The notes: generated from the letters alone by a model not told the origin. DNA of 64,000 nucleotides from Muribaculaceae bacterium (GCA_029051525.1 JAIDKG010000136.1:3569-67568); one strand, 5' to 3'; counted from the first letter of the stretch, positions 1-64,000 are shown. Made by a program: numbers and translations.

Positions 1-180
1 CCACATTATAGCCGCCACTGACCAGTGCGTCGAGGCTGGTCACTGCAAATTCGGGTGTACCGAAAAAAACTATCTTCAAATCTTTCTTTTCCACGATATA
101 TGGGGGCGGCCCAAGGCCGTGTTAAGATAAAAACAAAACTAATAACAGACCAATCCGGTAGGAATCAGGCGCAGCTGCGT

Positions 181-1980
181 TCAGTCGTCGGAATAATGGC
201 GCAGCACCCTGCGATAGGAATTGAATATCTTAGACTTCGACACCATCCCGACATATTTGCCATTCTGGACTACGGGCAGGTTCCAGGCATTGGTGCGGTC
301 GAAAGTGTCCATCACACGTTCCATCGACTCGGTGGCCTCGATGCGTGCCGGCGGCATCGACATGAAGCGCGACACCGTCATCTTGCGGTAGAGGTCAGGG
401 CGGAACATGATATTGCGTATATCATCGAGCAGCACTATTCCCACCAGACTGCCATCGGAATCTGTGACCGGGAATATGTTGCGGTGCGATTCAGAGATTA
501 CATCCACCATCTCCTTCAGACTCATCTCCGGATGCACCACCTTGCAGTCAGTCTCAATGAGATTGTCGATTTTGAGGAGGGTGAGCACCGCCTGGTCCTT
601 CTCATTGGTCATCAGCTCACCCTTCTTGGCCAGACGCATGGAATAGATGCTGTAAGGCTCGAAGATTCGGATAGTCATATATGAGAGGGTGGAGACTATG
701 AGCAGCGGCAGGAAGAGTTCGTAGCCGCCGGTCATCTCGGCGGTAAGGAAGATTGCCATCAGAGGCGCGTGCATCACGCCGCTCATCACACCCGCCATAC
801 CCATAAGGGCGAAATTCTTATTGCTGATATCGATACCTATGTCGAGATTATTGAGCGCATAGGCAAAGAGAAATCCCGCCATCGCACCCACGAATAGCGA
901 GGGGGCGAAAGTGCCGCCCACACCACCGGCACCGTTGGTGGCCGAAGTGGCAAACACCTTCATCAGCACAATCATGCCGATATATAGGGCGATAAACCAA
1001 ACCGAATCGCGGTCGACATAAAAGAAAGAACCGTCCACAATCGAGCTGACATTACCTTCAAGCAGGTTATTGATTGCGCTATAACCCTCGCCATAGAGCG
1101 GGGGAAAGAGGAAAATCAGAGTAGCCAATATCACGCCACCGAGCAGAATCTTCTGCCAGGCATGACGGATTTTGCCAAACATCCCCTCCATCGACATCAT
1201 CATGCGGGTGAAATAGAGCGACACGAAACCGGTGACGATACCCAGCAGTATGGCATACGGTATTTTGCGCGTCATGAAGGGTTCGCTCTGAGCGAAGAAG
1301 AACTCCGCATCGTAGCCCTCAAGCACATATGCCACCGTGGCACCGGTGATCGAAGATATAAGGAGCGGCATCACCGTGGCACCGGTGAAATCGATCATCA
1401 GCACCTCCAGAGTGAACAGCATCCCCGCAATCGGGGCTCGGAAGATGCCCGCGATACCGGCCGCTGCTCCGCATCCCACGAGAATCATCAGAATCTTCGG
1501 CGACAGGCGGAAAGCCTGTCCGATATTCGAGCCGATGGCAGCTCCGGTGAATACAATCGGACCCTCCGCACCCACCGAACCACCGAACCCGATGGTAATC
1601 GACGAGGCCACGAGCGAAGCATAGCAATTCTTCTTCTTCAGTCGCGACTTACGCTGCGAAATGGCATAGAGCACACGCGTGACTCCATGCGATATATTGT
1701 CTTTCACCACATATCTCACGAATAGGGTCACGATGAGAATACCCACCACCGGATAGATAAGAAATGCGATATTGGCCGAAGTATTGCTCACATGCGAAAT
1801 CAGGAACCCCGAGATGGCATGGATGAGGTACTTCAGCAGTTGCGCTGCGAATCCGCACACCACACCCACCACCAAGGCGAGCAGATATATGAACCGGCTC
1901 TCCTTGATATGCCGCTCTCGCCAGGCTACGATCTGCATCCAGGCTTCGGTAAAACGGTTATGTGTCTCTTTATATGCCAC
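181..1980 (-). CDS. ClC family chloride channel/H+ antiporter with C-terminal CBS pair
   Basis: 599 aa, many TM helices; GGSVGAEGP (gating Glu), GAAAGIAGIFRAP and GGTFAP motifs; C-terminal CBS repeats (FPVTDSDGSLVGIV, LPVVQNGKYVGMVS). Confidence 0.93.
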   Translation of the reverse strand: MAYKETHNRFTEAWMQIVAWRERHIKESRFIYLLALVVGVVCGFAAQLLKYLIHAISGFLISHVSNTSANIAFLIYPVVGILIVTLFVRYVVKDNISHGVTRVLYAISQRKSRLKKKNCYASLVASSITIGFGGSVGAEGPIVFTGAAIGSNIGQAFRLSPKILMILVGCGAAAGIAGIFRAPIAGMLFTLEVLMIDFTGATVMPLLISSITGATVAYVLEGYDAEFFFAQSEPFMTRKIPYAILLGIVTGFVSLYFTRMMMSMEGMFGKIRHAWQKILLGGVILATLIFLFPPLYGEGYSAINNLLEGNVSSIVDGSFFYVDRDSVWFIALYIGMIVLMKVFATSATNGAGGVGGTFAPSLFVGAMAGFLFAYALNNLDIGIDISNKNFALMGMAGVMSGVMHAPLMAIFLTAEMTGGYELFLPLLIVSTLSYMTIRIFEPYSIYSMRLAKKGELMTNEKDQAVLTLLKIDNLIETDCKVVHPEMSLKEMVDVISESHRNIFPVTDSDGSLVGIVLLDDIRNIMFRPDLYRKMTVSRFMSMPPARIEATESMERVMDTFDRTNAWNLPVVQNGKYVGMVSKSKIFNSYRRVLRHYSDD

Positions 1981-2032
1981 TTGTTGCTAAGGATAGATAT
2001 TGGTTGATAAAACAGGGATGGGGCTGATTCAC

Positions 2033-3463
2033 TCATACCCCCTTGCCCATCACGACGGTCTTGATGGTGTGGAGCAGAATCTTGATATCCACAGCCACCG
2101 ACATGTTGGAGAGATAGATCAGGTCATAGCGTGTGCGCTCCACCATTTCCGGCACACTGCGGGCATAGCCGAATTTCACCATTCCCCAGGATGTGATGCC
2201 CGGTTTCACCTGATGAATGAGGGTATAATAAGGGGCTTCGCGCACAATCTGCTCAATGAAGAAAGCCCGCTCCGGACGTGGCCCCACGAGCGACATCTCC
2301 CCCTTGAACACATTCCAGAACTGTGGGAGTTCGTCGAGTCGGTATTTACGCATCACGCGTCCCAGAGGGGTGATGCGCGGGTCGGTATCGTCGGATAGCT
2401 GCGGGCCGTTGGCCTCGGCATCCACCCGCATACTGCGGAACTTCAGGATATTGAACGGGCGCTGGCGGTAGCCTACGCGTTCCTGGCGGTAGATCACCGG
2501 CCCCGGCGATGTGGACTTCACAGCAATAGCCAGAGCCAGATAGAGCGGGGAGAGGAGTATCAGCGCCGTGCCCGAGAGGAGCACATCCATGATGCGCTTG
2601 GTATTGCGCTGCAGGTCGTTCATGGCCGGAGAGGTGAGGTCGATCATCGGTTCGCTGATGATGTCGCCCAGCTTGATATGCGATGTAAAGAAAGCCATCG
2701 AGGTCGGAGCCAAGCGGATCGGCACACCTGTAGGGAAATATTTAAAGAGGAGCTGCATCACCTTCTCCTCCGGGCTTCCTTGGGTGGGCACGAGCACAAT
2801 CTGGTCGATATTATGTGTGCGGGCCAGGCGTTCCACCTGTCGGTCATCGAGAGCGTTATGGTTTTCGGTCGAGGCCGGTTCCCCCTCGATCGGTACGTGT
2901 CCCACCACATTATAACCCATATTGGTGGGTTGCTCCTGAAGTCGGCGAGCTGTATTGATGGCATGCGGCGAATTGCCGATGATCACGGTATTGAACATCC
3001 AGTCGCGCCGCTGCATATGTCGGATCGATGATGTGGTGAGAATCAGTCGCCCTATATACGTGAAGAGAAACAGGCAGCCCCAGAGCACAATCACCACCTC
3101 ATAGGTCAGAGTGCGGGCCGGCAGAGGGTCGTTGATAAGCAGAGCGAAATAGATAAGCGCAGTGCTCACCACCGACGACACCATCGTGGAGTGAAATTCC
3201 TCAACACGCGATTTAGAAAACGGACGGTTGTAATATCCTGACCACCAATATATACCCAGCAATATGAAAGGCAACAGAATCTGCTCGATCACCACAGTGG
3301 GCATAGAGAGAAACTCGCCCAGAGTAAGATGTCCGCGCACATGGATCTCCATGAGGAAATATCGGAAGATATTGAAAGTGAATATGGCAAGCGCCGTGGT
3401 CACCAGGTCGGTGGCCACGTAGCGCGCGCGCTGTATCGCGAGAGATATCTGATTCCCTTTCAT
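2033..3463 (-). CDS. Polyprenyl-phosphate glycosylphosphotransferase (WcaJ/WbaP-like sugar transferase)
   Basis: N-terminal TMs, CoA-binding-like middle region, Bac_transf motifs KFRSM, DPRIT, LDELPQ, MSLVGPRPE. Confidence 0.93.
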   Translation of the reverse strand: MKGNQISLAIQRARYVATDLVTTALAIFTFNIFRYFLMEIHVRGHLTLGEFLSMPTVVIEQILLPFILLGIYWWSGYYNRPFSKSRVEEFHSTMVSSVVSTALIYFALLINDPLPARTLTYEVVIVLWGCLFLFTYIGRLILTTSSIRHMQRRDWMFNTVIIGNSPHAINTARRLQEQPTNMGYNVVGHVPIEGEPASTENHNALDDRQVERLARTHNIDQIVLVPTQGSPEEKVMQLLFKYFPTGVPIRLAPTSMAFFTSHIKLGDIISEPMIDLTSPAMNDLQRNTKRIMDVLLSGTALILLSPLYLALAIAVKSTSPGPVIYRQERVGYRQRPFNILKFRSMRVDAEANGPQLSDDTDPRITPLGRVMRKYRLDELPQFWNVFKGEMSLVGPRPERAFFIEQIVREAPYYTLIHQVKPGITSWGMVKFGYARSVPEMVERTRYDLIYLSNMSVAVDIKILLHTIKTVVMGKGV

Positions 3464-3512
3464 GGTTATATACTTCCTTACTGCGTTGAGACCGGCAGGA
3501 GAGAGGCCGGAC

Positions 3513-4085
3513 CTAACGGATAATGCTGATTACTTCGCGGTCGGTCACTTTGATAATACCGCTGGGGCGCCGGGGGGTATTGTCATCGCGGCGATACTTC
3601 ACCACATAATCCACCCCCTCCAAAATCTCCCGCTCAATCTGAGCGAAGAAAGGGGCAGCCGGGCGACCGCTGATATTGGCCGAGGTAGATACCAGCGGGC
3701 GGCGCAGGCGGCGACAAAGCTCGCGCGAGAAATCCTCGCCGGTGACGCGGATTCCCAACGAACCATCCTCCGCCAGAAGATTCCGGGCCACACCGCGCGG
3801 AGAGTCATATATGATGGTGAGAGGCTCTACCGCCACATCGATGAGCTGCAGAGCCGTCTCCGGCACATTCTCCAGCCAGCGGTAGAGCGAATCGACCGAA
3901 TCCACGAGGGCGAGCATCGACTTCGAGTCGGCACGCTGCTTGAGCTCGTAGATACGGGCCACGGCCTCGGGATTGGTGGCATCGGCACCGATACCCCACA
4001 CGGTGTCGGTGGGGTAGAGTATCACACCCCCCTTGCGGAGAGTGTCGAGCGCTTCGCGCAGGTCATCGTCGGTATATCCTTTCAT
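3513..4085 (-). CDS. tsaC: L-threonylcarbamoyladenylate synthase (Sua5/YrdC)
   Basis: YPTDTVWGIG, K-x-R and STSANISG motifs. Confidence 0.92.
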   Translation of the reverse strand: MKGYTDDDLREALDTLRKGGVILYPTDTVWGIGADATNPEAVARIYELKQRADSKSMLALVDSVDSLYRWLENVPETALQLIDVAVEPLTIIYDSPRGVARNLLAEDGSLGIRVTGEDFSRELCRRLRRPLVSTSANISGRPAAPFFAQIEREILEGVDYVVKYRRDDNTPRRPSGIIKVTDREVISIIR

Positions 4086-4118
4086 ATTCGTGGGGAGGGG
4101 AGAGGGGTTGGGGGTATA

Positions 4119-6164
4119 TCAATAGAAGCTGCTTATCATGAAGCAGGCTTCATCGAAATCTATGAGAGAGTGTAAATTTTCACTCATCAAGGCCTCTTCG
4201 ATATGCTCCACCTCGCGGAGCCAAGCGGCCGCCGAGGCATCGGAGGGCATGCGCCAGTCGCCACGCGGAGAGAGGCACACACTTCCCACCTTCGGACCAT
4301 CAGGCATACACGAGCGCTTGAACTGCTGATTGAAGAAGCGGCGGTAGAAATTACGGAGCCATTTCACAAGAGTAGCGTCGTCATATATCCCGCGGAAAGC
4401 CTCGCGGGCCAGAATCATCACCTTGTATGGAGTCGAGCCATACCGCAGGGTGTGATATAGGAAGAAATCATGGAGCTCGTAGGGGCCCACGAGGTCTTCG
4501 GTCTTTTGGGCTATTGTGTCGGCATCATCATCAGATGGCACGAGCTCCGGGGATATCGGAGTATTGACGATATCGATGAGTATTCGCGAGATCTCCTTAT
4601 TCACCTCACGGTCGGCAAACCATTCCACCAGATGGCGCACCAGTGTTTTGGGCACCGAGGCATTGACGGCATACATCGACATGTGGTCGCCATTGTAGGT
4701 GCACCAGCCGAGAGCGAGTTCGGAGAGGTCGCCGGTGCCGAGCACTATTCCGCCGCATTTGTTGGCATAGTCCATAAGAATCTGGGTGCGCTCGCGGGCC
4801 TGCGAATTTTCGAAGGCTGCGTCGTGGCATTGCGGATCCTGACCGATATCGCTGAAATGCTGGTCAACGGCCGCTCCGATGGGGATTTCGAGGGATGATA
4901 CGCCGAGGAGCTGCATGAGTTGCCAGGCATTGTTGCGGGTCTTGGATGTTGTGGCAAGTCCCGGCATGGTGATGGCCTGAATGCCGGTGCGCGGCAGTCC
5001 CATCATATCGAAAGTGCGGCATGCCACGAGCAGAGCCAGCGTAGAGTCGAGTCCTCCCGACACACCGATCACCAGATTGCGGCAACCGATAGCCTCCAGA
5101 CGTCGGCGCAAACCGAGGCATTGGATATTGATGATCTCGGTGCAATTCTCATTGCGATGCTCCGGATCGGCCGGCACGAAGGGGTGTGGATCGATAGTTC
5201 TCCCCACAAGTGAGCAGGCGGCTTCAAACCGCTCTCCGAAAGGAGCCACACTGCCGCCGCACTCGATGGTGAGGTAGCTTTGCGTATCAGAGGCCGGTGA
5301 CATGAAGGTGTTGGTATGGCAGCGGTCGTGGGTCAACTGCTGCAAGTCGATATCGGCCACGGTGAGATGTGCACCATATTCATGGCGGGGTGATTCGGCC
5401 AGTATGCGACCATCCTCGGCCACGGCGGTATATCCGGGAAATGCAAGGTCGGTCGATGATTCACCCGCACCGGCCGATGCATAGGCGTAGGCACAGCGGC
5501 ACCGTGCCGACTGCTGGGCAATCAGTTGGCGGCGATAGCGGTATTTGCCGATAGTCTCATTAGATGCCGAGAGATTAAGTATCACATTGGCTCCGGCCAT
5601 GGCCAGCGCACCCGACGGCGGGGTCGGCACCCAGAGGTCCTCGCAGATTTCGGCCCCCACGGTCATTCCGCGGAAAGAGAAGAGGAGTCGTGGAGAGAAA
5701 GGCACATTGCGGCCATTGAGCGAGATTGTGGTATCGGCCGGCAGATTTGCACCCGAGGCAAACCATCGGGCCTCATAATACTCCGAATAATTCGGTATAT
5801 GAGTCTTCGGCACGATTCCCTTCACCTCGCCATCGCAGATCACCACGGCGCAGTTATAGAGCGCATTGCGGAATCGCATCGGTGCGCCTACCACGATCAT
5901 GGGGGTTACGTCGAGGAGTTGCTCACAGAGTAAGTGTATGGCCATCGAAGCATCGCGCAGCAATCGCTCCTGGCCGAAGAGGTCGGCACAGGTATAACCG
6001 GTCAGAGAGAGTTCCGGAAAAAGAATGATATCGGCAGAGTCGGAATATTGGCGGACGATCTTGATGATTTCATCCGTATTCCGTGCAGTGTCGGCAATAT
6101 GCAGTGTCGGTGCTGCGGCCACGATGCGGCGGAAACCGCAGTAAAAATACTCGCTCAGGTTCAT
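4119..6164 (-). CDS. nadE: Glutamine-dependent NAD+ synthetase
   Basis: Nitrilase domain ([19 protein letters not shown]) plus synthetase domain ([20 protein letters not shown]). Start reassigned to ATG 6164 because the longer ORF runs through the promoter and repeat array. Confidence 0.95.
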
Positions 6165-6221
6165 GTCGAGAAAAACAGTTGAAAATTCGGGCGGAGAATG
6201 TGAGAGGCATTTTCCGCGATG

Positions 6222-6229
6222 CAAATCTA
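6222..6229 (-). promoter_or_regulatory. Bacteroidetes housekeeping promoter -7 element for nadE
   Basis: TAGATTTG on the minus strand (TAnnTTTG consensus), about 60 nt upstream of the ATG. Confidence 0.65.
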
Positions 6230-6275
6230 ACAAAAAATCCCGACAAATGCAAATAAGACTCCTTCCAGCAAACCG

Positions 6276-6478
6276 CCGCAAAAGATGAACAGCACCCTGC
6301 AAAACCTCGGAAAAGCCCGCAAAAGGAGAACAGCACCCCGTAAAACCTCGCAAAAGCCCTCAAAAGATGAACAGCACCTCGCAAAACCTCGGGAAAGCCC
6401 GCAAAAGCTCGCAAAAGGAGAACAGTACCCCGCAAAAGTCCGCAAAAGTCCGGAAAAGATGAACAGCACCCCGAAAGT
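6276..6478. repeat. Compound satellite: about 5 copies of a 41-bp unit built from 10-bp YCGCAAAAGY subunits and a GAACAGCACC core
   Basis: Units start at 6276, 6317, 6358, 6409 and 6450; cores alternate ATGAACAG and GAGAACAG. Confidence 0.92.
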
Positions 6479-6515
6479 CCGACGATTTTTGTGGTAGGGC
6501 GGGGGTATAAGAAGA

Positions 6516-6548
6516 GACCGGTCGGCAACGTGAAGTTACCGACCGGTC
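6516..6548 (-). terminator. Stem-loop terminator after rpmB-rpmG-DUF4295
   Basis: GACCGGTCGGCAAC / GTTACCGACCGGTC inverted repeat, followed by TCTTCTT on the minus strand. Confidence 0.7.
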
Positions 6549-6594
6549 GTATATTTTGGAGATGCCGATGTGATGGCGGCGTTCAGAAGTGAGA

Positions 6595-6744
6595 TTACTT
6601 CAGAGCAGCCTGCACAGCGTCGTTGGGCACCATTTCCTCTTTGAAGATATAAGCGCCTGTCTTGGGAGACTTCTCCATTTTGATGACTTTGCTGTAGGTG
6701 CGTCCTTCACCTTTCTGAAGCGACGCCACGGTTTTCTTTGCCAT
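6595..6744 (-). CDS. DUF4295 family small protein (49 aa, absent from the ORF track)
   Basis: Hand translation MAKKTVASLQKGEGRTYSKVIKMEKSPKTGAYIFKEEMVPNDAVQAALK; this family follows rpmG in Bacteroidetes. Confidence 0.88.
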   Translation of the reverse strand: MAKKTVASLQKGEGRTYSKVIKMEKSPKTGAYIFKEEMVPNDAVQAALK

Positions 6745-6755
6745 AGTTCAGATGC

Positions 6756-6944
6756 TTATTTGATTTCTTTGTGGATGGTCATTTTTTTCAGGATGGGGTT
6801 GTATTTCTTCAACTCCAGACGTCCCGGGGTGTTTTTGCGGTTTTTGGTAGTGATGTAACGTGACATACCGGGCATGCCGCTTGCCTTATGTTCGGTGCAC
6901 TCGAGAATCACTTGCACTCGATTGCCTTTAGCTTTCTTTGCCAT
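6756..6944 (-). CDS. rpmG: 50S ribosomal protein L33
   Basis: [10 protein letters not shown]...[21 protein letters not shown]. Confidence 0.98.
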
Positions 6945-7057
6945 AGTAGGATTATGTGATTGATTGCTTTATGCGGGAGTATTCGGGCCGTGGGGTAGGG
7001 AGGCGATGCCGCATGGAAGCGCGTGGCATCGGCTGCCGCCGTGGGGCCTGTAGCTCC

Positions 7058-7321
7058 TTAGAGTGAAAGGATAGTGATGTTTTTGAAATCAAGGTTGCCT
7101 TCTGCCTCAGCTCTTTTGAGGGCAGCGTTAAGGCCGATCTTGTTGATAGTGCGGAGGGCGTGAGCCGACACAGTAAGCTCGATCCACATATCCTGCTCTA
7201 CCCAGTAGAATTTCTTCTTGTGCAGGTTGACCTCGAATTTGCGCTTTGTGCGGCGCTTGGAGTGAGAGACATTGTTACCCACCTGGGTCTTCTTGCCTGT
7301 TATCTGACAAACTTTTGACAT
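7058..7321 (-). CDS. rpmB: 50S ribosomal protein L28
   Basis: [10 protein letters not shown]...[15 protein letters not shown]. Confidence 0.98.
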
Positions 7322-7449
7322 GGCTGTTTGGTTTCTGAATTGATTTAAAAACTCTGTAGGTGAAATCCATGGCCGCCATCTCAGTTCTCATATCGCCCAT
7401 AAGTGCATCATTCTCAGGGGCTTTAAAGGATGTGCCACAAAAATCTTTG

Positions 7450-7457
7450 CAAAGTTA
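7450..7457 (-). promoter_or_regulatory. Promoter -7 element for the rpmB operon
   Basis: TAACTTTG on the minus strand. Confidence 0.7.
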
Positions 7458-7520
7458 CACAATATCGGCGAATTATGCAAGTGATTCGGCAAAATTTTTG
7501 TGCGCTTGAAGGGGAGGGCC

Positions 7521-7619
7521 GGTCGGGCCGGTCGGACTGGTCGGACCGGTCGGACTGGTCAGACAGGTCGGACAGGTCAGACAGGTCAGACAGGTCAGAC
7601 TGGTCCGACTGGTCCGACT
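7521..7619. repeat. 11 tandem copies of the 9-bp quasi-palindrome GGTC(G/A/C)GACN
   Basis: ggtcgggcc ggtcggact ggtcggacc ggtcggact ggtcagaca ggtcggaca ggtcagaca ggtcagaca ggtcagact ggtccgact ggtccgact. Confidence 0.95.
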
Positions 7620-7675
7620 TGCCGGCTCCGGGGTCGATTATATGCCGGGATAATGGCAGTTTCGGAAAATTTTGC

Positions 7676-7683
7676 TAATTTTG
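7676..7683 (+). promoter_or_regulatory. Promoter -7 element for tsaD-cinA
   Basis: TAATTTTG. Confidence 0.65.
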
Positions 7684-7784
7684 CATGATTTGTAGGGTGG
7701 TGACCGGTTGGTTCAGTCGGTTCGGGATGGTCGGTAGTGTCGGTATCCCGGCCAGTCCGCCATAATAAGAAGAAACAAGATTAT

Positions 7785-8798
7785 ATGAACGCTATATTAG
7801 GAATCGAGTCATCTTGCGATGATACTTCGGCTGCTGTCATCATCGACGGCGTGCTGCGAAGCAATGTCATTGCAAGCCAGAAAGTGCATGAGGCCTATGG
7901 GGGAGTGGTGCCCGAGCTGGCATCCCGCGCCCATCAGCAGAATATACTTCCGGTGGTAAGTGAGGCGATACGTCAGGCCGGTATTACCAAAGAGCAACTT
8001 ACGGCCATTGCTTATACGCGCGGACCGGGTCTGATGGGTTCGCTTCTTGTGGGTACGAGTTTCGCCAAGGGTCTGGCGCTCGGTCTCGGCATTCCCCTGA
8101 TTGATGTGAATCATCTTCAGGCCCACGCCCTCTCGCACTTTGTGAAAGAGAGCGAGACCGATGAGGTGCCCGAATTCCCATATATGTGTCTGCTGGTGTC
8201 GGGTGGTAATTCGCAGATTATACTGGTGAAAAGTGCGGTTGAGATGGAAATCATAGGTCGCACAATCGACGATGCTGCCGGCGAAGCCTTCGACAAATGT
8301 GCCAAAGTGATGGGATTGCCGTATCCCGGCGGTCCGCACATCGACCGTCTGGCCGCCGAGGGTAATCCGAAGGCCTTCCGATTCAGCAAACCCCATATCG
8401 ACGGACTCGACTACTCATTCTCCGGACTGAAAACCAGCTTCTTGTATACCCTGCGCGACAATATGCGCACCGACCCCGACTTCATTGAGAAAAACAAAGC
8501 CGATCTTGCCGCCTCACTGCAGCACACCATCATCGAGATTCTGCTGCATAAGCTTGGCAAGGCGGTGGATATGCACCATCCGAAGCACTTGGCCATAGGT
8601 GGCGGTGTATCGGCCAATTCGGGTGTGCGCGATGCTATCGCGGCCTTCTGTGCCGAGCGCGGCATACGCGCCTGGATCCCCAAGCGCAGCTTCACCACCG
8701 ACAATGCCGCCATGGTGGCCATAGCCGGTGCGATGCGCATGCAGCCCGGCGAGCGCGGCGACCTCTCGCTCCCCCCCTTCGCCCGCACCGAGCTTTGA
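7785..8798 (+). CDS. tsaD: tRNA N6-adenosine threonylcarbamoyltransferase
   Basis: ILGIESSCDDT, GGVVPELASRAH, HLQAH, DDAAGEAFDK, TDNAAMVA. Confidence 0.97.
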   Translation: MNAILGIESSCDDTSAAVIIDGVLRSNVIASQKVHEAYGGVVPELASRAHQQNILPVVSEAIRQAGITKEQLTAIAYTRGPGLMGSLLVGTSFAKGLALGLGIPLIDVNHLQAHALSHFVKESETDEVPEFPYMCLLVSGGNSQIILVKSAVEMEIIGRTIDDAAGEAFDKCAKVMGLPYPGGPHIDRLAAEGNPKAFRFSKPHIDGLDYSFSGLKTSFLYTLRDNMRTDPDFIEKNKADLAASLQHTIIEILLHKLGKAVDMHHPKHLAIGGGVSANSGVRDAIAAFCAERGIRAWIPKRSFTTDNAAMVAIAGAMRMQPGERGDLSLPPFARTEL

Positions 8799-8894
8799 GC
8801 GCCGGGAGCCGACCCCGGACTCACCCCCCTCTCCCTATCACCCCCTCCTCATCATATTCATCCTCATACATATACATTATCATCCGCCCCGACC

Positions 8895-9650
8895 ATGGCA
8901 CAGCATACCGAAATACGCCATGTGGTGATCTACGGATACACCCGCGACGAACTCTCCCGCCTGCTCCGACACTTCGAAGAGCAACTGCCGGAATATGTGA
9001 AAATCTCGATACAGAGCGAAAATCTCATGACACGCGTCACTCTCACCGGTGTGAACAGCGGCATAGAACTGCTCCGCTTCAAGATGAACAAATACCATCG
9101 CAATCTCAACGATATCTTCACCACCGATGTGGTGGCCATGGACGACCTCACACCGGCCGAAGTACTTGGCAATCTGCTGCGCGAGCGTGAGCTCACAGTG
9201 GCATTTGCCGAGAGCTGCACCGGTGGTAATCTGGCTCATCGCATCACACAGGTGCCCGGCTCATCGGCCTACTTCTTAGGTAGCGTGGTGAGCTATTCTA
9301 ACGATGTGAAGGCCAATGTGCTCGGTGTGTCGCGCAGCGACCTGTCGCAGCATGGCGCGGTGAGCAGCGAGGTGGTCACACAGATGGCCGATGGTGTGTG
9401 CCGACTCATGCGCACCGACTGCGCCATAGCCACCTCCGGCATAGCCGGCCCCGACGGGGGCACACGGTTCAAACCGGTAGGCACCGTATGGATGGCTGCC
9501 CGCCTTCAGGATAAGATCGTGACAGAATGCATGCACTTCAAGGGGGACCGCAACGCCGTGATAGAGCAGGCCACCAACCATGCCATCATGATGCTCATAG
9601 GGCTGCTGCGCAATTCCTACGAAGCCCCCGAGGATTTCAACGACGAGTGA
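8895..9650 (+). CDS. cinA: CinA/PncC nicotinamide-nucleotide amidohydrolase without the N-terminal MoCF domain
   Basis: AESCTGG, HGAVS, SGIAGPDGG and KPVGTV motifs. Confidence 0.88.
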   Translation: MAQHTEIRHVVIYGYTRDELSRLLRHFEEQLPEYVKISIQSENLMTRVTLTGVNSGIELLRFKMNKYHRNLNDIFTTDVVAMDDLTPAEVLGNLLRERELTVAFAESCTGGNLAHRITQVPGSSAYFLGSVVSYSNDVKANVLGVSRSDLSQHGAVSSEVVTQMADGVCRLMRTDCAIATSGIAGPDGGTRFKPVGTVWMAARLQDKIVTECMHFKGDRNAVIEQATNHAIMMLIGLLRNSYEAPEDFNDE

Positions 9651-9763
9651 GTCGCATCCCCTCAAAAAATTGAATCCCCTCTCCTCATCCCCCCGCAGCG
9701 GATGGCCGAAATCCGTCGACGCAGGGGGAAAGACTCCATAAATACCTACAGAACAACCAGACA

Positions 9764-12700
9764 GTGAGTACACGCGACAAGTGGCTATGGGCATATCGTG
9801 TGGTGAGAAGCGTGCTTTTCACCACTATTATCTTTGTGGCCGTGGTATATGTGGGGCTATATGTGGTGCTCTCGGTGCCGGCTGTGCAGCGCGAAGTGCG
9901 CGATGTGGCCCGCGATGAACTGTCGCGCCTCGTGGGGAGCCGCGTAGAGATAGGTGATGTGACAATCAACCCCTTCAGCGAGGTGCTCCTCTCGGATGTA
10001 GAGCTTTACGAGCCCGCTCCGCAGGGCACGCGCTGCCTGCACGTCGACAAGATAGGGGCCGGTATCAGCATCTGGCAACTCGTAATGCACCGCGAGATCA
10101 TAGTGACCTATGCCGAACTCATCGGCATGCAGGCCGACATCTGCCAGAGCAGCGAGCACGGGCCGCTCAACATCCAATTCCTCATCGATGCCTTTGCCCC
10201 CAAGGAGAAGAACAAGCCCCCCACACGCTTCGACCTCCAGATACGCAACATCGTGATACGCAAAAGCGCCGCCACCTTCCATCGCTCCTGGAAGCCTATG
10301 AGCGCCGACGGCCGCTTCACCCCCGACCATATCACGGTGACCGGACTCAACGCCGACGTGGCATTGCCGCGCCTATCCAACGACCGCATAGAGATCGACC
10401 TGCGCCGACTGGCATTACTGCTGAATTCCTCATTCGAGATAAAGCGTCTCGCCGCAATGGTGACCATCGACCATGGCAATGTAACTGTGGCCGATTTCTC
10501 ACTCAATCTCCCCAACTCCCAAATCACCATCTCCGATCTCACCCTCCCCCTGGCCGACGCCGGAGGCGACTTCGGGAAGATGCTCCGCACCAACGACTTC
10601 CACATAGAGATGCACGGCGAGCATCTCGTGGCCGCCGAATACTCCCTATTCCTCCCCGGGCTCTCCACCCTCAACACCCCCTTCACCCTCGACCTCCTTG
10701 CCTCAGGCAATGCCGAGGAGATCGCACTCGAGAATCTTACACTCGAGAACCCCTACGAAGACTTCTCGCTCATCATATCAGATGCCTCCATAGCCAAAGA
10801 GGAAAAAAGCCTCTCCGACATCACATTGCCATCGCTCACCCTGCATGCCGGATCATCGATTCTATCGCAGGTAGTGGCAATGCTCCCCCAAGGCAACAAA
10901 GCGGGCCATCTCCTCACCGGCAGCCGCAGCATAGACCTCGACCTCGAAGCACTCGGTTCGATCGAGCGCCGTGAGGGTGAACTTACACTCGACCTCACCA
11001 CCGGCTACGGACCATTGAACCTCCGGGCCACAGGAGCCGCTCCAGGAGAGACACTGCGTGTGTCGACCCAACTCAGCAGCGACGGCATGGCATTGGGCAC
11101 AATTCTCGCCGCCCTGAAAGGGGATGCCGAAGGGGGTAGCCCATTCGGCAATGTGGCGCTCAACGGAGAGGCCGAGGCCACACTCAATCTCACAGCCCTG
11201 CGCTCACTCGGGTCGGCCAAAACCCCCGATGCCAAAAGCGACCGCCTCAACACCATGCTCCCCGAGGCTCACCTCGCTCTCAACATCCCACTCCTTGAAT
11301 ACAATACCTATCCGCTCCACGACCTCAGTGTGGCACTCCACAAAGATCTCACAGCCACCATGCTCGAGGCCGATTGCACCGACGACAACTTTCTCTTCGC
11401 CCTCAACGGCGAAGTGTACCCCGCCGGTGCCGAGACCTCACTGCAGCTCAATGCCGATGTGGGCCGACTGCATCCCCATGCCATGTTTGCCGGCAGCAAG
11501 CTCGGCGACTGTGTGTTGACCGGAGAGATAGAGGCCGACCTTACCGGTCTGACCCCCGACCAATTACATGGCAGCGTGACCCTCGACCATCTTGCTCTGA
11601 CCCCCCTCGACGGCCGGAAAGAATTGCAACTCAATCATCTCGGCCTATATGCCTCGCGCGATGCCGATGGATTGCGCCGCTACACCCTCGATTCCGACTG
11701 GCTCACCGGCAATGTGGCCGGCGACTTCCGTCCCTCCGCATTGCCCGGCATCGTAAAGAATATCATAAGCGGGGTGCTTCCCCCTACAATGCCATCGGCC
11801 AATGCCACGGCCACCGCAGCCCCGGCAGCCACCAACGCCTCCGGCAGCACATCGACCGTAGTAGCACACCCGGCGGCCACCACCCCGGTGATGGCGGCCA
11901 CCACCCCGGTGATGGCGGCCACCACCACTGCGGCCCCGACTGAAACCGACTATCTCGAATACGACTTCCGCATCTCCCGCGCCGGCAGCTGGATGGAGTA
12001 TCTCAATCTCCCCGTGCGCCTCCTCTACGAAGCCGATATCAACGGTGAAATCGATGCCTCTACAGGATTGCTCACCCTATCACTGCGAGCTCCCTACATA
12101 CAGCAGGGTCGCGACAAACTCATACAGCACAGCCGCCTCGACGCCAGGATACAACATGGAGAGGGGAGAGCCGAACTATTCTCCAGCATTCCCACCAAAA
12201 AAGGTGTGCTCGATCTCGATGCCGACATACGTGCCACGCGCGGCGACTACGACCTGCTGCTTGGTTTCAACCGAGAGAAGCAAGGTGGATTCTACGGCGA
12301 CATGCATCTCCAGGCCTCCGTGCATCCGGCTCTCAACAGCACAGGCATGGCTGTGACAGCCCACATCCTCCCCACCACGCTTTGGCTCAATAATGCCGGA
12401 TGGAGTGTGGGAGAGGCCACTCTGGCTTATGCCGCAAAACAGATTGATGTGGAGGGATTCTCCATATCCCACAAAGACCAATACGTAAATATCGCCGGCA
12501 CCGCATCGGCCGATCCCGAGCAGGAGGTCAACGTGCGCCTGCACGATATAGACCTCGACTATATATTCGATACCCTCAACATCGGCTATGTGGCCTTCGG
12601 CGGACTGGCCTCGGGCGAAGCCGTGGGTCGCGGATTACTCTCCTCCAATCCCGAGGCCTACACCCGCCGCCTCGATGTGAAAGACCTCAGCTACAACCAT

Positions 12701-14569
12701 GCAGTGCTCGGCGACGGCAGCCTGCACGGTAACTTCGACGCCGCCCAAAAGAGGGTAGGGATAACCGCCGACATCAGCGAAGATGGGCGCCATGTGGCAC
12801 TCATCGACGGCGGCATATGGATAGGGCGCGACTCCCTCTCATTCGGTGTGGATGCCGACAAGGTGCGCATCGGTTTCCTGCAGACCTTCATGTCGGCCTT
12901 CTCATCCAAGGTCGAGGGGCGCGCATCGGGCAAGGCGCAGCTCTACGGCACATTCAAAGATATCGACATGACCGGCCGCCTCTTTGCCGACACCATCCGC
13001 ATGAAGATTGACTATACCAATGTGACCTACAGCGGAAGCGACTCCGTAAGAATCGATCCCGGCCGGATCACCATCCCCTCATTCCGTCTGCACGACGACT
13101 ATGGCCACTCCGCCACCCTGCAAGGCACACTCAATCACGATTACTTCCGCTCCCCCGACTTCCGCTTCACCATAAGCGATGCCCGCAATCTGCTCGTCTA
13201 CGATACCGATGCCACCATGAATCCCATATGGTATGGGCGCATCTTCGGCAACGGTGGCGGTCAGATCGTGGGACGCCCCGGCTATGTGGGGATACTGGCC
13301 GATATGACCACAGTGGGAGCATCCAACTTCACATTCGTGCTCAGCGACTCGCAAGAGGCACTGGATTATAAATTCCTCACATTCACCGACCGCCGCAAAG
13401 AGGAGCGAGAAGCGCATGAGGAACCCGATCCCGAAAGTCCCGACGAGATAGTGGCCGCATTCCGCAAGAGGGTGGCCGAAGAGGAGAATGCGGAATCGGT
13501 ATTCGCCATGGATATACGCGCCACAATCACCCCCTCGGCGCGCCTCACGATCGTGATGGATCCCGTGGCCGGCGACAAGATCACCGCCCATGGTGCCGGT
13601 GCCATGAATCTGGCCTATAGCTCAGAGTCGAACGACATCAAGATGTATGGCAAATACACTCTGAGTGAAGGCACCTACAACTTCTCACTTCAGGACCTCA
13701 TACTGCGCGACTTCATCATCAAGCCCGGCAGCAGCATCTCATTCAACGGCGACCCCCTCAACGGTCTGCTCGACATCCGAGCAGCCTACCGTGTGAACAC
13801 CAACCTCACCGATCTCGACAAGAGTTTTTCGACCGACCATGACCTCAACCGCACCAATGTGCCGGTAGATGCCATGCTTCTCGTGCGAGGCGAGATGACC
13901 CAGCCCGACATAACCTTCGACATCGAACTCCCCACCCTCAACGACGAGGTGGCTCAGAAAGTGCGCAGCATCATATCATCAGAAGATATGATGAACCGCC
14001 AGATCATCTATCTCCTCGCGCTCAACCGCTTCTACACCCCCGAATATATGGGTACCGGCAATTCCGGCGGCGAATGGGCCTCGGTGGCATCATCGACCCT
14101 CTCATCACAGCTCACCAACATGCTCGGCCAGCTCACCGACAAGGTCAACATCGCCCCCTCGCTGCGCTCCGACAAGGGGGATTTCTCCGACCTCGAGGTC
14201 GACCTGGCACTCTCATCGCGCCTATTCAACAATCGCCTGCTCATCAATGGCAACTTCGGCTATCGCGACCGCACCTCGAGCAGCACCACATTCATCGGCG
14301 ACTTCGATATCGAATACCTGTTGCATCGCAACGGCAACTTCCGCCTCAAGGCCTACAATCATTTCAACGACCAGAACTACTATCTGAAGTCGGCCCTCAC
14401 CACCCAGGGACTCGGCATCATCTACCGCCGCGACTTCGACCGCCTCTTCCACCGCCGCCGTAAACCCGAGGCCGAAAAGAAAGTCCCCGCAGAATCCGGA
14501 GAAGTCAGCGGGCCGGAGGAGTCGGCCGGCGCTACAGAACCCACCGACTCCGTAGATACAACAGAATAA
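9764..14569 (+). CDS. tamB: Translocation and assembly module TamB family protein
   Basis: 1601 aa, N-terminal membrane anchor, beta-rich body, Bacteroidetes TamB C-terminus (NNRLLINGNFGY, GDFDIEY, LKAYN, TQGLGIIY); GTG start. Confidence 0.9.
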   Translation: MSTRDKWLWAYRVVRSVLFTTIIFVAVVYVGLYVVLSVPAVQREVRDVARDELSRLVGSRVEIGDVTINPFSEVLLSDVELYEPAPQGTRCLHVDKIGAGISIWQLVMHREIIVTYAELIGMQADICQSSEHGPLNIQFLIDAFAPKEKNKPPTRFDLQIRNIVIRKSAATFHRSWKPMSADGRFTPDHITVTGLNADVALPRLSNDRIEIDLRRLALLLNSSFEIKRLAAMVTIDHGNVTVADFSLNLPNSQITISDLTLPLADAGGDFGKMLRTNDFHIEMHGEHLVAAEYSLFLPGLSTLNTPFTLDLLASGNAEEIALENLTLENPYEDFSLIISDASIAKEEKSLSDITLPSLTLHAGSSILSQVVAMLPQGNKAGHLLTGSRSIDLDLEALGSIERREGELTLDLTTGYGPLNLRATGAAPGETLRVSTQLSSDGMALGTILAALKGDAEGGSPFGNVALNGEAEATLNLTALRSLGSAKTPDAKSDRLNTMLPEAHLALNIPLLEYNTYPLHDLSVALHKDLTATMLEADCTDDNFLFALNGEVYPAGAETSLQLNADVGRLHPHAMFAGSKLGDCVLTGEIEADLTGLTPDQLHGSVTLDHLALTPLDGRKELQLNHLGLYASRDADGLRRYTLDSDWLTGNVAGDFRPSALPGIVKNIISGVLPPTMPSANATATAAPAATNASGSTSTVVAHPAATTPVMAATTPVMAATTTAAPTETDYLEYDFRISRAGSWMEYLNLPVRLLYEADINGEIDASTGLLTLSLRAPYIQQGRDKLIQHSRLDARIQHGEGRAELFSSIPTKKGVLDLDADIRATRGDYDLLLGFNREKQGGFYGDMHLQASVHPALNSTGMAVTAHILPTTLWLNNAGWSVGEATLAYAAKQIDVEGFSISHKDQYVNIAGTASADPEQEVNVRLHDIDLDYIFDTLNIGYVAFGGLASGEAVGRGLLSSNPEAYTRRLDVKDLSYNHAVLGDGSLHGNFDAAQKRVGITADISEDGRHVALIDGGIWIGRDSLSFGVDADKVRIGFLQTFMSAFSSKVEGRASGKAQLYGTFKDIDMTGRLFADTIRMKIDYTNVTYSGSDSVRIDPGRITIPSFRLHDDYGHSATLQGTLNHDYFRSPDFRFTISDARNLLVYDTDATMNPIWYGRIFGNGGGQIVGRPGYVGILADMTTVGASNFTFVLSDSQEALDYKFLTFTDRRKEEREAHEEPDPESPDEIVAAFRKRVAEEENAESVFAMDIRATITPSARLTIVMDPVAGDKITAHGAGAMNLAYSSESNDIKMYGKYTLSEGTYNFSLQDLILRDFIIKPGSSISFNGDPLNGLLDIRAAYRVNTNLTDLDKSFSTDHDLNRTNVPVDAMLLVRGEMTQPDITFDIELPTLNDEVAQKVRSIISSEDMMNRQIIYLLALNRFYTPEYMGTGNSGGEWASVASSTLSSQLTNMLGQLTDKVNIAPSLRSDKGDFSDLEVDLALSSRLFNNRLLINGNFGYRDRTSSSTTFIGDFDIEYLLHRNGNFRLKAYNHFNDQNYYLKSALTTQGLGIIYRRDFDRLFHRRRKPEAEKKVPAESGEVSGPEESAGATEPTDSVDTTE
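11872..11927 (+). repeat. In-frame 21-bp tandem repeat (AATTPVM x about 2.6) inside tamB
   Basis: ggcggccaccaccccggtgat twice plus a partial third copy, within an Ala/Thr-rich linker. Confidence 0.85.
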
Positions 14570-14670
14570 GGGTGTAGCCCACGCCCCCGAAATTTTAAGC
14601 CACGCCGCGCTCTAAGTGACGCCGCGCTCTAAAGCAAGTATTATAGGCAATAACCATCGCGAATAAACCG

Positions 14671-14720
14671 AGCCACCCGGCTGCACAGTCTGAATCCAGA
14701 CTTGCAGCCGGGTGGCTTTT
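14671..14720. terminator. Terminator between convergent tamB and prs
   Basis: AGCCACCCGGCTGCA / TGCAGCCGGGTGGCT followed by TTT. Confidence 0.82.
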
Positions 14721-14780
14721 ATTCTGTATTGTGGGTGGTAGAGGTGGCCGGACGGGGGGGGCAGCCTCTGCCGCGATTAC

Positions 14781-15725
14781 TTATTTAAACAGATACTGCG
14801 AAGAGATCGACTGATTGTTGTGGATACGGCGGATAGTATCGGCAAAGAGCTTGGCTACGGGGAGCACGGTGGCTTTGCTGTTTTCACGAACGTAGGGGAT
14901 CGAGTCGGTGAAGATGATCTCGGTGAGACCCGACGACACCACACGGTCGGTGGCCGGATCCGACATCACCGGATGCGAGCAGAGAGCACGCACCGATTTA
15001 GCACCGAAGCTCAGCAGCAGGTCGGCAGCCTTGGTGATGGTGCCGGCAGTGTCGACGATATCATCGATCAGCACTACATTCTTACCCTCTACATCACCGA
15101 TCACGGTCATTTTCTCCACTACATTGGCCTTGGCGCGCTGCTTGTGGCAGAGCACGAGAGGCACATCAAAGTATTTCGCATAGGAATTGGCACGCTTGGC
15201 GCCGCCTACATCGGGCGAAGCGATCACCATCTCCTTCAGGTGGAGGCTCTCCAGATAGGGGATGAAGATCGAAGAAGCATAGAGATGATCCACGGGCACA
15301 TTGAAGAAGCCCTGAATCTGGTCGGCATGGAGGTCCATAGTAATCAGACGGTCGATGCCGGCCACGCTCAGCAGATCGGCCACAAGCTTGGCAGCGATCG
15401 ACACACGCGGCTTATCCTTGCGGTCCTGGCGCGCCCAACCGAAATAGGGGAGCACAGCGATGATTTTTCCGGCCGATGCACGCTTGGCGGCATCGATCAT
15501 CAGGAGAAGCTCCATCAGATTGTCGGAGTTGGGGAAAGTGCTCTGTACGAGGTACACCTCGGCTCCACGGATCGACTCCTCAAAACCTACCTCGAATTCG
15601 CCGTCGGCAAAACGTTCTACTTTCATTTTACCGAGTTCGATGCCAAGATCCTTGCAGATCGCCTCGCCGAGGTACTGGCTGTTGGTGCCTGCAAACACCT
15701 TGATGGGGGGAAGACTATTGCTCAT
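14781..15725 (-). CDS. prs: Ribose-phosphate pyrophosphokinase
   Basis: FADGE, ARQDRK, DLHADQIQGFF, SPDVGG, LIDDIVDTAGT; start set at MSNSL. Confidence 0.97.
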   Translation of the reverse strand: MSNSLPPIKVFAGTNSQYLGEAICKDLGIELGKMKVERFADGEFEVGFEESIRGAEVYLVQSTFPNSDNLMELLLMIDAAKRASAGKIIAVLPYFGWARQDRKDKPRVSIAAKLVADLLSVAGIDRLITMDLHADQIQGFFNVPVDHLYASSIFIPYLESLHLKEMVIASPDVGGAKRANSYAKYFDVPLVLCHKQRAKANVVEKMTVIGDVEGKNVVLIDDIVDTAGTITKAADLLLSFGAKSVRALCSHPVMSDPATDRVVSSGLTEIIFTDSIPYVRENSKATVLPVAKLFADTIRRIHNNQSISSQYLFK

Positions 15726-15771
15726 AATCAAATTAAATGTATGATGATGAAAATATGTTGTTATCAATCGG

Positions 15772-17616
15772 TCATGCTGTAGTGGCCGGATCGGCCGCTC
15801 CCGAGGCCTCAGCCTCGGGGTGATGCCCCGGGATCACCACCGGGAGTGCTTCCGACAGCGGGCGCAGTGCCACGCCGGGGCCGCTGAGGGGTATCACCAC
15901 CGCGTTGCGTCGCCCTATGCGCAGATGCATCGGCTGGGTGCGGGAGAGGTGGAGCGCCACCGATGAGTCGTTGAGCAGATCGGTGGTGGTGAGGATGCCC
16001 TCACGGATTGAGGCCATGTCGAATGCCAGATCCGGGATAGCCAGAGTGGTGGCCACATCGTGATCGCCGAAATTCACGCATATCAGCAGCACCTCCTCAC
16101 CATGATATCGCAGGAAGCAGAAGCAATGATGCGGGTCGAATCCCTCACGCCCCAGATTGGCATACATCAGATCGAAGAACGCACCCTCGCGCAGAGCCGG
16201 GCGCTCATTGATCATATTGAGCACCTTGCCGTAGAGGCGGCGCAGCCATTTCTCTTTGGAGGTGAGGCGCGCATCGTGGCACTTCCCTCCGTCATACCAA
16301 CGTCGCATCGGGTCATAGCTCCAGTAATCGAAGATAGTGGAGCGATTGTTGAATCCGGCAAAGCCCTCATTCTCAGTGGCCGATTCGCCAAGTTCCTGCC
16401 CATAATAGATCATCATGGGACCCGAAGAGATCATCGCGCTCACCACCAGATCGGGAATCACACGTGCCGGGTCGCCGGCAAATTCCACCGAACCATAGCG
16501 CACCTCATCGTGATTCTCGAGGAAATTGAGCATACGCGGGCCGATGCCGTCGACTGTCTGCCAGGCCGATGTGAGCTGGGCAGCCGAATAGTGATAGCGC
16601 TCGATACCCACAAGTTTGTCGTAGAGATTTACCTTATCATAGAGGTAATCGAAGCAGCCATAGTCGAGGAAAGGTCGGTAGAGCCCCACATCATATATCT
16701 CGCCGATGAAGATCACATCGGGGTATTTCTGTTTCACCTGCGGGATGGCCCAATGCCAGAAGGGGAGAGGCACCATGAATACCATATCGCAGCGGAATCC
16801 GTCGACCCCCTTCGAGGCCCAATAACGCAGGATGTGGAGCATCTTCATCCAGGTGTCGGGGATAGGGTCGAAATGGTCGGAATTGTCGCCGTAGTCGTGG
16901 CCGTAGTTGAGTTTTACGGTCTCATACCAGTCATTTTGGCCGCAGAAGGCCGAGAAGCAGTCATTGCCGGTGGCTTTGGCGGGAAATTCCACATATGGCT
17001 CCGTGCCCTGCGATTCGATATCGAAATGGGGTGAGAATTGCTGGTTGGTGATATAATAGTAGTTATTGTCGCGGCGGAAATGGAAGGTGGTGTCGTCGTC
17101 GGCTCCGAAATCACGGATACCGATCGGCGCGGCATCGGAGTGATACCGGCGCGCGGTGTGATTAGGCACAAAATCGATAATCACCTTCATCCCCTCGGCA
17201 TGCACACGCTCCACACACTCCTCAAACTCCCTCACTCTTCGGGCCGGATTGGATGCTATGGCCGGATCCACATCATAGTAATCCTTTATGGCATAAGGTG
17301 AACCGGCCTCGCCTTTCACTACATTAGGATTGTCGAGCGGAATGTCGTAGGCTCTGAAATCAGATTTGGTGGCATGCTCGATCACACCTGTAAACCAGAT
17401 ACAGTTTACGCCCATATCCCGCAGCGAACGCAGGAGCGTGGGCGTATAATCGGAGAGTTTGCCCGACCCATTCTCTTCGATTGAGCCTGCAAATTTATTG
17501 GTAGGATTGGTATTGGTGAATATTCTGGGGAAAGTCTGATAGATCACCGGGCGATCATTGCCTCGACCTATCGGAGAGGTATGGTGGGAAGTGGAGTCGT
17601 TCATCAGGGAGTTCAT
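15772..17616 (-). CDS. GH13 alpha-amylase family glycoside hydrolase
   Basis: DFVPNH, DGFRCD, GEIY and FLENHDE conserved regions; start overlaps the patatin stop. Confidence 0.92.
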   Translation of the reverse strand: MNSLMNDSTSHHTSPIGRGNDRPVIYQTFPRIFTNTNPTNKFAGSIEENGSGKLSDYTPTLLRSLRDMGVNCIWFTGVIEHATKSDFRAYDIPLDNPNVVKGEAGSPYAIKDYYDVDPAIASNPARRVREFEECVERVHAEGMKVIIDFVPNHTARRYHSDAAPIGIRDFGADDDTTFHFRRDNNYYYITNQQFSPHFDIESQGTEPYVEFPAKATGNDCFSAFCGQNDWYETVKLNYGHDYGDNSDHFDPIPDTWMKMLHILRYWASKGVDGFRCDMVFMVPLPFWHWAIPQVKQKYPDVIFIGEIYDVGLYRPFLDYGCFDYLYDKVNLYDKLVGIERYHYSAAQLTSAWQTVDGIGPRMLNFLENHDEVRYGSVEFAGDPARVIPDLVVSAMISSGPMMIYYGQELGESATENEGFAGFNNRSTIFDYWSYDPMRRWYDGGKCHDARLTSKEKWLRRLYGKVLNMINERPALREGAFFDLMYANLGREGFDPHHCFCFLRYHGEEVLLICVNFGDHDVATTLAIPDLAFDMASIREGILTTTDLLNDSSVALHLSRTQPMHLRIGRRNAVVIPLSGPGVALRPLSEALPVVIPGHHPEAEASGAADPATTA

Positions 17617-18437
17617 TTTTTACGTTTGGGATTGTTGATGGCCTCTTCGATCACATGGCATGTGGCATCATAGCCCACACGCACCGCCTCGCGGAGAGCC
17701 GTGAGGTCGAATGTGCCGAAGCGAGCGCCGGGAGAGCGCACCACGTAGTCGCAGAGCTCCAGGTCCTGCAGGGTGTTGGATTTCGACATGAGGCTGTAGG
17801 TGCGCATCGTGATGTCGAGCAGGGTGCCCTTGTACTTATAGTCGCGATCGAGCGGAGCGCAGTTGAGGCCATAGAGAGTGTGGCAATGCTTGCGGATAGC
17901 CCATGCCGGGAGATTGCGCAGCACACCGCCATCCACATAATTGACACCCTTGATTCTCACCGGGCGGAATATGATGGGGATACTGCAGGAGGCTATCACT
18001 CGGGGCACAATCTCACCCTTCGACCAACCCACCGATTTTCCAGCATCTATATCGGTGGCGCATACCACAGTGGGGATGGTCAGTTCCTCAAGATTCTTCA
18101 CCGGGAGCCAGCTGTCGAGCAGGCGGGCAAATTTATCCATCTTGAAGAATCCCGACTTCGGAAGGGTCACCTCGGCAAATGCACCGAAGGAATCATACTC
18201 CTCGAAGCATTCCATCATATCGTTGGGGGTGAGTCCGGCGGCATAGAGAGTGCAGGCGATTGATCCGGCCGAAACACCCGATACGATATCGGGCTTCATG
18301 CCGAAAGTCTCAAAAGCCATCATGGCGCCTATATGGGTGAATCCTTTGGCTCCACCGCCGCTGAAAGCAATCCCCAGACGGGGTTGCCGGCTGTTGAGTC
18401 CGATTCTTTCCAAAAGGCCCTCTATTCTAAATGCCAT
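17613..18437 (-). CDS. Patatin-like phospholipase
   Basis: GGGAKG, GVSAG nucleophile elbow, DGG. Confidence 0.93.
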   Translation of the reverse strand: MAFRIEGLLERIGLNSRQPRLGIAFSGGGAKGFTHIGAMMAFETFGMKPDIVSGVSAGSIACTLYAAGLTPNDMMECFEEYDSFGAFAEVTLPKSGFFKMDKFARLLDSWLPVKNLEELTIPTVVCATDIDAGKSVGWSKGEIVPRVIASCSIPIIFRPVRIKGVNYVDGGVLRNLPAWAIRKHCHTLYGLNCAPLDRDYKYKGTLLDITMRTYSLMSKSNTLQDLELCDYVVRSPGARFGTFDLTALREAVRVGYDATCHVIEEAINNPKRKK

Positions 18438-18541
18438 ATCCTGCGTTAAGCTGGTTAAAGGTCATAAACTAAGCCAATTGCAGAGTAGTCTGCGCCGGTG
18501 GAGAATACCCTCCTTCCGGAATAGGCTCTGCTATTACACTG

Positions 18542-18549
18542 CAAATTTA
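18542..18549 (-). promoter_or_regulatory. Promoter -7 element for patatin-amylase-prs
   Basis: TAAATTTG on the minus strand. Confidence 0.6.
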
Positions 18550-18672
18550 ATAAATCCTCTCCGACTATGAAAACAATTCATAGTGAAATCGGAATACCGA
18601 GGGTGCTTTTTTGTGGGTTAGAGTGCTCTAAGCTTTTTCAACGCTTATGGTCGCCGACCGGGGGAGGATGAG

Positions 18673-18680
18673 TAGTTTTG
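18673..18680 (+). promoter_or_regulatory. Promoter -7 element for the 756-aa gene
   Basis: TAGTTTTG about 35 nt upstream of ATG 18715, followed by an AT-rich translation initiation region. Confidence 0.6.
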
Positions 18681-18714
18681 CGCTCTAAATGATTGCAAAA
18701 CTTCAATTTAACTT

Positions 18715-37864: not shown

Positions 37865-39343
37865 CTATTTTTTCCAGAAAGCCGGGGTGAAGATGAGCAG
37901 TATTGTGTAGAGTTCGAGTCGGCCTGTGAGCATAAGGAAAGATAGGAGCCATTTGGCGGTGTCGGCCACACCGGAGTAGTTGCCTTCGAGGCCGGTGATA
38001 TCTGTGCCGAGTCCGGTATTGCTCACCGCCGAGAGGGCGCAGAAGAAGCCATCTTTGAGCGGCAGCCCGCATATCATCAATCCGATTGCTCCGAGGATGA
38101 TGAGTATGATGTAGAGGAATAGGAAGGCCAGAGTGCGCATCACTACAGGCGAGGGTGTGCCTTTGCCATTGATTACCACGGTGCGGATGGCGTGGGGGTG
38201 CATCATGCGGTAGAATTCATTGCGCAGGAATTTACCAAGTATGATGAATCGGTCGATTTTGGCTCCACCCGATGTGCTGCCGGCGCATGCTCCCATCACC
38301 ATCATGATGATGAGCACGATTACGCTTACGGGTCCCCAGTCGTTGAAATCGGGTTCGGTAATACCGGTAGAGGAGAGTATCGACACGGCCTGGAAGAGAG
38401 GATCGATGGTATAGTCGGTCCAGTCGGAGCCCAGCCCGTTGAATGCGATATTGAGGGTGAATACGAGGAAACAGATCAGGATTATCCAGAGGTACATGCG
38501 GAGAGCCTCATTGTCGAAAAGGCCCTTCCACTGGCCATTGACGGCCTTGAAAATGAGAGAGAAATTCACACCCCCCAGAAACATGAAGATAGTCATGACG
38601 ATCTTGATGTAATTGCTGTCCCAGCGTCCGAGCGACATATCGGATGTGGCGAAACCACCGGTCGACATGGTGGATAGTCCGTAGCAGGCGGCGTCGAAAA
38701 GATCCATATCCGAGCAGAGCAGCAGTAGAAAGAGAAGGAATGTGAGGCAGATATATACCATCCAGAGACCCTTGGAGGTGTTGCCGATGCGAGGGCGGAG
38801 TTTGTCGTGGGTTATTCCGGTCACTTCGGCGTTGAAGAGCTGTATGCCGCCGCGGTAATTGAGCATCGGCACGATGGCCAGGGTGAAGAGTATTATTCCG
38901 AGACCTCCGATCCATTGGGCGATGCATCGCCATATCAGGATGGAGTGGGGCACACCGTCGAGAGTGTCGAGCACCGAGGCACCGGTGGTGGTGAAACCGC
39001 TCATAGTCTCGAAAAATGCGTCGGATACCGAGAAGTGAGTGCCGCATATCAGGAAGGGCAACATGCCGAAAAGCGACAGGATGACCCATGTGAGTCCGGT
39101 GAGCAGCACGGCTTCTCGCTTTCCCATTTCGCGCGAGCGGGGGCGGAGGCTCATCAGTCCGAATCCGCAGGTGGCGGTGATACCGATGCAGATCAGGAAA
39201 TGCAGAGCCGACCCCTCGCGATATAGCATCCCCACGAGGCAGGGTATAGTCATGATACCCGCCTCGGTGAGCAGGAGCCATCCGATCACGCGGAGCAGCA
39301 TCGGGAAATTGATATAGGCCTTATGTCGGAAGAATGTTGGCAC
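37865..39343 (-). CDS. trkH: TrkH potassium uptake membrane protein
   Basis: SGFTTTG, STGGF, GSTSGG, SNTGLG, GRLE; GTG start. Confidence 0.94.
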   Translation of the reverse strand: MPTFFRHKAYINFPMLLRVIGWLLLTEAGIMTIPCLVGMLYREGSALHFLICIGITATCGFGLMSLRPRSREMGKREAVLLTGLTWVILSLFGMLPFLICGTHFSVSDAFFETMSGFTTTGASVLDTLDGVPHSILIWRCIAQWIGGLGIILFTLAIVPMLNYRGGIQLFNAEVTGITHDKLRPRIGNTSKGLWMVYICLTFLLFLLLLCSDMDLFDAACYGLSTMSTGGFATSDMSLGRWDSNYIKIVMTIFMFLGGVNFSLIFKAVNGQWKGLFDNEALRMYLWIILICFLVFTLNIAFNGLGSDWTDYTIDPLFQAVSILSSTGITEPDFNDWGPVSVIVLIIMMVMGACAGSTSGGAKIDRFIILGKFLRNEFYRMMHPHAIRTVVINGKGTPSPVVMRTLAFLFLYIILIILGAIGLMICGLPLKDGFFCALSAVSNTGLGTDITGLEGNYSGVADTAKWLLSFLMLTGRLELYTILLIFTPAFWKK

Positions 39344-39355
39344 TTGGAAGTGAAA

Positions 39356-40690
39356 TCAGTTAAACCATTTCTCCACCTTCGAGAAGGTGCCGGTGAGGCA
39401 GAACACCACCACATAGTCGCCCGGCTCGATGCGGGTCATGCCGGAGATGAGTTCGCAGTTTTCTCCTCTCACCAGTGCGGCGAGGGTCATGCCGAACGGG
39501 AGGTGCAGGTCTTTGACCGGAGCACGGGTGATTTTGGAGTGGGGCTGCGCCTGCATTTCGGCCACCTCGGCATCGGCGAGCACGAGGAATTTGGCGTTGC
39601 TCTCGTCGGAATCCAGCAGGATTTTGAATATGCGTGAGGAGGCGAGGAGCTTCTTATTGAGGATTGTGCCGATGTTGAGGTTTTCGGCCTGGGAGAAGAA
39701 TTGTAGATTCTCCACATCGGCTATAGTCTTCGGCACACCGAATTCCTTGGCAGTGAGGCATGAAAGTATATTTGACTCCGAAGAATCGGTAAGAGCCAGA
39801 AAGGCGTCATACTGATAGATATTGTTCTCGCGGAGCACCTCGATATCGCGCGGGTCGCCGCATACCACCTCACAGTTGGGGAAACGGGTGGCGAAATCCT
39901 CACATATATTCCTGTCAGGCTCGATGATGCGCAGGTCGTATTTTTCGTTGTATAGCTGGGCGAATCGGGAAGTGATGCGGGAGGCACCGGCTATGAGGGC
40001 GCGTCGGATCACACGTTTTCGTTTTCCGCACAGTTCCCTCACCTCATTGATGTATGGAGGGGTGGTGATGAAATATACGATATCGTCCTGCTTGAGCGCA
40101 TCGTGGCCATTGGGGATGATAGTCTCGTTGTTGCGCTTGATGGCGGCCACATGGAAATCATGGCTCGAAGATGTGATATCCTTGAGCTGGACATCGATCA
40201 AGGAATTGTTGTCGCGGATTTTCACACCGATGAGCACCAGTCGGCCCCCATGGAGTTCACCCCAGTATCGGGCCCAGTTGTGCGACATGGCCAGGTCGAT
40301 TTCGCCGGCTGCGAGATTCTCCGGATAGATCAGGAAGTCGGCCCCGACCTCCTTGAGAATGCGTCCGTTCTCCGGTTTGAGGAATTCCGAATTGTCGATA
40401 CGCGCCACAGTCTTCTTGGCGCCCAGGCGCTTGGCTATGGAGCAGGAGGTGATGTTGCGGGTCTCGAAGGGTGTCACGGCGATATATAGGTCGCATTCAT
40501 CCACTCCCACCTCCCGGAGGGTGCTGAAAGAGGATGTGCTGCCGTTGTAGGTCATCAGATTGTAGTTGCTGTCGATGGCGTCGAGTTTGGTCTGTTCGCT
40601 ATCGAGCAAAATGATGTCCTGATCTTCGTTGGAGAGCATTTTGGCCAGATGAGTGCCTACTTCTCCGGCACCGGCAATAATTATTTTCAT
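39356..40690 (-). CDS. trkA: TrkA potassium uptake RCK subunit
   Basis: MKIIIAGAGEVG, two RCK-N/RCK-C pairs; start overlaps the dxs stop. Confidence 0.95.
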   Translation of the reverse strand: MKIIIAGAGEVGTHLAKMLSNEDQDIILLDSEQTKLDAIDSNYNLMTYNGSTSSFSTLREVGVDECDLYIAVTPFETRNITSCSIAKRLGAKKTVARIDNSEFLKPENGRILKEVGADFLIYPENLAAGEIDLAMSHNWARYWGELHGGRLVLIGVKIRDNNSLIDVQLKDITSSSHDFHVAAIKRNNETIIPNGHDALKQDDIVYFITTPPYINEVRELCGKRKRVIRRALIAGASRITSRFAQLYNEKYDLRIIEPDRNICEDFATRFPNCEVVCGDPRDIEVLRENNIYQYDAFLALTDSSESNILSCLTAKEFGVPKTIADVENLQFFSQAENLNIGTILNKKLLASSRIFKILLDSDESNAKFLVLADAEVAEMQAQPHSKITRAPVKDLHLPFGMTLAALVRGENCELISGMTRIEPGDYVVVFCLTGTFSKVEKWFN

Positions 40691-42723
40691 ATGGCGGGCT
40701 CGATATTTGCGGTTACGAGCTGTGAGATCGAGTTGGCGTCGATTCCGGCTATGGCGCGCAGCTGGGCCACAGAGCCCTGAGCTATCCATTGGTCGGGGAT
40801 GCCGGCTGAGATATGGCGCGGAGCCTTTGCTTCGGGGTGGGCGGCCTGTCGGGCTTCGAGCCATTCACCCACTGCCGAACCGAAACCACCCTTCAGAGCG
40901 CCGTCCTCGATGGTGATGATCAGATCGTGGCCGGCGGCCACCTGCTCCAGCAGGTCTGTGTCGAGGGGTTTGAGCCAGATCATATCATAGTGAGATGCCT
41001 TGATACCCTTTTCGGCCAGAATTCTGACGGCCTCGGCCGCCTCATTGCCGATTTCACCGATAGAGAGTAGAGCCACACGTGCCTCCGGAGTGCGGGTCAC
41101 GATGCGGCCACACCCTATGGTGAGCGGGGCGGGTGCGGCCGGAGTCTCTGTTTCGGCCGGAGCCTTGCCGCGCGGATATCGTATGGCCATCGGTCCCTGA
41201 TGGCGCGAGGCTGTGAGCATGAGATTCCGCAGGGTGGGGGCATCCATAGGAGCGGCCACAGTCATATTGGGTATGCAGCGCAGATACACCAGGTCGAAGA
41301 GTCCGTGATGAGTCACACCATCCTCACCCACCAGGCCTGCGCGGTCGATGCAGAATGTCACCGGGAGATTCTGTATGCACACATCATGGATTATATTGTC
41401 GTAGGCACGCTGCAGGAATGAGGAGTAGATTGCCACAAACGGATGTTTTCCGGCTGCGGCCAGTCCGCCGGCGAAGGTCACAGCGTGTCCTTCCGAAATG
41501 CCCACATCGAAAGCCCTTTTGGGAAATGCTTTCAGCATTCGTATCATGGATGTGCCCGATGGCATGGCGGCCGTGATTCCCACAATCTCGGGATTGTCGG
41601 CAGCCAGACTGACGATATATTTTCCGAACACCTCCTGCCAGAGTTCGCGGTTGTCGGAGCTTCCCTTGATTCGTTGGCCGGTGGCGGCGCAGAATTTGCC
41701 GGGAGCGTGCCATGTGGTCGGATCGGCCTCCGCCTGATGGTATCCTTTACCCTTGGTGGTGTGCAGATGCAGAATGCGCGGACCCTTCATATCCTTGATT
41801 TCCTGAAGCACCTTCACCACCTTGTTGACATCATTACCGTCGAAGGGGCCGAAATAGCGGATGTTGAGTCCTTCAAAAATATTCTGCTGGCGCGACACGA
41901 GAGATTTCACGGAATTATTGAAACGCAGAATCAGCCCCTTCCCCCGGTCGCCGATATATCCTTTGGTGCGGAAAAAGTCGTAGATCTTTTTCCGGGCGCG
42001 GTTGTAGCGCAGCGATGTGGATAGTGCCGACAGATATTTATGCAGCGAACCCACATTTGAGTCGATACTCATCTCATTGTCGTTGAGGATGATGAGCAGG
42101 TCGTTGGGATTATTGGCGGCATTGTTGAGACCCTCGAAGGCGAGTCCGCCGCTGATAGAGGCGTCGCCGATCAGGGCCACTGTCTTGCGTTGCTCATGTC
42201 CGGGGGTGAGTTTGTCGGCGATAGCCATGCCGAGGGCGGCCGAGATAGAGTTGGAGGCATGTCCGGCCATGAAAGTATCATAGGCCGACTCCGTGGGGTT
42301 GGGGAAACCGCTGAGTCCGCCGAGGGTGCGCTGGGTCTTGAAGAGGTCGCGCCGGCCGGTGAGGAGCTTATGGGCATAAGCCTGATGGCCCACATCGTAG
42401 ACGATGCGGTCGTCGGGCGTATTGAATACGTAGTGCAGAGCCACGATTATATCCACGGCCCCCATGCTCGAGGCGAAATGGCCGGGATTCTCAGCGAGGG
42501 TATCGATCAGGAAAGAGCGGAGCTCCGCGCATACCTGAGGGAGCTGCTCGGGGGAGAGCAGCCGCAGGTCGGCCGGCGAGTTAATACGCGCCAACAGCGT
42601 GGGCACTCCGCTTCCGGCATCAGAGGGGAGGGAGTCGGGGAGAAATTGGGCGTATGAGCCGAATGCTGATTCCTCTACTTCTTCTTTCGATTGGCCAGAA
42701 TCGGCTGCAGGTATCTCTTCCAT
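40687..42723 (-). CDS. dxs: 1-deoxy-D-xylulose-5-phosphate synthase
   Basis: DVGHQAYAHK, GDASISGG...NDN, DVGISEGHA, YSSFLQR, DRAG, IRYPRG; exact start uncertain. Confidence 0.96.
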   Translation of the reverse strand: MEEIPAADSGQSKEEVEESAFGSYAQFLPDSLPSDAGSGVPTLLARINSPADLRLLSPEQLPQVCAELRSFLIDTLAENPGHFASSMGAVDIIVALHYVFNTPDDRIVYDVGHQAYAHKLLTGRRDLFKTQRTLGGLSGFPNPTESAYDTFMAGHASNSISAALGMAIADKLTPGHEQRKTVALIGDASISGGLAFEGLNNAANNPNDLLIILNDNEMSIDSNVGSLHKYLSALSTSLRYNRARKKIYDFFRTKGYIGDRGKGLILRFNNSVKSLVSRQQNIFEGLNIRYFGPFDGNDVNKVVKVLQEIKDMKGPRILHLHTTKGKGYHQAEADPTTWHAPGKFCAATGQRIKGSSDNRELWQEVFGKYIVSLAADNPEIVGITAAMPSGTSMIRMLKAFPKRAFDVGISEGHAVTFAGGLAAAGKHPFVAIYSSFLQRAYDNIIHDVCIQNLPVTFCIDRAGLVGEDGVTHHGLFDLVYLRCIPNMTVAAPMDAPTLRNLMLTASRHQGPMAIRYPRGKAPAETETPAAPAPLTIGCGRIVTRTPEARVALLSIGEIGNEAAEAVRILAEKGIKASHYDMIWLKPLDTDLLEQVAAGHDLIITIEDGALKGGFGSAVGEWLEARQAAHPEAKAPRHISAGIPDQWIAQGSVAQLRAIAGIDANSISQLVTANIEPAI

Positions 42724-42893
42724 AGGGGTACGAATATGATTATTCCCGAGGCAGCGGCTAAGAAGATATTCTTCAGATCCACACCACCGCGCGAGAAAAG
42801 CATGTAGACCAGCCAAACCCATATGAGAGCCAATAAGATAAGGCCGGCAATCTTTCCCGAGTCGGTGCCTGAGGTGGAATTATTGCGTTTCAT
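42675..42893 (-). CDS. Small two-TM membrane protein
   Basis: 72 aa from MKRNN, two hydrophobic segments, basic tail; lies between a promoter-like TAATTTCG and dxs. Confidence 0.6.
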   Translation of the reverse strand: MKRNNSTSGTDSGKIAGLILLALIWVWLVYMLFSRGGVDLKNIFLAAASGIIIFVPLWKRYLQPILANRKKK

Positions 42894-43051
42894 TGATGCG
42901 AAATTAGCAAAAATCTCTGAAATTATCGGCATAAATTGTCAAATTCTTACTATCTTTGCAGTCAGAAGCGGGTGCCCGGGCTCTGTTTCCCCTTAATGAG
43001 GGGGGAGGAGAGGCAGGTGCCCGCCAGCCTACACCATGCATACCATAGCTG

Positions 43052-44077
43052 ATGAAATTCCGAGCCTACACTACGTTATATACATTGGGAGTGGCGCTTG
43101 TACTGGCGCTCCTATGTGGGTGCCGGCGCGCTCATGAGCAGGCGCAGCCTGTGATAGAGTCTCCTCCCACCGAAATGCCCGACACGCTGGCGGTCGAGCC
43201 TGAGCCGGAACCGGAGCAGGCTCCCGTGGTGCTTACAGATACCGATTCGATACTCGCAGCGATAGAGCGGTCGGCCGATCGCGACCGATATATGGCCGGT
43301 ATTCTTCCGCAGATGGCGCGCGATGTGCCGGAATATGCCGGAAAGTTGCTCGCCAATGAGGAGGAGGGCTTTCTGATAGTCGACAAGGCCACTATGAAAC
43401 TCTACCGCTACGACCGCTACGGTGTGGAGCAGGAGAGGGTAGGGGTGGCTGTGGCCAAGCCTTATGGCTCGAAGCATAAACGTCGCGACAACCGCACCCC
43501 CGAGGGGTATTTCACCATCGAGGGGATTTACGATTCGACCGATTGGCTTTATACCGACGACGACGGCAATACCTCACAGGTGAAGGGGCAGTTCGGGCCG
43601 CGCTTCATGCGGCTGCGCACCCCCGTGTCGTCGCAGATCGGCATTCATGGCACCGTGGCACCCTGGAGCATAGGGGGGCGCCGCTCGCATGGCTGTATAC
43701 GCATGACCAACGAAAATATTCTCCGCTTTGCCGAGATCTGCCGTCCCGGCTGGCCGGTAATCGTGTCGCCCGGACCGAAGGATATGAGGGTCAACGAGGA
43801 TGAAGGCTACGACATCCCCTCGGTGCCCGTGATACCCGGACGCCCGCGCTGCAAAGCCGGCAAACCGGTGCCCCCGGTGAGTGAAACCACCGGCAGCAGC
43901 CCCGACTCCGATACCTTGACGCTCCCCGACCAGGGCAGCACTACCGAAAGTGCGGCCGCAGGCGGCGAAACTATCGAGGTGGAAAGCGTGGCTGCCGACA
44001 CCACAGCACTTCCGGCCGCACCCTCGCGTGAGGAGCAGCCGACCGACCCGGATCCGGCCGATCCAATGTTCAATTGA
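43052..44077 (+). CDS. L,D-transpeptidase (YkuD) lipoprotein
   Basis: Lipobox-like LLCGC; RTPEG; IGIHG...SHGCIR catalytic motif; TATCTTTG promoter at 42951-42958. Confidence 0.9.
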   Translation: MKFRAYTTLYTLGVALVLALLCGCRRAHEQAQPVIESPPTEMPDTLAVEPEPEPEQAPVVLTDTDSILAAIERSADRDRYMAGILPQMARDVPEYAGKLLANEEEGFLIVDKATMKLYRYDRYGVEQERVGVAVAKPYGSKHKRRDNRTPEGYFTIEGIYDSTDWLYTDDDGNTSQVKGQFGPRFMRLRTPVSSQIGIHGTVAPWSIGGRRSHGCIRMTNENILRFAEICRPGWPVIVSPGPKDMRVNEDEGYDIPSVPVIPGRPRCKAGKPVPPVSETTGSSPDSDTLTLPDQGSTTESAAAGGETIEVESVAADTTALPAAPSREEQPTDPDPADPMFN

Positions 44078-44085
44078 AACTGACA

Positions 44086-46938
44086 ATGACCGACAACAGA
44101 CAATCCCGCAGATATGATGATACATACAGCCCCGTATTCGATTTAATCGATGAGGAGGCACGTGAGAATCCCCCCCTCGAGCCACTGCCCGAGATGCCCA
44201 AAGAGGAGCCACGCCAGGCTCCGCGCGGCAAGGGGCGCAATCTAAAACCGGTGAGCCGCCGCTCAAAGCAGGCCGCCACTGAGAAGCAGACCGCTTCTCC
44301 CAGACAGCGTCAGGCTCGCAGTGAGTCGAAAGTGGTCGAAGCCAAGACTTCGGTGGTCGATGCATGGCAGCGCGTGAAGAGCGCCCTCACATCACAGACC
44401 ACCTGCTGGCTGCTGGGTATATTCGTGGGTGGATTTGCAGTGTATATGCTGGTGGCATTCATATCCTATTTTGCCCATTGCATCGAGGATCAGGCGGCTA
44501 TCGCCAACACTGCCGTGGGTTCGCTCCCGAAGGTAGGCAATTCGGGTGGTGAAGGTGGCGCGCGGCTCTCGGAATTGCTTATCAATGAGTCGTTTGGTCT
44601 TGGATCATTTGTGCTTATAGTATGGCTGATCGCCATTTCTCTAAAGTTGCTCAGCGGCTGGCCGCGCTTCAAGACGGTAAATTTCACCATCAAGTGTCTG
44701 GTGGCGCTTATCACCGTGTCGCTGATTATCGGTCTGCTCACCATTTCGCTCGATTCGGGTGTGAACTGGGGTGGATACCATGGCCGGTATGTGAATGAAT
44801 TTGTGGTGGGTTTCGCCGGTTGGTCGGGTGCCGTGATACTATGTCTGGTGCTTGTGGCCACCTTCTTTGTGATCTGTCTGCGCGATTTTGTCAACTGGAT
44901 ACTCCGCAAGCGGGCCCAGATTGCCGAGAAGCGCCGCGAGGCCGCCGAACTGAAGGCCGAGCGCCTGCGCCGCGAACGTGAAATCGAGGAGATGCGCCAC
45001 CGCGAACGCATGGATGCCATCCGCGCCGGTGAGGAGAAAGCTGCCGAAGAGGTCGATACCGATGAGAGTGTGGTGACCTTCTCGGCCGATGACTCATCGG
45101 TAGATTCCACAATCGAAAGCTATGAGATTGAGGATGAAGACTACGACGCTCACTATTCTCCCTATATGCCGCAGCCGGCTGCTGAGGCTCCGGCTGCTGC
45201 GGCTCCGGCTGCTGAAGCCGCTCCGGTGGTTGCCGCTCCCGAGGCTGTGGGCTCCCCTCTTGCCGGGGCAGATGATGGGAGCAATCAGGCTGAGGCACCG
45301 ATTGTGGATGAACTGCCGGCCGATGCTTCGGCTGAAGATCCGCAGGATGCTCCCGATCCGATTGATGAGGATATGGAGATGGTGGTCAATGTCAATACTA
45401 TATCTCAGGCCGACCCCCGCGCTGTGCGTCAGGGTGCAGCCCCCACGCAAGGCTCGATACGCCATCTCTACAAATTCCCCTCACCGCTGCTGCTGCGCGA
45501 GGTGGAGGAGAAGACAAGTGTGGATATCGAGGAGCAGCAGGCCAATAAGGAGCGCATACGGGAGACTCTCAAATACCACGGCATACCGATCACCAGTATC
45601 GAGGCTACCGTAGGCCCGACGGTGACACTATATGAGATTCGTCCCGGTCAGGGTATCAAGATCTCGAAGATCAAGAATCTTGCAGATGATATCGCTCTGT
45701 CGCTGGCTGCGAAGGGTGTGCGTATCATCGCGCCGATCCCGGGGCGTGGCACTGTGGGTATCGAGGTGGCCAACAGCGACCCGCAGACCGTGTCGATGCG
45801 CTCCATCATCATGAGCCGCAAATATAATGAGTCGAACTATAAACTCCCGGTGGCCATCGGCTCCACAATCGGCAACGATGTGTATATGGCCGACCTCACC
45901 AAGATGCCTCACCTGCTCGTGGCCGGTGCTACGGGTCAGGGTAAGTCGGTGGGTCTGAACGCTATCATAGCATCGTTGTTATATAAGAAGCGTCCCGACG
46001 AATTGAAATTCGTGATGATCGACCCGAAGGAGGTGGAATTCTCGCTCTATGCCAAGATCGAGCAGCATTATCTTGCCAAACTCGATGATTCTGACGCGAT
46101 TGTGACCGATATGACGAAGGTGGTGGATGTGCTCAACTCCCTCTGCGTGGAGATGGACAACCGCTACAAACTGCTCCGCGCCGCGCAGGTGCGCAATATC
46201 GAGGAGTATAACGGCAAGCTCTCGCAGAATCTCCTCCGTGAAGATGAGGGACATCGCTTCATGCCGTATATAGTGCTGGTGGTCGATGAGTTTGCCGACC
46301 TTATCATGACAGCCGGCAAGGAGGTGGAGACCCCGATAGCCCGTCTGGCTCAGAAGGCGCGTGCGATAGGCATCCATGTCATCATCGCCACACAGCGCCC
46401 GTCGACCAATGTGATTACGGGTATCATCAAGGCCAACTTCCCGGTGCGTATCGCCTTCAAGGTGTCGTCGGGTATCGACTCGAAGACTATCCTCGACTCT
46501 ACAGGGGCGCAGGCGCTCATAGGTCGCGGTGATATGCTGATAAGCTATAATTCCGACATGGTGCGTGTGCAGTGCGCATTTATCGACACCCCCGAGGTGG
46601 AGGCTATCTGCGAATACATCGGTCGGCAGCCATTCAATGCCGGACCCTATATACTGCCCGAGCCTCTCACTGCCGCCGATGGCGATGGTGGAGGCGCGCA
46701 GATGGCCGGCGGCGAACTCGATCCCCTCTTCGAGGATGTGGCAGAGCTCGTGGTCACTTCGGGTGTGGGAAGCACATCCGGCATACAGCGCCGCTACTCG
46801 ATAGGCTACAATCGCGCCGGCAAGATTATGGATCAGCTGGAGCATTATGGTGTGGTGGGTCCGTCGTTCGGAGGTAAGCCGCGGCAGGTGCTTATGGATA
46901 TGTACGGGCTCCAGGAACTGCTCCGAAATCTACACTGA
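44086..46938 (+). CDS. ftsK: DNA translocase FtsK
   Basis: 4TM domain, MPHLLVAGATGQGKS, DEFADL, ATQRPS, gamma domain IQRRYSIGYNRA. Confidence 0.97.
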   Translation: MTDNRQSRRYDDTYSPVFDLIDEEARENPPLEPLPEMPKEEPRQAPRGKGRNLKPVSRRSKQAATEKQTASPRQRQARSESKVVEAKTSVVDAWQRVKSALTSQTTCWLLGIFVGGFAVYMLVAFISYFAHCIEDQAAIANTAVGSLPKVGNSGGEGGARLSELLINESFGLGSFVLIVWLIAISLKLLSGWPRFKTVNFTIKCLVALITVSLIIGLLTISLDSGVNWGGYHGRYVNEFVVGFAGWSGAVILCLVLVATFFVICLRDFVNWILRKRAQIAEKRREAAELKAERLRREREIEEMRHRERMDAIRAGEEKAAEEVDTDESVVTFSADDSSVDSTIESYEIEDEDYDAHYSPYMPQPAAEAPAAAAPAAEAAPVVAAPEAVGSPLAGADDGSNQAEAPIVDELPADASAEDPQDAPDPIDEDMEMVVNVNTISQADPRAVRQGAAPTQGSIRHLYKFPSPLLLREVEEKTSVDIEEQQANKERIRETLKYHGIPITSIEATVGPTVTLYEIRPGQGIKISKIKNLADDIALSLAAKGVRIIAPIPGRGTVGIEVANSDPQTVSMRSIIMSRKYNESNYKLPVAIGSTIGNDVYMADLTKMPHLLVAGATGQGKSVGLNAIIASLLYKKRPDELKFVMIDPKEVEFSLYAKIEQHYLAKLDDSDAIVTDMTKVVDVLNSLCVEMDNRYKLLRAAQVRNIEEYNGKLSQNLLREDEGHRFMPYIVLVVDEFADLIMTAGKEVETPIARLAQKARAIGIHVIIATQRPSTNVITGIIKANFPVRIAFKVSSGIDSKTILDSTGAQALIGRGDMLISYNSDMVRVQCAFIDTPEVEAICEYIGRQPFNAGPYILPEPLTAADGDGGGAQMAGGELDPLFEDVAELVVTSGVGSTSGIQRRYSIGYNRAGKIMDQLEHYGVVGPSFGGKPRQVLMDMYGLQELLRNLH

Positions 46939-46939
46939 T

Positions 46940-47584
46940 ATGAAAATGAATATGACCTCTACTCGTAGATCACTCTCTCCCCGCCGGGTGTGGCTCATGC
47001 TCCTTATGAGTATGCTCTGTATCGGCACCGCTATTGCGGCCACACCGGCCGAGCAATTGCACGATGCGGCCGCCCGGCTCAACAAGGCGAAAAGTATCAC
47101 GGCCGGTTTTGTGATATCCTCCGGCGGTGCGAAAGCCGAGGGCACCATCACCACCAAAGGGAGGAAATTTGCGATTATCACACCGCAGAGTTCCACATGG
47201 TATGACGGGGCGGCTATTACCGTCTACAATCCCGCGAGCCGCGAAGCCACAGTGTGGACCCCCACACCGGCCGAACTTGCCGAATCGAATCCCCTCCTCT
47301 ATCTCTCTACGGCGGGGAATTATAATGTGACGGCCGGCACCGGCGGAGGCAAGGGTGAACGGGTGCTGCTGCTTACCCCCAAGCGACGCGGAGGGAGTGT
47401 GAAGTCAATCCGACTCGTGCTCGGCGCCACTGATATGCTGCCGCGCAGCATGCGCATCACCACCGGCTCCGGCACGACCGACATCACCATCCGCAATCTG
47501 CGCCTCAACCCGGCTGTGGCCGATGCCACATTCCTTTTCCCTCGATCCAAATACCCGAAAGCGGTGGTCACCGATCTCCGGTAA
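46940..47584 (+). CDS. lolA: LolA-like outer membrane lipoprotein carrier
   Basis: Signal peptide, WYDG, NP motif, C-terminal TDLR; conserved position after ftsK. Confidence 0.8.
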   Translation: MKMNMTSTRRSLSPRRVWLMLLMSMLCIGTAIAATPAEQLHDAAARLNKAKSITAGFVISSGGAKAEGTITTKGRKFAIITPQSSTWYDGAAITVYNPASREATVWTPTPAELAESNPLLYLSTAGNYNVTAGTGGGKGERVLLLTPKRRGGSVKSIRLVLGATDMLPRSMRITTGSGTTDITIRNLRLNPAVADATFLFPRSKYPKAVVTDLR

Positions 47585-47692
47585 TTATCGCAGACTCTCC
47601 GAGGAGAGGATTCCTCACCTTTCTTCTCAGCCTCTCTGCTCACAATCCTAATTGAAAGAATCATAACTCAAAAACTATAAATCTAAACTATC

Positions 47693-48634
47693 ATGGAAGA
47701 GAAAACCGTAAAAGTGTTGATTATCGGTTCCGGCCCCGCCGGTTATACCGCAGGAATATACTCCTCCCGCGCCAATCTGAACCCCGTGATCTACGAGGGT
47801 AATCAGCCCGGCGGACAGCTCACCCAGACTACTGAAATCGAGAACTTCCCCGGCTATCCCGAGGGTGTCCAGGGCCCGGAGATGATGGATCAGATCCGTC
47901 AGCAGGCTCTCCGTTTCGGTGCTGAAATCGTGTCGAAGACAATCGCCGAGGTTGATTTCTCCAAGCGTCCGTTCCGCTGCGTCGATGAGGATGGCAATGC
48001 CATCTATGCCGAGACAGTGATCGTGAGCACCGGAGCTTCGGCCAAGTATCTCGGTCTGGCCGATGAGGAGAAATACCGTGGCCTCGGTGTGAGCGCCTGC
48101 GCCACATGCGACGGCTTCTTCTACCGCAAGAAGGTGGTGGCCGTGGTGGGTGGCGGCGATACCGCCTGCGAGGAGGCTCTCTACCTCTCCACACTGGCCC
48201 GCAAAGTATATCTGATTGTGCGCAAGGATTATCTGCGTGCATCGGAGGTGATGCAGAAGCGTGTGCGCGACAGAGAGAACATCGAGATCCTCTTCAACAC
48301 CAACACCGTAGGCCTCTTTGGCGAAGATGGTGTGGAGGGTGCGAAGGTCGTGGAGTTCAAGGGCACCGACAAGGAGCGAGTGTTCGACATCGAAATCGAC
48401 GGCTTCTTCCTGGCTATCGGCCATAAGCCCAACACCGATATCTTCCGCGGTCAGCTCGACATGGATGCCGAAGGCTATCTGCTGACAGCCGCACCGACCA
48501 CCCGCACCAATGTGGAGGGTGTATTCGCTGCCGGCGACTGTGCCGACCCCATCTACCGTCAGGCCGTATCGGCTGCCGGCACCGGTTGCCGCGCCGCGCT
48601 CGACGCCGAGCGCTTCCTGATGGAACACTCCTGA
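47693..48634 (+). CDS. trxB: Thioredoxin-disulfide reductase
   Basis: GSGPAG, CATC, GGGDTA, FAAGD. Confidence 0.97.
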   Translation: MEEKTVKVLIIGSGPAGYTAGIYSSRANLNPVIYEGNQPGGQLTQTTEIENFPGYPEGVQGPEMMDQIRQQALRFGAEIVSKTIAEVDFSKRPFRCVDEDGNAIYAETVIVSTGASAKYLGLADEEKYRGLGVSACATCDGFFYRKKVVAVVGGGDTACEEALYLSTLARKVYLIVRKDYLRASEVMQKRVRDRENIEILFNTNTVGLFGEDGVEGAKVVEFKGTDKERVFDIEIDGFFLAIGHKPNTDIFRGQLDMDAEGYLLTAAPTTRTNVEGVFAAGDCADPIYRQAVSAAGTGCRAALDAERFLMEHS

Positions 48635-48650
48635 AAATAACCCGACTACT

Positions 48651-49091
48651 ATGAATGAAGAGAAGCAACGCGTGCTCGACCTGCGCTACCTGCGCATGGC
48701 ACGCATCTGGAGCGAGAACTCCTATTGCCGGCGTCGCCGGGTAGGTGCCATCCTCGTGAAAGACAAGATGATCATATCCGACGGCTACAACGGCACACCA
48801 TCCGGATTCGACAATGTATGCGAGAATCCCGAGGGATCGACCTTCCCCTATGTGCTGCATGCCGAGGCCAATGCCATCAGCAAGGTGGCGCGTAGCAATA
48901 ATTCATCAGAGGGAGCCACGCTCTATGTCACGGCCTCCCCATGCATGGAGTGCTCCAAACTGATAATTCAGGCCGGCATACGCCGCGTGGTATTCTCTGA
49001 AATGTATCGTATCACCGATGGTCTCGACCTCCTGCATGCCGCAGGGGTCGAGACCCTCTATCTGCCATTTGAGCCTATCGACAATGAGTAA
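48651..49091 (+). CDS. dCMP deaminase family protein
   Basis: GYNG, HAEANA, PCMEC. Confidence 0.93.
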   Translation: MNEEKQRVLDLRYLRMARIWSENSYCRRRRVGAILVKDKMIISDGYNGTPSGFDNVCENPEGSTFPYVLHAEANAISKVARSNNSSEGATLYVTASPCMECSKLIIQAGIRRVVFSEMYRITDGLDLLHAAGVETLYLPFEPIDNE

Positions 49092-50766
49092 ACATCCACG
49101 TCGCTCCCTCCCCATGCTCCTGCTCCCGATGCTCTTTGCCATCGGTATCGCAGGGGGTGTGCTAATCGGCAAATACTTCTTTACCGACCGCCTTGACACA
49201 CGCGGACAGAAACTCCATGCGCTCCTCGAGATGATCGATGAGCAATATGTGGATGAGGTGGATATGGATTCCCTGCTCGAAGAGCTGTATCCCAAACTGC
49301 TTGCCCTGCTCGATCCGCATTCGGCCTATATACCGGCTTCGGAGCTGCAGGCTGTCACTGAGGATCTGGCCGGTTCGTTCAGTGGGGTGGGAGTGTCGTT
49401 TCAGATACTCAATGATACGGTCAATGTGATTGAGGTCGTGGCCGGAGGCCCGGCCGAGAAGGTGGGTCTGCTCGCCGGCGACCGCATCCTGCGTGCCGAC
49501 AGTGTGGACCTTACCGGTGCCGGAGCCACCAATGAGATGGTATTCAAGAATCTGCGTGGTAAAAAAGGCACCAGTGTAAGTCTGCTCATAGAGCGCTCCT
49601 CATCGAAGACTCCGATCAGTTTCGATGTGGTGAGAGGTGATGTGCCGGTAAATAGCGTGGATGCCTCTTATCTGCTGAATGACTCGGTGGGATATGTAAA
49701 GGTGAGCAAATTCGCCCGCACCACCTATGATGAATTCCATTCCGCTCTGGTGGATATGCGCCTCAATGGCGCCAAAAGCTTTGTGATCGACCTCCGGGGC
49801 AATTCAGGCGGATATATGGAGCAATCTATCCTCATGGCGCAGGAGTTCCTGCCGAAGGGGCGCATGATAGTCTATACCAAGGGTAAGATGCCGGAATTCC
49901 AGTCGATTGCCGTGACCGAGGAGAGCGGGCAGTTCCTCAACTTCCCGATTGTGGTGCTTATGGATGAATATTCTGCATCTGCCTCCGAGATATTTGCCGG
50001 TGCGATACAGGATAATGACCGCGGTCTGGTGATAGGCCGACGCTCATTCGGCAAGGGATTGGTGCAGAATCAGACCATTCTGCCCGACAGCAGCGGAGTG
50101 CGCCTCACCATAGCGCGCTACTTCACCCCGTCGGGACGCTCCATCCAGAAGGAATACAAGAGCGGTGCCACAACCGATTATGATCTTGATATCTCCAACC
50201 GCTTCGCCCATGGCGAGTTCTATAGCCGCGACAGCATCCGACTCGATGAGTCGAAGATTTTCCATACCGGTTCCGGGCGCAAAGTCTACGGCGGTGGTGG
50301 CATCATGCCCGATATATTCGTGCCCGAAGACACACTCGGCTTCACAAGCTACTATCTTCAGGTGCTCAATCAGGGTCTGATCCAGAAATATGCCTACAAG
50401 GTAGCGCAGAGCTACCGCGAGGTGCTGCGCAATGCCAAGAGCATAGCCCAATTCAAAAAAGTGCTGCCGCGCGACAACACTCTGCTTGAAGGATTTGTTG
50501 AATATGCAGTAGCCAACGGTGTGCCCGCACGCTGGTATTATATCCGCAAGAGCCGCAATCTGATCTTAGGTCAGCTCAAGGCGATAATCGCCCGCGATGT
50601 GCTCGGATATCCCGCATTTGTGGAGATGCTCAATGAGAATGATGCCACAGTGCGTGAGGCTCTGAGAGCGCTTGAGGCCGGTGAATCACCGATTCTGATA
50701 CTTCCTCCGGAGGAGGAATTTGAAGAGGCGGCCAAGGCAAAATCGCAGGTGCCGCAGCGCAAGTGA
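49084..50766 (+). CDS. S41 carboxy-terminal processing protease
   Basis: LDPHS, PDZ domain, DLRGNSGG, SASASE, SFGKG. Confidence 0.94.
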   Translation: MSKHPRRSLPMLLLPMLFAIGIAGGVLIGKYFFTDRLDTRGQKLHALLEMIDEQYVDEVDMDSLLEELYPKLLALLDPHSAYIPASELQAVTEDLAGSFSGVGVSFQILNDTVNVIEVVAGGPAEKVGLLAGDRILRADSVDLTGAGATNEMVFKNLRGKKGTSVSLLIERSSSKTPISFDVVRGDVPVNSVDASYLLNDSVGYVKVSKFARTTYDEFHSALVDMRLNGAKSFVIDLRGNSGGYMEQSILMAQEFLPKGRMIVYTKGKMPEFQSIAVTEESGQFLNFPIVVLMDEYSASASEIFAGAIQDNDRGLVIGRRSFGKGLVQNQTILPDSSGVRLTIARYFTPSGRSIQKEYKSGATTDYDLDISNRFAHGEFYSRDSIRLDESKIFHTGSGRKVYGGGGIMPDIFVPEDTLGFTSYYLQVLNQGLIQKYAYKVAQSYREVLRNAKSIAQFKKVLPRDNTLLEGFVEYAVANGVPARWYYIRKSRNLILGQLKAIIARDVLGYPAFVEMLNENDATVREALRALEAGESPILILPPEEEFEEAAKAKSQVPQRK

Positions 50767-50905
50767 TGTGGGGGCACCGTGACCGCGAGGAGCGGTCGAT
50801 GGTTGCTATGGCATGCCGAAGAGAAGCCCTCACATAGCGGATTGCTCCGGTTTGGCTACCGGCCGGCATGGCTGTGATATGTGAATCAAAAAGATAGAGA
50901 AAGAT

Positions 50906-51460
50906 ATGGAAAAATCTGATATCAGAAGAAAAATCAACTCCATGCGCCGCATGCTCTCCGAGGAGGAGAAGGCCTTGGCGGCCGAAGACGTGTTCAGCCG
51001 ACTTGAACAGACAGCTGCCTTCCTTATGGCCGACAAAATACTCATGTATCACTCACTCCCCGATGAACTCTCCACCCATGCCTTCCTGCGCAAATGGGGT
51101 GGCCGCAAACACTTCTTCCTGCCGAGAGTCAACGGTGTGAATCTCGAACTGCTCCCTTACGACGAGTCGCGCCTCGAACTCGGTTCCTTCCATATAGAGG
51201 AACCCATAGGCAACGATCTCATCGACCCCGAAGAGATAGAGCTGATGATAATCCCCGCCGTGGCCTACGACCGATGCGGTAATCGTCTCGGCCGTGGCAA
51301 GGGATTCTACGACCGTATGCTCGGTTCGGCCCGCGCCACCAAAATAGGTGTAGGCTATGAATTCCAGCTTATCGACGACATCCCCGTCGAACCCCACGAC
51401 ATCCCCGTCGACATGGTAATCACGCAGCACACCACCATCACCGTAAAGCACACCCTCTGA
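50906..51460 (+). CDS. 5-formyltetrahydrofolate cyclo-ligase
   Basis: IPAVAYD...GNRLGRGKGFYDR, EPHD. Confidence 0.94.
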   Translation: MEKSDIRRKINSMRRMLSEEEKALAAEDVFSRLEQTAAFLMADKILMYHSLPDELSTHAFLRKWGGRKHFFLPRVNGVNLELLPYDESRLELGSFHIEEPIGNDLIDPEEIELMIIPAVAYDRCGNRLGRGKGFYDRMLGSARATKIGVGYEFQLIDDIPVEPHDIPVDMVITQHTTITVKHTL

Positions 51461-51567
51461 ATCATATTTATTCAATGTCTGATATAAGTATAGAATGAAC
51501 TAAAATGAACCGGGGATAAATTAACATTAATTAACATTTGAATTTTGCGAGTATGAGGATCTATGCT

Positions 51568-51575
51568 TACTTTTG
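51568..51575 (+). promoter_or_regulatory. Promoter -7 element for the RiPP precursor
   Basis: TACTTTTG with upstream TTTG elements in an AT-rich region. Confidence 0.7.
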
Positions 51576-51638
51576 CAATTGATAGTTAATTATAGTGTTA
51601 ATTAACATACTAAGTCACTTACTTAAAATCAACTCACC

Positions 51639-51893
51639 ATGACAAATGAGTTTAAAAGCATGATCGAGAGGATGGAAGGAGATATGCTCGCTTCCACTTC
51701 AAGATTATTCCTCTGTGGAGGAGCTGGTGATGAAGGAGCAGATCCATTATTTTTGGATATCTGTTCTAACGCTGGCATATGTCCCAATCAGGTATGTTTA
51801 CCTGATCCAGACTTTTTCAAATGTCTGAGTAATTTGGATGCATGTGGTCCAGTGAACAATCCGAAGTTGCAACTCACATGCAAGCGCGAATAG
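51639..51893 (+). CDS. Putative RiPP precursor peptide (double-glycine leader, six-Cys core)
   Basis: 84 aa; LCGG at aa 25-28; core Cys42, 48, 53, 62, 69, 81 with Asn 3-4 residues before several Cys; directly upstream of the rSAM/SPASM gene. Confidence 0.8.
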   Translation: MTNEFKSMIERMEGDMLASTSRLFLCGGAGDEGADPLFLDICSNAGICPNQVCLPDPDFFKCLSNLDACGPVNNPKLQLTCKRE

Positions 51894-51944
51894 TCGATAC
51901 ACGCCCTCCACACACATTACTTATATTCAAAGAGTATAAGTAAG

Positions 51945-51986
51945 AACCAAATTTAGAGTCTATTATAATAGACTCTAAATTTGGTT
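51945..51986. repeat. Perfect 42-bp palindrome between precursor and maturase, preceded by a second hairpin at 51917-51943
   Basis: AACCAAATTTAGAGTCTATTA|TAATAGACTCTAAATTTGGTT. Confidence 0.92.
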
Positions 51987-52012
51987 GATTTGATATATTT
52001 GTTTAAAATATT

Positions 52013-53290
52013 ATGATGAGATTTAAATATAGTATTTTTAATAATCGTCTACGAGCTACGGATAAAAGTGATATATTGTATAACTCTTTTACTCATAAGT
52101 CAATACTCGTTCCTAGAGATGTGGAATTGATACATCCCGATCAAATGGCTCCCCAATCCTTAGAGGCCATGAAATCATGGGGGTTTATAGTTGAAGATGA
52201 TATAAATGAATCGAAGCGCGTACAGGATATACTACTAGATACAATGTCTACGGGATCGATATTTAATCTCATCATCAATCCCACATTAGAATGTAATTGT
52301 CGTTGTTGGTACTGCTATGAAACTCATCATAAAGAGATGGTAATGTCAGAAGTGACATTAATTCATTTAAAGGAGTTCATAACAGACATTCTTTCTAATT
52401 ACGATGAACTTATAGTTTCCTTTTTTGGAGGGGAGCCGTTTATGGAATTTGATAGAATTGTGAGGCCTATCATGGAATGGACTCGTAATGAATGTAAAGC
52501 TCGCGGTAAGCGTATCAGATATGGGTTTACTACTAATGCGCTCTTGATAACTCAAGAGATGATTGAGTTTCTTGCGTGTTTCCAAAATCAAAAATTTCAA
52601 ATTACATTAGATGGAGGAAGAGCATTTCATAACTCTACGCGAGTTAGTAGGTCATGTGATTCTTATGCAAAGGTTGTTGCCATTGTAAAAAAATTGGCAT
52701 CTATAGGTTGTGATGTCTTGCTTCGTCTCAATTTAACGCATGAAAATCTTTCGTCTGCTTTTGAAATCCCATTAGATTTTGAAGAGTGTGAGGATGAAGT
52801 GAAGAATCATATTGAAGTTGGATGTCAGCAAGTTTGGCAGGATATTCAAAATGGAGATTTAGATAAAGACTTTTTTAATTTGAGGAAGGCCTTTAAAGCA
52901 ATTGGAATCTCATCTGCTGATAAGGATCCTGATAGCATCCGAAGTACATGCTATGGGGATAAAAGGGATTCTATAGTAGTCAATTATGATGGAGGTTTAT
53001 ATAAATGTACTGCTGTTGACTTTTCTAAAACAAAGAGTATCGGGAATATTTTACACGGAAATCCTCTTAAGGCTATAGAGGAGGATTTTAAACATTACTC
53101 CAACCGTAAACTGTATAAAGCACCTTGTCAACATTGTAGAATTTGGCCGATTTGTGCTGGTGGCTGTTACAGAAAGCTATCATCGAATGCAGATCATCAC
53201 TGTCTTTTCCCATCAGATGAGATGAAAGACGAGGTGGCAATGAACAATCTTGAAGAATTTGTGTTCATAAATATGAATAAGAACTCTTAA
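52013..53290 (+). CDS. Radical SAM/SPASM peptide maturase
   Basis: CNCRCWYC (CX3CX2C), FFGGEP, TTNA, QITLDG; SPASM CYGD...YKC...CQHC..WPICAGGC...C; about 80-aa N-terminal extension that is RRE-like in position. Confidence 0.93.
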   Translation: MMRFKYSIFNNRLRATDKSDILYNSFTHKSILVPRDVELIHPDQMAPQSLEAMKSWGFIVEDDINESKRVQDILLDTMSTGSIFNLIINPTLECNCRCWYCYETHHKEMVMSEVTLIHLKEFITDILSNYDELIVSFFGGEPFMEFDRIVRPIMEWTRNECKARGKRIRYGFTTNALLITQEMIEFLACFQNQKFQITLDGGRAFHNSTRVSRSCDSYAKVVAIVKKLASIGCDVLLRLNLTHENLSSAFEIPLDFEECEDEVKNHIEVGCQQVWQDIQNGDLDKDFFNLRKAFKAIGISSADKDPDSIRSTCYGDKRDSIVVNYDGGLYKCTAVDFSKTKSIGNILHGNPLKAIEEDFKHYSNRKLYKAPCQHCRIWPICAGGCYRKLSSNADHHCLFPSDEMKDEVAMNNLEEFVFINMNKNS

Positions 53291-53344
53291 AAAGTTCTTA
53301 TTCTACATTGAATTCAGTTATTCACGCTCTTAATCTTTACGGTT

Positions 53345-53974
53345 ATGAAGAAATTGTCAATATTGATTGCGCTGCTTCTTAGTGTGAGTGCAGCGGCATT
53401 TGCCGGTAATCTGAAACAGGCTTATGAGGAGATGCAAGGTGTGGTGAAGATGCAGGATGTGTCGCAGGCTGAGACCGACACGCTGCTTTACAAGTTGCAC
53501 TCCACACTTCCTGTCACGAATCGCCGGGCGATGATATCGAGTTTTGAAGTTGGTAGTACCGGAGTCTCAGCGGCATGGAACGGCACACAGCAGCTTATCG
53601 GCAACTTAAAGGATGTCAAAACAATATGCAAGGTAATGACCGACTGTAACTCGTTGGAGATTCTTGCCGAGCCGGCGGGTGATTCAGTAGATATTTTAGC
53701 CATATGGCAACTTAACTATTTTGGCCGCACGTTGGTGATATATGGCACGACCACACCCGAAAATGCTAATCTGATGCGGATGGGTTCGGCCACAGTAGAT
53801 TACTTCAGAGTCTCTTTTAAGCCGATGCCTGAGCAAGTCTTTAATCAGTTGCAGCAGCTCGCCGAGTTGCAGACCCGCATAGAAAAAGATAACACCTCAC
53901 TGACCCGCGAAGAGCAGCAACAACTGCTCGACCAATGCCGAGAGACACTCAGCCGTACTTCTGCCGCTGAATAG
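53345..53974 (+). CDS. Secreted hypothetical protein
   Basis: 209 aa, SPI signal peptide (…AAAFA); no recognised family. Confidence 0.75.
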   Translation: MKKLSILIALLLSVSAAAFAGNLKQAYEEMQGVVKMQDVSQAETDTLLYKLHSTLPVTNRRAMISSFEVGSTGVSAAWNGTQQLIGNLKDVKTICKVMTDCNSLEILAEPAGDSVDILAIWQLNYFGRTLVIYGTTTPENANLMRMGSATVDYFRVSFKPMPEQVFNQLQQLAELQTRIEKDNTSLTREEQQQLLDQCRETLSRTSAAE

Positions 53975-54119
53975 CTCCAATTACTCTCGCCCCCTTTGAT
54001 TCTCTTGGCCACCAGATTAATCTTATTCTTGGTGATTTTGAATTTTCAAGATTACCAAGATTGATGATATTAATCGAGATGGTGTTGATTCTCCCGAACT
54101 AACTCTAACCCGACTGAAT

Positions 54120-56417
54120 ATGAGACGATTCCTAACTCTATTTCTTCTAATTTCTGCGATTTCAATATGCGCCTCGGCGCGTAGGATTGGCGGCGTGGTG
54201 CTCTCGGAAGTTGACTCCGTGCCGGTGGCAGAGGCTCGTTGTGTGGTGACTGTAGATGGCAATGAAGTGGCAACTACTGTAACCAATCCTCGTGGTCAGT
54301 TTGTAATACAGACACCGGATGCCGCCTCAATGGCATTGACTGTAGATAAAGAGGGTTTTACTCCCTCTGATGTGATAATTGAATCCGGAGCAGAGGAGCT
54401 GAATATAGGTGTGATATGGCTCTCATCCGGACGGATGCTTGAGGAGCTTACCGTAGAGGGGCGAGTGGATACCGATGCGCGAGGACGCACGATTATTTAT
54501 CCCGGTCAGGCTGACGTAAAAGCCTCTCCTACAGCGGTCAGTCTCTTTCAGAAGCTGCCGTTAAGCGGGCTGACAGCCGACCCGATAAACAGGTCAATCA
54601 GTGTGCAGGGTCATACTCCCGTAATTCTGATTGACGGTGTCCCCTCATCGCTCACCGAACTTCTTGCTATCTCCCCGAAGAATATAGAGAAAATTGAATA
54701 CTCCATACTTCCACCGGCCCGTTATGCCTCGAAATCCGAGATGGGTTATCTGAGCGTCACGCTTAAGGCCCGTACTGATGGCGGTCAGGTAGACCTTTGG
54801 GCACGCTCCGCTCTGACCACATGTTTTTTTGACGCCAGTCTGATGGGGTCGTATCATAACGGTCACTCGAAATTTCAGGTCAACTTCACCCCCTCATGGC
54901 GCAATTATCAGAATGTCAATGACCATGTAGAGGAGTCATATATCGGTACCGACGGGTTCCGCCTCGACCTTGAATCGCAGGGCATAAGTCCTTTCAATTA
55001 TTTTTCAGCTCCCGTGCAGTTGAAATACACGTTCGCTCCCAATCAGGGCACCGTGTTTTCGGCGGCGCTCAATCTGAGACCATATTCCGACCACCAACGT
55101 TCCGATGGATATACCCTCGATTTTCTTCACAACGACTATAATTTTGACAACGAAAACCGGTCGAAAGATTTTGCCACTTCGCTCGATCTCTATTTCCGTC
55201 GTGACTTCAATTCGTCAAATAGTCTTGAAGCCGAGGTGGTAGGCACACTGTCCAACAGCGACTATGACCGCGAGAATATCTACAATTATATCAGTGGAGT
55301 CACCGAAACATATCCCATCGACATTCATAGCAACAGGCGCTCGCTTATCACCGAGCTGAGTTATATACACAGCTTCTCGCAGCAGTCAGAACTTACAGCG
55401 GGATACTCCAACACCCTCTCCAGAAGTGAGAATACCTACCGCACCACCGACTATCAGCCGGAACTGACAGAGAACAACAACTATCTCTACGTGGCTTACG
55501 GGTATCTGTTGAATCGTGTTTACCTTCAGGCCCGCACCGGTGCCAAACTCTATTGGATGCGCAACGATGATTCCCGGCATCATTATTTCCGCAATATCTC
55601 GGCTCTTGAGATGCAATGGGTTCCGGTGCAGGCATTCTCGCTGACAGCCTCCGCTAATTACTCCTCCGGCATCCCGGGTCTCACCTCGCTGACCGACTAT
55701 GCCCAGCAGGTGACACCATATCTCATCTCTAACGGAAATCCCAATCTAAAGACACAGCATTACATAAATGTGGCTGCGCGCCCCACATGGCGTTATAAAA
55801 AGCTTGCCATGATGGGTGGAGTATTCTATTCCAAGACCATCAACGGAGTCTTTACAGATGTCAGCTATCTCGGCAACGGCATGTTCCTTTCACAGTCGAT
55901 CAATGCCCGCCGAAGCGATACTTGGACCGGTATGCTGCAACTTCAGATGAGTGATCTCCACGGTTTCGGCTTTAACGTGAGAGGGGTCTATTCCCACTAC
56001 ACCTCCGAGGGAGCTGACTGGAAAGAGGCGCTGGCATCGTGGAGCGGGTTGATCAACGTGTGGTATAACCTGCGTAAGTTCACATTCAGCTACTATTATG
56101 TGCTTCCCGGCAAGAGCCTTTACGGGCAGAAGGTATCGAAAGGGGAGAACTCCAATGCCCTTCAGGTATCGTATGCTCCCGACAAGCATTGGAATATCCA
56201 GGCATCATGGATGTATATGTTTGACGGTCACGGCACCAAATATCCCTCATGGAATTACTCTGCAGTGAATCCCTCCTACGTAGACCGCAACATCCGTGAT
56301 AACGGCAATATGGTCTGCATTAGCGTGAACTACACGGCCGACTTCGGCTCGATTTTCCGCACCAAACGCCGCACCCTCAACAACTCCGACGGCGGCTCGG
56401 CTATCCTCAAACTCTGA
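54120..56417 (+). CDS. TonB-dependent-like outer membrane beta-barrel protein with carboxypeptidase-regulatory-like N-domain
   Basis: Signal peptide; TNPRGQF; LEELTVEG; plug motifs ILIDG and IEKIEY..PPARY; GNPNLK; alternating beta strands. Confidence 0.85.
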   Translation: MRRFLTLFLLISAISICASARRIGGVVLSEVDSVPVAEARCVVTVDGNEVATTVTNPRGQFVIQTPDAASMALTVDKEGFTPSDVIIESGAEELNIGVIWLSSGRMLEELTVEGRVDTDARGRTIIYPGQADVKASPTAVSLFQKLPLSGLTADPINRSISVQGHTPVILIDGVPSSLTELLAISPKNIEKIEYSILPPARYASKSEMGYLSVTLKARTDGGQVDLWARSALTTCFFDASLMGSYHNGHSKFQVNFTPSWRNYQNVNDHVEESYIGTDGFRLDLESQGISPFNYFSAPVQLKYTFAPNQGTVFSAALNLRPYSDHQRSDGYTLDFLHNDYNFDNENRSKDFATSLDLYFRRDFNSSNSLEAEVVGTLSNSDYDRENIYNYISGVTETYPIDIHSNRRSLITELSYIHSFSQQSELTAGYSNTLSRSENTYRTTDYQPELTENNNYLYVAYGYLLNRVYLQARTGAKLYWMRNDDSRHHYFRNISALEMQWVPVQAFSLTASANYSSGIPGLTSLTDYAQQVTPYLISNGNPNLKTQHYINVAARPTWRYKKLAMMGGVFYSKTINGVFTDVSYLGNGMFLSQSINARRSDTWTGMLQLQMSDLHGFGFNVRGVYSHYTSEGADWKEALASWSGLINVWYNLRKFTFSYYYVLPGKSLYGQKVSKGENSNALQVSYAPDKHWNIQASWMYMFDGHGTKYPSWNYSAVNPSYVDRNIRDNGNMVCISVNYTADFGSIFRTKRRTLNNSDGGSAILKL

Positions 56418-56551
56418 TTTGATGCTGTGTGCGTAGGCCTGTGATACCGCTCTAAACTGAATATAGATGATTCATCCCGTGATAGTGCAAAAAATTAGGG
56501 ATGAATCATCTTTTTTCCGTTATCTGTATTTGGATAATGATAAAAAATTCT

Positions 56552-56559
56552 TAACTTTG
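56552..56559 (+). promoter_or_regulatory. Promoter -7 element for the M16 peptidase
   Basis: TAACTTTG with TTTG at about -33. Confidence 0.7.
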
Positions 56560-56745
56560 AAACATCAAGAGCGCGTTCCTTAAAATTACGGGGCCGTAGA
56601 GGTGGCGATTTTGAGGGAATTTTGCGAGTCGAAGAAGTCTCGATGAGGGCATCGTGACTGATGAGAGTTCGCAAGATTGTGTGTGACGATTCTACCAACC
56701 GACTATCCGATAGAGTACAAATTATATAACTATATCCGACACATT

Positions 56746-59571
56746 ATGACGAAAAGAGTCTTTTCAGTTCTCCTGATGGTCATGGCCATCATAATGGGTT
56801 CAGCCTCAGTGCGAGCCCAGGAGATGCCGCAGCTCACTCCGCTGCCCGAAATGCCGGGTCTGCGCACGGGGAAGCTGCCTAACGGCTTGACTTACTATGT
56901 GCTTCACAATGCGAAGCCCGAGGGTCGCGCCAATTTCTACATTGCGCAGAAGGTGGGTTCCACCCTTGAGACTCAGGAACAGCTCGGTCTGGCACACTTC
57001 CTTGAGCACATGGCATTTAATGGCACTAAGAATTATCCCGGCAAGAACCTTCTCAACTATCTTCAGAGCAAGGGCTTGCGTTTCGGTGACGACATCAATG
57101 CCTATACAGCTTTTGACGAGACGGTCTACCACATCGACAATGTCCAGACATCCGACCAGGCTCTGATGGACAGCGTGCTTCTCGCCCTGCGCGACTGGAG
57201 CTGCGACATCCTTCTTCTGGATACCGAGATCGAGGCCGAGCGCGGTGTGATTCAGGAGGAGTGGCGTTCGCGCAACTCAGCCACCGACAGAATGTCTAAG
57301 GCGATGTTACCGGCAATCTACGAGGAGTATCAGTATCAGCAGTCGCCCATCGGCACAATGGATGTGGTGATGAACTTCAAGCCTGATGTGCTTCGCGCAT
57401 ATTATCACAAGTGGTATCGTCCGGACCTTCAGGGTATCGTGGTGGTAGGTGATTTCGATGCCGCCAAGATGGAGCAGAAGATAATCGAGATGTTCTCTTC
57501 GATTCCGATGCCTCCGAATGCCGCCGAGCGCACATATGCTGAAGTCAGCGACAATAAGGAGCCGCTCTACTTCGAGTTTGAGGATCCCGAGCTGAATACT
57601 CCGATGATTAGGACTGTTTTCAAGACCGACCGTGTGCCTTTCGAGTATCGCAATACGTATGAGATGTATGTCAACCATGATCTTCTTCAGCTTGTGCTTA
57701 CGAAGCTACTCAACAACCGTCTTGAGGAATACTCCAATGAGCCCTCGTGCCAGTATATAGCGGCAGGCTGCTATTTCAGTGATTTCTTTGTGGCCAAGAC
57801 TAAGGAGGCATTCTTCTGCAATGTCATTCCCAAGGCCGACCCGATTGTGGCCTATAAGGATATGATGGGAGTTGTAGCGCGTGCCTGCAAGACCGGCTTT
57901 ACAAGCTCCGAGCTGGAGCGCGTCAACAGCGAGATAATCGCCGATCTGGAGCGTGCCTACAATGAGCGTGAAAAGACATTCACCGAGGTTCGTGCGGAAG
58001 AGATTATCCGCCATTTCGTGGAGAATGTGGCCGCTCCCGGCGCCGAAGCTGAGTATCAGATTGCCATGTCAATTCTTCCGCAGATTCCCGTGGAGCAGGT
58101 CAACATGGTGGCCTCGATGCTTCTCACACCGGAGAATCAGGTAATATTAGTGCAGCAGCCGAAGAAAGAGGGTTCGGTTCTTCCCGGCAAGAATGCCATG
58201 GTGGCCGCCCTCAATGAGGTGATGAATGCCACATATGAGGCATATGTCGACGAGGCTATCACAGAGCCCTTCCTTAAAGCCGAACCCGTGGCCGGCAAGA
58301 TTGTCAGCGAGAAGAGCGGTGATTTCGACACCACAGAATTCACACTCTCCAATGGTGTGAAGGTAATCCTGAAATCCACCGACTATGCAGCCGATCAGAT
58401 TCTGATTCAGGCATGGCGTGAGGGTGGCAAGTTGTACTATACAGATGCCGATGCCGCCAATATCCAGTTGATTGGCGATGCGTTTGACGCCAGCTGTCTT
58501 GGCAACTACAATGTCAAGATGCTCAAGAGATTCCTCTCCGGTAAGAATGTGGGTCTCACCCTCAGTATGGGTCAGCGCAACTTCACATATATGGGCAACT
58601 CATCGGTGAAGGATTTCCCGACTCTGATGGAAGTTTTCTATGCTGCCATGACTGATGTAAATGCCGATGAGCAGCAGTATGATGTGATGGCCAAGAATGC
58701 TATCACTCATCTTAAGCTTGCCGAGGCCAATCCCGACTACATATTCCAGCAGCAGTGGTACAAGTCAATGTATGGCGGCAATGCCATGATGATGCCCCCC
58801 ACAGCCGCTGATGTAGAGAAGGCCGATTATGCCGCTATGCTCGGCATGATAAAGAATGCCACAGCCAATGCAGCCGACTTCACGATAGCAATCGTGGGTA
58901 ATGTAGATGCAGCCACTCTGCGTCCGCTTCTTGAGAAATATGTGGCTTCGCTCCCCTCTACCGGCAAGAAGACACAGCTTAAGGAGGTCAACAAGATTGC
59001 ACTCCCTTCAGGAACAGTCGACAATGTATTCCAGCTCCCCATGCAGGTGCCCGTGGTCAAGGTGCTCGGTATCTTCTCCGGCGAAGGCCTTGAAAATACA
59101 ATAGCCAATCAGTCGCAGGTAGGTCTGCTTGGCGATGTGCTCGGCAATATCTACACCAATACTCTCCGTGAGGAGGAGGGTGGCACATATTCCCCCAGCG
59201 CATTCGGCCAGTATCTGTGGAACAGCCGCCAGTGGATGCTCCTTTACCTCTTCATCACCAACGATGAGATGAGCGACCGTCTGCAGAAACGTGCCTACGA
59301 CGAGGCTATTGAGCTTCTCAAGAACGGTACGGATGCTGATATGTTCAACAAGGTGAGAGGTGCCGCCATCAACCAGCATGAGATTGAAATGCGCAACAAC
59401 GGCTTCTGGATTACCAACATCCAGAACAAGGAGATGGGTCTGCCCGTCACAGTAGATGAGGGCGACTTCCTCCGCGGTCTGACTCTTGAGCAGTTCAACG
59501 CCTTCGTGAAGGGCCTTAAGCCTGCCGACAACTACATCAAGGTGGTTATGGACGGTGTGCCCGTAGAGTAA
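56746..59571 (+). CDS. M16 family zinc peptidase (PqqL-like)
   Basis: Signal peptide, LPNGLTYY, GLAHFLEH (HxxEH), NAYT, ERGVI. Confidence 0.93.
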   Translation: MTKRVFSVLLMVMAIIMGSASVRAQEMPQLTPLPEMPGLRTGKLPNGLTYYVLHNAKPEGRANFYIAQKVGSTLETQEQLGLAHFLEHMAFNGTKNYPGKNLLNYLQSKGLRFGDDINAYTAFDETVYHIDNVQTSDQALMDSVLLALRDWSCDILLLDTEIEAERGVIQEEWRSRNSATDRMSKAMLPAIYEEYQYQQSPIGTMDVVMNFKPDVLRAYYHKWYRPDLQGIVVVGDFDAAKMEQKIIEMFSSIPMPPNAAERTYAEVSDNKEPLYFEFEDPELNTPMIRTVFKTDRVPFEYRNTYEMYVNHDLLQLVLTKLLNNRLEEYSNEPSCQYIAAGCYFSDFFVAKTKEAFFCNVIPKADPIVAYKDMMGVVARACKTGFTSSELERVNSEIIADLERAYNEREKTFTEVRAEEIIRHFVENVAAPGAEAEYQIAMSILPQIPVEQVNMVASMLLTPENQVILVQQPKKEGSVLPGKNAMVAALNEVMNATYEAYVDEAITEPFLKAEPVAGKIVSEKSGDFDTTEFTLSNGVKVILKSTDYAADQILIQAWREGGKLYYTDADAANIQLIGDAFDASCLGNYNVKMLKRFLSGKNVGLTLSMGQRNFTYMGNSSVKDFPTLMEVFYAAMTDVNADEQQYDVMAKNAITHLKLAEANPDYIFQQQWYKSMYGGNAMMMPPTAADVEKADYAAMLGMIKNATANAADFTIAIVGNVDAATLRPLLEKYVASLPSTGKKTQLKEVNKIALPSGTVDNVFQLPMQVPVVKVLGIFSGEGLENTIANQSQVGLLGDVLGNIYTNTLREEEGGTYSPSAFGQYLWNSRQWMLLYLFITNDEMSDRLQKRAYDEAIELLKNGTDADMFNKVRGAAINQHEIEMRNNGFWITNIQNKEMGLPVTVDEGDFLRGLTLEQFNAFVKGLKPADNYIKVVMDGVPVE

Positions 59572-59690
59572 TCCATCCGATGAACGCATCAATAACGAAT
59601 ATCCGTAATATATACAGATAGGACTGAGAAACGGACCTTCAGTGTTGCCTCCTCAACTCTGGAGGTCCGTGACTTCTAATACCTGAATTT

Positions 59691-61859
59691 ATGAAAAAAC
59701 AGATTATCCGCGGCCTTGCCGCATTATCTATCATGACATTCGCTTCAGTATCGCAGGGATTTGCCGAATACACCGGCAGCAATCCGCTGCTTCAGACCGA
59801 ACTCCTCCCTTATGGTGCGATACCCTTCGACCGTCTCACTCCCGAGCTTTACGAGCAGGCAGTGAAGGAGGCTATCGCGCTCCAGAATCAGAATATCGCC
59901 GCCATCGTCAACCAGCGCAGTGTGCCCACCTTCGAGAATACGATTGTGGCGCTCGACCGCTCAGGCGATGAGCTTTCACGCGCCATGCTCGCGCTCAGCA
60001 ATGTGGAGCATGCCGTGGGCGATCCTGCCATGATGCAGGTGATGACCAATGTGACTCCGCTTCTTTCCGAGCATGAGGCATCAGTGCTGCTCAATGATGG
60101 ACTCTGGCAGCGCATCCGTCAGGTATATGAGCACCGCGCCGAACTCGAATCGCAGCTCACACCCGAGGATCTGCGTCTGCTCGACGAGACCTACAAGAGC
60201 TTCGCTCTCAACGGAGCCGCTCTCGAAGGGACTGACCGTGAGAAATACCGTCGGCTGAAGTCGGAGCTTTCCGACCTCAACGTGAAATTCTCACAGAATG
60301 TCACCAACGGCATGGCCGATCCCGAGCGCCGTCTCTGGGTGACGGCCGACAAGCTTGAGGGTGTCCCCGAAGGAATCATGCAGGCTGCCCGCCAGGAGGC
60401 TAAAGCCGCTCTTGAAGCCGAAGGGAAAGCCGACGATGAGTCGCTTTATCTCTTCACTGTCTATGCTCCGTCTTACGGTCCGTTCCTCAAATATGTAAAA
60501 GACCGCGACCTGCGCGAGAAGATGTATCATCTTTATTCCACCCGCAACACCTCGGGTGACTACAACAACATCCCGGTGCTCATCGACATCGCCAATGTGC
60601 GCCGTGAGATTGCCAACCTCATGGGCAAGGATAACTTCGCGCAGTATCAGCTTCAGCACACAATGGCCGAGACTCCTGAGAATGTCTACGCCATGCTCCA
60701 CGAGCTCCGCGATGCATACACCGAGCCTATGAAAGCCGAGGTGGCCGAGATTCAGGAGTTCGCACGCCAGACAGAGGGCCCCGACTTCGTGCTCCGTCCC
60801 TGGGATTATTCCTATTGGAGCGATAAATTGAAATCGGCCAGATACTCATTCAACGATGAGGATATGAAGCCCTATTTCGAGATCAACAACACCATCAAGG
60901 GTGTGTTCGGTCTGGCCACAAAGCTCTATGGATATACATTCAAAGAGAACAAGAACATCCCCGGCTATCACCCCGACGTGAAGGTCTATGATGTCTATGG
61001 TCCTGACAAGAAGCTTCTGGGCATTCTCTACACCGACTTCTTCTACCGTTCCGGCAAAGCTCCCGGTGCATGGATGACCGAATATCAGACAGAGGTAAAG
61101 GATGACGAAGGGAACCGCACAATTCCGCTCATCTCGATAGTGTGCAACTTCTCCAAGCCCGTAGGCGACCAGGCGGTGCTTCTCACCCCCTATGAGGTGG
61201 AGACATTCCTCCATGAGTTTGGCCATGCTCTCCACGGGCTTTCCGCTCAGGCCAAATATGCATCGCTCTCCGGCACCAACGTATATCATGACTTCGTAGA
61301 GCTCTTCTCGCAGTTTAACGAGAACTATCTCACCGAGCAGGAATATCTCGACGGTTTCGCCCGCCACTACAAGACCGGCAAGAAGATGCCCAAAGAGTTG
61401 CTTGACCGCTTCATCAAATCCTCACAGTTCGGCGCCGCCTACAACTGCATGCGTCAGCTCAACTTCGGCTTCCTCGACATGGCCTACCATACAGCCGACA
61501 AGCCCTTCCGCGCCGGCGACGACATTGAGGCATTCGAGGTGGCAGCCATCGCACCTGTGCAGATTTTCGAACCCGAACCCGGCTGCATCATTTCTCCCGC
61601 CTTCGGTCATATCTTCTCCGGCGGCTACGCTGCCGGCTACTACGGCTATAAATGGAGCGAGGAGCTTGATGCCGATGCGTTTGCCGCATTCAAAGAGGCC
61701 GGCAACATCTTCGACAAGAAGACAGCGGCCCGCTTCCGCAAGATGCTCGAATCCGGCGGCACCGTCGATCCGATGACACTCTACCTTGAGTTCCGTGGCA
61801 AGAAGCCCACAGTCGATGCTCTTCTTAAGCGCGACGGAATCACCCCCGCCTCGAAGTAA
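59691..61859 (+). CDS. dcp: M3 family peptidyl-dipeptidase (Dcp-like)
   Basis: Signal peptide, GAWM, HEFGHALH, DFVE, HIFSGGYAAGYYGYKW. Confidence 0.92.
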   Translation: MKKQIIRGLAALSIMTFASVSQGFAEYTGSNPLLQTELLPYGAIPFDRLTPELYEQAVKEAIALQNQNIAAIVNQRSVPTFENTIVALDRSGDELSRAMLALSNVEHAVGDPAMMQVMTNVTPLLSEHEASVLLNDGLWQRIRQVYEHRAELESQLTPEDLRLLDETYKSFALNGAALEGTDREKYRRLKSELSDLNVKFSQNVTNGMADPERRLWVTADKLEGVPEGIMQAARQEAKAALEAEGKADDESLYLFTVYAPSYGPFLKYVKDRDLREKMYHLYSTRNTSGDYNNIPVLIDIANVRREIANLMGKDNFAQYQLQHTMAETPENVYAMLHELRDAYTEPMKAEVAEIQEFARQTEGPDFVLRPWDYSYWSDKLKSARYSFNDEDMKPYFEINNTIKGVFGLATKLYGYTFKENKNIPGYHPDVKVYDVYGPDKKLLGILYTDFFYRSGKAPGAWMTEYQTEVKDDEGNRTIPLISIVCNFSKPVGDQAVLLTPYEVETFLHEFGHALHGLSAQAKYASLSGTNVYHDFVELFSQFNENYLTEQEYLDGFARHYKTGKKMPKELLDRFIKSSQFGAAYNCMRQLNFGFLDMAYHTADKPFRAGDDIEAFEVAAIAPVQIFEPEPGCIISPAFGHIFSGGYAAGYYGYKWSEELDADAFAAFKEAGNIFDKKTAARFRKMLESGGTVDPMTLYLEFRGKKPTVDALLKRDGITPASK

Positions 61860-61896
61860 GAGCGCGCTCTTAGACCCGCTCTAATCCCCGAATACC

Positions 61897-61939
61897 GTTG
61901 CCCCGCCATCAGCCATTGCAAGCTTGATGACGGGGCAAC
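61897..61939 (+). terminator. Terminator after the M3 peptidase
   Basis: GTTGCCCCGCCATCA / TGATGACGGGGCAAC followed by TTCTTATTTT. Confidence 0.8.
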
Positions 61940-62146
61940 TTCTTATTTTGCAAACAGTTCCGGCAACTATGGTGATGTAGGATTCGATAGAATAGAGATG
62001 GTGGAATTGAGAGGAGCGAGGAGGTGTGATGGTTGGGGGTAAAATCGGTATGGAGATAAACTGGATTATGTTTTTTGTAAGGGCTATTGTATGTAAGGAA
62101 AAATTGCTAAATTTGCGAGCAAATCTACATATCTAAAAAACACCTT

Positions 62147-62428
62147 ATGCAACTAAAAGAATCGTTTGCCGGTACGCTTGAATCAGGCGACATTCATGTA
62201 AGGCTTCAACCCAGTGAGGAGCCGGGCCTGAAAATCAATCTCGACAGCACTGTGGCTTATCAGTTTGGCGCGCAGATCAAGAGTGTCATCACCGAGACAC
62301 TGGAGGGTCTGGGCATTGATTCGGCTGTGGTCAATGTGATCGACAAAGGTGCGCTTGACTGCACTATACGTGCCCGCGTCACAGCCGCCGCCGTGCGTGC
62401 CACCGGCAAGGATGTATGGGCCGACTGA
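62147..62428 (+). CDS. citD: Citrate lyase acyl carrier protein (gamma chain)
   Basis: AGTLESGD (prosthetic-group Ser), DKGALDC.IRAR; TAAATTTG promoter at 62108-62115. Confidence 0.95.
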   Translation: MQLKESFAGTLESGDIHVRLQPSEEPGLKINLDSTVAYQFGAQIKSVITETLEGLGIDSAVVNVIDKGALDCTIRARVTAAAVRATGKDVWAD

Positions 62429-62484
62429 GAGTGACTCAGATTAAGCCATAACCATCACCACAACTACATTACAACCTTTACACC

Positions 62485-63375
62485 ATGGAAAGACTCAGAC
62501 GAACGATGATGTTCGTGCCGGGCAACAACCCCGGAATGATGGCCGACGCCCATATCTACGGACCCGACTCCATCATGCTTGACCTTGAAGATTCTGTGAC
62601 CATGGCCGAGAAAGATACTGCCCGGCTTCTGGTTTACAACGCTCTTAAGAGTATAGATTATGGCGACACCGAAATGGTGGTGCGCATCAATCCCCTCAAC
62701 ACCCCCTATGGAAAGAAAGACATCGAGGCCGTAGTAAAGGCCGGTGTCGACGTGATTCGTATGCCAAAGACCGAGACAGCCGAGGAGGTTGTCGAGGTGG
62801 AGCGCGAGATAGAGCGTGTGGAGCGTGAAATCGGCTGTCTTGGCCGCACCAAGATTATGGCCGCCATCGAGAGCGCACTCGGCATCTGCAATGCTTATGC
62901 CATCGCCACAGCCTCGCCGCGCATGATGGGCATAGCCCTCGGCGCCGAGGACTATTGTGCCAACCTCAAGACACAGCGCACCCCCGACGGCGACGAACTG
63001 CGTCTGGCCCGCGAGACAATCGTGGTAGCCGCCCGCGCCGCCGGCATCGATGCCCTCGACACCGTCTATTCCAACCTCAACGATATGGAGACATTCCGCA
63101 AGGAGGTGGAATTCATCCATCGTCTCGGCTTCGACGGAAAATCAATCATCAACCCCCGTCAGATCGAGGTGGTCAACGAAGTATTCGCTCCCACCGAGAA
63201 AGCCATCGAGAAAGCCCGCACCATCCTGGCCGCCATCCGTGAGGCCGAGAAGAAGGGTTCGGGCGTGATTGCCGTCAACGGCAAGATGGTGGACCGTCCC
63301 GTTGTGATCCGCGCCCAGCGCACAATTGATCTTGCAATCGCATCAGGAATTTTAAAAGAGGAGGAAGTGAAATGA
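62485..63375 (+). CDS. citE: Citrate lyase beta chain (citryl-ACP lyase)
   Basis: LRRTMMFVPG, DLEDS, VRIN, LGFDGK..INPRQI, GKMVD. Confidence 0.95.
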   Translation: MERLRRTMMFVPGNNPGMMADAHIYGPDSIMLDLEDSVTMAEKDTARLLVYNALKSIDYGDTEMVVRINPLNTPYGKKDIEAVVKAGVDVIRMPKTETAEEVVEVEREIERVEREIGCLGRTKIMAAIESALGICNAYAIATASPRMMGIALGAEDYCANLKTQRTPDGDELRLARETIVVAARAAGIDALDTVYSNLNDMETFRKEVEFIHRLGFDGKSIINPRQIEVVNEVFAPTEKAIEKARTILAAIREAEKKGSGVIAVNGKMVDRPVVIRAQRTIDLAIASGILKEEEVK

Positions 63376-64000
63376 GCACACTGAGCCAGCGTGCCGCCCT
63401 CGTGGAGAAGGCGGCTGAAAAACTCGGCAAGGCCGTGAGCCATCCCGAGAATAATGTAAAGAATCCCACACCCCGCATCGAGTTTCAGAAAGAGTCGCCC
63501 AAACTGGTGAGCCTTGAAGAGGCAATCCGCCGCTCCGGACTGAAAGACGGGATGACAATCTCATTCCATCACCACTTCCGCGGAGGCGACAAGGTGGTCA
63601 ACCTCGTGGTGGCCAAGCTTGCCGAGATGGGATTCAAGAATCTTCATCTTGCAGCATCGAGCCTCAGCGATGTCCATGCCCCCCTTATCGAGCATATCGA
63701 GAATGGTGTGATTACACGCATTTCGACTTCCGGCCTGCGCGGCCAATTGGCCGACCGCATCTCACGCGGCCTGATGGAGGAACCCGTGATATTCCGCAGC
63801 CACGGCGGTCGCGGCAGTGCAATCGCCACCGGCGACCTGCATATCGATGTGGCCTTCCTCGGCGCATCCTCGGCCGATCCTCTGGGCAACGCCTGCGGCT
63901 ATTCCCGCTCCGAGAATGCCAAATCAATCTGCGGCTCACTCGGCTACGCCCTTCCCGACGCGCAATATGCCGACAAGGTGGTGATCCTCACCGACGACCT
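63372..64000 (+). CDS. citF: Citrate lyase alpha chain (citrate CoA-transferase), truncated by the window edge
   Basis: Hand translation from ATG 63372, which overlaps the citE stop: ...SLEEAIRRSGLKDGMTISFHHHFRGGD...RSHGGR...CGSLGYA. Confidence 0.93.
   Translation, partial: MSTLSQRAALVEKAAEKLGKAVSHPENNVKNPTPRIEFQKESPKLVSLEEAIRRSGLKDGMTISFHHHFRGGDKVVNLVVAKLAEMGFKNLHLAASSLSDVHAPLIEHIENGVITRISTSGLRGQLADRISRGLMEEPVIFRSHGGRGSAIATGDLHIDVAFLGASSADPLGNACGYSRSENAKSICGSLGYALPDAQYADKVVILTDD

Follow-up and report, generated by a model that had tools for sequence, protein, structure and literature searches.

A putative radical-SAM peptide cassette with a TonB-type outer-membrane barrel in a Muribaculaceae genome represents a rare sub-clade of a Bacteroidota kit

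Gut Bacteroidales are dominant symbionts, and we know of no radical-SAM (rSAM)-modified Bacteroidales peptide of the type described below that has a known structure or function. The NxxcB enzyme of streptococci forms a beta-thioether that joins Cys to Asn at NxxC motifs. TonB-dependent transporters import as a rule, and methanobactin with MbnT, together with the siderophores, provides the comparison for models in which a product is released and taken up again. NxxcB is named as a known rSAM family (PMC11851443), and Oar of Myxococcus xanthus, a TonB-dependent transporter, is needed for secretion of PopC (PMC6434023). In Bacteroides, the itf cluster (Clark and Seyedsayamdost 2022), as summarised in PMC10352776, comprises the precursor ItfA, the YcaO protein ItfB and the rSAM enzyme ItfD. 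Two further Bacteroidales arrangements were noted in the same paper: rSAM-only clusters similar to the kit described here, which were recognised bioinformatically, and clusters that combine a C39 ABC exporter (PCAT) with an outer-membrane protein and no fusion protein (PMC10352776).

The window (the whole stretch of DNA that was analysed, 64,000 nt) contains four co-oriented genes at 51461-56676, encoding a precursor peptide, an rSAM/SPASM enzyme, a 209-aa protein with a signal peptide and a 765-aa outer-membrane barrel. All the elements named in the original prediction were found co-oriented at the positions given below, and the reading frames of all four genes are intact. The inserted block as a whole (~5 kb, 51461..56676, no strand assigned) is flanked by the genes for 5-FTHF cyclo-ligase and an M16 peptidase, which adjoin, or nearly adjoin, in same-genus genomes. 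The M16 peptidase was considered as a member of the cluster and rejected, since it keeps its place at or near the 5-FTHF cyclo-ligase gene in same-genus genomes that are free of the cassette. The GC content falls from ~0.55 to 0.33-0.37 across 51400-53300 and is back at 0.46-0.52 in the accessory and barrel genes, so the abruptly AT-rich segment that had been described holds for the precursor and enzyme genes, but not for these two. Homologous precursors, barrels and 209-aa proteins adjoin homologous enzymes on unrelated contigs, which is the strongest argument that the association of these genes is not due to chance. As read from its sequence, the inserted block is a real kit for a Cys-rich secreted peptide that is predicted to be cross-linked by the enzyme.

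The precursor gene (51639..51893, plus strand) encodes the predicted 84-aa peptide with an LCGG site and six core Cys, and homologous precursors lie beside homologous enzymes at L014 (45% identity), L020, L104 and L105. The peptide consists of a 28-aa leader ending in LCGG and a core of 56 aa that holds the six Cys and much Asn, Asp and Pro; the C-terminus of the core forms a conserved loop, C-x4-N-P-K-x4-C. A double-glycine leader was taken to require a Gly-Gly site, hydrophobic side chains at -4, -7 and -12, and a cluster that includes a C39 ABC exporter. The leader has the GG site and Leu at -4 and -12, with Arg at -7 and Cys at -3, the last two of which make it, as a predicted leader, atypical for PCAT substrates; no PCAT is present within the window's locus. 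No Pfam or NCBIfam model matched the precursor. A single-sequence search of 5.8 billion proteins returned at word level the query itself and nothing else, and a profile built from ten precursors placed the precursor family of the sub-clade at 21 clusters in the same collection.

Precursor cores are highly variable, with several loci carrying 2-4 paralogous precursors, and throughout the family they are rich in Cys, Asn, Gly, Ser and Thr. Relative to Cys, the family-wide frequency of Asn was 0.31 at -3, 0.29 at -1 and 0.31 at +2, versus 0.15, and all three values exceeded the maximum of 0.21 reached in 300 within-core shuffles, giving statistical backing to the earlier idea of a Cys/Asn relationship. 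Within the sub-clade, Cys is the sole residue conserved in register, and Asn or Asp occupies the +3 position from Cys in 42% of cases against a background of 18%. The core in the window contains a single NxxC (NQVC).

Upstream of the precursor, the sequence TACTTTTG (51568..51575, plus strand) matches the Bacteroidota -7 promoter consensus TAnnTTTG and lies 64 nt before the precursor ATG. The TAnnTTTG promoter attributed to the block is therefore present as a consensus match, of which the window holds 35 against 17 expected. Three exact copies of AATTAACAT (51519-51527, 51529-51537 and 51600-51608; 51519..51608, plus strand) bracket this promoter-like site and are possibly an operator. Folding against shuffled sequences revealed two hairpins in the gap between precursor and enzyme (51917..51986, plus strand). 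The second (51945-51986) is a perfect stem of 19-21 bp with a T-rich tail behind it, and none of 200 shuffles was as stable (z = -8.4). This hairpin downstream of the precursor probably acts as a partial terminator and would thereby set the precursor-to-enzyme ratio. A 13-bp palindromic hairpin, found in the sequence, spans the stop codon of the enzyme gene (53275..53303, no strand assigned).

The enzyme (52013..53290, plus strand; 425 aa) was identified as an rSAM/SPASM peptide maturase by Pfam, NCBIfam and motif conservation. Radical_SAM (PF04055) scored 44.4 bits against a cut-off of 29.5 and the NCBIfam SPASM domain (TIGR04085) passed with 46.6 bits against 27; the Pfam SPASM model, at 20.2 bits, was just below its cut-off of 21.5. 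The CxxxCxxC motif (C94/C98/C101) and the seven SPASM Cys (C313, C332, C372, C375, C381, C385 and C397, in the pattern C-x13-G-x4-C ... C-x2-C-x5-C-x3-C ... C) are invariant in 25 relatives; seven or eight Cys, which serve two auxiliary clusters, are expected of a SPASM domain. With both domains over cut-off and every cluster Cys in place, the enzyme is complete, as had been claimed, and its N-terminal region of ~85 aa is common to peptide-maturase families. Among the 25 of 63 NCBIfam matches listed, no equivalog reached its cut-off, the best scoring 122 bits against 400, and no NxxcB model appeared. PapB (NF047865) scored 108 bits against 340, QhpD (TIGR03906) 101 against 453, the SCIFF maturase (TIGR03974) 87 against 425, and the sactipeptide maturase RumMC (NF035951) 65.7 against 720. 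A profile search of the PDB gave an E value of 4.6e-28 for CteB (5wgg) and just 2.6e-9 for SkfB (6efn). A GG-Bacteroidales system was rejected, as TIGR04148 scored 52.8 against 300, the precursor lacked an NCBIfam match and the locus contains no second rSAM-like gene; TIGR04149 and TIGR04150 are presumably the partner precursor and pseudo-rSAM models of that system. The best-scoring characterised relatives among the matches listed (CteB, PapB, QhpD and the SCIFF maturase) form non-alpha thioethers, and the best inference is therefore that the enzyme would install thioether cross-links.

The 209-aa exported protein that had been predicted is encoded at 53345-53974 (plus strand) and has a type-I signal peptide without a lipobox Cys. 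Its structure model suggests a confident alpha/beta sandwich with a C-terminal helical hairpin. No Pfam or NCBIfam model matched it, and its family is rare (36 representatives in 1.84 billion proteins) and confined to an enzyme clade of six rows that includes the window (support 97). Foldseek gave no informative structural match (best E value 4e-3; TM 0.23-0.30), with a weak resemblance to DcrB and PsbP. A wide VIA-align search was dominated by the non-conserved C-terminal hairpin (residues 162-209) and was uninformative for the core, an ESM Atlas feature search gave weak leads only (DUF6108 and DUF4252, scores ~0.8), and complex prediction of accessory residues 21-209 with the precursor core (29-84) scored 0.01 and gave no verdict. 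On contig L136, whose flanks are 96% identical to those of the window, the accessory gene alone is kept (85% aa identity), with remains of the final codons of the barrel gene beside it and with enzyme and precursor absent. The copy has a dN/dS of 0.26, indicating purifying selection. Because this close relative retains the accessory gene alone under such selection, the copy looks like an orphan immunity gene.

The barrel (54120..56417, plus strand; 765 aa) was analysed by Pfam, AF2, Foldseek and alignment. It comprises a signal peptide, a CarboxypepD_reg N-terminal domain (29.1 against a cut-off of 32.3), a TonB-box-like LEELTVEG, a plug and the barrel. OMP_b-brl_3 (PF14905), at 32.1 against 27, was the sole Pfam model to pass, and neither Plug nor TonB_dep_Rec of Pfam matched. 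The AF2 model (pLDDT 84) aligned over 660-790 columns with PirA, ChuA, PhuR, Cir, OprC and BtuB at E values of about 1e-18 to 1e-15; phmmer against PDB sequences found no match, so fold comparison alone is informative. The motif L-x-E-V-x-V-x-[AG] between the N-terminal domain and the plug, LEELTVEG in the window, occurs in 18 of 18 aligned members, as does the plug motif, and we take it to resemble Bacteroidota TonB boxes. Barrels adjoining close enzyme homologues share 44-47% identity with that of the window. The structure model predicts that the barrel described earlier as TonB-dependent-like has the complete fold of a TonB-dependent transporter, including a plug, together with the TonB-box-like motif.

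The enzyme family is Bacteroidota-wide, with 557 genome loci confirmed by tblastn. A Gly-Gly-leader, Cys/Asn-rich precursor adjoins the enzyme in 56 of 69 family loci by an automatic filter, which bears out the expectation that homologous rSAMs are accompanied by Cys-rich peptides. At species level, a co-oriented barrel of the window type is present in 41 of 58 loci, an adjacent PCAT in 42 and both in 36; no fusion-protein or TolC-like gene accompanies the family PCATs. The only C39 domain in the genome is on contig C30, in a second cluster ordered barrel-precursor-rSAM-barrel-PCAT. By gene content, the putative cassette is a rare sub-clade of an unnamed Bacteroidota kit of barrel, Gly-Gly-leader precursors, rSAM/SPASM enzyme and PCAT. 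No characterised product of the enzyme family was found in the literature searched, mainly outside subscription journals, and a published characterisation may exist. The original prediction of an unrecognised class thus stands in that no curated family matched and no characterised product was found, but the system is not a one-off, the kit being widespread in Bacteroidota.

We consider it moderately probable that the block is a biosynthetic cassette for a post-translationally cross-linked ribosomal peptide. The promoter at ~51568 would drive the precursor gene, and the strong hairpin would pass part of the transcripts into the enzyme gene. The N-terminal region of the enzyme may bind the leader, after which the enzyme, with SAM and three Fe-S clusters, would join core Cys sulfur to side-chain carbons of nearby residues; Asn and Asp are the best acceptor candidates, and the product would be a multi-ring thioether (ranthipeptide-like) peptide. 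The Gly-Gly leader would be cleaved, and a C39 ABC exporter acting in trans would deliver the peptide to the periplasm. Since the locus has no PCAT of its own and the genome's only one is on C30, that PCAT would serve the cassette. The TonB-type barrel would then take the peptide over the outer membrane, presumably outward, a direction favoured because Oar is required for PopC secretion, with re-uptake as the alternative. The 209-aa periplasmic protein would handle or neutralise the peptide, most likely for self-protection. A bolder proposal, which we hold to be rather unlikely as a whole, is that the peptide leaves by a two-step exit undescribed so far, through the PCAT to the periplasm and then outward through a dedicated TonB-energised barrel with no fusion protein or TolC, that the accessory protein founds a new periplasmic immunity family persisting as orphans after loss of the producer, and that the multi-ring Cys-Asn/Asp thioether scaffold is new.

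Because the enzyme is far under every equivalog cut-off listed, its reaction could differ from thioether formation: it might attach Cys to alpha carbons (sactionine links), join carbon to carbon or epimerise residues, and the Cys would then pair as disulfides in the periplasm. Among the SPASM maturases with comparable scores are DynA (76 bits), the HxsB family and anSME, rSAM chemistry can be mispredicted from full-length similarity (PMC10288494), and the peptide would transit the periplasm, a compartment in which disulfides can form. We regard this alternative as doubtful, since the top-scoring characterised families among the matches listed are all non-alpha thioether formers, Cys alone is conserved in register, and Asn or Asp stands at fixed spacings from it. 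A decaying remnant, nonfunctional in this strain and on its way to loss as in the near relative, would explain the missing exporter, the drifting leader with Arg at -7 and Cys at -3, the precursor's word-level match to itself only in 5.8 billion proteins, and L136, where at the same site the barrel is lost and enzyme and precursor are absent. The four intact frames, the presence of every catalytic Cys, the intact promoter-like site and putative attenuator hairpin, and the PCAT available elsewhere in the genome argue against decay, which we judge somewhat improbable.

It is unlikely that the peptide is instead a public good or signal, released, perhaps metal-loaded, and retaken through the barrel, with the accessory protein as periplasmic receiver. 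The barrel does have the full import-type architecture, with TonB-box-like motif and plug, and its best structural matches are transporters that import metals, heme and siderophores; Cys, Asn, Gly, Ser and Thr are abundant in the cores, and the modelled accessory fold weakly resembles the periplasmic binding modules DcrB and PsbP. However, variable cores and 2-4 paralogous precursors at several loci are typical of antagonism or kin discrimination rather than of a metal ligand, and thiols consumed by the enzyme would leave little metal-binding capacity. In L136, a periplasmic receiver that has outlived its transporter would make little sense, and re-uptake leaves outer-membrane export unexplained, the PCAT having no fusion protein or TolC-like gene (also PMC10352776). 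The favoured reading, a cassette for an exported cross-linked peptide, has reach beyond this locus: the family is large and tied to a dedicated TonB-type barrel, so one solved member would give the chemistry and transport route for hundreds of clusters. The window's rare sub-clade, with precursor, enzyme, accessory protein and barrel, is a compact test case, and L136, with the accessory gene alone, is a natural experiment on the immunity role.

Compared with ranthipeptide/SCIFF-type RiPPs (CteB-thermocellin, PapB-freyrasin) and QhpD, the system shares the rSAM core, seven-Cys SPASM domain, maturase N-terminal region and a Cys-rich precursor whose acidic or amide residues keep short, constant spacings to Cys. 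It differs in the scores far under cut-off (108 against 340, 87 against 425 and 101 against 453), in its Gram-negative Bacteroidales host, in a kit with a TonB-type barrel and, in the sub-clade, a periplasmic accessory protein, and in the candidate acceptor, which is for the most part Asn and not Asp, Glu or Thr. The enrichment of Asn at -3 from Cys (31% versus 15%) and the one NQVC recall NxxcB, but the window has a single NxxC, and by description leader, exporter and gene context differ. With the itf cluster, so far as the PMC10352776 summary describes it, the locus shares a Bacteroidales host, a Gly-Gly leader and an rSAM enzyme, whereas the precursor is unrelated and the block's four genes include no YcaO; an itf-type rSAM-YcaO cluster was rejected on this ground, and a backbone amidine is not expected in the product for the same reason. 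Oar shares a TonB-dependent-transporter fold that conceivably acts in export, a likeness at fold level, and its substrate is a protease instead of a RiPP. With the Bacteroidota kit itself, the window shares the enzyme family (30-44% identity), barrel family, leader type and core composition; the window's copy is without its own PCAT, and its sub-clade is distinguished by a distinct precursor family and an extra accessory protein of 170-220 aa.

Four genes in one common orientation were found at window positions 51461-56676, confirming the gene content described in the original prediction. They encode a peptide of 84 aa (51639-51893), a radical SAM (rSAM)/SPASM enzyme of 425 aa (52013-53290), a signal-peptide protein of 209 aa, hereafter the accessory protein (53345-53974), and an outer-membrane barrel protein of 765 aa (54120-56417). 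The AT-rich segment reported for the cassette held for the peptide and enzyme genes, across which GC drops from ~0.55 to 0.33-0.37, and did not hold for the accessory and barrel genes (0.46-0.52). A match to the TAnnTTTG promoter consensus, TACTTTTG, is present at 51568-51575 ahead of the peptide gene, so the proposed promoter stands as a consensus match. It is bracketed by three exact copies of AATTAACAT within 51519-51608, a tandem pair ahead of it and a single copy after it, which could be a regulator binding site. A GerE/LuxR-type gene lies directly upstream of the enzyme gene in some related loci (L016 and L105), and none is present in the window. Between the peptide and enzyme genes lies a perfect hairpin of 19-21 bp with a T-rich tail (z = -8.4), the layout expected if partial termination were to keep precursor transcripts in excess. 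A 13-bp palindromic hairpin (53275-53303) overlaps the enzyme stop codon, immediately ahead of the accessory gene.

The enzyme contains a Radical_SAM domain (Pfam) and matches the SPASM domain model above cut-off (NCBIfam), and C94-x3-C98-x2-C101 and seven SPASM cysteines were invariant in an alignment of 25 relatives. By NCBIfam cut-offs it belongs to no named maturase family: it matched 63 maturase models, none close to cut-off among the matches listed (the best being geopeptide, 122 bits versus a cut-off of 400; TIGR04463, 120 versus 525; PapB, 108 versus 340; CefB, 107 versus 600; QhpD, 101 versus 453; SCIFF, 87 versus 425). Three more distant family enzymes likewise came near no maturase cut-off. 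A profile search of PDB sequences returned CteB as the top match (E = 4.6e-28). Judged by the NCBIfam scores and the CteB match, the nearest characterised enzymes all make non-alpha thioethers; we infer thioether chemistry for the cassette, and likewise the roles of the barrel and the accessory protein.

About 995 relatives of the enzyme were found in a large protein collection, the nearest at 51% identity and the majority at 33-44%, and 557 loci were confirmed when one genome per species was scanned, spread across Bacteroidales, Flavobacteriales, Chitinophagales, Sphingobacteriales and Cytophagales. Cultivable carriers of the wider kit include Paraprevotella xylaniphila, Chryseobacterium and Flavobacterium. 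An automatic filter detected one to four small genes adjoining the enzyme gene at 56 of 69 family loci, each encoding a Cys-rich core behind a Gly-Gly-type leader, which supports the reading of the cassette as a RiPP system. Asn was the most frequent residue of these cores (14.7%) and was over-represented at positions -3 (0.31), -1 (0.29) and +2 (0.31) relative to Cys, versus 0.15, exceeding all 300 within-core shuffles. A co-oriented barrel, detected by a barrel profile, was present in 41 of 58 species-level loci, a C39 ABC exporter (PCAT) in 42 and both together in 36, several of the remaining loci being truncated by contig ends. The normal kit therefore comprises barrel, precursors, enzyme and PCAT. 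Bacteroidales clusters with a PCAT and an outer-membrane protein, without a fusion protein, were described by Fernandez-Cantos et al. (PMC10352776). The cassette, predicted to represent an unrecognised class, is instead a rare variant of this widespread Bacteroidota kit, which is uncharacterised as to its product on a literature coverage that was incomplete, also for the main rSAM-RiPP atlas.

Five family loci (L078, L032, L083, L084 and L082) lie in bins labelled Akkermansia, Flexilinea, Methanobrevibacter, Oribacterium and Eubacteriales. The enzyme tree places L078 and L032 on very short branches next to L025, a bin with no taxon given. On the same tree L084 adjoins a Prevotella row, and a Tannerella row groups with L083 and L082. 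Mis-binned contigs, not cross-phylum transfer, are the likeliest explanation.

When 97 family enzymes were placed on a tree, that of the window fell in a 6-row clade (support 97) consisting of exactly those loci with a homologue of the accessory protein; an 11-row clade (support 99) also takes in L014, L018, L107, L002 and L021. Precursors from these loci could be aligned, with Cys the sole residue conserved in register, typically as C-x5-6-C, and with Asn/Asp at +3 from Cys in 42% of cases versus a background of 18%. Window-type precursors end in a conserved loop, C-x3-4-[HN]-[ND]-P-[KF]-x4-C. Searching 5.8 billion proteins with a profile built from ten precursors yielded only 21 clusters, the sole name among them being 'hypothetical protein [Muribaculaceae bacterium]'.

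No PCAT is present in the cassette locus. The genome (2.49 Mb in 140 contigs, 87% complete) contains one C39 domain, located in a second RiPP cluster on another contig (C30; L101:417-9862). This complete cluster encodes a barrel (799 aa), a Gly-Gly-leader Cys-rich precursor (82 aa), an rSAM/SPASM enzyme (484 aa) that differs from the window enzyme and is nearest to ScmE and mycofactocin-type models, another barrel (805 aa) and a PCAT (730 aa), directly followed by a 96-aa reading frame. Processing of the window precursor in trans by this PCAT is plausible; the window leader is unusual in carrying Arg at -7 and Cys at -3. Contigs C89 (L102:6882-8177, minus strand) and C118 (L103:2915-4225) each carry one more rSAM/SPASM peptide-maturase homologue, at 26-30% identity to the window enzyme, so this small genome carries at least four rSAM/SPASM maturase loci.

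We investigated the insertion site in the same genus. The S41 peptidase, 5-FTHF cyclo-ligase and M16 peptidase genes were directly adjacent in 10 of 19 loci examined, and in six others the M16 gene lay ~1.4-1.7 kb downstream of the cyclo-ligase gene; four such gaps inspected (L128, L131, L133 and L134) contained two unrelated reading frames of ~230-247 aa and 170-206 aa. The site between cyclo-ligase and M16 is thus variable within the genus. Enzyme, barrel and accessory protein were not found there in the same-genus loci examined, except for the accessory gene in L136, described below. In every cassette checked for composition (L016, L018, L014, L020, L106, L101 and the window), the enzyme gene ranked lowest of its cluster in both GC and GC3 (GC3 ~0.30-0.45), and the AT-rich step is therefore a family trait. 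PCAT and barrel genes were nearer host values. This pattern suggests more frequent exchange of the precursor-enzyme module than of the transport genes.

The accessory protein has a type-I signal peptide, and its family numbers only 36 representatives in 1.84 billion proteins. Its AF2 model was confident (pLDDT 89, pTM 0.81), showing an alpha/beta sandwich with a C-terminal helical hairpin that is absent from most relatives. Structural matches were weak, including PsbP, Mog1, DcrB and Eag chaperones (E ~4e-3, TM 0.23-0.30) and Bacteroidota hypothetical proteins, some of them DUF4252 (TM 0.5-0.6). The most informative evidence on this protein came from comparison with contig L136 (Logan SRR30592955) of a near-identical strain, whose flanks are 96% identical to the window. 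There, the interval enclosed by the two flanking genes of the window holds just the accessory gene (2814-3449) and lacks both enzyme and precursor. Next to the accessory gene, the final codons of the barrel gene persist as a relic together with the spacer downstream of them, indicating that the barrel was deleted there. The L136 copy shares 85% protein identity with that of the window, with dN/dS of 0.26 and dS of 0.31 versus 0.10-0.12 for the flanks, and is under purifying selection despite the absence of the other cassette genes. Such persistence fits an orphan immunity gene, though the protein may instead be a chaperone. L136 represents a natural producer-loss variant of the cassette.

The barrel shares 44-47% identity with barrels adjoining close enzyme homologues. 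Its AF2 model (pLDDT 84) matched the TonB-dependent transporters PirA, ChuA, PhuR, Cir, ZnuD, PfeA, OprC and BtuB in Foldseek (E 1e-18 to 1e-15) over 660-790 aligned columns, and the match therefore spans plug and barrel, substantiating the predicted resemblance to this group. All 18 aligned barrels kept the plug motif I-L-I-[ND]-G and, between the N-terminal CarboxypepD_reg domain and the plug, L-x-E-V-x-V-x-[AG] (LEELTVEG in the window), a putative TonB box resembling those of Bacteroidota. Classical TonB-dependent transporters typically terminate in an aromatic residue, unlike the barrels of this family, which extend past the last strand in a polar/basic tail of ~20 residues (F-G-K ... G-I-L-K; window 56350-56417, barrel alignment A4), modelled at low confidence. 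The modelled import-type architecture argues for a possible role in uptake. The tight coupling of barrel and PCAT across loci, and the absence of a fusion protein or TolC-like gene beside them, argue that the barrel may instead serve export. Export through the barrel would, by analogy, have a precedent in Oar, the TonB-dependent transporter of Myxococcus xanthus required for PopC secretion (PMC6434023).
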